A stretch of 64,000 bases of DNA from an uncultured Chloroflexia bacterium (GTDB lineage: Bacteria > Chloroflexota > UBA6077 > JACCZL01). Below, in pieces: positions 1 through 64,000 of this stretch (its first letter is position 1; each line of letters starts with the position of its first letter). The DNA is taken from assembly GCA_963765765.1 (NCBI GenBank), contig CAVXYC010000001.1, positions 32,001 through 96,000 of the forward strand. Reading direction: 5' to 3'. A model generated the notes under the pieces. It had not been told where the DNA came from. It did not search any database and saw only the letters and a list, made by a program, of their open reading frames with translations. Position numbers and translations under genes: made by a program.

Positions 1-113
1 TCGAGCGCACCGTTCAGGTCCTCCTGAAGTACCAGAGCATCATGGTCGTAGAGCTCCTCGGTGACGCTCACGATCAGGACTCGTCCAACCTTGATGATCG
101 GGACTCGTGCCAT
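1..113 (-). CDS. rsbS: RsbS-like STAS anti-anti-sigma/stressosome subunit (5' part only, runs off the window)
   Basis: Hand translation from ATG at 113: MARVPIIKVGRVLIVSVTEELYDHDALVLQEDLNGALE, matching the RsbS N-terminus (xPILKxGxxLIVSIQxELxDxxAxxLQEDL). GAGGA RBS upstream. Absent from the ORF track because there is no stop in the window. Confidence 0.85.
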   Translation of the reverse strand, partial: MARVPIIKVGRVLIVSVTEELYDHDALVLQEDLNGAL

Positions 114-599
114 TAAATCGTCCTCGGTGTCGTTTTCCAGCCGGGTCCTGGACGCGCGCCGATTCTTCACTTCGAAGCCCAGACGATCAAACGCCAGCTC
201 TAGGCCCTTGGCCATCGTGACTCGTGTCGTCACGCCCGAGAGATCCAGTCCGAGGTGCACGAGTGTCAGCGCCGTATGTGTGGAGACGCCGACAATGAGC
301 ACCTCTGCGCCCAGCAGCCGAGATGCTGCTACCGTCTCCAGCAGGTGTTTGGCTACCGCGGTATCAATGACCGGTACGGCGGTGATGTCCATGATGACGA
401 TCTCCGAACCCGTGGCCACGATCTTGTCGAGAAGCGCCTCATTCATCTCCTGTGTTCGAGCGGTATCCAGGCTTCCGACAATTGGGAGTGCCAGGATGCC
501 TTCCCAGACCTGGATGACCGGAGTCTGGAGCTCGCGAATCGTTCGCCTCTGCTCCTCGATTTGCCTTTGGATGCCTGTGCTGTCGCCGCCACTCACCAC
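114..599 (-). CDS. rsbR: RsbR-like STAS stressosome subunit lacking an N-terminal sensor domain
   Basis: Hand translation: VVSGGDSTGIQRQIEEQRRTIRELQTPVIQVWEGILALPIVGSLDTARTQ...IMDITAVPVIDTAVAKHLL...LGAEVLIVGVS...LVHLGLDL, with both RsbT-phosphorylated DT motifs. As sequenced it reads in frame into rsbS. Confidence 0.88.
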
Positions 600-602
600 C
601 GC

Positions 603-1697
603 TTACTCCTTCGCACCACTTCCCTCAATGGGTATCCAGACGCGCAACGTGGTTCCTCGCCCCGGCTCACTCTCAATGTCGATGCGCCCCTGATGCGCCT
701 CAACGAGGTTCTTGACAAGGGATAAGCCCAGACCGAGACCACGGATCTCCATTTTGCGAGCCTCTGGTGCCCGATAGAATTTATCGAAGATCCGATCCTG
801 AACATCTGCCGACATCCCGATACCGGTGTCGGAGACCTCAGCCCAGGCGAGGTTCTGCTCGCATCCGGAGCGGACCTTGACACTGCCGCCCGGAGGCGTA
901 TACCGCACGGCATTCGATAGGAGATTGCCAAAGGTACTGAGCAGAGCATCCTCATTGCCCCACACCATGACCTGCTGGGGCGCGGGCTCGAAGTGAATGG
1001 CGACCTCGTCTTCTGCGCCACCCACAGCGGCCCAATCACACGCTTGCTGCAGAATGCTCGTGAGGTCCTGCGGACCCAGCACCAGCTCCGGCGATTCATC
1101 GCGACTGGCTTCCACCAGGTCCGCGCTCAGCCGCGAGAGGCGATCCATCGCTCGACGCGCCGCTTCCAGCAGCCCGCTTGCGCCCTCGGTCTCGCCCCGC
1201 GTCAACATGCGGCGCGCCAGATCGAGATTGCCGCGGGCCGCCGTGAGCGGCGTTCGCAGTTCGTGTGCGATCACCGCCAGCAGCTCGTCCTTCTGATGAC
1301 CCAGCCGCTCAACGTCTAGTACGCGTTGATGCTGCTCCTCGGCTTGAACATCGGCATCCTGCATGCTCTCTTTCAAGCGCAGCTCGAGGAACTCCTTAAA
1401 GTGCACGCCATACGCGATCATGATCTCCAATAAGAACTGCTGGGCATCGATCTCGGCCCGTGCGCGGTCACGATAGGTCTTACCTGACAGTACGCGATCG
1501 AAGCTCTCGAAATGGAGTGCAATGATGTCCTCGGGGCCGAGGCCGCCATCGATGAACTCCTGGCTCAGCAGCGACACCCGATAGAGATCTTCCTCACTAC
1601 GAGTTTGAAGATACGTGGCGAGGATCTGTTCGTACGCGTCTGGCCCGCCTAAGGACTCGCTTCTCTCGCTGGCATTCTCGAAGTGATCCGTTGTCAT
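603..1697 (-). CDS. Histidine kinase with N-terminal RsbU_N domain (RsbU_N-HisKA-HATPase_c)
   Basis: H box AHELRTPL; N box NLLSNAVRYT; G1 DTGIG; F box IFDKFYR; G2 GLGLGL. The N-terminus YEQILATYL..SEEDLY...GPEDIIALH...FLLEIMIAYG resembles B. subtilis RsbU residues 1-90. Confidence 0.9.
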   Translation of the reverse strand: MTTDHFENASERSESLGGPDAYEQILATYLQTRSEEDLYRVSLLSQEFIDGGLGPEDIIALHFESFDRVLSGKTYRDRARAEIDAQQFLLEIMIAYGVHFKEFLELRLKESMQDADVQAEEQHQRVLDVERLGHQKDELLAVIAHELRTPLTAARGNLDLARRMLTRGETEGASGLLEAARRAMDRLSRLSADLVEASRDESPELVLGPQDLTSILQQACDWAAVGGAEDEVAIHFEPAPQQVMVWGNEDALLSTFGNLLSNAVRYTPPGGSVKVRSGCEQNLAWAEVSDTGIGMSADVQDRIFDKFYRAPEARKMEIRGLGLGLSLVKNLVEAHQGRIDIESEPGRGTTLRVWIPIEGSGAKE

Positions 1698-1938
1698 GGG
1701 CCTTCTTCTTCAACCGGATCTCTGTTGGGCGTTTCGGCCAACGGAGGTCCAGATTCGAGCTCCTCCTGTCCCGACGCGATGTGATTGCCTATCAGGCGCC
1801 ATGCCCGTCTCTGACGGCCCGCATTGCGCAGTCATACGCACAACGCTGACCGGAACGATGCATTGAGCCGGCAGCGATGCAAGCCATTGTACGCGTAGTA
1901 GGTCCGTTTTGATAATCGAAGCCGCTCGCTGCGCCGAC

Positions 1939-2252
1939 TCAGGCTGAGTTGCCGGCCATTTGCATCGCGCCAACAACCACCACGAGCCAACCTACAATCA
2001 TGACAAAGACATTAAAACCAGCCGAACCCAACCGGTGGGCGTACCCGGGTCTTCCGGCACAGCGCCGCGCTCAAAGAACAAAAGGTTTAGGAAGTACGAC
2101 GCTGGGTGTGAGCAGGCGTAGAGGCCGAGCACAATACCGATAGCGCCATCCAACATCGCATGGCCGAGAATGCCGTGCCAGATGTAGAGCAGTGCCCCGT
2201 AAGTCGCGGCAATGACTACGCTCCACAACCGCTCTTCCATCAGGCCTCGCAC
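1939..2252 (-). CDS. Small membrane protein, probably one frameshift near 2020
   Basis: ORF 1998-2252 has two hydrophobic helices. A third (FNVFVMIVGWLVVVVGAMQ) continues in another frame to TGA at 1939. Confidence 0.5.
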
Positions 2253-2566
2253 TATACCGAGCGCGTACTCCGTTGCCCCTCATATCGAATGGGCCGGGTT
2301 TATTGCCGAACGTTTGTGACGCGAGGCGCGTCCAGCCACGAGTATAGTGCCGCTCTCTAGGCTATCATTCCATTAAACTTCAGGATCCCGCGGTCCTGTT
2401 CTCGAGGCTAGTGGCCCGGTCCTGCCGTGGACTCTCCATCGGGCCGCGCCCCGTATAATTACAGTTCCTGATCTGGGAAGATTCACACTTAGCCGATACG
2501 GAACAAGTGTAGTCCGCACTTCCCCATCTGCATTCCCCGCAGCGCCGCCTGCACTGAAAGCATTCC

Positions 2567-4390
2567 TTGGCTAACTATGTCCGGCTTCTCCTGCTGACCG
2601 TCCTGCTCGTAGGGTGCTCAGCGGGCCCCGCCACCATGACCTCATCAAACGATAACGAGGATAGCGTTGTCTCGGAGCTGCATCAGCGGTCTGATCGCAC
2701 GGAGGATCTGCATTGGCTTCGGTCCATGGCTGGAGACCATCCATGGTTCGCCGAAGGCAACAGTCGATCAAGCGTCATCGAGGAAAAGTACCGCGCTTTC
2801 AATAGCGGCGATCGTGCCCGAATTGCGCGCATGAACGCGGTGCTCTCCGCCGAAGCTCAGACACGGGCCAGCCTCGTGTTGACCCGCTGGATGAGTCAGC
2901 TTGATCCCGAGAACGGCCTCCTACCCAAGGGCCGGGCTTCAGAAGACCGAGTCTGGGATTATGCCGATACCAGCGCAGATCTTTTTCCGCATCTGCTCAT
3001 CGCGGCCACACTGATTGACCCCAACAGCGCCGCGGCACTTACAAGGATCATCGCCACCGAACGTGCGATGTCGAGCGCCCTGGGGCTGCCCGAGAATATC
3101 GACCTGAAGACAGACAAACCGGTCAAGCAAGATCTGGAAGATCGTATCTACGGCTCGGTGGAGTACGCCAAGGATGGGCTTCTGCCGCTTCTGGAGCGAC
3201 TGGGCCCCGGGCCATGGTCAGACCGATTGCTGGATATCGCACGGCGCGTGGACGCCGCGGGAGTTGAGACCACTCGCTTTGGCAGCATTCCATCCGATTC
3301 AAGCGAGGTGAATGGCCAGGCACTGCAAGTGCTGACGCGCGCATACTGGCTCACCGGGGATGAGCAGTTCACACGCAGCGGTGCGCGTATAAGCCGCGCC
3401 TACCTTGACCTTGCATTGCCCTCTACAGGAATGATCCCCGGTCGCACCTGGGATTTCCGTCGAGAGACGGCGAATACGCAACACGCACAGCTTCGAGACC
3501 ACGGTAATGAGGTTGTGGCCGGCCTGGTGGAGTTTCACTTGATCGAGTCTACCCTGGGGATGCCCGAGATTCAGGAGCGGCGCCAGGACATTCGAGACAT
3601 GCTCGGAGCGCTGTTGAGGCTGGGCCGTACGGACGTTGGGCTCTGGAAGAGCGCCATCGATTTCCAGACTGGCGAGGCGCTCAAGGACACCATCTCGGAC
3701 AATTGGGGCTATCTGTTTTCCGCCTATCTCACTCAGGCGATGATTGAGGAACGATTTCCCGGTGGTGACCTTGAGCTTGCAGCCACCTATCGGGCTGCCA
3801 CCAAGCGCGGGCTCAATGCCGCGGCGAACCTCGACTTCTATCCCTGGCAGGGCATCGAGCAGGATGGCTATGCCGATACCATCGAGAGCGCGCTGTATCT
3901 CATCGACCAGATGGCTGCGCCACGCGCTGAACGTTGGATTGATCGTCAGGCGGGAACGCTTTTTGGCGCACAGGATGCCACCGGTCGAGTGGAAGACCGG
4001 TACCTTGACGGTAACTTTGTTCGAACCGCGCTGCTCTATTCGGGCTGGCAGAGCCAGGGCGTGCGGGCGGATCCGTGGGAGCCAGGAGTCCTACTGGGCG
4101 CCGTGCCCGATGGCGATTGCGTGCAGCTTGCGCTCGGCTCGGGGCATCAGTGGGATGGGCGGATTGTCTTTGATGCACCCCGCCATCGGACCATCCTCAA
4201 TCTTCCCATGTCGTACCCACGCCTGAACGGCTGGCCTGAGTGGTTTACCGCGGAGACGGATAGCGTCTACCGTGCGAGCGATCTCAGTGCTGGTACAGCG
4301 CGAGAGATGACTGGCGCGGAGCTTCTCAGCGGGGTTCCAATGCAGCTTGAGCCCGGCTCAGAGCGAGACTGGCGCGTTTGCCCAGCCTGA
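2567..4390 (+). CDS. Uncharacterised lipoprotein, probable (alpha/alpha)6 six-hairpin glycosidase-like fold
   Basis: 607 aa with lipobox LVGC; aromatic/acidic helical motifs (DSSEVNGQ, AYWLTGD, LRDHGNE, DNWGY, DGYADTIES, DGNFVRT). Confidence 0.6.
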   Translation: MANYVRLLLLTVLLVGCSAGPATMTSSNDNEDSVVSELHQRSDRTEDLHWLRSMAGDHPWFAEGNSRSSVIEEKYRAFNSGDRARIARMNAVLSAEAQTRASLVLTRWMSQLDPENGLLPKGRASEDRVWDYADTSADLFPHLLIAATLIDPNSAAALTRIIATERAMSSALGLPENIDLKTDKPVKQDLEDRIYGSVEYAKDGLLPLLERLGPGPWSDRLLDIARRVDAAGVETTRFGSIPSDSSEVNGQALQVLTRAYWLTGDEQFTRSGARISRAYLDLALPSTGMIPGRTWDFRRETANTQHAQLRDHGNEVVAGLVEFHLIESTLGMPEIQERRQDIRDMLGALLRLGRTDVGLWKSAIDFQTGEALKDTISDNWGYLFSAYLTQAMIEERFPGGDLELAATYRAATKRGLNAAANLDFYPWQGIEQDGYADTIESALYLIDQMAAPRAERWIDRQAGTLFGAQDATGRVEDRYLDGNFVRTALLYSGWQSQGVRADPWEPGVLLGAVPDGDCVQLALGSGHQWDGRIVFDAPRHRTILNLPMSYPRLNGWPEWFTAETDSVYRASDLSAGTAREMTGAELLSGVPMQLEPGSERDWRVCPA

Positions 4391-4476
4391 TCCCTGATCG
4401 CCGCATCGCGACGCGCTTGTTATCGCCGCCGGCCGGACTGTCCCCATCGTGCGATCCCGCACCACGTTCAGTGAAA

Positions 4477-4492
4477 TGGCACGCTTTCTGCT
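4477..4492 (+). promoter_or_regulatory. Sigma54-type -24/-12 promoter
   Basis: TGGCACGCTTTCTGCT: GG-N10-GC, one mismatch to TGGCACGNNNNTTGCW, about 75 nt upstream of the ATG at 4568. Confidence 0.6.
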
Positions 4493-4567
4493 ATATTAGC
4501 GCCGAGTCGCTTCACCAGCTCGATCGACAGCGATCGCTGGTTGATCAAGCGGATGTGAGGTGTAGGT

Positions 4568-4831
4568 ATGGGCATACTGTCGTGGATCATTCTGGGGCTC
4601 ATCGCGGGTTGGCTGGCCGGACAAGTCATGAAGGGCGGCGGGTACGGACTCGTCGGTGATATTGTTCTTGGCATTATCGGTGCCATCGTTGGTGGGTTCC
4701 TGTCGAGCGCCATTTTCGGATGGGATGTCTCCGGTATCAATATCTCTAGCATCCTCATTGCGTTTATCGGTGCTTGTATCGTGATCGGGCTGTCACGCCT
4801 AGTGACAGGACGACGAGGCGCAAGCGTCTAA
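4568..4831 (+). CDS. GlsB/YeaQ/YmgE family (transglycosylase-associated) stress membrane protein
   Basis: MGILSWIILGLIAGWLAG...GLVGDIVLGIIGAIVGG signature. Confidence 0.95.
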   Translation: MGILSWIILGLIAGWLAGQVMKGGGYGLVGDIVLGIIGAIVGGFLSSAIFGWDVSGINISSILIAFIGACIVIGLSRLVTGRRGASV

Positions 4832-4852
4832 ACTTCTAGCAACGAAGTAAGT

Positions 4853-4893
4853 AAGAACGGGCACCCAAAGGGTGCCCGTTCTTCTTGTTGTTT
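4853..4893 (+). terminator. Rho-independent terminator
   Basis: AAGAACGGGCACCC-AAA-GGGTGCCCGTTCTT (14-bp stem) followed by a U-rich tail. Confidence 0.85.
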
Positions 4894-4933
4894 CCTTTGT
4901 GTTGTTCTCGCGACGACCGCCACACAGAGAAAT

Positions 4934-5030
4934 GACCCTACCCAGCCCGCTCCGCTGCGGCAGGTGGCAGCGTGTTTAGTTCGTCAGAGAATCCGGCTGC
5001 TTCATCACCGCAGCGGGGCGGGCTGGGGTC
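4934..5030. repeat. Degenerate BoxC-like inverted repeat pair
   Basis: GACCCTACCCAGCCCGCTCCGCTGCGG ... CCGCAGCGGGGCGGGCTGGGGTC; related to the element at 18442. Confidence 0.55.
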
Positions 5031-5191
5031 GAGGCTCCTTCCGTCAAGCCCTACTCGCCATCTACCCCGAATTACGGTACGGTGGTATCCTGTGCTCCGC
5101 CGCCCGCAACATCGTAAGCAAGGACGCTCTCGAGCCAACGAACGACCCAGCTAGCCGTTTGCGCTTTTGCGTCCCCAACGGAGGGTCACTG

Positions 5192-6581
5192 TTGTCATTG
5201 CTCGATGCTCTTGCAAATCTGGTTCGTCCCCAGCGTCCGTTAGCCGCCGGTGGTTCGACTGAACCAACTGCTCCTCCAAATGCTTCAATGATCTCGTCAA
5301 GCGCCTCGTCCGGGGCTGACCTGCCCGTGACTGGCGCCGTCGATGCCGCGGAGCCGACCACAGCGGAAGAAGAGGAAGGTCCTTCTCCTCGCGAGGCCCA
5401 GGCGATGCTTCAGCTAAGCAACGTCTCTCACGGCCTGAACCACTTCCAGAATCAAATGATGGCGATGCTCTATCCGTCCATCATGGCCGAGCTGGGCATG
5501 ACAAACATGGAAGTGGGCATGCTGTCCGCCGTGCGCGGTGTGACCAATAGTGTCAGCCAGGGCCTGTACGGATTCGTGACGCCTTTTGTCTCGCGCTGCA
5601 AGATCCTCGCCTGGGGCAACTTCGGCATTGCCATCGGGACGTTCATGAGTGCCATGGCCGGTAGTTACCCCATGATGGTGCTCGCTCGTAGCGTCGCTGG
5701 CACGGGATCCAGCGCGCAGCACCCCGTTGGGCTACAGCATCCTTGCCAGTTACTTCCCTAAGAACCGCGGCTCTGTGATCGCGATCAACACCAGCGCATC
5801 GAACGTTGGCACGCTGATAGCCACGCCCGTTGCCACGGCCATGCTGCTCATCATGGGCTGGCGTGAGATCTTCTATATCGTTGGATTCCTCAGCGTCATC
5901 ATGGGCGTGATCTACATCCTGTTCAAGGACTACGGCGCCCCGGACCGCACCGGCTCGAAGAGCGCGCGTATGGCCGCGGGCTTCAAGAGCTACGGCCGGG
6001 TTCTCAAGAACCGCAACATGATGATTATCGCGCTGGTGTTCATGGTTGGCGCCGCGGGGAGCGAGGGCGGAATCAACCAGACGTACTTTGCGCCGCACTT
6101 AGCCAACGACTTCCTGTACGGCTCGCTCGTTGTCGGAATACTCATGACCGCGATTGGACTAGGAAGCGTTGGTGGCCCGATCCTCTTCGGTTGGCTGTCA
6201 GACCGCATGGATCGTGTCCACGTGCTTCAGACCTCGCTCGCGCTTTCAATCGTTACTACGCTCTGGGTGGCCTGGATTGGCCCTGGCGAGGCGCTGCTTT
6301 TCGTGAGCCTGTTCATCTACAGCGCCGTCACGTCATCGCGCGGTACGCTGACTCAGGCTATCGTGGCGGACGAAGTTGGCGATCAAGATCGCGACGCAGC
6401 ATTCAGCCTGTATTTTCTGCTGGGCTTTATCTCGCAGCCGTTCTGGGTGCTGCTCACTGGCTATCTGATGGACACGCAGGGCTGGGGTGTTGCCCTCTCG
6501 CGACTAAGCGTCTCGTACATCGCTGGCATTATTCTGCTCTTCTTCATCCGCGCACCCGAGAAGAGCGCAGAGAAGGCCTAA
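5192..6581 (+). CDS. MFS transporter (frameshift near 5730)
   Basis: Two overlapping ORFs join at SAQHPVG/YSILASYFPKNRG; motif GWLSDRMDR; about 12 TM helices; probable TTG start after GGAGG. Confidence 0.88.
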
Positions 6582-6816
6582 CAGAGCAGAGGCGTCTAAG
6601 TAAGGGCGAAGGCTACTACGGGCAGTTGCAACGCAATACAGTCTGGTTGGCGCCAACGATTGCTACGGAGTTCTCCACATGGAGTTCCTCATGCTTGACT
6701 TGTGGCAGCACCACGCGCCAATATCAGTCTCTTTTGTTTGGTAGTAAGAAAAGCTGTCCATTGACGGCGACCGCAACCGGCGCTGCCCGCGACATACGAG
6801 CTGGCAGCATCCACGT

Positions 6817-7239
6817 TCATCGCTCGGTTGCCATGGACCCAGGAGTGGCGGCCCACCGCCCCTGCACCGGGATCGCCTCGTTCGGCCCCGGCCAGGGCGG
6901 AATGGTCGTAATGATAAAGGTGAGCGGCAGGTCGCCAATGGTACGGAACTGGAATTCCGTGCCGAGGGGAATCGTGAGCGCCACGCCGGCGTGCACCGGA
7001 GTCACCTCCTCGTGGCTTCCCGATCTGCGCCACACCTCACCCACTCCGCTGAGAAAGAACCACGTCTCTTCAACGGTCTGATGCCGTACCGCCTGGGTGA
7101 CAGCGCCTGCCGGGAGCGTGCAATGCACGGTGCTCGCCCCATTTACCTCAGCGAGAAGCCGAATTTCCGAGCCATCTGGAGCGAGGACATCGTAGGCAGT
7201 GGGCAACGAGCGAGTCTGCCACGGGGACTCGGCGGCCAT
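6817..7239 (-). CDS. Cupin domain protein
   Basis: APDGSEIRLL...VRHQTVEETWFFLSGVGEVW...PPWPG, a mannose-6-phosphate isomerase-like cupin. Confidence 0.88.
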   Translation of the reverse strand: MAAESPWQTRSLPTAYDVLAPDGSEIRLLAEVNGASTVHCTLPAGAVTQAVRHQTVEETWFFLSGVGEVWRRSGSHEEVTPVHAGVALTIPLGTEFQFRTIGDLPLTFIITTIPPWPGPNEAIPVQGRWAATPGSMATER

Positions 7240-7244
7240 GCGCT

Positions 7245-8282
7245 CTAGACCTGAGCGACCTTTACGTCGTTGACCGCGGAGAGCTGTATCCCCAGCTCAC
7301 TCCAGGAATCACCGGCGTCCTCACTTCGGATCAGCTCACCTCGGCGAAGACCAGCGTAGATGTGATCTGTCTGCTCAGAGTCGTAAGCCATGGCGCTGGC
7401 GAATGGCTTCTGATCTTCTGGCAGGTCCGGTTGGAGCGGCTTCCATGTCCGTCCACCGTTGGTGGTTCGAACCATTTCGGCCCGCGGCCCGCCGTTCCGC
7501 CATCCACCCGGTGCGCTCTTAGCCAGACAGGTCACTAACGTTTGTGGGTCATGGGGATGCATGGCCAGGGTGGCCGAATAGGTCTGCGAGAAATCCATCG
7601 CCTGCGGCTGCCACGTCTCACCGCCGTCATCGCTGCGATACAACGACTTCCCTGGGGCATTTCCGGCGCGCACGCCCGCCCCACCGGTGGAAATGAACAG
7701 CGTATCGGGATTGGATGGATCGAGGACGATGACGTGGACGTCCTCATCCAGCCCATTGTCCAGGGTGCGCCACGACCGGCCGCCGTCGGTTGTCTTGAGC
7801 ATGTAGCCGACCTGCAGGGCAAGGTACATGGTGTCATTGTTCCTGGGATCGATGGCGATGCTTCGGATATGTGGCTCAACCGTGGAAACGGGGTACACGA
7901 CGTCCGGCACGCCCTCCGTCTCGCGCACGCTATCGATGCGGTCCCATGACTTACCGAGATTGTGGCTGACGAATAGCTCGATAGGCTCTCCGCCGGCCCA
8001 GAGCGTGTTCGAATCATGAGGATCGAACATCAACGAGGTGACTTTGCCTGGTCCGGGCTTCCCATACGAGGGTTTGGTCCAGGTCTGACCACAATCCTGA
8101 CTGAGCCACACACCATCACCTCGCGTGCCAGCCGCGACGATATTGGCCGACGTGGGCGAAACGGCCAATTCTCTGATAGCGAACGGTGCAAGCGCATGCG
8201 CGCTTTCAGTCCAGCCACCCGAAGATTCCTGGGTCAATGACACGAATCCATCGCCTGTTCCGCAATACAGCATCGTCGTCAT
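7245..8282 (-). CDS. BNR/Asp-box repeat beta-propeller protein (no signal peptide)
   Basis: Multiple SxDxGxTW Asp boxes (SQDCGQTW, TTDGGRSW, SDDGGETW, TTNGGRTW, SEDAGDSW); ATG at 8282 after GGAGG. Confidence 0.88.
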   Translation of the reverse strand: MTTMLYCGTGDGFVSLTQESSGGWTESAHALAPFAIRELAVSPTSANIVAAGTRGDGVWLSQDCGQTWTKPSYGKPGPGKVTSLMFDPHDSNTLWAGGEPIELFVSHNLGKSWDRIDSVRETEGVPDVVYPVSTVEPHIRSIAIDPRNNDTMYLALQVGYMLKTTDGGRSWRTLDNGLDEDVHVIVLDPSNPDTLFISTGGAGVRAGNAPGKSLYRSDDGGETWQPQAMDFSQTYSATLAMHPHDPQTLVTCLAKSAPGGWRNGGPRAEMVRTTNGGRTWKPLQPDLPEDQKPFASAMAYDSEQTDHIYAGLRRGELIRSEDAGDSWSELGIQLSAVNDVKVAQV

Positions 8283-8361
8283 TCGTTGGCACCTCCGCCC
8301 CTGTCTATCGGCCACACAGTACCACTGATCCAGCGCTCTAGCCATCATGCCCCGGCTTGCG

Positions 8362-8739
8362 TCAATGCTCGAGGCTCTCGACCAACGCCTTTGGCGCCTG
8401 GCAGCACCACCCGTTCGTAATGATCTCCCTGAGCTCATCGGTATCGACTTCTGGGAGTCTGACGAGTATCGCCGGGAAGCCTTCATAGTGCGGCTCGGTG
8501 AAATATTTGGCTGAGTCCGAAGCGAGGAACATCTTCTTCTCGTCCAGGTCTGCAACTCTTACGGCGATGACATCAGGTCGTGGCACACGAGGCTTCTTCG
8601 GTGTGACGCGCTCCATCCATACCCAGGCGAAGCCCTTTAGCTTCGACTTATTTCGCACTGAGAACGCAAAGTGATCGTCAGCCTCCTCCGTCTGCGGCAG
8701 AGAAAGGGCGATGCGGCGAACGTCGTCCTGGTCAGCCAT
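8362..8739 (-). CDS. MmcQ/YjbR family protein
   Basis: DVRRIALSLP...FTEPHYEGFPAILVRL...ELITNGW-like..QAPK pattern. Confidence 0.85.
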   Translation of the reverse strand: MADQDDVRRIALSLPQTEEADDHFAFSVRNKSKLKGFAWVWMERVTPKKPRVPRPDVIAVRVADLDEKKMFLASDSAKYFTEPHYEGFPAILVRLPEVDTDELREIITNGWCCQAPKALVESLEH

Positions 8740-8777
8740 ACGTGCTCCCTCAGGAGATCCTTGCATCTGCCGCGGCG

Positions 8778-9791
8778 CTATTCGTCACCCTCAGAATGAG
8801 CAACGCGTAGCATCGCTGCGCCGTTGACGCGGCCATGCTTCAGATCCTGCAGCGCTCGATTCGCTTCAACAAGGGGGTATTCGCTGATCTCGCTGCGAAT
8901 CGGGATGTCTGCCGCAAGCTCGAGAAGCTCGCGAGCATCCTGCCGGGTGAGGTTCGCCACGCTACGCACAGTTCGCTCGTGATACAAGAGCTCGTACGGC
9001 AGCTCAGGGATCGGGCTCATGTGAATGCCGGCCAGCGCCAGTGTTCCTCCTGGTCGAAGTGCCCGAAGGGCAAGAGGAACGATCCAGCCGGCGGGGGCGA
9101 AAATGATCCCGGCATCGATCTCAGGCGCAGGCTCAGCATCCGCGCCTCCAGCCCAGACTGCGCCAAGGTCCCGTGCGAGCTGACGATGCTCCTCCGAGCG
9201 CGTGAAGACGTACGGCTCGATCCCCTTATGGCGGGCAATCTGGAGTACGAGATGCGCCGACGCGCCGAACCCGTACAAGCCGAGTCGCTCGCCAGGCTGT
9301 ACCTCGGACAATCTCAACGCCCGATACCCGATGGCGCCGGCGCAGAGGAGCGGCGCAGCCTGGTCACTAGTGAATGTCTCAGGAATTGGCACCGTGAAAT
9401 CGGCGCGTGCCACCATGTACTCCGCGTATCCGCCATTGGCGGTGTAGCCATTGAATTCGGCCTTTTCACACAGGTTCTCCAGGCCGCGTCGGCAGTAACG
9501 GCAAACGCCACAAGCAGAGCGCAGCCAGAATGCCCCGACCCGCTCGCCGACCTGTCGGTCCTGTACGCCTCTCACGGCGACAATTCTCCCCACTACCTGG
9601 TGGCCTGGTGTCACCGGGGTGAGTCGCGCGGGCAGGTCACCCTCCACTACGTGGAGATCTGTATGACAGACTGCACACACTTCGACACGGATGACGACTT
9701 CTCCAAATCGTGGAACGGGCCGCGCGACGTCCACTGGAGTGAGGGGCGACGTGTCTATGGAGTTCGGTGGCGTGGCACGCATACTCAGCAT
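8778..9791 (-). CDS. Zinc-dependent alcohol dehydrogenase family protein
   Basis: CAVCHTDLH, PGHQVVG, CGVCRYC..ENLC, GLYGFGASAH. Confidence 0.92.
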   Translation of the reverse strand: MLSMRATPPNSIDTSPLTPVDVARPVPRFGEVVIRVEVCAVCHTDLHVVEGDLPARLTPVTPGHQVVGRIVAVRGVQDRQVGERVGAFWLRSACGVCRYCRRGLENLCEKAEFNGYTANGGYAEYMVARADFTVPIPETFTSDQAAPLLCAGAIGYRALRLSEVQPGERLGLYGFGASAHLVLQIARHKGIEPYVFTRSEEHRQLARDLGAVWAGGADAEPAPEIDAGIIFAPAGWIVPLALRALRPGGTLALAGIHMSPIPELPYELLYHERTVRSVANLTRQDARELLELAADIPIRSEISEYPLVEANRALQDLKHGRVNGAAMLRVAHSEGDE

Positions 9792-9816
9792 GACGGCGCC
9801 GTTCGGAGTAGCGAGA

Positions 9817-10272
9817 TCATCCCGCGGCTCCCTGGCCCTGTGGGAGATTGAGCTTAAAGAATACTTCTGCATCCCCAACCGTCACCCGTTCCCCGCGCTG
9901 GTTCTCCGCCCAGATCTCAAGTGACGCGAGCACTCTTCCATCTCCTTGGGGAGCTATTCCATTGATGGCTCCGCGGCACGTAAGCGCGTCACCCAGCCGT
10001 ACCATGCCAACGAATCTCACGTCGAGCCGGCGCGTGGCTCCCGGGCCGGCCAGGTACGTCAGGTAGTGACCAAGGAAGCCCATAGAGAGCATGCCGTGGG
10101 CAATGACTCCGTTCAGGCCGCGCTCCCTGGCGGTCTCCACGTCCGTATGGATGAGATTGTCATCGCCCGAAGCGCCGGCATAGCGAAGTATCTGGGTCTT
10201 TGTAACCGCCGGTTTCTCCAGTGGCGGCAGGGATTGTCCAACCTCGAGATCGGCGGCGCGAAGGACGGCCAC
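9817..10272 (-). CDS. MaoC-like (R)-hydratase, HadB-like catalytic subunit
   Basis: YAGASGDDNLIH...VIAHGM hydratase-2 motif. Confidence 0.9.
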   Translation of the reverse strand: MAVLRAADLEVGQSLPPLEKPAVTKTQILRYAGASGDDNLIHTDVETARERGLNGVIAHGMLSMGFLGHYLTYLAGPGATRRLDVRFVGMVRLGDALTCRGAINGIAPQGDGRVLASLEIWAENQRGERVTVGDAEVFFKLNLPQGQGAAG

Positions 10273-10273
10273 C

Positions 10274-10675
10274 TTAGTGGGTGAGGCGCGTCGACCGCGC
10301 CCGATAGACGAGATTGCCCCCGGGATCGCGGCCCTCGGTATCGCTCACGATGAACGTCATCCGGCCGAGCTTCCCCTGTTTCTCGAAGACATCGACGATT
10401 TCCTCCACGACGGTGATAACGTCGCCGGCAACCAGTGGCCGTTCGTACTGGTACTCCTGGTTGGTGTGGATGAATGACGAACGATCGACGCCCTGGAACC
10501 ACGGAACGTCATCCATCCTGAAGGTCGTAGGGAATGTCGGCGGCGCGATGTCACCGCGCTGATACTCCGGCGTTTGATCATCAATGGCGCGAGCAAGTTT
10601 ACGGATCGCGCCACGCTCAACTTCGAACCTGGCCGGCGTCGACTTCATGCCTATGATGGACCGATCGATAGTCAC
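10274..10675 (-). CDS. MaoC N-terminal/FAS1-like hotdog protein, HadA-like partner
   Basis: VERGAIRKLARAI...APPTF...HTNQEYQYERPLVAGD; translationally coupled to the HadB-like gene. Confidence 0.88.
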   Translation of the reverse strand: MTIDRSIIGMKSTPARFEVERGAIRKLARAIDDQTPEYQRGDIAPPTFPTTFRMDDVPWFQGVDRSSFIHTNQEYQYERPLVAGDVITVVEEIVDVFEKQGKLGRMTFIVSDTEGRDPGGNLVYRARSTRLTH

Positions 10676-10852
10676 TCCGCCTCCTCATTACGGACTCAGC
10701 GGCACGCAGACCGATTCACCTGCGATGTAGTTTGGAGCCTTAGACTCCAGGCGCTTGTCATCTTGTTCCCGCCTGAGCTGCTCAGTTTTATCAGGAAATT
10801 AGAATTGGCACGCTGACGCGCCGCGCCTCGAAGGAGGGCATGGTGACGGAAA

Positions 10853-13010
10853 TCACCGCGGTGAAGTAGATAATGAATCGCCAGCCGCGTGAGTGACGAT
10901 TCCAAGCTGGTGAGCTTTGTGAGCAGCCTCGGCGCGCGTGGCGCAGTTGAGCTTGCTGAGAACGTTGCTCACGTACATCTCCACAGTACGGGGACTGAGC
11001 ATGAGCAGCTCGGCAATCTCCTTACTGGTGTGCCCCTGGCACACTGAGCTAAGCACCTCGAGCTCGCGCGGTGACAGACCGCCGCGCTCCAGGAAGCGCG
11101 CCGCTCGTCGACCTAACCTTTTGTCCACCGTTTCACCTAGCTCGCTGAGCTCGTGAGCAGCTTCCAATGCGAGAGGACGGGCGCCAAGCTTTTGAGCGGT
11201 GCGGTATGCATCGGTCAGCAATCCAATTGCAGACGGCGTATCTCCCAGCTTGGCCCGGGCGACGCCTGCTCTGAGCTGGACGCGGGCGCGCTCATAGGGC
11301 ACTTCAAGCGGCGCCAGCAGAGAGAGGGATCGATCGAAGTGCTCCACAGCTTGCTGAACGTTGGCCATTAATAGCGCCGACTCCGCCAGAGCCGTCGCCG
11401 CTCCCGCAAGGGCTTCCGCATTGCCCGTTTCAGCGGCGATGGCTGAAAGGATCCGTGCGCACGTCCGGGCTTCGGCCTCCATGCCAGCGCGGGCAAAAAA
11501 CGTCGCCGCGTCCCCGAGAGGCGATACCACGTAGTGGCGATCCTCCGTGCGATTCCAATGCTCCAGGATGAAGCGATAGCGCTCCGCAGTTTCGGGGCGG
11601 CCTTCCTGCTCATCGAGCATCGCCAGATTCCACGCGCTGTCGATCACCAGTGCAGCGATCCCTATCTCCTTCGATCGCTCATGCGCTTCACTCAACAGGG
11701 CACGTGCTCGCGTACGCTCGCCACGTAGAACCTGAAATGAGCCGAGCATGCCTGTGGCAATGACTCGAGCGGCCGTGGGTGCGCCGTCGTCATCGATGAC
11801 CGCACGGCATATCTCGGTGCCGCGATCCCACTCGCCAGTCTGACGCAGCACCACGGCCAGGCAGCCCAGACACACGAGCTGCATCACGGGCGCATCGTTA
11901 GTCTGGCAGAAGGAGATTGCCTCCCCGTAGGCATTCCTCGTTGCAGCGTAATCGGTCGACAGGCTCATCGCGTTTGCAAGGCGGTAGTAAGCGTCTGCCG
12001 CAACTTCAACCAGGTTCGCTTCCAGCGCCGATCCGAGCCCCCGTCGGATCATGTCTAGACCGGCTTCCACTTCACCTCGATCTGCCCGTAGCTGACCTTC
12101 CAGCGCCAGTGCGCGGGATTCGATGTCCGGCCGCTGTCTTTCTCTGGCGATGTCCTGGAGGCCGTGGAGTGCCGCAAGGCCATCAGCGAATCGGCCCATG
12201 CCCTCCAGGTGCTCTGCCAACGCGAGGCGCTCGGCCGCGGCTTCCTCAACTGCGTTGCAGGCCTCGAAGGCCTGTCGCGCCGCCTGTCGCGCCTCCACCG
12301 CGGCACCGCCGTCACCCTGCATTTCAAAAAGGCCCGCGAGGTTGCGTTGCACTCGTGCCAGCGAGGGCCAGTCTTTGCGAAATCGATAAAGCTCCGATGA
12401 CTCACGCCAGGAGCGCGCCGCCTCCGCGGCGTTGCCGCTGGCGAAAGAGCATTCCGCGTATCGCTCCAAGACAGTTATTCGCTCGATATCGGCCGTATCC
12501 CGAGGCCATAAATCCAGCGATTTGCGAGCACTCTCCGCCGCGTCTCGATAGGCATGTTGCGCACACGCTTCATCGGCGGCTTTGAGAAAGCTGGAGCGTG
12601 CGGAATCACGTCTGTTGGCCGCTAGCCAATGCTGCGCGATCTCAGTCGCGGGTGCTCCGCCTGAATGAAGAAGCTCCGCGATCTGGCAGTGAATTGCGCG
12701 CCGCTGGGTTCTACTAAGCGTTCGATAGACGCATTCCTGCACCAGGGCGTGTCGAAACATCGCGCGACCATCGCCAGCTTCTCGAATGATTCCCGTATCC
12801 AGCGCGTCGTCAATCGCCTCGGGAGCAGCGACTAATTCGGTCACGACGTCGAGATCAAACGACGGGCCGGCAACTGCCGCGACGTCCAGCGCGGCGCGCG
12901 TGGCGCTGGAGAGCGCTGACAACCGAAGGAGCACCGCCTCGTGAATAGTTGTTGGAATTGTGCCACTGGTTGGTTCGAACTGGGAATCTCGGAGCGACTC
13001 ACTCAGTGCC
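10853..13010 (-). pseudogene. MalT/LuxR-family large ATP-dependent regulator, N-terminal NTPase domain missing
   Basis: IPTTIHEAVLLRL, FRHALVQE, TPR-like region, C-terminal LuxR HTH (LSPRELEVL...LSPRTVEMYVSNVLSKL). Homology stops near 13010, where the SIR2 sequence begins. Confidence 0.85.
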
Positions 13011-13853
13011 GTTTCGGGACTTGCTCGCGGTCGTAGAGCGCGCGCGTATCGTGCCGTTCGTCGGTGCGGGCATGTCCAAGCCGATGGGCATGCCGTTGTG
13101 GGGTGAAGCGCTCAAGGAACTGCTGGGCCGCTTGCCCGGTGCCGATGCTGCGGCGATCAACGCACAGATCGACGCAGGGCATTACCTTGGGGCCGCCCAG
13201 GCCCTGGTGGACCATGACGACGTACAGACGACAAACTTCGTCCGCACGAAGTACCGCATCCAGAAAATCAAGCTGGGTGGGCCGATGGTGCTGCTGCCGC
13301 GGATCGCGAAGGGCTGCGTCGTCACGACGAACTTCGACGACGCGATCGAGGAGACCTATCGGGGGGTAAACGTGGAGTTCAAGGCTACATGCACGGAACG
13401 CAGGAGCACAACTTCTTCCCGCGTCCGGTGCGCGGCGACCACTGCCTGCTCAAGTTGCACGGCGACGCGGACAACGCCGCCACCCATATCCTGACCAGGC
13501 GCAGTACGCCGACGGCTACGGTTGCCCGTTCGACTTCCACAAGCCGTTGCCAAAGGCATTGCGGCAGGTGTTCGTTTCGCAGTCGCTGCTGTTCCTCGGT
13601 TGTAGTCTGGAGCAGGACCGGACGTTGGAACTGTTCGCGCAGGCCAAGCAGGCGGAAGAGTACGTCATACCCAACCACTACGCGATCCTGCCCGCGCCGG
13701 ACGACGCCCTGGCCAAGCAGCAGAAGGAGACGCGGCTGCTCGGGGTTGAACATCCAACCGCTGTGGTACCCGGCGGGTGAACACTAGTTCGTCGCCCGGG
13801 ACCTGCAACTCATCGTCGATGTGGCCGAGCGGCGCATCAGCTACAACGGGTGA
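13010..13853 (+). pseudogene. SIR2-family protein, 5'-truncated and multiply frameshifted
   Basis: IVPFVGAGMS, VTTNFDD, LLKLHGD, SLLFLGCSL spread over several frames. Confidence 0.85.
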
Positions 13854-13862
13854 CTCGCCCAA

Positions 13863-16800
13863 ATGCTCACTGAGAACGAACTCGAAGCGCTGGCGCTCAC
13901 TTGGTTCCAGGACTCCGGCTGGGAGTACCGCCACGGCCCGGACATCGCGCCGGACGGCGAGACGCCAGAGCGCGCAGACTACCGGCAGGTGGTGCTCACC
14001 GGCCGGCTGCGCGAAGCGCTTCAGCGCCTGAACCTCGACATGCCGGAGTTCGTAAGCGATGAAGTGCTGCATCGCGTGACGACGCTGCATGAGCTGTCGC
14101 TCGTGCAGAGCAACCTGTGCTTCCACGAGGCGCTGGTGGATGGTCTCCCAGTGGAAGTGGAACAAGGCGGCGAGAAGCGCGGCGACCGGGTGCGGCTGAT
14201 CGACTTCGACCACCCGCAGGCAAACCGCTACCTGGTGGTGAGCCAGTACACGGTGCAAGGCAGCAAGCAGCCGCGGCGGCCGGACCTGGTGTGCTTCATC
14301 AACGGGTTGCCGATTGCCGTGATCGAGCTGAAGAACCTGGCCGCGCAGCAGGCCGACATCTGGTCGGCTTTCAACCAGCTCGACGCCTATAAGACCGAGA
14401 TCGCGGGCTTGTTCGTGTTCAACGAGGCGATGGTGATCTCCGACGGGCTGAATGCGCGCGTGGGCTCGCTGACGGCCAGCCGCGAACGCTTTCTGCCGTG
14501 GCGCACGGTGCGCAACGAGAATGACCGGCCGCTGCTGGAGTTCGAGCTGGAGAAGGTGGTGCGCGGCTTCTTCGCGCCCGAGCTGCTGCTCGACTACCTG
14601 CGCTACTTCGTCCTTTTCGAGCAGGGCGACGACGGTATCGCCAAGAAGATCGCCGGCTACCACCAGTTCCACGCGGTGCGCGAGGCGGTGCGGGTTGCGG
14701 TGATCGCAGCGACGCAGGCCATCGCCGGCGAGTACGGTACGGGAAGAGCGAGCGACCTACGGTCGGGAGGTGATCCCGGTTCGCGCAAGGGCGGCATCGT
14801 CTGGCACACGCAGGGATCGGGCAAGAGCATGTCGATGGTGTGTTTCGCGGCCAAGCTGATGCAACGGCCGGAGATGAAGAATCCGACGATCATCGTGGTG
14901 ACCGACCGCAACGACCTGGACGGGCAGCTCTTCCAGACGTTCATGGGTGCGCGTGCGCTGCTGAAAGAGACGCCACAGCAGGCGGAGGACCGCGAGCAAC
15001 TGCGCTCGCTGCTTGCCGGCGCGGCCCTCGGGCGGCATCATCTTCAGCACGATGCAGAAGTTTTCGCCGGGTGACGACGAAGAGCGGTTCCCTCGACTCA
15101 CGGAGCGCACCAACATCGTCGTCATCGCCGACGAGGCGCACCGCTCGCAGTACGGCTTCCGCGCCGTGCTGGACAAGAAGTCCGGCCAGTACAAGTATGG
15201 CTTTGCCAAGCATCTGCGCGACGCGCTGCCGAATGCGACCTTCGTCGGCTTCACCGGCACGCCAGTGGAGACGGACGACAAGGATACGCGCGCTGTGTTC
15301 GGCGACTACGTCAGCGTCTACGACATCCAGGACGCGGTGGACGACGGCGCGACCGTGCCGATCTACTACGAAAGCCGCCTGGCCAAGCTGAACATCAACC
15401 AGGCCGAGATCGAGCAGCTCAGCAACCAGGTCGAGGAAATCTTCGAGGACGAGGAGAGCGTCGCGCAGCGCGAGGCGGCCAAGACCAAGTGGGCGGCACT
15501 GGAGAAGCTGGTTGGAGCCGAGCCGCGCATTAGAGAAGTGGCGGCGGACCTCGTGAAGCACTTCGACGCGCGCATCGCCGCTGTGGACGGCAAGGCCATG
15601 GTGGTGGCGATGAGCCGGGAGATCTGCGTGGACCTGTTCGATGCCATCACCGACCTGCGTCCGCAGTGGAAGGGCACGCTGTGTCGAGCCATGACGCAGA
15701 CAGGCCGAGCCACTACAGCCCAGGCGATGGCGTGGTGCGCATTGTGATGACGGGCTCGGCAGCCGACGACGCCAGGCTGCGCCCGCATATCTACAACGCC
15801 AGCGCGAAGAAGCAGCTCGAAAAGCGCTTCAAAGACCCGCAGGACCCGCTGAAGATCGTCATCGTCCGCGACATGTGGCTAACCGGCTTCGACGTGCCCT
15901 GCCTGCACACGATGTATGTGGACAAGCCGATGCGCGACCACAACCTGATGCAGGCCATCGCGCGTGTGAACCGCGTGTTCCGCGACAAGGAGGGCGGGCT
16001 GGTCGTTGATTACATCGGCATCGCGGCCGAGTTGCGGCAAGCACTGCAAGACCTACACCGAGAGCCGTGGCAAGGGGCAGCCCACGCTGGAGACGGCCGA
16101 AGCGCTGGCCAAGCTGAAGGAGTTGATAGAGGTGGCGCGCGGCATGCTACATGGCTTCGATTACTGGGGCTATCGCACCCAGCCTATCGCGCTGCTCCTG
16201 CCGTCCGCGAACTTCGTGCTTGGGCTGGAGGACGGCAAGAAGCGCTGGTCCGATGTGGTGCTGGCGATCACGAAGGCGTTTTCGCTGTGCGGCACACTGG
16301 ACGAGGCCATCGAGCTGCGCGAGGAGATCGCGTTCTTTCAGGCGATCAAGGGCGTCATCGCCAAGGCAACCGAGACCGAAAAGAAGCTCTCACAAGACCG
16401 CAAGAACGCCGTACTGAAGCAGATCCTCGACAACGCCGTGGTCGCCGATGGCGTAGAGGACATTTTCAAACTCGCCGGTCTGGAGAGGCCGGACATCGGG
16501 TTGTTGTCCGACGCATTCCTCAACGAGGTGCGGCAACTGCCGCAACGCAACTTCGCGGTCGAGCTGCTGCAGAAGCTGCTCAACGATGAGATCAAGTCAC
16601 GTAGCCGCACCAACGTGATCCTGGAGAAGAAATTCAGTGAACGCTGCTGGTCGCCGCTTTGAATCGCTACCGCAGCCGCGCGATCGAGAGCGCGCAGGTC
16701 ATCGAAGAGCTGATCCGATGGCCAAGGAGTTCCGCGAGGCGGCAAAGCGTGGCGAGAAACTTAGCCTGAACGAGTCCGAGCTCGCTTTCTATGACGCGCT

Positions 16801-17050
16801 CGCGAACAACGAGAGCGCCGTGCGCGAGCTGGGTGACGATGTGCTGAAAAAGATTGCGTTCGAGCTGACCGAGAAGCTGCGCGTGAGTACGAGCGTCGAT
16901 TGGCAGAAGCGTGAGAGCGTGCGGGCACGGCTGCGCAACCTGGTGCGCATCACGTTACGCCGACACAAATACCCGCCGGATCAGCAGGAAGAGGCCATTC
17001 AGTTGGTCTTGGAACAGGCTGAACGACTCTCCGATGATTGGACGAAGTAG
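13863..17050 (+). pseudogene. hsdR: Type I restriction endonuclease subunit R, about 5 frameshifts
   Basis: RPD..FINGLPIAVIELK nuclease motif, [47 protein letters not shown]. Confidence 0.93.
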
Positions 17051-17211
17051 GCAACAACCGGTCGACGACCAGCACCCGTCGCCGGAGTGGCGCCCAAGAA
17101 ACAGCTGCCGCGGGCGGGCATCAACGCGAGGTGAATACGGTCTTCGCAGGATGGCTGGCGGCGACTCTTACGCCATACTGAGCGCGAGTGACCTATCGAT
17201 GGCGAAGTTGA

Positions 17212-18422
17212 TCAGTGGCCGCCCTCACGAGCGCCGATCACCCCGCGGCTCGATGAAGCCTCGCACCTCGTCGGCGCTGAAGCCGAGCTCCGCGACGATT
17301 TCGTTCGAATCCTGCCCCAGGGCGGGAATCCGATCGGTACGCTGCTGCATAGAGGCTAGATTCATCGGGTGGCCCAGCAGTTTGATCGGTCCAGCCTCGC
17401 TATCGAACTCGTGCCAGCGGTCGCGTACGTCGAGCTGCTCATGCTTGGCCAGCGATTCCACGTCGTTGACGCGACCATTGGGGATATCGGCTCGCTCCAG
17501 AAGATCGATTGCTTCGGCCTGGGTCAAACGACCAAGCTGGGTCTCGATCAGCGGCTCGAGCTCAGTTCGATTCTGAACGCGCTTCTCATTAGCGTTGAAG
17601 CGCGGATCGTTCACCAGGTCATGACGTTCCATCACGACCTCGCAGAGACGCGCCCACTGGCGCGGATTCTCCACCGCGATATTCACCAGCAAACCGTCGC
17701 CACACCGATACACGCCGTACGGCACGATGACGTTGTGGCGCATACCGGCGCGTGGCAGCTTTCGATCGGCAAAGCTGTAGAAGTAGGCAAAAGGCGACAT
17801 CCAGTCCGCCATGCACTCCAGCATGGAGATATCGATGGAGTCACCTTTGCCGGTGATGTCTCTCTGACGCAGCGCGAGAAGCACCGAGCTAAAGGCGTAC
17901 ATGCCCGCGCTGATATCGCAGACGCTGATGCCGACCTTGGCTGGAAAGTCCGGCGTGCCCGTGACCGAGATCAAGGCGCTCTCTCCCTGGAGGAGCAAGT
18001 CGAACGCCTTCTTGTCGCGGTACGGTCCGTCCTGGCCGTAGCCCGGAGATATTGCAGTAGATCACACCCGGCTTACTGGCGCTGACGGCCTCGTATCCGA
18101 AGCCGAGTCGATCTAGGGCGCCCGGCGCCAGGTTTTGAAGGACAATATCTGCCGAATCAACCAGTCTGCGGGTGATCTCCTCCGCGCCCGTCGCCTTGAG
18201 GTCGATGGCCAGACTGCGCTTCCCACGGTTCAGCCACACGAAGTAGGCGCTCTGGCCGTTAACGGCCGTGTCATAGTGACGACCAAAGTCGCCACCTTCC
18301 GGCCGCTCAATCTTGATGATCTCCGCGCCGGCGTCCGCCAGATGCCGCGTTGCCAGCGGGCCGGCGACCGCCTGCTCAAAGGCGACGACGCGAAGGCCGG
18401 ACAGAGGGAAACCGGTCGTCAT
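17212..18422 (-). CDS. CaiB/BaiF family CoA-transferase (frameshifts near 18042 and probably 17250)
   Basis: PLSGLRVVAFEQAVAGP...DAGAEIIKIERP...NRGKRS; GPYRDKKAFDLLLQG; PALGQDS. Confidence 0.9.
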
Positions 18423-18441
18423 CTGGGGATCACCCGAGGGA

Positions 18442-18540
18442 ACCCTACCCCAGCCCTCCCCGTGCTCGGGGCGGGGGCCGGATTCGCCAGTCTTCTCGAT
18501 CATGCCCCCTCCCCGAGCACGGGGAGGGCTGGGGTAGGGT
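18442..18540. repeat. BoxC-like inverted repeat cassette
   Basis: Perfect 30-bp IR ACCCTACCCCAGCCCTCCCCGTGCTCGGGG (18442-18471 versus 18511-18540). Confidence 0.85.
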
Positions 18541-18570
18541 CGCTTTCGCGGCTTCCGCATCACCGGGCGC

Positions 18571-20260
18571 TTAACCCGTGACCGCCCCAATGGACGCCGA
18601 AGACACGAGCTTGGCGTACTTGGCCAGTGTACCGGTCGTGTACTTAGGAGGAGGCGCGGTCCAGGCATCCAGGCGGCTCTTGATTTCATCGTCCGAAAGC
18701 GCCACGGACAGTTCTCGCTTGGGGATGTCGATGGTGACCATGTCGCCTTCCCGCAGGATGGCGATCGGTCCACCGGTCATCGCCTCAGGCGCTACGTGCC
18801 CCACACAGAAGCCACGGCTAGCGCCGCTGAAGCGACCGTCGGTGATCAGCGCTACGTCATCGCCGTGACCCTGGCCCACGAGCGCACCGGTCACCGCCAG
18901 CATCTCGCGCATGCCGGGACCGCCCTTGGGCCCTTCGTAGCGGATGACGATCACGTCGCCGGCGTTGATCTCGCTGCGCATGATCGCGCGGAAGGCATCC
19001 TCCTCCGTGTCGTAAACCCGCGCCGGGCCGGTCTGTGAGGTGCGATCGGTGCCCGCCGCCTTGATGACCGCGCCCTCAGGAGCAAGGTTGCCGCGAAGAA
19101 TCGCCAGGCCGCCATCGGCGTGGCGCGGGCTGGACACCTCGCGGATCACGTCCTGGCCAGGCGTCTCTTTGAACTTTGGCAGCGTCTCCGACCATGTACC
19201 GCCCGTGATGGTGCGCTGGCTTCCATCGAAGAGGCCGGCTTCGATCAATCTACGGATGACAATTGGGACACCGCCGGCCTTGTCGAGGTCGGTCATGACG
19301 TAGCGGCCGCCAGGCGACATATCACCGATGAGCGGCACCCTGCGGCCCATCTCGTCGAAGTCGTCGATGTTCAAGCTCAACACCGGCTTCATGGGCAATG
19401 GCGAGAAGGTGCAGCACGGCATTCGTCGAGCCGCCCATCGCCAGCACTACCGCGATGGCGTTATCAAAGGCTTTGCGGGTGAGGATGTCGCGCGGGCGAA
19501 CGTTCTCGCGCAGAAGCTGCACCACGCGCTCGCCAGCCTGATAGGCCTCTTTGTATTTGCGGCCATCCACTGCCGGATAGGCTGCCCCGCCGGGAATCAT
19601 CATGCCAATCGCTTCAATAGCCGATGACATCGTGTTGGCGGTGAAAAGGCCACCGCACGCGCCGGCTCCGGGGCAGGCCACGTTCTCGAGCTCGCGCACT
19701 TCTTCGAACGACATGGAGCCCTTGGAGTACGCCCCGACTGCCTCGAAGACGTGCTGGACGGTGACTTCTTTTCCACGATAGACGCCGGGCATGATGCTGC
19801 CGCCATAGACGAAGACGGACGGGAGATTCAGGCGGGCTATGGCCATAAGCGCGCCGGGCTGGGTCTTGTCGCAGCCAGCCAGCGTCACCAGAGCATCCAG
19901 CCGATGACCGAAGACGGTCAGCTCGATGGTGTCAGCGATCCAGTCGCGGCTGATGAGCGAGGCTTTCATGCCCTCCGTGCCCATGGCGATGCCGTCAGTC
20001 ACGGAGATGGTGTTGAACTCCAGCGGCAGCCCACCGGCTGCGCGGATACCCTGCTTCACTTGCTGCGCCAGATCGTGCAGGTTGGCCTGGCACGGTGTCA
20101 TCTCGTTCCAGGTGCTGGCAATCCCGATGAGCGGCTTGTTGTCCAGGTCATCGTCGGAGACGCCGACCGCGTGAAAGTACGAGCGCGCAGCGGCGCGCTC
20201 AACGCCCTCGGTGATCTCCTTGCTGAGATGCTTCAAACTGCCGTTACCGGACTCCGCCAT
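18571..20260 (-). CDS. ilvD: Dihydroxy-acid dehydratase (frameshift near 19380)
   Basis: [59 protein letters not shown]. Confidence 0.95.
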
Positions 20261-20374
20261 GAGTGATCTCCCCGTGATTCATTGCACACGTCTATGTAGC
20301 CGGGAAGGATACAGCAGCGCCCTATCACCGTCGCATGTAGTGAGTGATTCAGCGCCTGTGGGGCGGCTTCCTGA

Positions 20375-21604
20375 TCAGCCGCGCACGCTCTTGCAGATGT
20401 TGATGACGGTGTTGACCATCTCCGTGCCGGTATCAGTACCGCGGGCGGGGTAGCGCTCCAGGTGGTTGTAGTCGGGCATGCTGGCAGGGTCCGCTACGGG
20501 CACGTCAGCGCGGCGGCTGTTGCGCGCCACCGGGTCTCCCCAGGCCTCCAACCAGGCTAATTGCCCTTCCCGACTCCAGAACCAGTTCAGGAACACCTTT
20601 GACGCGTTCGGATGCGGCGCATTCTTGAATACGGCCACCGCGGCCACCGCCGCGCTACCGCCCTCGAACTGGAGAAGCTCCACGTTCTTGCCGACACCCT
20701 CAGCCTGGAGCCGTGCTACGTTCTGATCGTCGGCCCCAATGGCAATGGGATAGCGTCCGGTTGCCACCCACTCGCTGGTGATCCGGACCGTCTCCTGGAA
20801 TACGGGTTGCGGCTCGGTCAGCAGCCGTCGCACGAAGTCCTCACCTTTGGCATTCAAGACACCCGTCAACGTGAGCGTTCCCTGAGCCGGCACCGTGCAG
20901 TCGTCCACTACTACCTTGCCGCGCCACTTCGGATCCAGCAGACCGTCGAGCGAATTGAGCTCGTCGCGCGGAATGACATCCCGATTCACGTAGAGCGTAT
21001 GACGAACTGCCCAATCGTGAATCAGGATGTACGGCTTGTCCGGTGCGGTGTAAAGCTCGAACTTACCGCCGTGCCACTTGGCCGGATCGATGGCGTCTGG
21101 GAGAAGAAAGAACGGGCGGATGTCCTGGAATGCATCCGCGGGCATCAACACCTCATGCATATTGGTGGCGCCGCTGGACTCCATGACGTCCCACGCGAAC
21201 ACGCCATTCCGCTGCTCGCCGATCAGCTTCGGCGAGAAGTCGCTGGGTCGCGCGCCGGTGTGCTCCACCGGGATGTCGGGGAATGCCTTCTGGAAGGCAG
21301 CCATAAGGCGCTGATCGTTGGAGCCCGGCATGGTGGCGATGATCAGCTTCTCGCGCTTGGCCGCTTCCACCGTGCGTTCCCATTCCGCCTGCCACGACGG
21401 CGTCTGGGCGGCCGGGACCGCACTCTCAGGCTTTGGCGCGGCCGTTGGCTTGCTCTCGCCCTGTGCGGGAGCCGCGGTCGGCGCCGTGGGCTGGCCCGAT
21501 CCGGCGGGGGCGGTCGGGCTCGCTGAAGGCGCGGCACAGGCTGCCAGCATAAGCACAGTGATGCAGAGGCCCACCAGGTGGGGGCCTCGGTTGACTACGG
21601 GCAT
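20375..21604 (-). CDS. Extracellular solute-binding lipoprotein (AfuA/Fe3+-thiamine-like family)
   Basis: Lipobox LAAC, Ala/Pro linker, LLDPKWRGK, NAPHPNASKVFLNW..SREGQ. Confidence 0.88.
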   Translation of the reverse strand: MPVVNRGPHLVGLCITVLMLAACAAPSASPTAPAGSGQPTAPTAAPAQGESKPTAAPKPESAVPAAQTPSWQAEWERTVEAAKREKLIIATMPGSNDQRLMAAFQKAFPDIPVEHTGARPSDFSPKLIGEQRNGVFAWDVMESSGATNMHEVLMPADAFQDIRPFFLLPDAIDPAKWHGGKFELYTAPDKPYILIHDWAVRHTLYVNRDVIPRDELNSLDGLLDPKWRGKVVVDDCTVPAQGTLTLTGVLNAKGEDFVRRLLTEPQPVFQETVRITSEWVATGRYPIAIGADDQNVARLQAEGVGKNVELLQFEGGSAAVAAVAVFKNAPHPNASKVFLNWFWSREGQLAWLEAWGDPVARNSRRADVPVADPASMPDYNHLERYPARGTDTGTEMVNTVINICKSVRG

Positions 21605-21625
21605 GATCCTCCTCCGAAAGTGCGA

Positions 21626-22918
21626 CTACGCAGGTACGATGATGCGGTCGCGCGCCAGGTCGATGACCCTGTCCAATGGGGCATCGTGGTCCACAAGGAT
21701 GGATGCCGAGCGCACTCGATATGCGCCGCCGTGACCGGGCGCCATTGGCTCATGTCCCTCCTGTAGGTCCCTCGCCAATTTGAGGAGCAGGCGGCGGAAG
21801 CCGATGATGGCCGTGTCCGATGTGCCCAGGTGCTCCTTGCTCCTGTCCACAATAGTGCCCATGGTCTCTTGTACGGCGCGATCTTCCGTCCCACTACCGA
21901 CAATGCCGGTGTAGGTCTGGGTGCGCTGCATCTCGCGATCGATCAGGTAGTCGTTGGCTTTGTTCCGAACCGGCTTGTAGCCAGGCTCGTTGTCCGCGAC
22001 GCCCTTGTGCCACATCCACCACTCGGTCTCTTCCTGCCTCAGTGGGCGATCGGGACTCCAGCTCACCGTATACGTCCAGCAATTTTCATCGTCGATCGGT
22101 ACCCAGGCATGTCCGGCATACGGCTCGCCGGGCTCAATGTGCGAGGGGATCGTGGTGTAGAAAGGTAAATACATTGGCGTGAGTCGCCAATAAAAGCCCT
22201 GATCCGGAATTGTGCGCCGAGCGCCAATGAAGAACCCGAACTCAGTGTGCGTGAACATGAACTTCGGGGATTTGTCGGCCGCCATGAGTCGGCCCTCAGC
22301 AGGCGCGCCCTTGATCCATGGCTGGGTGTGCTTCGCCCGCGCCTCGGGGTCCAACCAGCGATGCAGAAACGAGGCGTGGCTCGAGTCGATGCCACCCTCA
22401 ACGGCCTGGGCCCAGTTGCTTTCCTGGTAGTTCTTCCCAATGTAGCGATGGTTCTCCGGCACCAGCGCCCATTCCAGGTCTGGTAGCTCCGGCCGTCGCT
22501 CGCGCGGGCCCATGTAGGTCCAGATCACTCCACCGCGCTCTTCGCATGGATAGGCCGTGACCTTGACCTTGTGCTTGAAGTTGGATTCAGGCGGCTCGTT
22601 GGGCATGTCCACGCACGCGCCCGACGTGTCGAACTTCCAGCCGTGGTAGACACAGCGCAGACCTTCTTCTTCGTTACGGCCGAAGAAGAGCGAGGCGCCT
22701 CGGTGAGGACAGTTCTCAGCCACCAGGCCGACTGCGCCAGCGGAATCGCGATACGCGACGAGATTCTCACTCAGAAGGCGAACTCGCAGCGGCGCGCCAT
22801 CTCGCTCGGGAAGTTCTTCCGAGAGCGCAGCGGGGATCCAGAAGCGCCGCATGAGCTCGCCCATCGGCGTACCCGGTCCTACTCGGCTCAGCAGCTCACT
22901 ATCTTCTCGGCTCAGCAT
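21626..22918 (-). CDS. Rieske non-heme iron oxygenase alpha subunit (phthalate 4,5-dioxygenase/LigXa-like)
   Basis: VGPGTPMG, CPHRG...CVYHGW Rieske motif, DSSHASFLH and EDRAVQE iron ligands, EHLGTSD. Confidence 0.93.
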   Translation of the reverse strand: MLSREDSELLSRVGPGTPMGELMRRFWIPAALSEELPERDGAPLRVRLLSENLVAYRDSAGAVGLVAENCPHRGASLFFGRNEEEGLRCVYHGWKFDTSGACVDMPNEPPESNFKHKVKVTAYPCEERGGVIWTYMGPRERRPELPDLEWALVPENHRYIGKNYQESNWAQAVEGGIDSSHASFLHRWLDPEARAKHTQPWIKGAPAEGRLMAADKSPKFMFTHTEFGFFIGARRTIPDQGFYWRLTPMYLPFYTTIPSHIEPGEPYAGHAWVPIDDENCWTYTVSWSPDRPLRQEETEWWMWHKGVADNEPGYKPVRNKANDYLIDREMQRTQTYTGIVGSGTEDRAVQETMGTIVDRSKEHLGTSDTAIIGFRRLLLKLARDLQEGHEPMAPGHGGAYRVRSASILVDHDAPLDRVIDLARDRIIVPA

Positions 22919-23214
22919 GGTTCCTCCCGATTGGCGCTTGTGTCAGCCCGTTCAAACTATGAAGGCAGTATAGGGACCGCCCGGTGAGTCAGCAATCGAG
23001 GCGCAGACGCCGTCTTCATGCAACGCAGCGGGTGAGGGTAGCACGGGCCCTTGTGGCCTGTGCCTGAAACGACCATCCAACGGATGAGGAATGGATCCGT
23101 GGACGCATCAGCACCCGTCCCAGGCACAGGCCACAAAGGCCCGTGCTACGGGAGTCGTCCGTGCCCGTTCCGCTTCTGAACGCCAACGCCAAGACGCAAT
23201 ACGATGTGCGAAGA

Positions 23215-24012
23215 CTACTTCCACGTCCACGGCTGACAGATTTCGTGCACGAAGCCGGCGGGGTCGCGGAAGTACGCCCGGGCGCGGGCGCCGTCCTCCA
23301 GTCCGCGAGTCTCGGTGATGAACTGAGCTCCTCGAGCCTCCATGGCAGCACGGGCCGCCGGCACGTCCGCCACTTCGAAGCCCAGTACCAGGCCGCCTGT
23401 GACCTCGGCATGCGGGCTCCGCGCTCCAAACAGCTCCAGCGCTTCACCGCTGGGCAGCAGGAAATGAGCGAAGTCGCGCTCGGGATTGAGTCGGTAGGTC
23501 TCGAGGCCAAGCGTCTTTCCAAAGAACTCAACAGAGGCGCCATAGTCACGCGGTCGGATAGCCGCCCAGGGGAAACCATCGACGCGAGCGGCGATGCGCT
23601 CCGGGGGCGGATCAGCACCTTCGGGGACCGCGCCAGGCGCGCGGCGCCACTGCCATGGCTCCGAGATCTCGTAGAGATAGCCATCAGGATCGCTGAAGAA
23701 CGTCCAGACGCGGCCGCCCGGGGCTCCGAGGATGTCGGTCGTGAACTCCACGCCCTTCGATTCGAGCTCTGCCCGGGCTTCTCTTACGTTCTCCACGTCA
23801 AACGAGATCACGGGCCATTGCCAGCGGCGGGGATTCCCGTGCCCTGGACCGAAAATCTCGAACCCCTGCCCGGTTGGAAGCACCCAGATGGCGAGGTCTC
23901 GGCTTGCGTCCAGCTTGATCAGCCGCATGCCAAGGATCTCAGTGAAGAACTCGAGTGCGGGCTGAAATGCCGGCACTTGCATGCCGCACCAGGAGTAGCG
24001 AAGGAGGGTCAT
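23215..24012 (-). CDS. VOC/glyoxalase protein with two tandem domains
   Basis: Internal repeat: EFFTEILG..FDVENV..FSDPDGYLYEI versus EFFGKTLG..FEVADV..FRDPAGFVHEI. Confidence 0.88.
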   Translation of the reverse strand: MTLLRYSWCGMQVPAFQPALEFFTEILGMRLIKLDASRDLAIWVLPTGQGFEIFGPGHGNPRRWQWPVISFDVENVREARAELESKGVEFTTDILGAPGGRVWTFFSDPDGYLYEISEPWQWRRAPGAVPEGADPPPERIAARVDGFPWAAIRPRDYGASVEFFGKTLGLETYRLNPERDFAHFLLPSGEALELFGARSPHAEVTGGLVLGFEVADVPAARAAMEARGAQFITETRGLEDGARARAYFRDPAGFVHEICQPWTWK

Positions 24013-24536
24013 GAGGATTTCTCGGACGCCTTAATCTCCTTCGCCACAGGAAAGATGTTCTTCCGCGGCGAATCCGCGCGCTTGTAGACCATGATGGTGC
24101 GCTTGAACTCGATCACGGTGGTACCGTCCTGCTTGAGACCACGGGTCTTGATGAACAGGATGCCAACGTTCGGGCGCGACTTCGATTCGCGCTTGTCTAA
24201 CACCTCTGTTTCCGAATAGAGCGTGTCGCCCGGATAGACGGGGGCGGGAAGGCGAACCTCGTCCCAGCCTAAGTTCGCGAAGGCGTTCTCGCTCACGTCG
24301 ATCACACTCATTCCCGTGACCAGCGCCAGCGTAAAGGCACTATTCACCAGCGTCTTCTCGTGCCCCATCTGCCTGGCGTATTCCACGTTGAAGTGGCTGG
24401 CGTTGGTATTCAGCGTCAGGTTGGTGAACCAGGCGTTATCCGTCTCGGTGACAGTTCGTCCGTACGGATGCTTGTAGATGTCGCCGACTTCGAAATCCTC
24501 GAAGTAGCGGCCCTCCCAGCCGGTCTTTATTGACAC
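24009..24536 (-). CDS. MaoC family dehydratase
   Basis: GRYFEDFEVGDIYKH..RTVTETDN..ANLGWDEV..PVYPGDTLY..RESKSRP. Confidence 0.92.
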   Translation of the reverse strand: MSIKTGWEGRYFEDFEVGDIYKHPYGRTVTETDNAWFTNLTLNTNASHFNVEYARQMGHEKTLVNSAFTLALVTGMSVIDVSENAFANLGWDEVRLPAPVYPGDTLYSETEVLDKRESKSRPNVGILFIKTRGLKQDGTTVIEFKRTIMVYKRADSPRKNIFPVAKEIKASEKSS

Positions 24537-24614
24537 GATAACTCTCCGTGATCAGTTGCAGGCAGCATACCCGACATCAGATCCGCGGAGGCTGTCGGGA
24601 GCTGTTGCCTGAAG

Positions 24615-25130
24615 CTAGCGGAGATGCGCCGCGCGATGGTCCACCACGTCGAACACGTGAATGCGGAATCGATCGTCCACCACGACGATCTCGCCACGGC
24701 CGACCATCGTTCCATTGATATAGAGGTCGCCCGGCTCCCCAGCCAGCTTGTTCAGATCCACTACAGGTCCAACTCGCAAACCCAGCACATCAGCCACCGT
24801 CAACCGCGTACGGCCCAGCTCGAGACATACCTGAATCGCGACGTCGCCGAGCATGTCCAGCGGTGAGCTCCCGACGTCCGCGCTGCCGGCACCAAGGGTT
24901 GGAATTGAACCGGCGCAACCTCTAGGACGGGCGCAGTGAACTGGCCAAGCTCATCGGCCTGTGCGTCACCGATGTCCATGTTGGGGTAGAAAGTCGTAGT
25001 GTTTGATGGGCTTGTGGCGCTCCGCGGAATCTGACGCGGCGGCCACTTGGACCGATGGAGATTCCGCCTCACCGGGGGCCGAGGCGAATAACGATTCGAT
25101 CTCGTCCTGTGAAAGCGTCCGATCTGCCAT
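24615..25130 (-). CDS. fliN: Orphan flagellar switch-like protein: FliM/FliY-type CheY-binding N-terminus plus FliN C-terminal domain (two frameshifts)
   Basis: MADRTLSQDEIESLF...KPIKHYDF, then VAPVQFQPL, then ELGRTRLTVADVLGL..GPVVDLNKLAGEP.DLYING..GRGEIVVVDDRF. Confidence 0.8.
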
Positions 25131-25311
25131 CAACAATTCCTTACTATGGTTGCAAGCTCGATCTGCGACCCCTCACATCGGCCCGGGGCTCGCTCCAGTG
25201 ACGGTAACGCCACAGCGCCAGCGTTGGTGAGTACCAGGCTGGGTCCATGAGCTGAGTCACCCGTACCGCGCTCGAAGGTACGCGTGTACCGAATGGATGA
25301 GGTTGGTATTG

Positions 25312-26082
25312 ATGTTCACTGGTGATTCGATTGATCGAATCCTTCCCACGCTTCGACCGACCCGACCGCTGGTGGGTCGTCAGCGCTGGCGCCGCTTGCT
25401 GTTTGCACACTGGACGGTGGACCCCGACGCACTGCGCAAGGTCGTCCCCAGGGAGCTGGAGCTGGATACCTTCCGGGGGCAGGCGTATGTGGGTATCGTC
25501 CCGTTCGAGATGCGCGCCATCCGAGGTGCTCGCACGCCGGCTGCGCTAGGCTTGAACTTCCTGGAGACCAACCTGCGTACGTACGTTCACCTGGATGGCC
25601 GCCATCCGGGCGTGTACTTCTTGTCGCTGGACGCGTCATCTCGTACCGCCGTAGCAGTGGCTCGTCATCAGTCCGGCCTTCCTTATTACCTGGCCCGCAT
25701 GTCGCTGGCCGACGAAGCTGGGGAAACGACGGCACGCTTGAGACGTATGACGACCTCTGCCCCGCGACTTCACATCCGCTACCAGGTCGGCGACTGGCTC
25801 GGGCCCTCACAACTGGGCACACTGCAGCATTTCCTACTCGAGAGATACCTCCTGCACGTCATGAGGCGTGGTGAGGTCTGGACGAAGCAGGTACATCACC
25901 AGCCATATCCCGCACGATGTGCCGCGGTACTGGAAGTGCGTGAGGAGCTATTCCGCGCCGCGGGACTGCCCGCGGCAGAAGGACTGCCAACCATCGCGCA
26001 CTATGCTGAAGGTGTGGACGTGGAAATCTTTGGTCCGTGGCGAAAGAACACTGGGGAGCATCCTGAAATGATCGCGCCGTGA
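25312..26082 (+). CDS. YqjF/DUF2071 family protein
   Basis: QRWRRLLFAHW, FLETNLRTYV, GVYFLSLDA, FLLERY. Confidence 0.9.
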   Translation: MFTGDSIDRILPTLRPTRPLVGRQRWRRLLFAHWTVDPDALRKVVPRELELDTFRGQAYVGIVPFEMRAIRGARTPAALGLNFLETNLRTYVHLDGRHPGVYFLSLDASSRTAVAVARHQSGLPYYLARMSLADEAGETTARLRRMTTSAPRLHIRYQVGDWLGPSQLGTLQHFLLERYLLHVMRRGEVWTKQVHHQPYPARCAAVLEVREELFRAAGLPAAEGLPTIAHYAEGVDVEIFGPWRKNTGEHPEMIAP

Positions 26083-26531
26083 AGCTGGCGGTGAGCGCGG
26101 ATGAGCGCACGCACTTGGTTGACGCTGTGCTATCGGAGCTGGAGGCTCGCGGCCATGAAGCAACGTACCTTGGACCGCCTGAGGGGGAAGAGCGCGATTG
26201 GCCGGAAGTGAGCGCTGCCGCGGCTGAGCTCGTCGTCAATGGTCAGGTAGACCAGGCCATCGTCATGTGCTGGACCGGCACGGGCGCAACCCTTGCGGCC
26301 AACAAGGTCCCGGGTGCTCGGGCAGCGCTCTGTCACGATGCAGAGACGGCTCGCGGCGCTCGCACCTGGAACGATGCCAATATCCTCGGGCTCAGTATGC
26401 GGTCCACATCCGAGCCGGTTGCAAAAGAGATCCTCGAAGCGTGGTTCAACACATCCTCGGGCACAGATGAATGGAATCAACGGCAGCTCCAGCACATCCG
26501 TGAGCTGGACGAGCGTTATCGTTCGCAATAG
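26079..26531 (+). CDS. rpiB: RpiB/LacA/LacB family sugar-phosphate isomerase
   Basis: CWTGTGATLAANKVPGARAALC..AR..NDANIL. Confidence 0.85.
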   Translation: MKLAVSADERTHLVDAVLSELEARGHEATYLGPPEGEERDWPEVSAAAAELVVNGQVDQAIVMCWTGTGATLAANKVPGARAALCHDAETARGARTWNDANILGLSMRSTSEPVAKEILEAWFNTSSGTDEWNQRQLQHIRELDERYRSQ

Positions 26532-26624
26532 CAGAGCCGCATCCCGTGAGGGTGCGGTTCCTCTCGCGATATCGGTTCCAGCGTGCTTCGTGGGGGAGCC
26601 GCACCCTCACGGGATGCGGCTCTG
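26532..26624. repeat. REP-like palindrome pair in inverted orientation
   Basis: CAGAGCCGCATCCCGTGAGGGTGCGGTTCC and its reverse complement at 26595-26624 (1 mismatch in 30). Confidence 0.85.
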
Positions 26625-26710
26625 GCTCGTTGCGGATCGTTTGCCAGAGACGAGTGCGGCCTGATGACAATGCCCCGTGGGACCCAGGATGGTCCGAACG
26701 GGAGGCCAGC

Positions 26711-26992
26711 GTGGCTACGTTCATTTTGTTGAGCACGCTCACCGATGATGGCGCCAAGACGATCCAGAAGAACCCGGGTCGCATTCGTGAAGTCAATCAG
26801 GAGCTGGAATCCATGGGCGTTCGCGTGTTGAGCCAATGGGCCACCATGGGCCCATATGACTTCGTCAATGTCGTGGAAGCGCAGGACAACGTCACGATGG
26901 CGCGCGTTTCTGCCATTCTGACTTCGCGTGGAACGATTCGTGTGATGACCATGCCTGCAATTCAGATCGACGATTTCATCGGATCGCCGTAA
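26711..26992 (+). CDS. GYD domain protein
   Basis: GTG after GGAGG; FILLSTLTDDGAKTI...ATMGPYDFV. Confidence 0.88.
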   Translation: MATFILLSTLTDDGAKTIQKNPGRIREVNQELESMGVRVLSQWATMGPYDFVNVVEAQDNVTMARVSAILTSRGTIRVMTMPAIQIDDFIGSP

Positions 26993-27147
26993 CTCCCGAC
27001 GACAGAGTACCGATGGTGGAGCCGGCGTAGACATTCAGGGGCCGCCCCGATTCTGGCACTCCGTAATCTCAACGCCTATCCTTGATTTGATGGGAAGCGA
27101 GCTGCCAATCTCGCGTCCCACACTTCACTCATTGGAGCTCGTCTCGC

Positions 27148-27918
27148 ATGCATCCCGCTGTGGCGTCCCTGTACGCGGGCGCACTGCAGTTCGCCGTTGG
27201 ACTCTTTATCGCCAACTGGCTCACCGATCTTCGCGGTGACGTAACAGCAGGATTTCTCCGCATCAACGCGATCACCGCGCTCTTTGGCGCGCTGGTGGCA
27301 CTGATGGTCGGTGGCAGCGTTGTGGGTCCTGAACGAACACTGGTGCAGGCCTTTGCGCTCGTCTCGGTGATCGTCTTCGTGCAGACCTGGCTGCGCAGAG
27401 GACGGGCTCGCCTGGTCTTGGGCGGTGTGCTGGCAACGATTGGCGTTGCCGCGCTTCTATTCAGCGCCGTCGATCGTCCAAGTCCGGTACTCGGCCCAGG
27501 TTGGACGTTGGTAGCCTCAATCATGAGCGCTCTGGCGCTGGGTGGGTCCATGAGTGCGTTGATCCTCGGACACTGGTATCTCGTGACGCCGCGTCTCACG
27601 TCGCGTCCGCTTAAGCTCCTATGCGACGTCACGATCATCTCGCTGGTGGTGCTGACCGGCTTTGCCACCTGGTATGTGGCGATGCATCCCGAGACCATCG
27701 TGCTGGGGCCGCGCGATCCGGTCCTGCTCTGGATCGGTCTTCTCGCCATCGGGGTGTTTCCGATTGGGGTGACCATCGCCGCGCGCCTCTGCTGCATCGA
27801 GTGGCCGCGCGGTCGTGCCCTGCAGGCGGCGACCGGTCTGCTTTACGTGGTTGCAACGCTGGTGCTTGCCGGAGCGCTGGCAGGGAACATGGTGGTGCTG
27901 GGCGGGACGACGGGTTAG
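27148..27918 (+). CDS. Hypothetical integral membrane protein
   Basis: About 8 TM helices; ILGHWYLVTP and QAATGLLY motifs. Confidence 0.7.
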   Translation: MHPAVASLYAGALQFAVGLFIANWLTDLRGDVTAGFLRINAITALFGALVALMVGGSVVGPERTLVQAFALVSVIVFVQTWLRRGRARLVLGGVLATIGVAALLFSAVDRPSPVLGPGWTLVASIMSALALGGSMSALILGHWYLVTPRLTSRPLKLLCDVTIISLVVLTGFATWYVAMHPETIVLGPRDPVLLWIGLLAIGVFPIGVTIAARLCCIEWPRGRALQAATGLLYVVATLVLAGALAGNMVVLGGTTG

Positions 27919-27927
27919 GGCCCTAGC

Positions 27928-28266
27928 TCACCCAGCGGCCAGATACCACACGCCAAATCCGGCAGCGCCAATGAGGAGCAGGTTATTGCTGCGGCGCCAG
28001 CTATAGAGCAGCGTCCGCGCCCAGCGATCTCCGAGCTCTTCGTGACCAACTTCCGGGGGGTCCTTGGGCACGTGCGCGAAGTGGCGACGTGCCCAGAATT
28101 CGGCGCCGTGTGAGACAACCGTAAACGTGCACCAGAGAATGAGCGCGGTGCCACGGCCCACCACCTCAGCCAGGATGACAGTGAGTAGGAGGATGATGAA
28201 GAGCTGAAACTCGAAGAAAAAGACCACTGAAACTCCGCTGAAGGCGGCACGGAGCCGCCCGGCCAT
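27928..28266 (-). CDS. Small hypothetical membrane protein
   Basis: 112 aa with about 3 hydrophobic segments; fills the gap between neighbours. Confidence 0.55.
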   Translation of the reverse strand: MAGRLRAAFSGVSVVFFFEFQLFIILLLTVILAEVVGRGTALILWCTFTVVSHGAEFWARRHFAHVPKDPPEVGHEELGDRWARTLLYSWRRSNNLLLIGAAGFGVWYLAAG

Positions 28267-28323
28267 GCTATATCATGAGCCGCCCCGACACGGACTGACT
28301 CACTCACGCGGAGGCCCGGTACC

Positions 28324-28746
28324 ATGGCGGAAATCCACTCGGTTCGTCGACGAGCGATCTTGGGAATCGCCTTGCTAGGCGCGCTATTTCCGCTCGTTGT
28401 TCCGACACGGATCGGCCTGGCAAAAGAATTTGAAATGCAGGGGACGATCGATTGTGGGCTGCTCTCCGGCCAAAATTGCCCAATTCAGGACTTCATGACG
28501 CTGTATACGCCTGCGATAAGCGGTAAGAACGAGCCATACCTCTTCGACATGTCATGGATTCGGGGACAGCTCGAACAGGGACCGCAGCGTCAGGACGATT
28601 TGATCTGTCTTCTAATCGAGGAAGTGCCCGGTGTGGGATATCGCGGCCTAGCCGTCCGCGATCGATGTGAGGACGAGGTTCCCTCGGATAACGAGGAGAA
28701 TGACCGTCGTAAGCGTGAGCAAAAGGACGGCGCCGAGGTTCGCTAG
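28324..28746 (+). CDS. Secreted hypothetical protein with 4 Cys
   Basis: GGAGG RBS; RRRAILG hydrophobic signal peptide; charged C-terminal tail. Confidence 0.7.
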   Translation: MAEIHSVRRRAILGIALLGALFPLVVPTRIGLAKEFEMQGTIDCGLLSGQNCPIQDFMTLYTPAISGKNEPYLFDMSWIRGQLEQGPQRQDDLICLLIEEVPGVGYRGLAVRDRCEDEVPSDNEENDRRKREQKDGAEVR

Positions 28747-28772
28747 TCGCTGCATATCGACTACTGAAGTAC

Positions 28773-28808
28773 GTGCGGTGGCGTCGGCATTTGCCGACGC
28801 CACCGCAC
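28773..28808. terminator. GC-rich hairpin between convergent genes
   Basis: GTGCGGTGGCGTCGGCA-TT-TGCCGACGCCACCGCAC, perfect 17-bp stem; no long U tract. Confidence 0.6.
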
Positions 28809-28816
28809 CCCGGCTT

Positions 28817-31192
28817 CTAACTTTTTGACGCTTCCCGAATCAGCTCCCTAACGCGACGGGGATCTAGTGGCAAGTCAGTAACCGTCACCCCGAGAGGCGA
28901 GAGCGCATCGACCAATGCATTGGCGATAGCTCCGGCGGGCGCGACTGCTCCGCCCTCCCCCATGCCCTTGATCCCGCCCAGCAGCACTGGCGATGGAGAC
29001 TCTAGATGATCGATCTCAACGTGCGGAATCTCCATGGCACCTGGAACGAGATAGTCCAGGAATGACCCGGTCATAAGCTGACCTTGCTCGTCGTAGGCGA
29101 GGTGCTCGTACATGGTGCTGCCGATACCCTGGGCGATTCCGCCATGCACCTGGCCTTCCACGATCATCGGGTTGATCACTGCGCCGCAGTCTTCGGCTAC
29201 CACGTAGCGAAGGATATCGAGCTTGCCCGTTTCAGGATCCACCTCCACCGCCACGGCGTGGCAGGCGTTCGAGAAACCGCCTGTACCGACTCCCGCCGTG
29301 TAGCGCTGGGTCGACTCCAAGCCGGGCTCTTCGCCGGGCGGCAAGCGATCGCACTGGATGATAGATGCGTAGGCAATGTCACGAATAGCGACCGAGCGCT
29401 CAGGCGCCCCCTTCACAGACGCCTGTCCTGCACTCAGCGTAATGTCTTCCGCGCTCGCCTCCAGCCAGTGAGAGGCAATTCGGCGCATCTTGTCCGCCAC
29501 TGCGCGCGAGGCCATGATTGTGGCGCCCCCCGACATGACGGCACTGCGGCTGGCGAACGTGCCAAACCCGTACGGGGACAGATCGGTGTCGCCCTGCATG
29601 ACGGCAATGTCAGCCACATCAATACCAAGCTCATCCGCGGCGATCTGAGCCAGCGTCGTGGCGTGTCCCTGACCATGGGAATGCGTGGCTGCAAACAGCA
29701 GCGCGGTGCCCGATGGATCGAAGCGAATGGCCACTGGCTCGTAACCCATATTCACGGTGCTGCCGCGTTTTCCGTATTCAACGGCGCCATTTCCCGTCTG
29801 CTCCGTGAAGGCGCACAGTCCAATGCCAAGGTAGCGACCCACTTTGCGAGCCTCTGACTGCTCCCGACGGAATCCCTCGTAGTCGAGCGTATCGAGTGCG
29901 GTACGCAAGGCTTCATGGTAGCTGCCGCTGTCGTAAACCATGCCCGTGGCGGATGTGTACGGGAAGTCATGTTCCCGAATGTAGTTCCGACGACGGACCT
30001 CAGCCGGATCCAGATTCAGGCGCCGGGCAATCTCGTCGACCGTGCGTTCCAGGCTGAAGAACGCCGACGTGCGCGCCACGCCGCGATATGGCCCCAGCGG
30101 CGTCTTATTTGTGGCCACAGCGTGAGCCGTATACGCGTAATTCTGGATGCGGTACAGACCGGGCAGTATGGCTGAGGCCATACGCGGCTCAATGGTGCTG
30201 GTCCAGGGCCACACGGAATACGCGCCGGCATCCACAATGATGGTGGCGCGCAATCCGGTGATGACTCCATCGCTAGTGACAGCCGCTTCAACATAGTGCA
30301 CATGGTCACGCGCGTGCGCGCTGGCCACGAAATGCTCACGGCGATCTTCCTGCCAGAGAACGGATGTGCCCAACGCCGTTGCAGCGAAAGCCACAGCCAC
30401 CTCGTCGGGATAGAGATTGCCCTTGATGCCGAAGCCACCCCCCACGTCCGGAGAGATCACACGGATGCGCCGCTCCGGGATTCCCAGACACTCAGACAGG
30501 CCGGTGCGCAGGAGGTGTGGCGTCTGATGTGATGCCCACATCGTCAACTCCTGGCGGGCAGGCTGGTACTCGGCGAGGCAGGCGCGCGTCTCCATGGGAA
30601 TACCCGTGTGCCGCTGAGTGCTGAAGCGATTGGTAACCACTAGGTCAGCGTCGCGGAAGGCTGCTTCCGGCTCACCCGCCCGAAGCTCGCGTGTGATGAA
30701 GACGTTGGACGCGTGTTCGTCGAATAACCGCGAACTAGCTGCGTCCATGGCCCGCTCAACGTCCACCACCGCCGGGAGCTCGTCATAGCTTACGTCCACC
30801 AGCTCGGCGGCATCTTCGGCGATATAGCGAGTGTCGGCCACGACCAACGCCACCGTCTCACCCACGTAGCGAACCTTTTCCTCTGCCAGAACAGGAAAGT
30901 CCGTTTCCATAAAACCGGGGTAATTGGATGTGGCGTGAATTGGAGCGACGTGACCTTTGATGTCGCGCGCCGTGTAGATTGCTCGCACGCCGGGTACCGC
31001 CAGCGCGGCCGAGACATCGATGCTACGCACAATCGCGTGAGCATAGGGACTGCGCACAAACGTTGCGTGGAGGGACGCGACAGCATGCAGGTCGCCCACA
31101 TAGCGGGCTTGGCCGAGCAGAAAGCGCGGATCCTCCACGCGTTTGACGCTGGCGCCGAAGAATTTCGGGATAGCCGAATCAGGGTGCGTCAG
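28817..31192 (-). CDS. Xanthine dehydrogenase/CoxL-like molybdopterin-binding large subunit
   Basis: FFGASVKRVEDPRFL, VGGGFGIK, PYRGVAR, HGQGHAT, FASRS, GQVHGGIAQG, KGMGEGG. Homology extends upstream of the ORF-track start; exact start uncertain. Confidence 0.92.
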   Translation of the reverse strand: MTHPDSAIPKFFGASVKRVEDPRFLLGQARYVGDLHAVASLHATFVRSPYAHAIVRSIDVSAALAVPGVRAIYTARDIKGHVAPIHATSNYPGFMETDFPVLAEEKVRYVGETVALVVADTRYIAEDAAELVDVSYDELPAVVDVERAMDAASSRLFDEHASNVFITRELRAGEPEAAFRDADLVVTNRFSTQRHTGIPMETRACLAEYQPARQELTMWASHQTPHLLRTGLSECLGIPERRIRVISPDVGGGFGIKGNLYPDEVAVAFAATALGTSVLWQEDRREHFVASAHARDHVHYVEAAVTSDGVITGLRATIIVDAGAYSVWPWTSTIEPRMASAILPGLYRIQNYAYTAHAVATNKTPLGPYRGVARTSAFFSLERTVDEIARRLNLDPAEVRRRNYIREHDFPYTSATGMVYDSGSYHEALRTALDTLDYEGFRREQSEARKVGRYLGIGLCAFTEQTGNGAVEYGKRGSTVNMGYEPVAIRFDPSGTALLFAATHSHGQGHATTLAQIAADELGIDVADIAVMQGDTDLSPYGFGTFASRSAVMSGGATIMASRAVADKMRRIASHWLEASAEDITLSAGQASVKGAPERSVAIRDIAYASIIQCDRLPPGEEPGLESTQRYTAGVGTGGFSNACHAVAVEVDPETGKLDILRYVVAEDCGAVINPMIVEGQVHGGIAQGIGSTMYEHLAYDEQGQLMTGSFLDYLVPGAMEIPHVEIDHLESPSPVLLGGIKGMGEGGAVAPAGAIANALVDALSPLGVTVTDLPLDPRRVRELIREASKS

Positions 31193-31429
31193 AGGTCAAT
31201 CCAGGCTACGAGACGTGTCGCGATTGTAGCAGCCGGTGAAACAGCCGATGATCGATTGGGAGTCTAAGAGCAAACGCAATCGCGGCACCGATGGCCTCAC
31301 GATCACGTCACATTTCAGGCGGACACCCAGATGGGCGATCCCAGTAGCCCTTTCGGGCCGTGTGGGATGAGGCATTTCTCCAGATACTTAGCCCGACGAG
31401 TTTGGAGCAACACAAGCGCATACCCTGCC

Positions 31430-31510
31430 TTCGCGAGAAGGGCAAACCGGACGTAAGCTTGGGACGCAAAGCCGTGGGTCTGCCTTAGGTGGCAGCCAGG
31501 CTACGAACGG
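31430..31510 (+). ncRNA. Cyclic di-GMP-I (GEMM-I) riboswitch
   Basis: AAGGGCAAACCGGAC-GTAA-GCTTGGGACGCAAAGCCGTGGGTCT...GGCAGCCAGGCTAC reproduces the GGCAAAC..GNRA..GGGACGCAAAGCC..GGyCU..GRyAGC..GGYUAC consensus, about 100 nt upstream of the sigma gene. Confidence 0.85.
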
Positions 31511-31607
31511 AGGCGCACGGATCGTCAGATCCACTCCAGCAAGGCGGGGACAGTCATCACACCGTGGAGCGGGCCGGGAACTCGCTCCAAAGGGGGAGTA
31601 CTGATCC

Positions 31608-32201
31608 ATGGACGCTCTGACAACAGCAAAATCGGTGGTCCAACGGGCAAAGGACGGAGACCCGGGGGCCCTGACGGGACTGTATGAGGAGCACGCTCCT
31701 CGGCTCTACCGATACTTTTTGCCAAGAGTCGACGGACGGTCGCAGCAAGCGGAGGACCTCACGGAGGAAGTCTTCGTCAGAATGATTGAGCGGCTCGAGC
31801 GCTATGAAGATCGAGGATTACCGTTCGGTGCCTGGCTATTCCGCATCGCACACAACCTCCTTATCGATCATCAGCGACGTCTGCCCAAGCAGCCTCTCGT
31901 CGCAATCGACGAGTGCGAGGAGCTTCGCGGTCCGGCGGAGAAGGAGATCCAGCAGGCGCTGGACCAGCACGAGATCGCCATTACCATGGCCCGGCTGACG
32001 TCGGATCAGCGCAATGTGATCCAGCTGCGGTTCCTGGAAGGTCTGAGCATCATCGAGACCGCGGCCGCGCTGGGAAAGACGGAAGAATCCGCGAAGAAGC
32101 TCCAGGCGCGCGGCCTGATGGCGATGCGCCGCATCCTGGAGGGCCCCGCCCAGCGGCGCACCAGGATTGCGCCTACGCCAGTCCTAACCTTCGCCTCATA
32201 A
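31608..32201 (+). CDS. ECF sigma factor, BldN/ShbA-like
   Basis: RAKDGD...AEDLTEEVF...FGAWLFRIAHNLLIDH; region 4 LTSDQRNVIQLRFLEGLSIIETAAALGKTEESAKKLQAR. Confidence 0.93.
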   Translation: MDALTTAKSVVQRAKDGDPGALTGLYEEHAPRLYRYFLPRVDGRSQQAEDLTEEVFVRMIERLERYEDRGLPFGAWLFRIAHNLLIDHQRRLPKQPLVAIDECEELRGPAEKEIQQALDQHEIAITMARLTSDQRNVIQLRFLEGLSIIETAAALGKTEESAKKLQARGLMAMRRILEGPAQRRTRIAPTPVLTFAS

Positions 32202-32215
32202 AGCCAATTCTCATA

Positions 32216-32264
32216 GACAACAAAAATCGGGGTGGCCGCTGCGGCCACCCCGATTTTTGTTGTC
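32216..32264. terminator. Bidirectional intrinsic terminator
   Basis: GACAACAAAAATCGGGGTGGCCGC-T-GCGGCCACCCCGATTTTTGTTGTC: perfect 24-bp IR with A/T tracts. Confidence 0.9.
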
Positions 32265-32298
32265 CTCGCTCGCCCGCGCGAAGGCGAGTTAGGCCGGG

Positions 32299-32478
32299 CT
32301 AGGCGTCCGCGCCATCCGGCGCTGCGCCTTCTGGCATGAACTTCACGCGCGACGCACCACAGCGTGGACAGGCGAACGGCAGCTGCGAGCTCTGGACGCG
32401 CCACTGACAGGTCAGGCATCTCCACCAGGTAGTGGGGTCGCCGATGGTTGTCACGTAGGCGCCGGTCTTATCAGTCAT
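32299..32478 (-). CDS. Small rubredoxin-like/zinc-ribbon protein (59 aa)
   Basis: AAGGAG RBS; WRCLTCQ...ACPRCGASRVKF. Confidence 0.75.
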   Translation of the reverse strand: MTDKTGAYVTTIGDPTTWWRCLTCQWRVQSSQLPFACPRCGASRVKFMPEGAAPDGADA

Positions 32479-32552
32479 GCCAGTCTCCTTCTGCGGCGAT
32501 TTTACAGCACAGTGAGCGGGGCTAGTGGGCAGTGAGCCGCGGAGGATGACCA

Positions 32553-32747
32553 ATGCCCAACTGCCCATTGCTCAGTCGGGACAACTTCCATCTAGTGAGC
32601 GAGCCCGCGATCCTCTGGAAGAGCTGCGGGAGGCTCTCTGTCTTCTTAATGGGGAAGTACTTCTCACAGCCCGTCGTAGAAGAGGATGACACGCTTCTCA
32701 GCGAGGAATCCACTGAGGACCTGGAACGCACAAGCGAGGAAACTTGA
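32553..32747 (+). CDS. Possible small acidic protein
   Basis: GGAGGA upstream of ATG; no recognisable family. Confidence 0.35.
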   Translation: MPNCPLLSRDNFHLVSEPAILWKSCGRLSVFLMGKYFSQPVVEEDDTLLSEESTEDLERTSEET

Positions 32748-33092
32748 GTCGAGAGAGCAGCAAGTAGCGATAACGGGGCGCCAACACCATCTGAATCGCT
32801 AGTACGAACAGCTGGAAAACTCGTGGCAATCATGGCCAAACAGACATCCCCGCTGATCCGTAAAGGCCAGGCCCTTGTTGAAACAGCGCTCGCTATACCG
32901 CGTCGCGTCTCAGTCCGTCTAGCCGAGTAAGTCTCGCCCCGCTCCGGATCCGGACGAAATCTAGGGCAGCTCGCAGCGGTAGGATAAGCTTGACTGACAC
33001 CGCGTACTGGAGTCGCGATGTGCTAGCAACCTTATTCGGATGGCCCTGGGCGTCCCAACTGTGGGTTGCGTGTCGTTGTAAATTGTGAGCCC

Positions 33093-33332
33093 ATGAATGT
33101 TATGACCCCCTTCGAAGACGCCCTCGCCATCGCACTCGACCGCTGCAGTCGTGGAGAGTCGGCCGAATCGGTTGCGGCTGACTTTCCAGAACACGATCTC
33201 CTTCCATATATACGCATCGCGGAGCGAATCCAGGGCACACCGTCTACCGAGTCCCTGCCCTCGTCTGAATGGATGCAGCGCTCACTTCAGCGTCTCCTGA
33301 CGCGCAAGTTCCAGATTCCGCCCGAGGACTAG
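33093..33332 (+). CDS. Small soluble protein resembling the N-terminal domain of Chloroflexota DUF5667/RsbN-like anti-sigma factors
   Basis: FEDALAIALDRCSRGESAESVAADFPEHDLLPYIRIAERI...PSSEW..RSLQRLL; no TM helix; followed by a terminator. Confidence 0.6.
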   Translation: MNVMTPFEDALAIALDRCSRGESAESVAADFPEHDLLPYIRIAERIQGTPSTESLPSSEWMQRSLQRLLTRKFQIPPED

Positions 33333-33356
33333 CCCTCGAGCCTTTGATGCCTTATT

Positions 33357-33382
33357 AAAGGTGCCTTTCACGGGCGCCTTTT
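33357..33382 (+). terminator. Intrinsic terminator
   Basis: AAAGGTGCCT-TTCAC-GGGCGCCTTTT. Confidence 0.65.
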
Positions 33383-33574
33383 GCGCCCCGCCGGTCGTTA
33401 TCGGAGAGACCCGCGGGACCCCACCCCAGCCCTCGCCGCGGCGTTCAGGGCGAACACCGGGGTGACCCCGTCTGAGACATATCAGTTCATTCGGTCTCAT
33501 CTTCCCAGCACTCTTCGTGGTCGTTCTGGGACCGACCGTTCCAAAGCTCTTCCAGTCACTGGGGTCGCGGTAAC

Positions 33575-33962
33575 GTGACTGAGCAGTTACATAGCACCTC
33601 GGACATCCCAGCGAAGGTCCGAGCCCCGCATGCAGTAAACGTCACTCGAGGCATCGTGCTGGCTGAACGGATTGAGCACGCACACTCATTTATCGGCAGA
33701 CTGAAAGGTCATCTGGGCCGCGCATCGCTGCCGATGGGCGAGGTATTGCTGATCTCACACTGTACGAGCGTTCATTGTATCGGCATGGCGTTCGCCATCG
33801 ACGTGGTGCAGCTGGATAAACATGGCCGTGTCAAGCGCGTGCTGGCAAACATGAATCCAGGTCGCATCGGGCCCTGGGTCCCTGGGTGGCGCGAGCGTGC
33901 TGGAGCTGCCAGCTGGGGCGACTGAAGGTACGCAAGTCGGTGATCTGATCGAGGTTGGTTGA
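33575..33962 (+). CDS. DUF192 family protein (frameshift near 33885)
   Basis: AHSFIGRLKGHLGR..CTSVHCIGMAFAIDVV; continues VLELPAG..TQVGDLIEVG in another frame. Confidence 0.85.
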
Positions 33963-34001
33963 GCTCGGCCAGCTAGTTAACTCTCGCGCTCCGACCTCGA
34001 G

Positions 34002-35666
34002 CTAATCCTCAGTCTCCTCATCCATGTCAGGCAGCGGCTCTATCGTCGCATCGACGCGATAGACCCAGGCATACGGGCGTCCGTTCACTACGGCGGTGAA
34101 GTCGGGCGGCACAATCGCCATGAGCTGGACGATGGTCGGCGGTACGATAACGCGTTGCGCCATGTTGACGTACACGACAAAGTAGTTCACTGGCCTGGGA
34201 TCGGGGACTCGCACGGTCTCCCCCACGAACATCGGCCTCAGGGCATGGTGATAGTGCGTTTTGGCGACCAGCGACTCGGCGCCCGGTTGAGCGTTGAGAT
34301 AGTCTGCCACCTGGTCCAGCCCCTCGCCCCAACCCACCATAAGCACGCGTCGTGCACCGTCTTCCCCGCCCACCAGCGGGTTGTAGGCGGCGATCGGGTA
34401 CGGCTGGGCGTACCACAGGAGCAGAGCTTGAATGGCTATGGGGACGAATAGGAGTGCCGCGCGCATCCAGGCTGTTCGCATGCGCCCCGCGAGCCACCAT
34501 ATCCCGGCGCCCCCCAGAAGCGAGAACACCATGAGCGCTGGCAGGAGATACCGATCGAACTTCTTTGCGCCGAGGTTCATGAGGACAATGAAGAACACGA
34601 TGAAACCGGCCAGAGCCAGCAGGCTGTGTACGCGTAGTGGATTGCGGCTGTGCACAAAGAGCAGTACCAGGATCCCCACGAATGCCACCGGGCTCATGCG
34701 AAACACGAGGGCCAATGGATAAAACAGTATTCCTGGATCGCCGTTAGTGGGCCTCCCGAGGAAATAGTTTGGCCAGGTATGAGGGTTCCCGCCGACGTTC
34801 GCGGCGAATTCAATGACCTGTGGAATTCGCCGCGGCGCATCAACCCACATCGTTGGCCAGAACGCGAAGTACACCACAACGGAGAGCGCGCCGCATGCGA
34901 TCCACGGGAACAGCGAGCGCACACCGTGCCTCCATGGTTTCGTTGCGAGCAGGGCGATGACGGATAGGTAAACGGGGAGTGCTATGCCCGGCGCCTTCGT
35001 CAGTACGCTGAAGCCCATCAACAACGATGTCAGTAGCAAGTATTGGCGCTCTCGACCACGGAACCAGTAGACCAGACCGCTCAGCAGGGCCGCGAGCATC
35101 AAGGGTGAGAGCAGCGTATCTACATGCATGAGCTGGGCGCTGCCAACTTGATAAGGATCCAGGGCAATGAGCGCGCTACCCGTGATAGCCGGGCCCGCGC
35201 CCAGAAGGCGCCAGGCCAGCGCGGCCGCTCCCACCAGTAATAGCGCCGTCGTAATGGCCATCGCATGACGCGCGGCAATAAACGCGTCCAAGTAGCCGGG
35301 GGCCTTCTCGAGAATGGCGTAATTCGTGAATCGAACCGGTAGAAACTCTTCCAGCCGTTTCGGTCCGATGCCAAGAAGCCCAACCCACATCGTGGTGACG
35401 CCGGGGTGTCCGCTGCGATACGTTTGCGCGAGCTCACCGCGGGCGAGGGCCGCGCCAAAGCGGACCGAGCGCTGCATCCAGTACGCCTCGTCAGACGTGA
35501 TGGTCGGCCGCAGCTCAGTGAGGCGGGGCGCCAGCGCCAGACCGAGCAGAGCAGCGAGTACGATTGCACGCCATGCGCCGGCGGATATCTTGAGACCAGT
35601 CACGAGGACACTCAATAAATTATGAACGATCGGTCGCACTTGGATCGTGAGACGCAAAGAGGACAC
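34002..35666 (-). CDS. GT-C membrane glycosyltransferase (GT39/PMT-like)
   Basis: TSDEAYW, SGHPGVT, LMHVD, LTKAP, AKKFDRYLLP, GWGEGLDQ; multiple TM helices. Confidence 0.88.
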   Translation of the reverse strand: MSSLRLTIQVRPIVHNLLSVLVTGLKISAGAWRAIVLAALLGLALAPRLTELRPTITSDEAYWMQRSVRFGAALARGELAQTYRSGHPGVTTMWVGLLGIGPKRLEEFLPVRFTNYAILEKAPGYLDAFIAARHAMAITTALLLVGAAALAWRLLGAGPAITGSALIALDPYQVGSAQLMHVDTLLSPLMLAALLSGLVYWFRGRERQYLLLTSLLMGFSVLTKAPGIALPVYLSVIALLATKPWRHGVRSLFPWIACGALSVVVYFAFWPTMWVDAPRRIPQVIEFAANVGGNPHTWPNYFLGRPTNGDPGILFYPLALVFRMSPVAFVGILVLLFVHSRNPLRVHSLLALAGFIVFFIVLMNLGAKKFDRYLLPALMVFSLLGGAGIWWLAGRMRTAWMRAALLFVPIAIQALLLWYAQPYPIAAYNPLVGGEDGARRVLMVGWGEGLDQVADYLNAQPGAESLVAKTHYHHALRPMFVGETVRVPDPRPVNYFVVYVNMAQRVIVPPTIVQLMAIVPPDFTAVVNGRPYAWVYRVDATIEPLPDMDEETED

Positions 35667-35709
35667 GGTCGATTCCGTGTCCTCTTAAGCTCAGGGAGAG
35701 CGTAAGAGC

Positions 35710-36147
35710 TCAGCTTCGGAGCTGGACATCCTTGCTACCATCGGCCACCCGATCGATCCGTACGACGACGGCCACGCCCTTGTTATCTGGATCACGGTCC
35801 AGCTCAGCCTGGACGGTGCGCGAGCGAACCGCCTCACGAATCTCACCGGTGGCGTAGAGCTCGGCCGTGCCAAAGAAGCGTCGCGCCCCCACGCCGCGAT
35901 CGCGGTTACGGTAGAACATCGCCGCGTGGGGGTTCTCTCGCAAGTTTTCCAACATGGTGCCATGAGCCCGCTCCCAGAACGCGAGATGGTCCTTATCCCA
36001 GACCATCGTGCTTCCCTTGGGCGCCAGGTCAGGGACGCCATCCTTACTTGCTGTCGCCCAAAGAGTCGGCGTGCCATCTCCAAACGCGTTTCCGATGGTG
36101 TCTTCGAAGGCCGTGAGGTCGATCGGTGCAGGGGTTTGATTGGTCAT
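35710..36147 (-). CDS. Pyridoxamine 5'-phosphate oxidase-like FMN/F420-binding split-barrel protein
   Basis: ATASKDGVPDLAPKGS...NLRENP; ATG after GAAGAGGGAG. Confidence 0.85.
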   Translation of the reverse strand: MTNQTPAPIDLTAFEDTIGNAFGDGTPTLWATASKDGVPDLAPKGSTMVWDKDHLAFWERAHGTMLENLRENPHAAMFYRNRDRGVGARRFFGTAELYATGEIREAVRSRTVQAELDRDPDNKGVAVVVRIDRVADGSKDVQLRS

Positions 36148-36307
36148 GACTCCCTCTTCAGGCGACTGCATTTCGGTCACATCACTATCAATCGACCATG
36201 ACGACGATGTCAACGCAGACAACACCAAGCTGGCGTCATAATGCCTCCGCCTACCAGGTTCCGCCCGATGAGCGAGAACGCGAACTGCCTGACGATACGA
36301 GGGAATC

Positions 36308-37276
36308 ATGCTCCGATCGGTCCTATATCGCGACGGGCGCGTCGCTGACGCAGGTGACTGCGACTCGGTACAAACCGCGCTCGAAGATACCGGCTCGCTG
36401 CTCTGGGTAGACATGTATGCGCCTGATGACAGTGACTATGCGGTGCTCCGAGACGATTTCCGCTTCCATCCCCTGGCATTGGAAGACGCGATGCGCGAGG
36501 ACCAGCGCGCGAAGGTCGATCAGTACGCGGGCTACAACCTTATCGTCCTGTTCGCTCTGAGTCTCGAACCCGACTCCGATCAGGTGAAACAGAAAGAGCT
36601 CACCCTCTTCGTGGGGCCGAATTTCGTTGTTACCGTCCATCAGGAGGCCATCCACTCCGTGGACGAGCTATGGACGCGTCTTCACCAGGAGCCCAGCATC
36701 ATTGCGCCTCACCCACTGAGTCTGCTGGTGTATCAGCTCGCCGACAGCCTGGTGGACGATTACTTTCCAATTGTTGACCTTTTCGATGACCGTCTGGCTG
36801 ACCTCGAGGAGCAGCTCTTCGACAGCCTTGGTCGCGTTACCCTGGCCCGGCTGTTCACGATGCGCAAGTCGCTCATTGCTATGCGTCGACTTACGAACCA
36901 GATGCGAGATGTATTCAATCTACTGAGCCGACGCGAACAGATTGTATTCCACGAGAACACGCTGCCGTATTACACCGACGTCTACGACCATCTATTGCGT
37001 GTCTCCGACACTCTAGAGCTCCAGCGTGACCTGCTCGCCGGCGCGCTAGAGACGTATCTCTCCATCCAGTCCAATGAGCTGAACCTCACCGTGCGGAAGC
37101 TCACGGCAGTCACGGTGATGGTCATGATCCCGACGCTCATTGCTGGCATCTACGGTATGAACTTCACGCACATGCCAGAACTGCAATCGGACTACGGTTA
37201 CCCGCTTGCTCTGGGAGTGATGGTCGCATCAAGCGTAGGTGTCTATTACTACTTGAAGCGCGTCGGCTGGTTCTGA
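36308..37276 (+). CDS. corA: Magnesium/cobalt transporter CorA
   Basis: FHPLALED, YTDVYDHL, IYGMNF..MPEL. Confidence 0.95.
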   Translation: MLRSVLYRDGRVADAGDCDSVQTALEDTGSLLWVDMYAPDDSDYAVLRDDFRFHPLALEDAMREDQRAKVDQYAGYNLIVLFALSLEPDSDQVKQKELTLFVGPNFVVTVHQEAIHSVDELWTRLHQEPSIIAPHPLSLLVYQLADSLVDDYFPIVDLFDDRLADLEEQLFDSLGRVTLARLFTMRKSLIAMRRLTNQMRDVFNLLSRREQIVFHENTLPYYTDVYDHLLRVSDTLELQRDLLAGALETYLSIQSNELNLTVRKLTAVTVMVMIPTLIAGIYGMNFTHMPELQSDYGYPLALGVMVASSVGVYYYLKRVGWF

Positions 37277-37302
37277 GCTCCAGCACGGATTCTCGGTTTT
37301 TC

Positions 37303-37331
37303 TTGACAGCCGCTGGAGTGCTCCTTAAGCT
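37303..37331 (+). promoter_or_regulatory. Sigma70-type promoter
   Basis: TTGACA-N17-TAAGCT, about 200 nt upstream of the ATG at 37533. Confidence 0.7.
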
Positions 37332-37482
37332 CACCAGCAGTTCATCCACAAGCAACCGCGGCATTGGCGGAGGATCCACACACTCGGCCGCCTCAACGAG
37401 AACATGAGAAGCGGCGGGCAAAGATTCAAGCAATCGCGACGGCCACTGGCCCGCGAGCTCCCTATCCCACGGTTTCCCTATC

Positions 37483-37498
37483 CGGGCAACGTTGCCCG
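37483..37498. promoter_or_regulatory. Perfect 16-bp palindrome, candidate operator
   Basis: CGGGCAACGTTGCCCG, 35 nt upstream of the SBP start. Confidence 0.45.
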
Positions 37499-37532
37499 CT
37501 GACGAGCCATCGCATCGATGCAGGAGGCCCGA

Positions 37533-38759
37533 ATGATCAACCGGATCTCGAGACGTGATTTCGTCCACTGGCTGGGTGTGGCCTCAACTGGCGCGTTGAT
37601 GGCTGCCTGTTCTGCGCCCACTCCGGCACAGCCGACAGCCGCACCTAAAGCCGCGGCTCCAGCGGCGCCCACGACGGCTCCTGGCGCTCCAGCGGCTGCC
37701 CCGACTCAGGCGCCGGCAGCCGCTGCCGCGCCAGCCGCCAAGGACCCTATGGCTGGCTGGGACGAGCTTGTCGCTAACGCCAAGAAGGAAGGCAAGGTTG
37801 TCGTAAACACGTTCCCCGGCTCGGGGTACCGACAAGCACTCACGCTCTTCGAGGAAAAGTACCCGGGCATCACCGTGGAGCACACCACCATGATCGCTCG
37901 TGAAATCGCTGTGAAGGCGCTGGGCGAGCAAAAAGCAGGCGTATTTTCATTTGACGTCACCCAGATTCCTGCCACCACGGCGCTTCAGATCATGCTTCCG
38001 GCGGGGGCCTGGGATCCGATGCCTCCGGCGCTTATCCATCCCGAGGTCACCGGTGACCAGTATTGGCGCGGCGGCTTCAAGCGTGGCTTCGTCGACTCAA
38101 CCGGAACGTACGGTTATCACTTTGGCTGGAACAAGTTCCAGGGCGTGTACATCAACACCGACCTTGCCAAGCCCGGTGAGATCACCTCAGGAAAGGATCT
38201 GCTTGATCCCAAATGGAAGGGCAAGATCGTCTTGATGGATCCGCGTTCGGGTGGTTTCACCGCGAACTGGGTCACTGCCGTCCGAAAGAAGGAGGGTGAC
38301 GACTATCTCAAAAAGCTCTTCGTGGACCAGGAGCCGGTCTTCACGCGCGATCAGCGTCAGGCCACCGAGATGATCATTCGCGGCGGAATGGCCGTGGCCA
38401 CGGGGCCCAATCATGCACTCCTGGATGACTTCAAGAATTCTGGCGTTGCGGTGAACGTCACAACCCAGACACTTTCCGATGCCACGTACATCCAGGGGGG
38501 GACCGTCTGGCTCTTTAAGAACGCACCCCATCCTAATGCCGCCAAGCTATTGCTCAACTGGATGCTCTCCAAAGAAGGCCAGGAGAGTTGGATGAAGCTA
38601 GCGCTCCAGGAGAACAGTCGCCGCACCGATGTCACGCCCTATGAGCCCGAGCGTATCCCAACGGAAGCAGAAGAAAAGTCACTCATCTTCTTTGATACGG
38701 AGGAGTGGGTGATCGAGGTGGACAAGACCCAGCAAATGTCAGCCGACATCCTGAAGTAG
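37533..38759 (+). CDS. Tat-exported solute-binding lipoprotein (AfuA-like family), copy 1
   Basis: SRRDF twin-arginine motif, MAAC lipobox, LLDPKWKGK, NAPHPNAAKL. Confidence 0.9.
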   Translation: MINRISRRDFVHWLGVASTGALMAACSAPTPAQPTAAPKAAAPAAPTTAPGAPAAAPTQAPAAAAAPAAKDPMAGWDELVANAKKEGKVVVNTFPGSGYRQALTLFEEKYPGITVEHTTMIAREIAVKALGEQKAGVFSFDVTQIPATTALQIMLPAGAWDPMPPALIHPEVTGDQYWRGGFKRGFVDSTGTYGYHFGWNKFQGVYINTDLAKPGEITSGKDLLDPKWKGKIVLMDPRSGGFTANWVTAVRKKEGDDYLKKLFVDQEPVFTRDQRQATEMIIRGGMAVATGPNHALLDDFKNSGVAVNVTTQTLSDATYIQGGTVWLFKNAPHPNAAKLLLNWMLSKEGQESWMKLALQENSRRTDVTPYEPERIPTEAEEKSLIFFDTEEWVIEVDKTQQMSADILK

Positions 38760-38782
38760 GAGCTCGGCCACAGGAGGTCAAC

Positions 38783-40015
38783 ATGGCTCGTGCGTTAACA
38801 CGCCGCGAACTGATTCGTGTTCTCGGAGTCACCACTACCGGCTTGCTGGCGGCGGCCTGCGCCCCGGCGACCCCGCCGCAGCCCACGGCAGCGCCGAAGG
38901 TCGCGCCCCCAGCCGCAGCTCCAACGGCAGCACCCGCGGCGCCTGCCGCAGCAGCGGTCGAGCCCGCGGCGAAAGCGCCGGCGGCCGCCACAGGCGGCGA
39001 CTTCCAGGCGCAGTGGGACGCCGTGGTGGCGGGCGCCAAGAAGGAGGGTAAGCTCGTCATCAACACGTTCCCGGGCACTGGCTTTCGGCAATCGATCGCC
39101 GCTTTCGAGGAGAAGTACCCCGGCATCGCTATCGACCACACTACGATGATCCAGCGGGATCTGGCGGTTCGGGCCCTCCAGGAGCAGAAGGCCGGAATTT
39201 ACTCGTTTGACGTGGCGCAGGGTCCTCCGGGTACGGCAATGGGCGTCATGCTGCCTGCCGGCGCCTGGGACCCAATGCCTCCGGCCATCATCCACCCCGA
39301 AGTTACCGGCGACCAGTACTGGAAGGGCGGATTCAAGCGGGGATTCATCGACAAGACGGGGACGTACGGCTACCACTTCGGCTGGAACAAGTATCGCGGC
39401 GTGTACATCAACACGGACGAGGTGAAGCCCGGCGAAATCACCAGCACGCTGGATCTGCTAAATCCGAAGTGGAAGGGCAAGATTGTCTTGATGGATCCGC
39501 GCTCCGGTGGCTTCACCGCGAACTGGGTCTCGGCCGCGCGGCGCGCACATGGCGACGACTATCTACAAAAGCTGTTCATTGACCAGGAGCCGGTCTTCAC
39601 GCGTGATCAACGACAAGCCACGGAGATGCTCATTCGTGGTGGGTATGCCGTCGCCACGGGCCCCGACGAGGCGCTGCTCGACGATTTCAAGAACTCCGGC
39701 GTCACTGTGAACGTCTCGACGCAGCGTATGAGCGATGCCACCTATATCCAGGGCGGATCAGTGTGGCTCTTCAAGAACGCTCCAAACCCCAACGCGGCCA
39801 AGCTTTTTATCAACTGGCTGCTCAGTAAGGAGGGTCAGGCGCTCTGGTGCGAGAAAGCAACGCAGGAGAACAGTCGCCGCGCAGACGTGCCGGTCTTCTA
39901 TCCTGATGCCTACCCTACGGACGAGGAGACTAATACGCTCATTTTCTTCGACTCTGAAGATTGGAATGCCCAGGCGCAAGAAGTTCAGCAGATGGCGACG
40001 CAACTGCTGAAATAG
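38783..40015 (+). CDS. Tat-exported solute-binding lipoprotein (AfuA-like family), copy 2
   Basis: TRREL motif, AAAC lipobox; long identical blocks with copy 1 (KWKGKIVLMDPRSGGFTANWV, DQEPVFTRDQRQATEM). Confidence 0.9.
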   Translation: MARALTRRELIRVLGVTTTGLLAAACAPATPPQPTAAPKVAPPAAAPTAAPAAPAAAAVEPAAKAPAAATGGDFQAQWDAVVAGAKKEGKLVINTFPGTGFRQSIAAFEEKYPGIAIDHTTMIQRDLAVRALQEQKAGIYSFDVAQGPPGTAMGVMLPAGAWDPMPPAIIHPEVTGDQYWKGGFKRGFIDKTGTYGYHFGWNKYRGVYINTDEVKPGEITSTLDLLNPKWKGKIVLMDPRSGGFTANWVSAARRAHGDDYLQKLFIDQEPVFTRDQRQATEMLIRGGYAVATGPDEALLDDFKNSGVTVNVSTQRMSDATYIQGGSVWLFKNAPNPNAAKLFINWLLSKEGQALWCEKATQENSRRADVPVFYPDAYPTDEETNTLIFFDSEDWNAQAQEVQQMATQLLK

Positions 40016-40080
40016 AGTAATGAGTCATGAGTCGGGTTGCTTTATACGGCACCCTCTCATGACTCATCACACATCATCAT
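40015..40080. repeat. Heptamer-periodic inverted repeat
   Basis: GAGTAAT-GAGTCAT-GAGTC ... CTCATGA-CTCATCA-CACATCA; 12-bp perfect IR at 40020-40031 / 40056-40067. Confidence 0.6.
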
Positions 40081-41834
40081 CGGGGCTGGCTCACCACGTC
40101 CACTAGTGCTGGACGCCCTTCCTGGACGGCCTTCAGAGCCTGGTTGAGGGCCGGGCCCAGCTGGTCGGGTTGCTCGATTGGCCCCCAGGCCTCCACGTCG
40201 AACGCTTTTGCGAGGGTCGCGAAATCGGTGTTCGGCTGCGTGATCTCGATCCCGATCATGCGATTCTCGACCGGCCGCCCGCGCATCTCGGCCATGTGCG
40301 CCTGGTGTCCCTCGTCCTGGAAGTAGGCGCGATTGTTGTGCACCACCATGAGCACCGGGATCTGGTGATGCGCGGCCGTCCACAGGGCGCTGGGCGTATA
40401 GAGCAGATCGCCATCGCCCATGACACTGATGCAAATGCGGCCGACTTCGCGTAGCGCCACCGCCGCGCCCATGGCGCCGCCGGCGGAGAAGCCCACACCG
40501 CCACCTCCGCCGCTCCCGCCCAGGTAGTGATGCGGCTCGGTGATGGTCCATTGCGCACGGTTCATGGCGCGGCCGTTGACGCGCGTGAATGGGAGCTCGC
40601 GTGCCGCTTCCCAGAGCTCACCCGACATGCGAAGCGTGGAGATTGGCTGCGAGCTCCAGTTCTGATCCGCGCGCTGCAGCACGCTGGCGATGACGTCCCG
40701 ACGACGACGTTCTATCGTGGCTCGACGAGCCTCGATGCGACTTGAGCTGCTCGAGTCTGCCTCACTGGCCCGGCGGCACTCGTCCAGAAGAAGTGGGATG
40801 GCAACTGAGGTGTTCCCGGTCATGGCGATATCGATCGGGAAGATCCGACCGATGTCGACGACCCAACGCTGCGGCACGTAATCGGTCAGCGAGATGCTGA
40901 TAACCTTCGCGCCAGCACGCAGCGGCGGCTCGGCATCAGAACGATCGCGGCCAACTTCAGAGAACGTCGCCTCGAGATCGTCTACATCGAGCGCAAGGAT
41001 GACATCGGCTTCGCGTAGCACGCGACTGAAATCGAGCGTGAGGTCCAACGAATGAGTGGTCGGTACGTTGAAGCGCGCGCCTCGATCGATGATCGCCGCG
41101 CCAAGCTGCTCACTGAGCTGGCTGAGGGCGGGCAACACTGAAGGATTGCGACCGACAGACTCGGCGATGATGACCGGGTATTCAGCGCCCACCAGAAGGC
41201 CGGCGGCATCGCGAAGCGCCTCCGGGTTGGGAGCGGGTGGTGCCGCGGGCTGATACTGAGATGGATTCGGAAGTCTGAGCGGCGTGGTGATCCGCTCTTC
41301 TTGAATCCCGGCATCCAGGCAGACGTACACCGGCCCTCGCGGCTCAGTCATGGCGATACGGTACGCGCGCAGGAGTGATTCGGGGATCGCTTCCACGGAT
41401 GCCGGCTGATCGTCCCACTTGACGTAGTCGCGCACTTGCTGACCTTGCACCAGGGCCGTGTGCACCCAATCGATCCAGGGGCGACGCTGACGCGTGTCCA
41501 TTGGACCGGTACCGCCCAGCACCATCAACGGCACGCGGTCGCACCAGGCGTTGAAGATGGCCATGCTCGCGTGCTGAAGACCCACGATGTCATGGACGAT
41601 GGCGCCCATGAGCTTGCCCGACGCCTGGGCGTAGCCGTGGGCCATTGCCACGGCAATCTCCTCATGGCAGGCCAGCAGCATCTCCGGCCCACCCTCGCCG
41701 AAATTCACCATCGAGTCGTGCAGCCCTCGCCAGCTTGCACCGGGGTTTGCCGCGGCGTAGTCGACACCAAGCGCTCGCAGCATTTCAACGACAATGTCCG
41801 AGCCATATTCAGCCCGGGATTCGAGGTACTCCAT
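40077..41834 (-). CDS. Thiamine diphosphate-dependent enzyme (acetolactate synthase/benzoylformate decarboxylase-like)
   Basis: NPGASWRGLHDS, CHEEIAVAMAHGY, GDGDLLY...NN. Confidence 0.92.
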   Translation of the reverse strand: MEYLESRAEYGSDIVVEMLRALGVDYAAANPGASWRGLHDSMVNFGEGGPEMLLACHEEIAVAMAHGYAQASGKLMGAIVHDIVGLQHASMAIFNAWCDRVPLMVLGGTGPMDTRQRRPWIDWVHTALVQGQQVRDYVKWDDQPASVEAIPESLLRAYRIAMTEPRGPVYVCLDAGIQEERITTPLRLPNPSQYQPAAPPAPNPEALRDAAGLLVGAEYPVIIAESVGRNPSVLPALSQLSEQLGAAIIDRGARFNVPTTHSLDLTLDFSRVLREADVILALDVDDLEATFSEVGRDRSDAEPPLRAGAKVISISLTDYVPQRWVVDIGRIFPIDIAMTGNTSVAIPLLLDECRRASEADSSSSSRIEARRATIERRRRDVIASVLQRADQNWSSQPISTLRMSGELWEAARELPFTRVNGRAMNRAQWTITEPHHYLGGSGGGGGVGFSAGGAMGAAVALREVGRICISVMGDGDLLYTPSALWTAAHHQIPVLMVVHNNRAYFQDEGHQAHMAEMRGRPVENRMIGIEITQPNTDFATLAKAFDVEAWGPIEQPDQLGPALNQALKAVQEGRPALVDVVSQPR

Positions 41835-41865
41835 TGATCGCCTCTCCCTTTTTCATCCCAACCAC

Positions 41866-41904
41866 CGGACAGAGCCGCATCCCGTAAGGATGCGGCTCTG
41901 TCCG
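41866..41904. repeat. REP-like hairpin, same family as 26532-26624
   Basis: CGGACAGAGCCGCATCC-CGTAA-GGATGCGGCTCTGTCCG. Confidence 0.8.
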
Positions 41905-41920
41905 TGGTTGGATAAGATCG

Positions 41921-42991
41921 TCAGCCGATGATGCTCTTGCCGCCGAAGCGCTCCTGCCAGCGCGGCAGCACGTCCGTGTTAAATACGCAATCCGGTACCT
42001 CGCCGCGGAGCGCTGCGAGGACTGAGCGGGTGCCCCATTGCACGCCTGCGCCGAGTAAGCCAACACCGCGATTCGATGCGATCATGTGCGGCGAGAGCAG
42101 CACCTTGTCGCCCAGCTTGCGCAACGGGCTCTCCATGTCCAGAGGCTCATCTTCGAACGCGTCCAACGCGGCCGCCGCGATCACGTCGTTCTCAAGCGCC
42201 CGGGCCAGCGCTGCCTCGTCTACCACATAGCCACGCGACGTGTTCAGCAGCACCGCGCTCGGCTTCATCAGCTTGAATTCTTCCTCGCCAATCATGTGGC
42301 GAGTCTCCTTGGTCAGCGTCACGTGCAGACTGACTACGTCCGACTGCTGGAGCAGCGTCCGGAGATCCGTTTGTTCCACACCGCATTCGCCGAACTTTTC
42401 GCTGGGTACATACGGATCGCACGCCAGAATTTGAATACCCCACGGTCGCATCAGCTTGGAGACCCGCGCTCCAATACGGCCCAGCCCGACGATTCCAAGG
42501 GTGATCCCTGGGTAGCCGTCCTCTTCACGAGAGCCGATGTAGGAGCCCTCAAGGGCGGAGTCACGCCAGTAGCCGCCGGACTTGAGGTGCCGGTCACGCT
42601 CGCGGAGTTTCTTCATGACGCAGAGCATGATCGAGATCGTGCCTTCGGCCACCGCGCCCCAATTAGATTCGGTGGGGGCGTTCGTCACGAGGATGCCCAT
42701 CTCCGTCGCGGCGTCCACATCGATGTCATCGACACCGATCGTGTACTTGGCAATGACTCGGAGGTTCTCTGATGCTTCCATGACGCGTCGCGTAATTGGT
42801 GTGCTGCGAATAGACGTCCCGCACATCGCATCCGCGCCCTGTGCCATGGCAACCATCTCGGACTCGTTATCGCCCATGGGTGTTTCCCAGGAGGCGCTTC
42901 CAAGCACCAATTTACAGCCCGCGGCCTCCATCGTCTGATGGGTATCCCCCGACTTATCCGCCGGGGCAAAGATGAACACGTTTGCAGACAT
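41921..42991 (-). CDS. D-isomer-specific 2-hydroxyacid dehydrogenase (SerA-like)
   Basis: GIVGLGRIG, LNTSRG, LDAFEDEP, LSPHM. Confidence 0.92.
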   Translation of the reverse strand: MSANVFIFAPADKSGDTHQTMEAAGCKLVLGSASWETPMGDNESEMVAMAQGADAMCGTSIRSTPITRRVMEASENLRVIAKYTIGVDDIDVDAATEMGILVTNAPTESNWGAVAEGTISIMLCVMKKLRERDRHLKSGGYWRDSALEGSYIGSREEDGYPGITLGIVGLGRIGARVSKLMRPWGIQILACDPYVPSEKFGECGVEQTDLRTLLQQSDVVSLHVTLTKETRHMIGEEEFKLMKPSAVLLNTSRGYVVDEAALARALENDVIAAAALDAFEDEPLDMESPLRKLGDKVLLSPHMIASNRGVGLLGAGVQWGTRSVLAALRGEVPDCVFNTDVLPRWQERFGGKSIIG

Positions 42992-43110
42992 TGCGCTCCT
43001 CCCTGAAACCGGCTGCCCGACCGACGACGGTCGGGCAGTGCGTTCTAGAGTACAACGGCCCGTGAGAACGCGCACGCAATGGAGACACCGCAGTTGCTGG
43101 GGGTGGAATG

Positions 43111-45018
43111 CTACTGAATGGACTTTGGCAGGCGCACGATCATGACACGGCTGGGCTGGCTGGTGAGCTGGATCTCACCGTTCTTGTCTGCTTCTGCCAG
43201 GCCGAAGTCGTTGTCGCCGGTGATCGCTAGAGTGGTGTCGTCCACGATCGTAAGGCCCTCAAACTTCTCGACCTTGAAACCCAACTTCGCCAGGTCAACC
43301 ACCGTCTCCTTGGTCACCGGATCGATATTCGCCTTCTTCAGGTCAGCCTCCGAAAGCTGTTCCAGCGTCTTCCCACTCACCGCGTCATGCGACTTGACGT
43401 TCGTCGCATTGGAGGTGTCCACGGAATAGACCATCCGATGAGGACCCCCCTCCCGACTATCGCGCTCAGCTACGAGGAGACGCGTGGAGGAGACCGCCGC
43501 CATATCACCGACCTTGATGTCATCCTGGTCAGGAGATCGAACTTTCGAGGCGTCTTCGGCCAGGTACAGATAGACGCCCTGGAGGGAGACATCGTCGGCT
43601 TTGCTGGTGTCTAGGACGACAATGCGGTGAACGCGGGATTCCTCGCCGTCTTTCCGGCTCGGGTTCGAGAGCGGACTCTGCATGATGGCGAAAACTCGCG
43701 AGCCGTCGGGGGAAACGGCAATCCCCTCGAAGCCTCGATTGGCCTTGCGTTTGACCAGCACGCTCGGCAGCATTTCGGTGATGTTCTCTCCGGGCGCGTC
43801 GAGGTTTAAACCACTGGGTACGAAACGCTGCTTGACCGTTCCATCCGGACCAATGTGCACAATGCTCGGGCCGTACTCATCGGCGACCCAGAATGAGCCG
43901 TCGCGTGGGTCGCGTGCTAGGCCCTCACTATCCACGCCGTTGGGGTCATAGGGCACTCGATCGCGACTCATGGTGTAACCGGGACCGTCGTGATCGCCGG
44001 TGCTGATCCCACTTACTTCGCGGGAGCCGGTGGTCTGATCCAAGTATCCATCGGGCAATCGCAGTGGAATGGAATCGGTCAACCGTGCCGTATCGCTATC
44101 CACCGTCACCATCAGAATGCGTGGCGAGTAGTCCGGAACAGCGAAAACGGCCTGATTGCGACTCCGGAAGAACACGTTCGGCCCGCGGTCGGTCAGAATC
44201 GCGAACTTAGTGCCGCTTGTGTCCATTGAAACGATGCCGGAGAAGCCGCCCATCTCGATCTGGTCATTCAGCATCGGCGCTTCGAAGGTAGCTTCCGTCT
44301 CAATGGCCGCCACACGGACGGGCGGTCGTGAAGCTGGCGTGGCCGTGACAGCCTCACTTGTTGCTCGTGGCGGCTCGGCCGTGGGGGCAGCGACGGACGA
44401 ACGTGTTTCATTGGTAGGGGGGACAACACTTCCGGTCGTGGATCCGCCGCTCGACGATGCCCCTCCGGCGAGGATCACATTATCAACTCGGGCCGACATG
44501 TTCACAGCAGGTCCGATGGCGTCGTCGAGCGACACAGAGCCCGTCGGACCAAACATCGTGACCATCACGATAATTCCGTCCTTCCGAAACATGTATCGAT
44601 ACGCACCGGGTTGCGTGCCTGACGGAGGTGCCGAAAGACCAGCCGCCTCATCACCCAGCAACGGCACTATGGATAATCGAGCACCAGCAGCAACGGCGCC
44701 GTCAATCATGAGCTGAAAAGTATCGTGGGCTGCGTTGGCGTCCGAGACGCGCCCGATCGAGGAGACGAGCCTCACCGGACCCGACTCGCGCTCGAACCCA
44801 ACACTATGAGCCTCCAGCCCCTGTGTTGGCGGGAACTGCTCCTGAACGGGCGACGTAACGCCCCGGTAGGTGGGAGGCAGATCATCAAGGGTCAGAAGAC
44901 CGTCTGTCAGGACATTCGATGGAGTCTGGGCAGAGACAAGCGCCGTGGCTAGAAGTAGCCAGGCGCTGAGCAAGATGGCTAGCCCAGCGGTGACACGAAC
45001 CAATCGGTCTCTCCTCAT
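43111..45018 (-). CDS. Secreted esterase-like activity of phytase family protein with an extra N-terminal domain
   Basis: Signal peptide; LLTLDDLP N-terminal domain; linker; GGFSG, LTDRGPN, DSEG, ADEYGP, NRGFEG, EKFEG, DNDFG. Confidence 0.9.
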   Translation of the reverse strand: MRRDRLVRVTAGLAILLSAWLLLATALVSAQTPSNVLTDGLLTLDDLPPTYRGVTSPVQEQFPPTQGLEAHSVGFERESGPVRLVSSIGRVSDANAAHDTFQLMIDGAVAAGARLSIVPLLGDEAAGLSAPPSGTQPGAYRYMFRKDGIIVMVTMFGPTGSVSLDDAIGPAVNMSARVDNVILAGGASSSGGSTTGSVVPPTNETRSSVAAPTAEPPRATSEAVTATPASRPPVRVAAIETEATFEAPMLNDQIEMGGFSGIVSMDTSGTKFAILTDRGPNVFFRSRNQAVFAVPDYSPRILMVTVDSDTARLTDSIPLRLPDGYLDQTTGSREVSGISTGDHDGPGYTMSRDRVPYDPNGVDSEGLARDPRDGSFWVADEYGPSIVHIGPDGTVKQRFVPSGLNLDAPGENITEMLPSVLVKRKANRGFEGIAVSPDGSRVFAIMQSPLSNPSRKDGEESRVHRIVVLDTSKADDVSLQGVYLYLAEDASKVRSPDQDDIKVGDMAAVSSTRLLVAERDSREGGPHRMVYSVDTSNATNVKSHDAVSGKTLEQLSEADLKKANIDPVTKETVVDLAKLGFKVEKFEGLTIVDDTTLAITGDNDFGLAEADKNGEIQLTSQPSRVMIVRLPKSIQ

Positions 45019-45373
45019 CCGACGTGGGTCGTGGTGACCCTCGCAGGATCGTACGCAAGCTGGAGGTCTGAGAACGGCAATCTTTTCCGGCAGTGGACCG
45101 TCCTGCGATGACCGGACGAGCGAACGTCACCCCAGAGGATTTGATGGTCCAACGATTGTAGGTCTGTCTCGATTCACCTGAAGAATTCGAGTCGGCCCGG
45201 GCGGCAGGCGAAATGTCGGACGGCGCAAGTGTATCGCCGTCTTCCGTACGGGCGCCATTACGGCGCAGGGACCGCGGTCTTAATCATTTGCTTATAAATT
45301 CCACATACGTGCCTAATATTCATTTCATACACTATGAGTGCGATGACTTCCTCCATCTTCGCGGGAGACACAG

Positions 45374-47680
45374 TTGGCACTGCACGTAGGACAATTCAAT
45401 CATTCAGCAGGGATCCAGGGCTGGCTCTCCGTAGCCGTGCACACTCTGGCATCGTGGCGATACCGCTCGTCAAGCTCGCGCGACTATCGGCTCGATCTTC
45501 TACGCGGCTTCTGCGTCTTCGCGATGATCGTGGACCATGTTGGCGGTGCCTCCTGGCTCTACGGCCTGACTGGCGGTAATCGCGGCATCGTCTCAGCAGG
45601 TGAAGGATTCGTCTTTCTCTCTGGGCTTATCGCGGGTCTGGTTTACTCCCGCAAAATGCTGCGCCACGGCCTTACTTCTACCACGTGGGCTCTACTCAAA
45701 CGCGCCCGATTGCTTTACATGATTACGGTCGCCATGACGCTGGCGTTCGTAGGTCTGGCAGTTTGGTCCGATCTCGCGTTATGGGTGGATCGAACATCCG
45801 GTTTGGGCGCTGATACCTGGCAGGACGTGATCGTTGGAACGCTCACCCTTCGCTACGCCTACCACGGGTCTGACATTCTGGCCATCTATACCATCCTACT
45901 GGCCGTGTCCCCCGTACTGTTCTTCCTACTGCGCGCGGGCAAGGTCGGCTGGGTTCTGTTCGGCTCATGGAGCTTGTGGGCCGCCTATGCTCTTTTTCCT
46001 GGCGTGCTCAATATATGGGATATCCAGAACGCCCGTTACTTCCCGATCGCCGCGTGGCAAATGCTCTTCGTGACGGGTCTCGTTATCGGCTTCTCCGTGG
46101 TCAAGGCGGAACAGCGCGGACCGATTCGATGGTCGGTCGCAATTCAAGCCGCGGCTCCCTGGGCGGCGTTGGCAGCGGTCCTGCTGACCGTAGTGGCCTG
46201 GACGCGCGCAACCAATCCAATGGACATCTTGCCGAGTGCGTCGTTCAACCCAACGGGATTGGAATACGAGCGCTGGGCTACAGGCATCTGGGACAAGGTG
46301 TATCTAGGGCCGGGCCGCCTGGTCGGGTTCGCGACCATCGCCGCACTCTCATATGCGACCCTCACACTGTTCTGGCGACCCATTGATCGTGCCGTAAGTT
46401 GGCTCCTGGTCCCGCTGGGCGCGGGCTCACTCTACGCATACGTCTCTCACCTTTTCATCGTTGTAGCCGGCTATAACCTGGCCCTGCTGGGCTTCGACGA
46501 GCCCGAGCTTATCGGGCGAAATACGTTTGCTCAGCTTGGTCTTGTGCTCTTCGTCTGGGCACTGGTACAGCTTCCATCTACATTGAAGGACACTCGAAAC
46601 GTGATTGGCCGAATGTTCCGACCGCGTGGACTAATGATTCCGCGCAGCCTCGCCGGAATCTTGACCGCGGTGACTATGCTTCTGCTCATGGGACATGAGC
46701 CCGTTTCTTCGGCACCCCGGTTGCCCGACCCGAGACAGGTGCAGATACCGCCGTTCATGCCGCCGGCGCCCCCTCAGGTGGCTTCCTCGGTGAGCCCACC
46801 CGTGGTGAGCCCCGGAGTCCTATCGCCCACGGTTCCCGGCGACGAGCTCATGATTCCTGGGCTTACCGTGGCCACGGAGGGCCCCCGGTCTCTACCACTG
46901 CGCGGCGGGCAGCTCTGGCCGCAAGCTTTCATGAGCCAATCGCTCAACCGATTGATGCCTTACTACGTCTATCTGCCGCCGGGCTATGAGTCGGGAGTGG
47001 GCCGATATCCGGTGCTCTACCTGCTCCATGGCTATTACGGTAGCTTCATCGAATGGGCAGAGGTGGGCATTCACCAGGCCGCGGACGAGCTCATCCGATC
47101 TGGGCAGATCCAGCCGATGATCATCGTGATGCCCGAGGGTGAGCAGAGCTACTACGTCAATCACGGTAATGACGGTCCGCGCTGGGGTGACTACATCGTA
47201 AGCGATGTTGTGAAAGAGGTCGATCGGAACTTCCGCACGATCCCTTCGGCTGAGTCACGGGCTATTGGTGGACTCTCAATGGGAGGCACCGGTGCCCTGC
47301 ACCTAGCGTTCAGCCATCCAAGCGAGTTCGGCATTGTTGGAGCTCACGCGCCAACTCTCAAGTGGGAGAGGCCCGAGGATAAGTTCTCCTTTGCCGACGA
47401 TGAGTACTACCGCTCGGTGAATCCTCTAGTTGAGGCAAGCGAGCTCGATGGAATCGACAATCTGATCATCCTGCTGGACATTGGTGATGATGACGCTGGC
47501 TGGTTCAGCTTAGATCAGCTCCACGATGCGCTCGACGAGCGGTCCATTCCCAACGAGCTGGTCTATCTAAAGGGGAGCCACTCAGCGGAGTACTGGATCG
47601 AGCACCAGTGGTATTACCTGCCGGCATACGATCGAGCGTTCCGCACCGGGCAGTTCCAGGTTGTAGTAGCAAGCGAGTAA
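45374..47680 (+). CDS. OpgC-domain membrane protein fused to a C-terminal alpha/beta-hydrolase (putative esterase)
   Basis: RDYRLDLLRG..VDH..SAGEGFVFLSG, DILAIY, AWQMLF; Pro-rich linker; VYLPPGY, YPVLYLLHG, GLSMGG, GSHSAEYW. Confidence 0.88.
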   Translation: MALHVGQFNHSAGIQGWLSVAVHTLASWRYRSSSSRDYRLDLLRGFCVFAMIVDHVGGASWLYGLTGGNRGIVSAGEGFVFLSGLIAGLVYSRKMLRHGLTSTTWALLKRARLLYMITVAMTLAFVGLAVWSDLALWVDRTSGLGADTWQDVIVGTLTLRYAYHGSDILAIYTILLAVSPVLFFLLRAGKVGWVLFGSWSLWAAYALFPGVLNIWDIQNARYFPIAAWQMLFVTGLVIGFSVVKAEQRGPIRWSVAIQAAAPWAALAAVLLTVVAWTRATNPMDILPSASFNPTGLEYERWATGIWDKVYLGPGRLVGFATIAALSYATLTLFWRPIDRAVSWLLVPLGAGSLYAYVSHLFIVVAGYNLALLGFDEPELIGRNTFAQLGLVLFVWALVQLPSTLKDTRNVIGRMFRPRGLMIPRSLAGILTAVTMLLLMGHEPVSSAPRLPDPRQVQIPPFMPPAPPQVASSVSPPVVSPGVLSPTVPGDELMIPGLTVATEGPRSLPLRGGQLWPQAFMSQSLNRLMPYYVYLPPGYESGVGRYPVLYLLHGYYGSFIEWAEVGIHQAADELIRSGQIQPMIIVMPEGEQSYYVNHGNDGPRWGDYIVSDVVKEVDRNFRTIPSAESRAIGGLSMGGTGALHLAFSHPSEFGIVGAHAPTLKWERPEDKFSFADDEYYRSVNPLVEASELDGIDNLIILLDIGDDDAGWFSLDQLHDALDERSIPNELVYLKGSHSAEYWIEHQWYYLPAYDRAFRTGQFQVVVASE

Positions 47681-47688
47681 CGAGCAAT

Positions 47689-47777
47689 ACGTAGCACGAG
47701 GCCTTGTGCCCTATGCCTGTGTGAACCCAATTGGTATTGGGAATACCAGGCGTAGGGCACAAGGCCCCGTGCTACGT
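47689..47777. repeat. GTAG-tagged REP-like inverted pair
   Basis: ACGTAGCACGAGGCCTTGTGCCCTATGCCTG and its reverse complement at 47747-47777 (2 mismatches in 31). Confidence 0.8.
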
Positions 47778-47789
47778 CAATGTCAATCC

Positions 47790-48581
47790 TTAGTAGTCCA
47801 GCCGTCGATTGAGGAGGCGCAGGAGACCTGCTTGGTCCATGTCGGGGAACTGTACCTCGAGCTCGAGCAGCACTTCTATTGGCTCGAAATCTCTGGAGTC
47901 ACTGCGCTGGCGAATTCGTAGCGACGTATCGCGCAGCTCATCCCAGTCCGCGGGTCGCTCGCCACGATCGTATGGGAGATCGAGGTACTGAAGCGCCCGC
48001 TCATCGCCAATCGCATCAAATGAATCACGCAGCTCCATGAATCTGATGGGCGGAAGTCCGTTTGCTAGAGCCTCGTGAACGATGAGTCGCTCAATGGCCC
48101 TGCGTGATGCACTGGAGAGGTCTATCAACGATGGATCCCTATCTTGGAGAAGCTGGTACAGATCGTCTTCTTCCTCGTCCGGATCATCGAAGATAGAGCG
48201 CTCGCGATGCTCCAAGTGGTCTTCAGCGTCCAGACCCGCCAGTACCTCGGCGGCCGTTGCACCGGTTGCCAGGCGAGAGAACGCCGCGCTTACGCGATCC
48301 TGGAGCATTCGCCAGTCGCTAAGCACCTCGAGATCCACAAACTGACGGTCCAGGTAACGCGTCGCCAGCGCGTCCTCGACGACGGCCGGGGAGGTATAGA
48401 GACTGGCAATGTCGGCTGGACTGGCGCCGCCTTTTACAGAGCGCTCTGCCATGAAGAGTCGGATCCGAGCAACCGCCTCAGGCGCAAGGTCTGCGAGGTC
48501 CGGTTGTAGCGTCGACAGATCATCCTGGATCTGTCGATCGTTCGATTCAAGATGTGGAGTGCGGTCCATAGGAAGCCTCAC
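47790..48581 (-). CDS. Hypothetical acidic protein with an internal tandem repeat
   Basis: 263-aa ORF; two related units of about 100 aa separated by an acidic linker. Confidence 0.7.
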   Translation of the reverse strand: MRLPMDRTPHLESNDRQIQDDLSTLQPDLADLAPEAVARIRLFMAERSVKGGASPADIASLYTSPAVVEDALATRYLDRQFVDLEVLSDWRMLQDRVSAAFSRLATGATAAEVLAGLDAEDHLEHRERSIFDDPDEEEDDLYQLLQDRDPSLIDLSSASRRAIERLIVHEALANGLPPIRFMELRDSFDAIGDERALQYLDLPYDRGERPADWDELRDTSLRIRQRSDSRDFEPIEVLLELEVQFPDMDQAGLLRLLNRRLDY

Positions 48582-48827
48582 TCTGATTATCGCTCGAATC
48601 GTACCAAGGCGTCAGATTTTTGAACCAGTGCCGGACAGGCGACACCTATGTGACAAATGGCACCAACATGACTCGCACGCCTCAGCCGATCCATAAGTCC
48701 GTCAAAGAAGCCTGTCCCGCGCGGAATCGCCGGCTGAATCAACCATTGGGTTGCAACCCAGCGGACAGGCCGCTCGTTTCGAGGGAAGGAGACGAATCCA
48801 CCGCAAAGCCGGAATGAAGGTACAAGC

Positions 48828-50736
48828 ATGACGCAGAAATGCGGGTTCACGCGCTGGAGATCGCGATGTGCCATCACGATTGCTGACGGTGCTCGTGACA
48901 ATCGGTGGTGCGATGCCAACGGCCCGCGCTCAGGGTCTGGGCTCCGATCCTCGGTTCGGCGCAGTCCAGGCGATCGACGCGCCCCACAAAGGGGCTGAAG
49001 CAGGCGTGCGCTGGGAACGCATCATGTTCCCCTGGGCCATGATGCAGCCTTCATCGGCGGACGAGCTGCTTCCCACGTACTACAGCGACGATCGCATTGC
49101 CTCTCAGGCACAGAGTGGAGTCACGGAGGTCGGTGTCATTGTCTACACTCCGGCCTGGGCGGCGATCGATCCGAACCGCGGCTGGAGTGCCGTGCCTCGA
49201 GGTCTCGACCTTCCAATCTCGGACAGTCGCAACGTCTTCGCCCGGTTCGTCAGCCGTCTTGCAGAGAAGTATCGCGGCACGGTAGATCACTGGATCGTCT
49301 GGAATGAGCCCGATCTGGTGAATCTCGAAACGGGGATCTCCGGAAACTGGGCCGGCACCGAGCGTGAGCTCTGGCAGCTCCAGAAGACCGCCTATCTTGC
49401 CATCAAGCAGGCGAATCCAAACGCCACAGTCATGCTGCCCGGCTTCTCTTACTGGCATTCTAAGGAGATCGGAAAGCCGCAGTATCTGAAGCGTCTGCTG
49501 GACATCGCCGCCGGAGATAGTACGGCGCCACAGAACAACTGGTACTTCGATGGCGTCACAGCGCACGCTTATGGAAATCCGTTCAATTCCTTTGCGCTTC
49601 CGGAGATGTATCGACGAATACTGTCGGAGCGTGGCCTGGAGCGCAAGCCAATCTGGATCACCGAGGCCAACGTGATCCCGTGGGATGATCCCATTGGCGT
49701 GATTCCTCGGGAGCCCTGGCGCGCCACGATGGATGAGCAAGCGTCATTTGTTGTGGAGTCACTCGCCCTGGCGCTCGCAGCCAATGTGGAGCGCATGAAC
49801 TACTACAAGCTTCTGGACGAGCAAGCCGAGGACGGTCAGTTCTTCGGGCTGGTGCGCTCGGATGGCAGTACTCGCCCCGCGTATCGGGCGATGCAGACGG
49901 CCTTCAGCGCCTTTTCCGGAGTTACTAACGCTCGGCTCACCTGGGATGGAAGCGCTGATCCGCTTTCGGCTGCCGACATGAATCGGCTGATCGACTCACT
50001 GCAGCCACGATTCCAATTCGTCTGTCCCTGCCAGGTGGCGCAGGTGGCAATGGAGCGTGCCGGTCAGCGCATTACCGTATTGTGGAATACGGAGCCCAAG
50101 CCGCTTACGGCAGTGGTCCAGGCGGCCGGATCAAATGCTACGCTGCTGATGCCAAATGGCACGACGAGCCCGCTGGCGGCTCAAGGAGACGAGCTTCGGG
50201 TCTATCTTTCCGGCGCGCGCTCGGACACTGAGCCTCGTGACGGCAGCGTGCGACTGGTCGGTGGACGACCTGTAATCCTTGTTGAGGAACTCGGCTCAGG
50301 TGCGCGCTCGAGTCGGCCGCCTCGCGTTGAGGCGGCCACACGATACGGATCGGGCTTTAGCATTGCCAATCCACAATTCCTGGATTACGTTTCTCAGAAC
50401 GGCGGCGTGGAGAATGTGGGGCAGCCCGTCTCACGTGAATTCGATTTGTTTGGCGCTCCGACACAGATCTTTCAGCGTCGAATTCTCCAGCTTGGTGACG
50501 ATGGCTCAGTGCGGCCCCTGGATCTGGCGCAGCTCCGAATCAACCCGGGTGGAGAACAAAACGTAGGGGATCTTCTTCGATCCGCGTTGACCGGCCAGAA
50601 TCTCAACTCACAACAAGAAGCCGCCGTGCGAAACAGTCCAGCCCTTAGGCAATACGACCCCAGCCAATCAGCCGGCGTGCGCTCCACCTCAGCTCTCCCA
50701 CGCTCCAACCTGAAATACGCGTTCGAACCGGAGTAG
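48828..50736 (+). CDS. Secreted clan GH-A glycoside hydrolase (GH5/GH39-like); probable frameshift in the signal peptide
   Basis: WIVWNEPD acid/base and PIWITE nucleophile motifs; C-terminal GG..GQPVSREF..QIFQR module. Confidence 0.8.
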
Positions 50737-50821
50737 GAGTCCCGGCGGCGCGCGTTGCAGCGTTTCAGATACCATGAACGCGCCACCCTCGGCGCTTTAG
50801 GCGGCTACGCCTTTCCCACGT

Positions 50822-51640
50822 ATGGATTTCTTTCAAGCAATCGTTCTCGGCGCAGTTCAGGGTCTTACGGAATTTCTGCCCATCTCCAGTTCGGCACACC
50901 TGGTTCTCGTGCCCTGGCTGCTGGGCTGGCCACCCCATGGAATCGCCTTCGACGCGGCGCTACACATGGGAACCCTGGCTGCGCTGCTGCTCTACTTCTG
51001 GCGCGACTGGGTGAGCGTCATCCGAGCATTCATTCTCGGGATCACTGACAGTCGCGAGCGTAAGACGTTTGAGTATGGGCTCGCCTGGATGCTCATAGTC
51101 GGGTGCATTCCCGCCGCGGCAGTTGGATTCCTGGCCCAGGATTTCATCGAGTCCACCGTTAGGCAGCCATTTACGATTGCAGCGGTCATGGTGGTGTTTG
51201 CCATCGTATTGTTTGTGGCCGAGCGAGTCGGAATTCGCCGACGCGCTATGGAGCAGATCACCATAATGGACGCCCTGATGATCGGTGTGGCTCAGGCCAT
51301 TGCTCTGGTACCTGGGGTGTCGCGCTCGGGGATTACCATTACGGCGGCTCTATTGCTCGGCTTAACCCGCCCTGCCGCCGCGCGCTTCTCCTTCTTGCTT
51401 GCAACGCCAATAGTCCTGGCCGCCGGCTCATTGCAGGGAGTTCACCTCGCCCGCGGTGGCATGGATGGCGATGCCCTCACGGTGCTGCTTGCCGGTGTAC
51501 TTACCGCGGCAATTACCGGCATCGCAGCTATCTGGTTGCTCATGCGGTTCTTGCAACGCAACAGCACAGACGTCTTCGTCTGGTACCGCGTGGCCGCGGG
51601 ATTGTGCGTTTTCTTGATCGCGCTGGTGCACCCCGGCTGA
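50822..51640 (+). CDS. uppP: Undecaprenyl-diphosphate phosphatase
   Basis: QGLTEFLPISSSAHL, PGVSRSG, AARFSFLL. Confidence 0.96.
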   Translation: MDFFQAIVLGAVQGLTEFLPISSSAHLVLVPWLLGWPPHGIAFDAALHMGTLAALLLYFWRDWVSVIRAFILGITDSRERKTFEYGLAWMLIVGCIPAAAVGFLAQDFIESTVRQPFTIAAVMVVFAIVLFVAERVGIRRRAMEQITIMDALMIGVAQAIALVPGVSRSGITITAALLLGLTRPAAARFSFLLATPIVLAAGSLQGVHLARGGMDGDALTVLLAGVLTAAITGIAAIWLLMRFLQRNSTDVFVWYRVAAGLCVFLIALVHPG

Positions 51641-51940
51641 CACCGCAGACGCCTTCTGCCACGAGATCGAGGACTGCACACTTCGCCCGGCCAGGTTGCG
51701 CAAAAATCGTGCGTCTTGCCCAAGCGTTCGGGGCCCATCGGTCAAGTATGATGGTCGAACCTTTCTGCTTGCGACCGACGCCGCTCGCTGAGCCACGGAT
51801 CGCTGCATGCGGACATTGCATCAACTTCACCACGCCGACACCCTGACCGAGCGAGCCTCCTGCATGGCTGATTCGGGCCGGATAGCTGATCGTGTCCCAG
51901 ACAATGGCTCACGGCGGATCAATCGGGAGTTGGCCTCCGG

Positions 51941-53413
51941 ATGACCGCCCCTCTGGATTCGCCCGAGCGCATTCCCGACTACGACACAGGCTCGTTCTGG
52001 GACGAAGTGTTCGAGTCAACGGGAATGCCGCGGTCGCAGTACGCGGGGCTCGCGCGACGGTTGGCCGGGCTGAACTCCGAAGAAGTCGGCCGCCGTCAAC
52101 GCATGGCTGAGCGATCATTTGAAGCGCGCGGCATCACCTTCGCCGTAGGCGCGGACCCATCGGGACCCGAGAAGATCATTCCCTTCGATCTCATTCCGCG
52201 AATCGTAGACGCGAAGGAATGGTCGCGCATCGAACGAGGTCTCGAACAGCGAGTCAGGGCGCTCAATTTATTCCTGCACGACATCTACCACGAGCAGCAC
52301 ATCCTTCAAGATGGAGCGGTTCCGGCCGAGCTCATCGTGGGCTCCCAAAGCTACCAGGTGGAGTGCCGTGAGCTCACCCCGCCACTCGGTGTCTACACGC
52401 ACATCGTTGGAAGTGACCTCGTGCGCGATGGCTCTGGCGAGCTGCACGTGCTGGAAGACAACCTTCGAACGCCATCGGGCGTCTCGTACGTCCTGGAGAA
52501 CCGCCGCGTGCTCAAACGTACCTGGCCGGAGATCTTCCATGACTATGATGTGCGACCTGTAGACGACTATCCGCAGGATCTTCTGGACATTCTGCGCGAC
52601 GTGGCCCCACCAGATCGGGGCGAGCCCACGGTGGCGCTTTTGACTCCGGGTGTCCACAACTCGGCCTTCTTCGAGCACGCGTTTCTGGCAAAGGCGATGG
52701 GTGTTGAGCTGGTTCAGGGGTCAGATCTGTTTATCGATGACGCCCAGCTCTTCATGCGCACTGTCCGCGGACCGGTGCGAATCGACGTGCTCTATCGTCG
52801 CGTGGATGACGATTTTCTCGATCCGCTCGCATTCAAACGCGATTCCATGCTGGGCGTCTCAGGTTTATTTGCCTCACACCGCATGGGACGACTGACCTTG
52901 GCGAACGCCGTGGGCACCGGCATCGCGGATGACAAGGCGGTGTACGCCTTTGTTCCGGACATCATTCGCTATTACACGGACGAGGATCCGATCCTCCCGA
53001 ACGTGCCCACTTATCGTCCCACCGACCCTTTGGAGCTGAGCTACGTCATCGAGCACATCAGCGAGCTCGTGGTGAAGGAAGTGGATGGGAGCGGCGGTTA
53101 TGGCATGCTGGTGGGCCCACAATCGACCCGCGCCGAGCAGGACGAATTCCGCGAGCGAGTTCGGGCAAACCCGCGCGGGTTCATTGCCCAGCCCACGTTA
53201 GCGCTTTCACGCCATCCGTGCTGGGTGGACGACCATATGGAAGGTCGCCACGTGGACCTACGTCCCTTTGTTCTCTTTGGCCGCGAAGTGCGTGTAACGC
53301 CCGGCGGCTTGACACGCGTCGCACTCCGCCGAGACTCACTCGTGGTCAATTCATCGCAGGGCGGAGGCGGGAAGGACACGTGGGTGCTGGACGAATCGAT
53401 GGAGCAGTTATGA
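51941..53413 (+). CDS. Circularly permuted type 2 ATP-grasp protein
   Basis: IPFDLIPR, LEDNLRTPSGVSY, YRRVDDDFLDP, VNSSQGGGGKDTWV. Confidence 0.95.
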   Translation: MTAPLDSPERIPDYDTGSFWDEVFESTGMPRSQYAGLARRLAGLNSEEVGRRQRMAERSFEARGITFAVGADPSGPEKIIPFDLIPRIVDAKEWSRIERGLEQRVRALNLFLHDIYHEQHILQDGAVPAELIVGSQSYQVECRELTPPLGVYTHIVGSDLVRDGSGELHVLEDNLRTPSGVSYVLENRRVLKRTWPEIFHDYDVRPVDDYPQDLLDILRDVAPPDRGEPTVALLTPGVHNSAFFEHAFLAKAMGVELVQGSDLFIDDAQLFMRTVRGPVRIDVLYRRVDDDFLDPLAFKRDSMLGVSGLFASHRMGRLTLANAVGTGIADDKAVYAFVPDIIRYYTDEDPILPNVPTYRPTDPLELSYVIEHISELVVKEVDGSGGYGMLVGPQSTRAEQDEFRERVRANPRGFIAQPTLALSRHPCWVDDHMEGRHVDLRPFVLFGREVRVTPGGLTRVALRRDSLVVNSSQGGGGKDTWVLDESMEQL

Positions 53414-53487
53414 CGCTTCGCGGGAGTACTGCCCAGCACAAGGCGACGGCTCGTACAACGCACGTGTCGTTGGTGGAGCGATAACTC

Positions 53488-54492
53488 ATGCTGTGTCGAG
53501 TGGCTGAAGATCTGTTCTGGATGAGCCGCGACGTGGAGCGCGCGATATCCACCGGGCGGATTATCGACGTGATGATGCACCTGGAGCTGGACGCGGGGCC
53601 CGAGCGCGAGGTCGCCTCCAGCATCTGGGGCGCCCTCACCCCGGGCCCCCAGAATGGTCTCGACTCGTCCGGTGATGCCATGTCCCTCCAGCGATATCTA
53701 GCGAATGAGCACGACAATCCCAATTCCATGGCAGCCTGTCTGCGGCGTGCCCGAACAAATGCACGCGGCGTTCGCGACACGATCTCGAGTGAGATGTGGG
53801 AGCAGATCAATCGGGTCTACCTCTCGCTCGTAGCGCCAGGCTTCGCCGTTGCCTCAGACGACAACCCGCAAGGCTATTTCTCAACCGTTCGCGAGGGGCT
53901 GCACTTTTTTCAAGGCCTGGTGGACAGCACACTTGCACGCGATGAGGCGTGGCTGTTCCTCTCGTTGGGTAAATATCTCGAGCGAGCCAACGCCGTCACG
54001 CGCATCGTGGCGGCCGAGGCGCCGTTCCTCCTTGGCGAAGAAGGGACGGACGATGAGGCGGTACGCTGGTTGGCCATTCTTCGCACGTGCGGCTCTGGCG
54101 AGGCGTACGCGCGCCACTATGCCATGCGCGTCGAGCCGGCCCGGGTGCTCGAGTTCCTGCTTTTGAATCCGACGTTTCCTCAATCAGTACGCTTTGCGAT
54201 CGCCAGCGCCCACGATGCGCTGACGGCGCTGTCGGGATCAAACCTGACCGGGGAGCGCGCTCCCAGACCGGTCCGTACGCTGGGCCGACTGCGTGCCCAG
54301 CTCGAGCACAGCGCCGTTGACGAGATTTTGGAAGACGGTCTGCCTGTCTTCCTGAGAGAAGTGCTGGCTAGCATCGCGGCAGCCAGCAATCAGATTGCCC
54401 AGACGTATTTTCAAGAAGGTCTGGCGGCGGCGTCCGAGCCCGCCGCCACGCGAGCCGCCGTCATTATGGCCGCTCACCAGCAACAGCAGTAA
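53488..54492 (+). CDS. Alpha-E domain protein (DUF403)
   Basis: MLCRVAEDLFWMSRDVERA, ARTNARGVRDTISSEMWEQIN, LGKYLERA, FPQSVRF. Confidence 0.93.
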   Translation: MLCRVAEDLFWMSRDVERAISTGRIIDVMMHLELDAGPEREVASSIWGALTPGPQNGLDSSGDAMSLQRYLANEHDNPNSMAACLRRARTNARGVRDTISSEMWEQINRVYLSLVAPGFAVASDDNPQGYFSTVREGLHFFQGLVDSTLARDEAWLFLSLGKYLERANAVTRIVAAEAPFLLGEEGTDDEAVRWLAILRTCGSGEAYARHYAMRVEPARVLEFLLLNPTFPQSVRFAIASAHDALTALSGSNLTGERAPRPVRTLGRLRAQLEHSAVDEILEDGLPVFLREVLASIAAASNQIAQTYFQEGLAAASEPAATRAAVIMAAHQQQQ

Positions 54493-54495
54493 ATC

Positions 54496-55335
54496 GTGCG
54501 TACGCTCATCTCCCACATCACGCGGCTCGAGTACGACGCCGAAGTCACAGAGTCCGTCATCGACGTCCGTCTCGGCCCGCTTTCCGACCAGGATCAGAAC
54601 TGGACTCGTTTCGACCTTCGCGTGCGACCAACGGCGGGAAATCGATCGTATCTCGACGGTCTGGGCAACACCTCACGACTGATCACGGTAGCCAGGCCGC
54701 ACCAATTTCTGGAGATCGCCGCCCGGCACGAAGTCCACACGGTGCTCGCCGATCCGTTCGCCATGCCCGGCAGAGCCACCCGCCCCGCTCGCTCCGACGG
54801 AGCGCATTCAGCTCCTGGCGCCCTCCGCGCTGGTGAAAATCAGCGACGATGTATTGAGTCTGGCCGAGCCACATCGGCCGCGCGACCCCAGAGGACACGC
54901 TGGAGTCGGTCCAGGCACTCATGGAGCTCGTACACGATCAGCTCGAATACGAGACTGGCTACACCACAGTGACCACAACACTGCATGAAGTGCTGGAGCA
55001 CAAGCGCGGCGTCTGCCAGGATTTTACGCATGTACTCATTGGTCTGTGCCGGGCCGTCGGACATCCCAGCGCGCTATGTGAGCGGCTACATCATCACCAC
55101 GCCTGACTCGGATCGCCGAGGCGGGGCCGCGTCACATGCCTGGGTGGAAGCGTATACACCCACTCATGGCTGGCGCGGATTCGATCCCACGAATAACGTG
55201 CTGGCAAGCCTCTACCACGTAAAGATGGCGCGCGGACGCGATTACGCGGATGTTCCTCCCACCCGCGGCACCTATCGTGGCGTGTCGAAAGAGACGCTCA
55301 CCGTCCACGTTGAGACATCCGCCGAGACAGAGTAG
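54496..55335 (+). CDS. Transglutaminase-like protein (frameshifts near 54770 and 55062)
   Basis: GVCQDF, PARYVSGY, SHAWVE, GFDPTN, GRDYADVPP. Confidence 0.9.
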
Positions 55336-55662
55336 CTATTGTGGACGCGGCAATCTTCGCCGCCTTCTCGCGAAGCTGAAAGCCGACCTCCACGTCGCTC
55401 CGCTCGGTGTGAAATCCGGCACTAGCCGCGGTCCCAAGCTGCTCGGCGCCCAATGAAGTGCTTCGTAGCGCAACTGAGCGCCAATTGGCGATGCCTCACA
55501 GCTAATGAGCGCTATTTCGTAGCGCAACCGAGAGCCAAATTCACGGGTCGACACGCCGACCATCGTATTTATTAGGGAACGTCCGGAGCCCTCTCGGGGG
55601 AACGGCGCCGTCCGCAAGGCGGGGTCGTCGTTGGGGCTTCGGGCGTTCACATCATCGTTCAA
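55336..55662 (-). CDS. Possible hypothetical protein
   Basis: 108-aa ORF filling an intergenic gap, with GAGG before a TTG start; no family recognised. Confidence 0.35.
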   Translation of the reverse strand: MNDDVNARSPNDDPALRTAPFPREGSGRSLINTMVGVSTREFGSRLRYEIALISCEASPIGAQLRYEALHWAPSSLGPRLVPDFTPSGATWRSAFSFARRRRRLPRPQ

Positions 55663-55818
55663 CTGGCTCGCCTCAACGATCAGGGCGGTCTGCTAATGCC
55701 TTCTGGAACTGTGCATACCTTGCGGCAGCGTTTCGGTTGCTATCCCCGTTTGGAACGGTTGTGGCAACAGACCTCGCCAGTCGGGCTCATGCCATACTGA
55801 GTCTGGAGGATGCCCATC

Positions 55819-56934
55819 GTGATCGTCGGAGTACCCACCGAGACAAAGGACAATGAGCGCCGCGTTGCGTTGACGCCGACCGGCGTCGCGGCGTTGAGAG
55901 ACGCGGGGCATACGGTGCTGATCCAGTCTGCGGCGGGTGACGGCAGCGGCTTCTCGGACGATGAGTTCAAGATCGCCGGCGCCAGGATCGTGTCCACCGC
56001 GGCTGACGCATGGGCTGCCGAGATGGTGATCAAAGTCAAGGAGCCGCTCCCCTCGGAATACGATTTCCTGCGCGCGAATCAGATTGTTTTTACCTATCTT
56101 CACCTGGCGCCCGAGCCAGAGCTGACTCGGCGCCTTCTGGCGGCGGGTACGATTGGCATCGCCTACGAGACCGTTCGAGAGGCGAATGGCTCACTGCCGA
56201 TTCTGATTCCAATGAGTGAGGTTGCCGGCCGCATGGCGGTTCAGATCGGTGCGCAGTTCCTCACTCACATGCAGGGTGGCCGTGGAACACTACTCGGCGG
56301 CGTTCCAGGTGTTGCCCCCGGACGCGTCGTCGTTCTGGGAGCCGGGACAGTCGGGACGTACGCTACGCGTATCGCACTCGGCATGGGCGCCGACGTGACG
56401 GTGATCGATCGGAATCTTGATCGTCTGCGCCAGCTCGATCTAGACCTTTCCGGGCGGCTCACTACCGTGGCCTCGAACACCGCGGCGATCGCTCAGGCGG
56501 TGGCTTCCGCGGACCTCGTTGTCGGAGCTGTGCTGGTGGCTGGCGGGAAGGCGCCCGTGATTGTCACAGAGGATATGGTGCGCGCCATGCCGCGCGGGTC
56601 AGTGATCGTGGATGTCGCCGTGGATCAAGGCGGATGCATCGCAACTACGCGGCCTACCAGCCATAGCGAGCCTACCTTCGTCAAACACGGTGTCGTCCAC
56701 TATTGCGTCGCGAACATCCCTGGAGCGGTTCCGCGGACCTCGACGTTTGCGCTGAGCAATGCCAGCCTCCCATACGCGCTCCAACTGGCAAGGAGCACAC
56801 CTGAAACAGCTCTTCGGGAGTCTCCGGCCCTGGCCGCGGGAGTAAACACATTCCGCGGAGCGCTTACAAACGGGGCTGTCGCCGATTCTCTCGGGCTGCC
56901 CTTTACTCCCCTGGAAGATGTCCTGAGAGTATGA
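55819..56934 (+). CDS. ald: Alanine dehydrogenase
   Basis: IVGVPTETKDNERRVALTP, KVKEP, FTYLHLA, MSEVAGR, DVAVDQGGC; the GTG at 55819 fits the GGAGG spacing. Confidence 0.95.
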   Translation: MIVGVPTETKDNERRVALTPTGVAALRDAGHTVLIQSAAGDGSGFSDDEFKIAGARIVSTAADAWAAEMVIKVKEPLPSEYDFLRANQIVFTYLHLAPEPELTRRLLAAGTIGIAYETVREANGSLPILIPMSEVAGRMAVQIGAQFLTHMQGGRGTLLGGVPGVAPGRVVVLGAGTVGTYATRIALGMGADVTVIDRNLDRLRQLDLDLSGRLTTVASNTAAIAQAVASADLVVGAVLVAGGKAPVIVTEDMVRAMPRGSVIVDVAVDQGGCIATTRPTSHSEPTFVKHGVVHYCVANIPGAVPRTSTFALSNASLPYALQLARSTPETALRESPALAAGVNTFRGALTNGAVADSLGLPFTPLEDVLRV

Positions 56935-56967
56935 TCGGCGACGGTCAGGCTTGAGCAGGAGGTACCG

Positions 56968-57718
56968 ATGAGCCGCGAATACCGCATTGGACTGCTTGTT
57001 CCCTCATCCAACACGACCGTGGAGCCGGAGTTCTATCGCGCGTTGCCCGATGACGTGACTGTTCATTGCGCCCGCATGTTCCTCCAGCAGATCAACGCGG
57101 ATTCCATTCAGCGTACCGCTGAGGACGTTGAGCGCGAGAGTCAGGGGCTGGCCTCCGCGGATGTTGACGTGGTGGTACTCGGCGCCACCGCGCCCAGCTT
57201 CATCAACGGCCTGGGATATGACCGTGAAATGTGCACGTCGGATTGAGCGAGCGTGCGGGAAACCGGCCGTCACCACCTCCAGTGGCCTCATCGATGCACT
57301 GAGTGAGATGGGGATCAGGCGTATCTCGCTGGGTTCTGCCTATCCCGAGGCCATCAACGAAGTTTGCGCTAACTTCCTGAGCGCAAATGGCCTGGATATC
57401 GTGGCGATGGACGGATTGGGCATTGAGGACAACCTGATCGTGGGTCGCCTATCCGCGGAGACCGCGTATGAGATGGGCCGATCCATCGATCGTCCGGAAT
57501 CAGAAGCGATCGTCCTGGCCTGCACCAACTGGCGCAGTATGGCCATCGTCGAGCGACTCGAACACGACCTGTGCAAACCCGTGCTCAGCACCACCCAGGT
57601 CAGCATCTGGGCCGCGCTGCGGCGCATCGGCTACCCGTTCAACATCAGCGGGTACGGGCAGTTGCTGGCGGAGCGTGTGGCGCCGGCCGCCAACGTGCCC
57701 GCGGTACCCTCACCCTAA
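56968..57718 (+). CDS. Maleate isomerase/arylmalonate decarboxylase family (Asp/Glu racemase superfamily); frameshift near 57230
   Basis: RIGLLVPSSNTTVEPE, LACTNW, KPVLST, GYGQLL. Confidence 0.88.
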
Positions 57719-57805
57719 CCCTCTCCCAAAGGGCGAGGGAACAGGTCAAGCCCGATATCGACTAACGCAGTTCCCTCGCCCTTTGGGGGAGGGTTAGGGT
57801 GAGGG
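57707..57805. repeat. BoxC-like inverted repeat cassette
   Basis: CCCTCACCCTAACCCTCTCCCAAAGGGCGAGGGAAC and its reverse complement (1 mismatch in 36); supplies the TAA stop of the upstream gene. Confidence 0.88.
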
Positions 57806-57830
57806 CGGCGCGAAATCCCCCAGCAAACCT

Positions 57831-58730
57831 CTACCCCGCCACGCCGATGCGGTTATCCACTAGCTCCTCATATGCCGCGTCCGGTCGGGCGAGGCCCCAG
57901 CTCACGAGCCAGGCGCGCGTCTTCTCGAACTCCTCCGCGGGGTAGGGACGAGGGTCCACGTAGCGGAGCCGAGACAGACGGAAGTCGTCCGCGGTTAGAG
58001 GACCAAATTCGTCGGGCACGTCGGCAATCAGGTAGTGAAGATATTTCTTCTTATCGGCGTTGATCAGCTTTACGGCTCCGCGAATGGCTCGATCGATCGC
58101 TTCGAGCGTATCGGTATCCATGCCGGGCGCGGCCATCTCAGAACCGGCGTAGTGTCCCTCGATAATCAAGTTGCAGCCGTCGCGCTCGGCGATGGCAATG
58201 TACGGCTCCATCAACGCGGCAGCGTCCACGGTGCCATCAAGCATCGCCTTATAGCGCAACGCCGCCTGGCCCAGGTGCACCACCTTGATCTCGTCGCGAT
58301 CCATGAATCCCTCGAGCATCTGGAGCGTCAGGTAGTGCGAGCCGGCGTGGAAATTGACCGCGACTGTCTTGTTGCGCAGGTCCTGCGGATGCGTGAGCGG
58401 GGAATCGGGCCGGACGAAGATGCCCTGGCTGGCCACCGATGGCCGCAATGAGATCATGCGCCCGCCGATCTCGCTATCGTCGGAGCGGCGGATCTGACCC
58501 CACTCGCACGCGCTGAAGAAGTCCGCGCCTTGCTCTTCGAACGGCTTGTGTCGCCAGAACGGATCGATCTTGGTCGGATCGGTCTCAGGCGCTCGGTTCG
58601 GGTCCCAGAGGTGGCCTTTCACAAACTCGACGTCGAGTCCCTCCTTCTCGAAGAGGCCCTCCTCCGCGGCCACCAGCCACGGGAGATTGAACACAGCCTG
58701 GGCGTACTCGCTGACGATCTTGCGTGGCAT
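57831..58730 (-). CDS. NMT1/SsuA-like periplasmic-binding-fold protein without signal peptide
   Basis: LPWLVAAEEGLFEKEGLDVEF, GTVDAAALMEPY; no hydrophobic N-terminus. Confidence 0.85.
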   Translation of the reverse strand: MPRKIVSEYAQAVFNLPWLVAAEEGLFEKEGLDVEFVKGHLWDPNRAPETDPTKIDPFWRHKPFEEQGADFFSACEWGQIRRSDDSEIGGRMISLRPSVASQGIFVRPDSPLTHPQDLRNKTVAVNFHAGSHYLTLQMLEGFMDRDEIKVVHLGQAALRYKAMLDGTVDAAALMEPYIAIAERDGCNLIIEGHYAGSEMAAPGMDTDTLEAIDRAIRGAVKLINADKKKYLHYLIADVPDEFGPLTADDFRLSRLRYVDPRPYPAEEFEKTRAWLVSWGLARPDAAYEELVDNRIGVAG

Positions 58731-58965
58731 AGCGTCTCCCTCGTGCGCCGAAATTTCGGCACGGTCCCTTGAGTGAAACTCTAGTGACCCTACTCAGGCA
58801 GCGTCAACCGCGACGAAATGGGGCCGACCACGATCTCAGAGAGATGTGCCAGGCACGTTGGCCGGAGGGTGATTGCTGTTGGTCTGCCACTGGCGAAGCC
58901 TACAATGATTGGCGGCTCATTGTTTGGTTCGACACCGCTTTGATCCGTTCTCGTAGGAGGTTGCC

Positions 58966-60197
58966 TTGCTGATTCCTCGTACGTCTCGTCGCCTCTCCGT
59001 ACTGGCGGCATTGCTGATTCCCGCGCTGCTGGCGGCTTGCTCGCCGGCCGCGAGCACACCACCGCCGGCCAAGCCCACCGAGGCAGCGGCAAAGCCGGCT
59101 GCTTCGCCCGCGGCGGCGGCCAGTCCGGCCGCGGCGCCCGCCGCATCGCCGGCCGCCGCGCAGCCGCATCTCCGGCGGCCTCACCGGCGGCGGCCGCCAA
59201 GCCCACGGCTCAGGTGGACCCGACGCTGGCCTCGGTCTGGCAGGGGAAAACGGTGACGCTGATCGTAGCCGAGAACCCGGGCGGTGGGAATGACGCCTGG
59301 GCGCGGTTAGTGGCACGCCACATTGGCAAGCACCTACCGGGTACACCACAAGTGATCGTGGAGAACATGCCCGGCGCCGGTCACCGCATTGGCGCCAACG
59401 CAATTTACGCATCGAAGCCGGATGGGTTGACCATGGGCCTGGTCGATCGCTACATCCCCAGCTTCCAGCTCCGAGGCGAAGGCCCTGGCGAAGGCGTCCG
59501 ATATGACGCTACGAAGATCGGCTGGCTCGGAAGTACCACCACCGAGACGCAGGCGGTGTTCGTCAATAGTCGCACAGGGGTGAAGGAAGTGAAGGACGTG
59601 CCGAACGTCCAGCTCAATTTCACCAACGCGGGCCCCGGCAGTCCCCCGCACGTCTTCCAGATCGTGCTCAGGGAAGGATTGGGCTGGAAAACGCGCTCAA
59701 TCTTCGGCTACGTTGGCACCGCACAGCAGTGGCTGGCGATGGACCGAGACGAGGTTGACGCGTTCACGACAGCGTGGTCATCCGCCATTCTGCAGAAGGG
59801 GGACGACATTAAGAGCGGCAAATATCTGCCAATCGTCCAGCTCGGTGGGGCGCGGATCAAAGATCCGCTAGCTGCGCGCGTGCCCTGGGCCGAAGACCTG
59901 TTTCAGGACAAGAGTGCCGAGATGCAGCAGCTTTTGACTCTGGCGCAGCGCCCATTCGCCTGGTCCCGCTCGTTTCTGACCTCCCCGGAACTTCCTCCAA
60001 ACGTTCTGTCCACAATGCGCGCAGCCTTCATGCTGGCCTGCGCCGACCCAGCCTTCCTGGCCGAGGCGGAGCAGCTCAAGTTTGACGTGGACGCCGTCCC
60101 GGGCGAGCGCGTTCAGGAGCTGATCCTGGAATACATGAACACTCCCAAGCCGATCGTGGACCGACTGTCAGCGCTGATCGAGGCGGACACCGAATAA
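58966..60197 (+). CDS. TctC/Bug family tripartite tricarboxylate transporter binding lipoprotein (frameshift near 59160)
   Basis: LAAC lipobox; GKTVTLIV..PGGGND..ARL; VENMPGAG; KPDGLT. Confidence 0.88.
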
Positions 60198-60200
60198 ACG

Positions 60201-60287
60201 AGTTAAGAGTTCAAAATGAAAAGTGGAACTGAACTGTCAGTCAAAGTGCTCCCCTCATTTTGAACTCTTAACTTTTAACTTTTCACT
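60201..60287. repeat. AT-rich heptamer-periodic inverted repeat
   Basis: AGTTAAGAGTTCAAAATGA / TCATTTTGAACTCTTAACT, perfect 19-bp IR extended by TTTAACT-TTTCACT units. Confidence 0.8.
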
Positions 60288-60293
60288 CGGGCG

Positions 60294-61244
60294 TCAGCCC
60301 GGAATCATGCCCAGCCGCCCGGCCTGGAAGTCCTCAAAAGCCTGGGCGAGCTCCTCGCGGGTGTTCATGACGAATGGGCCGTAGTGCGCCACTGGCTCTC
60401 GAATCGGCTGGCCGCCCATGATGTAGAGATCCAGGGCCGGGGTATGGCTGTCCTGAGAGCGATCCGCGCCGAGGCGAAGGGTATCACCCTCACCGAAGAC
60501 AGCGAGCTGCCCTGTTCGGACGGGCCGCTTGTCAGCACCAACGTAACCGGCGCCGCTAAGCACATATGCGAGGGCATTGAAATCCTTCCGCCAGGGAATG
60601 TCCACCTCAGCCCCAGGCTGAACCGTCACGTGGACGATGGTGATGGGCGTGTGTGTAACGCCCGGGCCCTGATGCCCGTCCAAGTCTCCCGCGATGAGGC
60701 GAACGAGCGCGCCACCATCTGGCGATCGTAGTAGCGCAACCGCGCCGCCGCGGATGTCCTGGTAGCGCGGGTCCACCATCTTCTTGGCGGATGGCAGATT
60801 CACCCAGAGCTGCATGCCATGGAAGAGCCCACCGCTCATGACCAGGTGCTCCGGCGGACGCTCGATGTGCAGGATGCCCTTGCCGGCGGTCATCCATTGG
60901 GTGTCGCCGTTGGTAATGACACCGCCGCCGCCGTTCGAGTCCTGATGCTCGAAGATACCGTCGATCATGTAAGTGACCGTCTCAAAGCCACGGTGCGGGT
61001 GCCAGGACGTGCCCTTGGGCTCGCCAGGCGCGTACTCCACCTCGCCCATCTGGTCCATATGAACAAATGGATCGAGCAATTGCAAAGGCACGCCCGCGAA
61101 TGCACGGCGGACCGGGAAACCCTCGCCCTCATAGCCGCTCGGAGCGGTGGTCACAGTGCGCACGGGGCGCAATGCCGCTCGGGTCGGATTGAACGGGGTG
61201 AGCTGTGGAAGCTCGAGAATTTTGTCTGTAGTGATGGCCGGCAT
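60294..61244 (-). CDS. Pirin family protein
   Basis: EGEGFPVRRA, WHPHRGFETVTY, QWMTAGKGILH.E, QLWVNLP, YGPFVMNT. Confidence 0.95.
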   Translation of the reverse strand: MPAITTDKILELPQLTPFNPTRAALRPVRTVTTAPSGYEGEGFPVRRAFAGVPLQLLDPFVHMDQMGEVEYAPGEPKGTSWHPHRGFETVTYMIDGIFEHQDSNGGGGVITNGDTQWMTAGKGILHIERPPEHLVMSGGLFHGMQLWVNLPSAKKMVDPRYQDIRGGAVALLRSPDGGALVRLIAGDLDGHQGPGVTHTPITIVHVTVQPGAEVDIPWRKDFNALAYVLSGAGYVGADKRPVRTGQLAVFGEGDTLRLGADRSQDSHTPALDLYIMGGQPIREPVAHYGPFVMNTREELAQAFEDFQAGRLGMIPG

Positions 61245-61287
61245 GCGTGCTGCTCCGTTGGACCGAACGACCCGCGAATTCGGATCG

Positions 61288-61340
61288 TTCAAATTTGTAC
61301 TTTCACTATACATGTCGTGGCGATGTTGTGCAAATTTGAA
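61288..61340. promoter_or_regulatory. Candidate MarR operator pair
   Basis: TTCAAATTTGTAC ... GTGCAAATTTGAA; each box is 11/12 to the palindrome TTCAAATTTGAA; between the divergent pirin and marR genes. Confidence 0.6.
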
Positions 61341-61361
61341 CTAATTCGGTATGGTGAGCTC

Positions 61362-61808
61362 GTGGATCGCTTAACTTCGGACGAGCTCAATGCCTGGCGC
61401 GCTTTTATCGAGGGCAGCCTGCGAGTGCATACGCGCATCGACGAGGACCTCAAGGCCGCGTCCGGAATGACGCTTTTCGACTATCACATCCTGATACTGT
61501 TGTCCGAGGCGCCAGAAGGTCGCTTACGCATGCGCGACCTTGCCGACCGCATGGCGTTTGCCCCGAGTCGACTCACGTACCAGGCCACGCGTATGGAGCA
61601 GAAAGGCCTGATTGCGCGCGAAGCCTGCGAAGACGACGCCCGCGGCACCTACGCCGCCATCACCCCCACCGGCCTGCACACCCTCCGCCGCGCCGCCCCG
61701 GCGCACGTGCGGTCAATCCGAAGCGGATTCCTGGATGCGCTGGATGAGCGGGATGTCGCTGATCTCGCCCGGATTTTTGGAAAGGCTCAAGGGCGGCTGG
61801 ATCATTAG
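61362..61808 (+). CDS. MarR family transcriptional regulator
   Basis: AWRAF..YHILILLSEAPEGRLRMRDLA..SRLTYQ..DDARGT..TPTG. Confidence 0.92.
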   Translation: MDRLTSDELNAWRAFIEGSLRVHTRIDEDLKAASGMTLFDYHILILLSEAPEGRLRMRDLADRMAFAPSRLTYQATRMEQKGLIAREACEDDARGTYAAITPTGLHTLRRAAPAHVRSIRSGFLDALDERDVADLARIFGKAQGRLDH

Positions 61809-61903
61809 CCGGCGCCAGTCAGAACAGGATCGCCGGAGCTTTCAATGGTCTTTCTAGAGCATCGTGCTAGACTGCCCGGTACCCGCGTCACAGGGAGGGT
61901 GCC

Positions 61904-62374
61904 ATGACCGCCGTCACTGGTTTGGGCCACGTTGGACTCAATGTTGAGGATATCGATCGGGAGCTCTGGTTCTTCACCGAGTTGCTGGGGCTGAAGGTCT
62001 CGGATCGGAATGAGGAAGGGACGACGTTCTTCCTCACCGCCCGGCCGGAGGTGGAGCATCACGAGCTTCTGCTGGCCAAGCGCCCGGGCGACCTATCGTC
62101 GGTGCAGCAGCTCTCGTTCACCTGCTCGAGTCTTGCCGATCTCAAGGAGTTCAATCAGCGTTTCGTGGACAACGGCATCAAGTTCGATCGCGTCGTTTCT
62201 CACGGCAACGCGATCGGTATCTATGTCCGCTCGCCCAACAACAACAAGGTCGAAGTCTACTGGCACACCGGGCTGGATTGGCCTCAGCCGTTCGGCAAGG
62301 AGATGGATCTGACCCGCTCCGACGAGGAGATTCTGGCGCATCTAACCACAGGATTGCCCGCGACTGTGAGCTAG
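61904..62374 (+). CDS. VOC/glyoxalase family protein
   Basis: LGHVGLNV..FFTELLGLKVSD..HHEL..SHGNA..P.NN.VEVY. Confidence 0.9.
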   Translation: MTAVTGLGHVGLNVEDIDRELWFFTELLGLKVSDRNEEGTTFFLTARPEVEHHELLLAKRPGDLSSVQQLSFTCSSLADLKEFNQRFVDNGIKFDRVVSHGNAIGIYVRSPNNNKVEVYWHTGLDWPQPFGKEMDLTRSDEEILAHLTTGLPATVS

Positions 62375-62579
62375 CACTCGTGCCGCTTCTCAATCCGATA
62401 TAGGTCGTAGTGCCTAGATCGCAACTGATACGAAGGCGATTCAGGCACAGGGGAAAGCCTGCCCAAGCCCCACGTGTACGATGAACATCGCGCCCCTTAC
62501 TTCTGAACAGTTACCCCCAGGCCTATCGATCGAACCTCCTACTCTGCATGGTGGTCGACGATTCACAGAAGTCTGTATG

Positions 62580-62840
62580 TCATCCGGTTACGTCCCAACC
62601 GGACGTTTTGCGAAGCCAATGAAGGCTGCGCCGGTGGGCGATGTGCAACCTGTTCAAGAGAGTGTCGCGGTGCGGTGCTTCAGGCACTCGGTCGAAGGAT
62701 TTCGCGGCAATCCACCAAGCCAATGCCTTGAGCTCGGCGGCCAGCCAGACGAGCGGAAAAACCAACGCGAGCACGGCCCAACGCGTAAGTACCAGGCGTC
62801 CAGCACACGGAGGCTGCAGGCGGTAATCTGGCAAGGCCAT
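62580..62840 (-). CDS. Small hypothetical membrane protein
   Basis: GAAGGGGG RBS; one TM segment (WAVLALVFPLVWLAA). Confidence 0.5.
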   Translation of the reverse strand: MALPDYRLQPPCAGRLVLTRWAVLALVFPLVWLAAELKALAWWIAAKSFDRVPEAPHRDTLLNRLHIAHRRSLHWLRKTSGWDVTG

Positions 62841-63269
62841 CGGTAACACCCCCTTCACCGCGGTTGAAACTAGCCGGAGGGCTTCGCCCGCTCCAGGGGA
62901 ATGACTTTACAGCATGCCGGACGCCATGTCGGTTAAGCGGGCTGATGCCCCGGGGCGTCGGCCCGGACAGCATCGCCCGGCGTGTTAAGGGGAAGAGCGG
63001 ACGAGGATTATCGGAACGCTAAGGTTCGCTGAGCAGTTGTGCGTCGGCCTGCCGCGTGAGCACCGGCGTCAAGGGGAAACCAACCTGTCGGTCTCCGCCG
63101 AGTCGAGCTCACGGTGCTGGCGGGGCGGCCGTCACTGGCCGTCGGGAATGTTCCCCGTGCGCCTCGTGGTGGCGTCGGGCGCGCCGGTGGATCTCCCTGC
63201 CGTTTGCAGAAAAGGGGTGGAAAGGCTCCGCAGACCTTTGTCTGAGCAGGACAGAAATCGTAGAACGCG

Positions 63270-63599
63270 CGCGATTTCACACGTCACGGTGTCCGTCACC
63301 GACGCGGGCGGGTCACCGACCTTCCGACTCGTCTCCGTCACCAGTGACGAGCTAGGAGGCAATGCCATCGTCGGATGGGACATCGGCCAGCCGACGTCGA
63401 CGGACAACTTCGGGCACAGCGGGATGGGAATGGTGACGGACGCCAATACACGCTGACGTACGAAGCGCGTGACACGATCGGCCTCACGGCCCAATGCAGC
63501 ACAACGGTGGTCGTGAAGCACGATCAGGGTCAGTCACAAACGCCATCCCATGGGACTCGAGTCTCCAGAGTCCCATGGGATGGCTGCCCTACTTCTTAG
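63270..63599 (+). pseudogene. Isolated remnant of a C-terminal Ig-like domain of large secreted proteins
   Basis: LVSVTSDE...GWDIGQP, frameshift, then QLRAQRDGNGDGRQYTLTYEARD...STTVVVKHDQG; no credible N-terminus. Confidence 0.6.
63542..63584. terminator. Hairpin between convergent sequences
   Basis: GCCATCCCATGGGACTC-N9-GAGTCCCATGGGATGGC, perfect 17-bp stem. Confidence 0.55.
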
Positions 63600-63699
63600 C
63601 CCAACACTGAGGTGGCCCGTTGAGCCGGCGGGAAGGGGCCGCCGTGCAGTTGTGTCATACGACAGGGCCGCCAGCGCCTGACCGCCGTGACCGATCCTG

Positions 63700-64000
63700 C
63701 TACGGGTTCGCGGACCCCTGTGACCCCGTAGGACCGCTCCCGAGCGGGTCGGCAAGAGTCCGCAGCTTCCGGCTCGCGTCGCCGACCAGCGGCGGGCCAT
63801 GGCCGAAGCACGCGACCTCGCAGCCCAGCTCGGCCAGTTTCCGCGCCGACGCCATCGACGCGCTGCGGTCGATGTTGAATGGTCCAAGGATCGGCTTACC
63901 TTCCGCGCAGGCGATGCAGTCGCCCGTGAAGAGCACCGACTGCCCGGGCAGCAGAAGCGCCAGGCTACCCGGCGTATGCCCCGGTGCGTCCACGATGCGT
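63700..64000 (-). CDS. MBL-fold metallo-hydrolase (3' part only)
   Basis: PGHTPGS, LFTGD, CFGHG. Confidence 0.88.
   Translation of the reverse strand, partial: RIVDAPGHTPGSLALLLPGQSVLFTGDCIACAEGKPILGPFNIDRSASMASARKLAELGCEVACFGHGPPLVGDASRKLRTLADPLGSGPTGSQGSANP

Follow-up and report, generated by a model that had tools for sequence, protein, structure and literature searches.

A six-gene stressosome operon of an uncultured Chloroflexota bacterium with a histidine kinase as its probable output

The window (the whole stretch of 64,000 nucleotides that was analysed, from a contig of an uncultured Chloroflexia bacterium of soil) was found to contain at its left edge the first genes of an operon with the order HK-rsbR-rsbS-rsbT-rsbT2-rsbX, where HK is the histidine kinase gene. 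The genes rsbT, its paralogue rsbT2 (T2) and the PP2C gene rsbX were found directly downstream in this operon, left of the window. The window contained the following features of the operon.

603..1697, minus strand: soluble histidine kinase, RsbU_N - helical linker - HisKA - HATPase_c (ORF and Pfam)
1404..1637, minus strand: RsbU_N, aa 21-98, predicted RsbT docking/dimerisation module (Pfam PF08673)
1296..1403, minus strand: helical linker, aa 99-134, from RsbU_N helix 4 to the DHp helix (AlphaFold2 model)
1092..1295, minus strand: HisKA (DHp), aa 135-202, with predicted phospho-acceptor H145 (Pfam PF00512, 49.6 bits)
624..959, minus strand: HATPase_c catalytic domain, aa 247-358 (Pfam PF02518, 96.8 bits)
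114..599, minus strand: rsbR, short form with linker helix and STAS only, ~160 aa (Pfam STAS)
1..113, minus strand: 5' part of rsbS, ATG at 113-111, running off the left edge to G000:C1:31724 (second STAS domain)

The rsbR end at 114 is the stop that appears once an extra base of a T run is removed; as assembled, the frame enters rsbS and the two genes form one ORF of 291 aa with two STAS domains. The kinase stop codon TAA was followed by GCG and then by the GTG start of rsbR (STAS), leaving a 3-nt gap, and the ATG of rsbS was preceded by GAGGA at 7 nt. An earlier note on this DNA had placed the kinase 3 nt from rsbR, followed by rsbS; the spacing and the order stood, and the separate rsbR and rsbS reading frames did not in this assembly. 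It had also pointed to the left of the window, where rsbT and rsbX were indeed present and the response regulator sought there was not, none being found within ~70 kb of the operon (the nearest REC ORF on the contig was at C1:104097). No RNA element was found by an Rfam search of L007 9500-14000 (E up to 0.1) and no terminator by a terminator scan. The promoter scan gave a single promoter-like site, ~190 nt before the kinase gene, a number that shuffled sequences give as well.

The 364-aa kinase was found by Pfam to contain RsbU_N, HisKA and HATPase_c domains. The RsbU_N match (PF08673, E 7.4e-16) spanned positions 2-74 of the 75-position profile and scored 58.5 bits, the cut-off being 25.5, and a six-frame search of the genome found the same domain at C1:33404-33637 with 61.8 bits. 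The highest 19-residue Kyte-Doolittle mean was 1.12, so that no membrane segment is expected; the ORF, the Pfam domains and this profile bear out the soluble RsbU_N-HisKA-HATPase kinase of 364 aa described in the earlier note. No PP2C domain was found in the kinase by Pfam, and it is therefore not an RsbU. The three-domain architecture was common to 119 of the 120 best kinase homologues. The residues H145 (in HELRTP) with E146, N258/N262, D290-G292-G294 and G320-G324 were found to be invariant in 20 kinase sequences, with F304/F307 invariant or nearly so, and these are assigned to the H, N, G1, F and G2 boxes. By its H-box and HATPase_c boxes the protein is predicted to be a histidine kinase of the HisKA class. 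The closest solved relatives of its HATPase_c domain were the HK853-type kinases 4JAS and 3DGE (~E 1e-27). The AlphaFold2 model contained helices at aa 19-32, 35-51, 55-69 and 75-166, the last being a single unbroken helix (mean pLDDT 77.6, linker blocks 64-77), and in 19 of the 20 homologues FLLE and the H-box lay 57 residues apart.

By phmmer, aa 21-108 of the kinase were aligned with the B. subtilis RsbU N-domain structures 2J6Y, 2J6Z, 2J70 and 1W53 (E 2e-6 to 2e-5), and the alignment contained exactly the RsbU motifs that had been matched by eye before. The RsbU residues E24, Y28, I74 and I78 are implicated in RsbT binding in PMC12143880. They were found to correspond to E35, Y39, L90 and I94 of the kinase (alignment to 2J6Y/2J6Z/2J70), in agreement with the E, Y, L and I given in the earlier note, and all four were invariant in 20 homologues. 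The RsbT residues R19 and R23, named in the same paper, were invariant in 29 Chloroflexota RsbT orthologues, their numbering against B. subtilis RsbT being a by-eye reading of a printed Geomicrobium RsbT start beside the L016 sequence.

The complex of RsbT with the kinase was modelled, as the earlier note had suggested, with an orthologous pair from locus L016 in place of the proteins of the window genome, as two copies of HK(1-125) and one of RsbT. The model scored 0.67, 0.67 and 0.66, against 0.00 for the best of three controls; of 80 solved complexes 58 score this high, as do 2 of 110 mismatched pairs, a rough calibration (own alignments, L016 pair). The runs shared at least 92% of contacts, with a partner pLDDT of at least 79. 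The modelled interface contained positions 24, 28, 79 and 83 of the L016 kinase (equivalent to E35, Y39, L90 and I94 of the window kinase) and positions 19 and 23 of RsbT, with most of the contacts coming from the RsbT helix D35-Q36-S37-R38...T41. The L016 model thus supports the predicted docking of RsbT on an RsbU_N dimer.

RsbR was found to match V. vulnificus RsbR 7O0I_B best (residues 163-298, E 8.6e-28), a chain deposited as 'Anti-anti-sigma factor' in what we take to be the V. vulnificus stressosome. It also matched residues 141-269 of the 278-aa RsbR chains 7B0U and 9O4R (7B0U_A, E 3.8e-25), and its best NCBIfam match was to the YtvA family, in the C-terminal part. RsbR is predicted to have a C-terminal STAS domain of the RsbR type without N-terminal sensor; its length was 150-197 aa in 30 HK-first loci. 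Rsbr_N was sought across the genome and gave no match, and the two RsbRD_N matches found were not beside STAS. RsbS matched 6QCM_A, 6JHK_A and 2VY9_A with E-values of 2.5e-27 to 2.1e-25, the last for 2VY9_A, which was deposited as an anti-sigma-factor antagonist (STAS) domain protein and is presumably the RsbS of M. thermoacetica. RsbS keeps a Ser at the position where 9O4R_a has Ala and is a single STAS domain with a predicted phosphorylatable Ser; in the alignment to solved stressosome RsbR/RsbS the phospho-sites of both proteins were conserved. The rsbT product matched HATPase_c_2, its ATP-binding motifs were invariant in 29 orthologues, and a Bacillales RsbT nested inside the T clade of the tree, so that it is predicted to be a small GHKL serine kinase orthologous to Bacillus RsbT. 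The rsbX product matched SpoIIE with 50 bits, was ~200 aa long in relatives and is a predicted single-domain PP2C feedback phosphatase. The earlier note had let its proposal fall with a missing RsbU_N or a missing rsbT; the RsbU_N matches to profile and structure sequences were significant and rsbT was found in the operon.

The kinase gene was directly followed by rsbR in 32 of 39 Chloroflexota loci. All six genes were found in the order HK-R-S-T-T2-X, overlapping or near-abutting, in 25 of the 39, and these complete copies come from Chloroflexota metagenome-assembled genomes. Two Anaerolineae-type loci (L048 and L051) contained the order R(RsbRD_N-STAS)-S-T-T2-X-HK-REC, with the kinase in the classical downstream position. 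All-against-all ORF clustering of 40 loci found no conserved neighbours outside the six genes (the largest non-operon cluster covered 8 loci). The kinase was patchy among relatives, being present in 6 of 30 same-order genomes and 0 of 1 same-genus genome, and no intact rsbT was found in closer relatives among the 30 same-order genomes (top kinase identity 54%). This patchiness, the frame breaks in the assembly, the lack of an adjacent response regulator and the failure to show an RsbT interaction of the V. vulnificus downstream kinase, which has no RsbU_N (PMC9237108), count against reading the kinase as an RsbT target.

In RsbU the RsbU_N domain serves for dimerisation (PMC12143880), and in the window kinase it might do only that, leaving the kinase free of RsbT control and in the operon by acting on the stressosome or its expression, or by co-regulation. 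The kinase stands first in the operon, whereas the published modules have it downstream of rsbX, and the RsbR without its sensor domain would need some other input. We regard this reading as very unlikely, however, as the RsbT-binding surface residues were invariant and not the core residues alone, the L016 pair gave a confident complex model against the three controls, and the two Anaerolineae-type loci place the same kinase family downstream, followed by a receiver.

The single rsbR-rsbS ORF was found to arise because TTA replaces, at the rsbR end, the stop present in 30 of 30 relatives, and rsbT and rsbX were each broken by a one-base indel in the assembly. Each anomaly was compared with the two sequencing runs whose contigs cover it, from related soil strains 90-99% alike (in the run search the best sampled-word shares were 0.18 or lower, none reaching half). 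Both covering runs contained one base fewer at L007 10463 and 11445, and at 12115 one run was without one base and the other with an 8-base insert. All three indels were in or beside short single-base runs, and removing three bases restored RsbR, RsbS, RsbT and RsbX frames of normal length. In the essential rpoB of the same assembly an internal part, profile positions 599-724, was found in a different frame, so that indel errors do occur in this assembly. From these comparisons, one-base assembly errors most likely account for the apparent fusion of RsbR with RsbS and for the frameshifts in rsbT and rsbX.

A natural RsbR-RsbS fusion was also considered and is probably an assembly artefact, in view of the relatives' stop and of the two covering runs that differ there. 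If the indels were real, the module would be decaying, a remnant with rsbT and rsbX as pseudogenes, rsbR fused to rsbS and a paralogous kinase broken by an IS element. Three frame anomalies in 3.6 kb, the split of the kinase paralogue on C32 by a DDE transposase gene and the missing kinase in most close relatives fit such decay, but it is highly improbable given that both covering runs depart from the assembly at each of the three places, that the frames are restored by dropping bases in or next to single-base runs and that rpoB is frame-broken as well. A metatranscriptome contig (X1, 1,076 nt) from a ~95% similar strain was found to connect the 3' end of the kinase gene with rsbR and rsbS; it is not counted as proof of transcription because of possible DNA carry-over.

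The second RsbT paralogue, T2, was missing from one (L042) of the 26 HK-first loci that extend beyond rsbT and present in the other 25, as well as in the two HK-last loci. The GHKL ATP-binding motifs are retained in T2, and in the tree it formed a separate 100/100 clade with a long stem, which suggests a new function; a PDB search with T2 (E up to 0.01) gave no matches. An Arg at the equivalent of RsbT R19 was at least 90% conserved in T2, and Arg was mostly found at the R23 equivalent, so that the kinase could have T2 as its partner in place of RsbT or alongside it. It may thus be that T2, not RsbT, docks on the kinase RsbU_N, or that both compete, one activating and one blocking, with RsbT only phosphorylating the STAS scaffold. 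The retention of T2, its motifs, its arginines and its long stem would agree with this reading, which we nevertheless consider unlikely, since the main modelled contact helix (D35-Q36-S37-R38...T41) was invariant or nearly so in T and not conserved in T2, and the Bacillales RsbT groups with T.

The genome (92% complete) was found to contain only three STAS domains, those of RsbR, RsbS and one short RsbR paralogue. No small HATPase_c_2 kinase was found in the genome except T and T2, and rsbX alone was above the cut-off in the SpoIIE/PP2C search, with no RsbU_N-PP2C protein. The three RsbU_N domains of the genome were all kinase-type or stand-alone. No partner-switching module of the RsbV/RsbW type was found in the 92%-complete genome, and the bypass of RsbV/RsbW/sigma-B that the earlier note had proposed holds to this extent.

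Histidine kinases with RsbU_N in proteobacterial stressosome operons have been proposed as RsbT targets (PMC9237108 and PMC12143880); Baral et al. 2025 model an RsbU_N-kinase dimer (PMC12143880), and downstream of proteobacterial rsbRSTX modules Heinz et al. 2022 (PMC9237108) describe RsbU_N signalling proteins that include HisKA/REC phosphorelays. A stressosome that drives a histidine kinase through RsbU_N is thus an already published hypothesis and the locus opens no new concept; what differs here is the six-gene order, the STAS-core RsbR, the extra RsbT paralogue and the lack of an adjacent response regulator. The Chloroflexota module shares with the proteobacterial modules the stressosome genes and the RsbU_N kinase, and L048 and L051 have exactly the proteobacterial-type order. 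In those modules the kinase lies downstream of rsbX and RsbR is globin-coupled; in Chloroflexota the kinase comes first in 32 of 39 loci, RsbR has STAS alone, a second RsbT is added, and the window genome has no receiver beside the kinase.

As in B. subtilis, homologues of RsbR, RsbS, RsbT and RsbX share an operon, and RsbU_N, with the same RsbT-contact equivalents, is joined through a helical linker to an effector that is dimeric, as in the RsbT-RsbU pair. The Chloroflexota effector is, however, a HisKA/HATPase_c kinase and not a PP2C phosphatase, the genome search found no RsbV, RsbW or RsbU-type phosphatase, RsbR has no N-terminal domain and an RsbT paralogue is added. Moorella thermoacetica contains MtR, MtS, MtT and MtX with MtG (RsbU_N-GAF-GGDEF; Quin et al. 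2012 as cited in PMC12143880); the combination of RsbU_N and RsbT with a non-phosphatase effector, experimentally supported in Moorella, is shared, whereas the Moorella output is a diguanylate cyclase and not a histidine kinase. The Vibrio vulnificus stressosome locus likewise contains two-component genes (VvD1/VvD2) instead of a sigma factor, but VvD1 is without RsbU_N and its interaction with RsbT could not be demonstrated according to PMC9237108, whereas the Chloroflexota kinase has a clear RsbU_N. A sensor-less sole RsbR and a second fast-evolving RsbT were not found addressed in the literature searched, and Fig. 3 and the supplements of Heinz et al. may list further architectures.

On the domain content, synteny, contact-residue conservation and supportive complex model found here, the six-gene operon is probably a stressosome-type switch with a histidine kinase output through RsbT-RsbU_N docking that bypasses RsbV/RsbW/sigma-B; within this explanation we infer RsbT binding, the sign of regulation, the target and the direct switching of the kinase by RsbT. 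By homology, the STAS-only RsbR and RsbS may assemble into a STAS scaffold, in a stressosome a large pseudo-icosahedral complex, and so keep the serine kinase RsbT sequestered, which would phosphorylate the conserved Thr/Ser of RsbR and RsbS and then be released. The freed RsbT would dock on the kinase, at the four-helix bundle of its dimeric RsbU_N, and may stiffen or re-register the long helix that runs from RsbU_N to DHp, altering H145 autophosphorylation or the kinase/phosphatase balance, and the PP2C phosphatase RsbX would reset the scaffold. The signal would then reach a response regulator whose gene lies elsewhere, probably one that consists of a single receiver domain, without passing through RsbV/RsbW/sigma-B, which are apparently absent from the genome.

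A further, rather doubtful reading is that of a 'headless' stressosome, in which the RsbR-type proteins of this Chloroflexota lineage are only bare STAS cores and no sensing would therefore occur through RsbR turrets. The input would then come through the conserved second kinase T2 or through the RsbU_N kinase, whose gene has shifted to the front of the operon, and the scaffold would be a two-kinase partner-switching buffer or timer before an orphan kinase and a single-domain receiver. The operon raises the questions of how a stressosome functions when its only RsbR has no sensor and what role the second RsbT paralogue has, and the answers would bear on the long-standing issue of stressosome signal perception. 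Being compact, soluble and widely conserved, this six-gene version would allow an in vitro test of the published hypothesis.

No response regulator gene adjoins the kinase that could be the receiver of the proposed 'phosphorelay', and the genome contains 67 REC ORFs. A single-domain REC straight after the kinase was found only in L048, L051 and L038. Two receivers of the genome were picked solely by similarity to receivers adjoining RsbU_N kinases in other genomes: the receiver at C32:206327-206719 was 44% identical to that of L048, and the receiver at C19:378994-379353 was 53-59% identical to those of L026, L038 and L045. These two candidates are no more than a weak lead to the partner of the kinase.

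The kinase was found to be encoded on the minus strand and to contain three domains.

Window 603-1697, minus strand: histidine kinase ORF of 364 aa (ORF and Pfam)
Kinase aa 21-98: RsbU_N (Pfam E 7.4e-16, 58.5 bits, cut-off 25.5)
Kinase aa 135-202: HisKA (Pfam)
Kinase aa 247-358: HATPase_c (Pfam)

The protein was considered soluble because its highest 19-residue hydropathy mean was only 1.12, and the earlier note's description of a soluble 364-aa kinase with an RsbU_N N-terminus followed by HisKA-HATPase was thus borne out. All three domains were present in 119 of the 120 best kinase homologues, the exception being a 267-aa fragment. The TAA stop of the kinase was followed by GCG and then by the GTG start of the STAS gene, which is the 3-nt spacing to rsbR that had been described. 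The N-domain structures 2J6Y, 2J6Z, 2J70 and 1W53 of B. subtilis RsbU matched kinase aa 21-108 (phmmer, E 2e-6 to 2e-5), and the three motif pairs quoted earlier by eye were all contained in the printed alignment. RsbU positions 24, 28, I74 and 78 were aligned with kinase E35, Y39, L90 and I94, the RsbU mutant chains 2J6Y, 2J6Z and 2J70 varying among themselves at positions 24, 28 and 78. The four kinase residues were invariant in the 20 homologues aligned, so the mapping of RsbT contacts to E, Y, L and I in the earlier note was correct. Residues E24, Y28, I74 and I78 of RsbU and R19, R23 and N24 of RsbT are those implicated in binding by Baral et al. 2025 (PMC12143880).

The complex was modelled with the orthologues of a Chloroflexota relative (L016), because rsbT was interrupted in the assembly of this genome; two copies of kinase residues 1-125 were combined with RsbT, with a 29-row alignment per chain. 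The three runs scored 0.67, 0.67 and 0.66, against 0.00 for the best of three controls, with a contact agreement between runs of at least 92% and a partner pLDDT of at least 79. The calibration mark was reached by 58 of 80 solved complexes and by 2 of 110 mismatched pairs, which is only a rough guide with own alignments and a two-copy chain. Confident contacts were predicted at positions 24, 27-28, 79-80 and 83 of the L016 kinase, which include E35, Y39, L90 and I94 in the numbering of the window kinase, and at positions 19-20 and 23 of RsbT, of which R19 and R23 were invariant in 29 orthologues. The predicted interface was the same as the RsbT/RsbU interface described in PMC12143880. [quoted passage not shown] In the AlphaFold2 model of the kinase (mean pLDDT 77.6), a single continuous helix was predicted at aa 75-166, in which the last helix of RsbU_N, the linker and the H145-bearing DHp helix are joined. 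All but one of 20 close homologues had an FLLE-to-H-box spacing of 57 residues, and in a wider set the spacing was off by 4, 11, 14 or 15 residues, differences that are compatible with helical register.

Downstream of the kinase, the minus strand as assembled contained an ORF of 291 aa with two STAS domains. The operon was also found to contain RsbT, a small HATPase_c_2 kinase with its C-terminal third in another frame, T2, a second and intact HATPase_c_2 kinase of 139 aa, and RsbX, a SpoIIE/PP2C protein with its C-terminal part in another frame. The rsbT and rsbX genes sought to the left of the window, which is C1:32001-96000 of the genome, were both found there, co-oriented with the kinase. 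The first STAS part matched the C-terminal halves of the solved RsbR chains 7O0I_B (E 8.6e-28) and 7B0U, and the second matched the RsbS chains 6QCM_A (E 2.5e-27), 6JHK and 2VY9, with retention of the Ser for which 9O4R_a carries an Ala mutation. A low-affinity iron permease gene (L007 9813-10337, plus strand; G000:C1:29813-30337, G000 being this genome; 164.6 bits), converging on the rsbX end, was not conserved there in relatives. At window 2567-4390 (plus strand) a divergent 607-aa ORF had a lipoprotein-like N-terminus, a hydrophobic stretch ending in Cys, and was without a Pfam match at an E limit of 0.01.

A natural RsbR-RsbS fusion was rejected, since the rsbR stop stood directly before or overlapped the rsbS start in 30 of 30 related loci (same frame with one stop between in 14 of 30) and the soil contigs X1 and X2 departed from the assembly at the junction, which here reads GAT TTA ATG. 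Logan contigs from four soil runs with 90-99% similar strains were compared over L007:10100-13700 (L007 is C1:20001-34000). One base fewer was found at L007 10463 (RsbX shift) in X2 and X5, the two covering runs, and at 11445 (RsbT shift) in X1 and X2, followed by one base fewer in X2 and an 8-base insert in X1 at 12115 (R/S junction). All three sites were in or adjoining short single-base runs, and in silico removal of the three bases gave separate stop-to-stop frames for RsbR (162 aa), RsbS (153 aa), RsbT (183 aa) and RsbX (264 aa). The essential rpoB gene (G000:C20:326017-329370) matched its profile in a single long frame, with only positions 599-724 shifted into another one, which points to paired indel errors in the assembly; rpoC was uninterrupted. 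The interrupted frames could also mean that the module is truly decaying in the strain, which is considered very improbable; assembly indels are the most probable source of all three anomalies, with the operon intact and rsbR and rsbS separate genes.

The GHKL motifs were kept in both T and T2, which were clear paralogues (hhalign E 1.5e-46). A 58-row maximum-likelihood tree, whose root is unsure because it was placed on a very long RsbW branch, nested the RsbT of Geomicrobium (L056, a canonical Bacillales operon) inside the T clade and put T2 in a separate clade with 100/100 support and a long stem. From this placement T is, on sequence, the RsbT orthologue and T2 a diverged extra copy.

The GTDB genome scan gave 46 loci, of which 39 (L014-L052) were full-length matches in Chloroflexota metagenome-assembled genomes. 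The kinase was directly followed by rsbR in 32 of the 39, and 25 of these carried the complete six-gene series HK-R-S-T-T2-X, most gaps lying between -4 and +26 nt. Seven of the 32 were partial; four ended soon after at a contig end, L030 contained only the kinase and rsbR despite about 1.2 kb beyond rsbR, and L042 contained the operon without T2. In the last of the seven, L037 (3438-4454, plus strand), T2 and rsbX shared one 338-aa frame. RsbR of the kinase-first loci was 150-197 aa, a STAS domain with a short N-terminal helix. Two loci, L048 (Ardenticatenaceae) and L051 (Anaerolineales), had the order R-S-T-T2-X-HK, with an RsbRD_N-STAS RsbR and a single-domain receiver 7 and 5 nt after the kinase, respectively. 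The kinase stood alone in 5 of 39, two at a contig end and three being paralogues from one genome. No other conserved neighbours beyond the six genes were found across the loci. The kinase had a patchy distribution among close relatives, occurring in 6 of 30 genomes from its order and 2 of 9 from its family and being absent from the one genome of its genus. A second, convergent RsbU_N kinase immediately followed rsbX in L039 (6883-7932, minus strand), and L052 (6980-8575, plus strand) encoded an RsbU_N-PAS-HisKA-HATPase_c kinase.

The genome (91.8% complete) was found to contain three RsbU_N domains (the kinase, a C32 paralogue and a stand-alone protein) and as many STAS domains, those of R and S plus that of a short R paralogue on C15. 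Apart from T and T2 there was no small HATPase_c_2 protein, and apart from rsbX no SpoIIE match above cut-off, so an RsbV/RsbW cascade and an RsbU-type phosphatase were not found, in agreement with the proposed bypass of RsbV/RsbW/sigmaB. The related genes elsewhere were as follows.

L011 5699-8154, minus strand (G000:C32:203699-206154): paralogous RsbU_N-HisKA-HATPase_c kinase, 59-60% identical, broken after the H-box by a 424-aa ORF with a DDE transposase domain
L011 8327-8719: single-domain response regulator gene, divergent beside this paralogue
L012 7113-7769, minus strand (G000:C1:316113-316769): stand-alone RsbU_N protein, 64% identical to kinase aa 14-133; a GAF-LuxR regulator ORF on the opposite strand adjoins it, barely short of overlap
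L013 6458-6997, plus strand (G000:C15:153458-153997): second STAS-only RsbR paralogue, alone, 76% DNA identity to rsbR
L013 4124-4561, minus strand (G000:C15:151124-151561): 146-aa globin gene, about 1.9 kb from this RsbR paralogue, with a weak partial receiver ORF between them

The stand-alone protein kept E35, Y39, L90 and I94 and diverged at the expected place of the H-box; it could be an RsbT decoy or a kinase remnant. The response regulator sought to the left of the window was not found adjoining the operon, and on this contig no receiver ORF lay closer than about 70 kb, which makes the kinase an orphan. Receivers followed the kinase in L048, L051 and L038 and one was divergent to the broken C32 paralogue, which suggests that the target is likely to be a single-domain receiver; two candidate receivers elsewhere in the genome are only a lead.

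Heinz et al. 2022 (PMC9237108) describe rsbRSTX modules with diverse downstream proteins, HisKA/REC phosphorelays among them and some with an RsbU_N-like N-terminus, which in the authors' words 'strongly suggests' stressosome-dependent signalling. PMC12143880 contains an AlphaFold2 dimer of one RsbU_N kinase and the proposal that RsbT binding rigidifies the linker so that effector domains dimerise. The stressosome-to-kinase idea has thus been published before, for kinases as a hypothesis, and the proposed output through this kinase is here supported by computation. Unlike the published RsbU_N-kinase modules, the present one belongs to a new phylum (Chloroflexota), has the kinase first in the operon, has no RsbR type other than the STAS-only one and has a conserved second RsbT paralogue. 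The same restriction to STAS-only RsbR was seen in the relative G011, in which the R and S of the operon were the only two STAS matches. Literature searches found no paper on a Chloroflexi stressosome, on an additional RsbT or on an RsbR that naturally lacks a sensor. A turret-less stressosome with input via T2 or via the kinase itself is conceivable, if rather unlikely. RsbRD_N domains were found at G000:C1:105680-105985 (minus strand) and G000:C32:152112-152330 (plus strand), the ORFs being 404 and 121 aa long with no adjoining STAS, so the domain lost by RsbR here occurs in other settings elsewhere in the genome.
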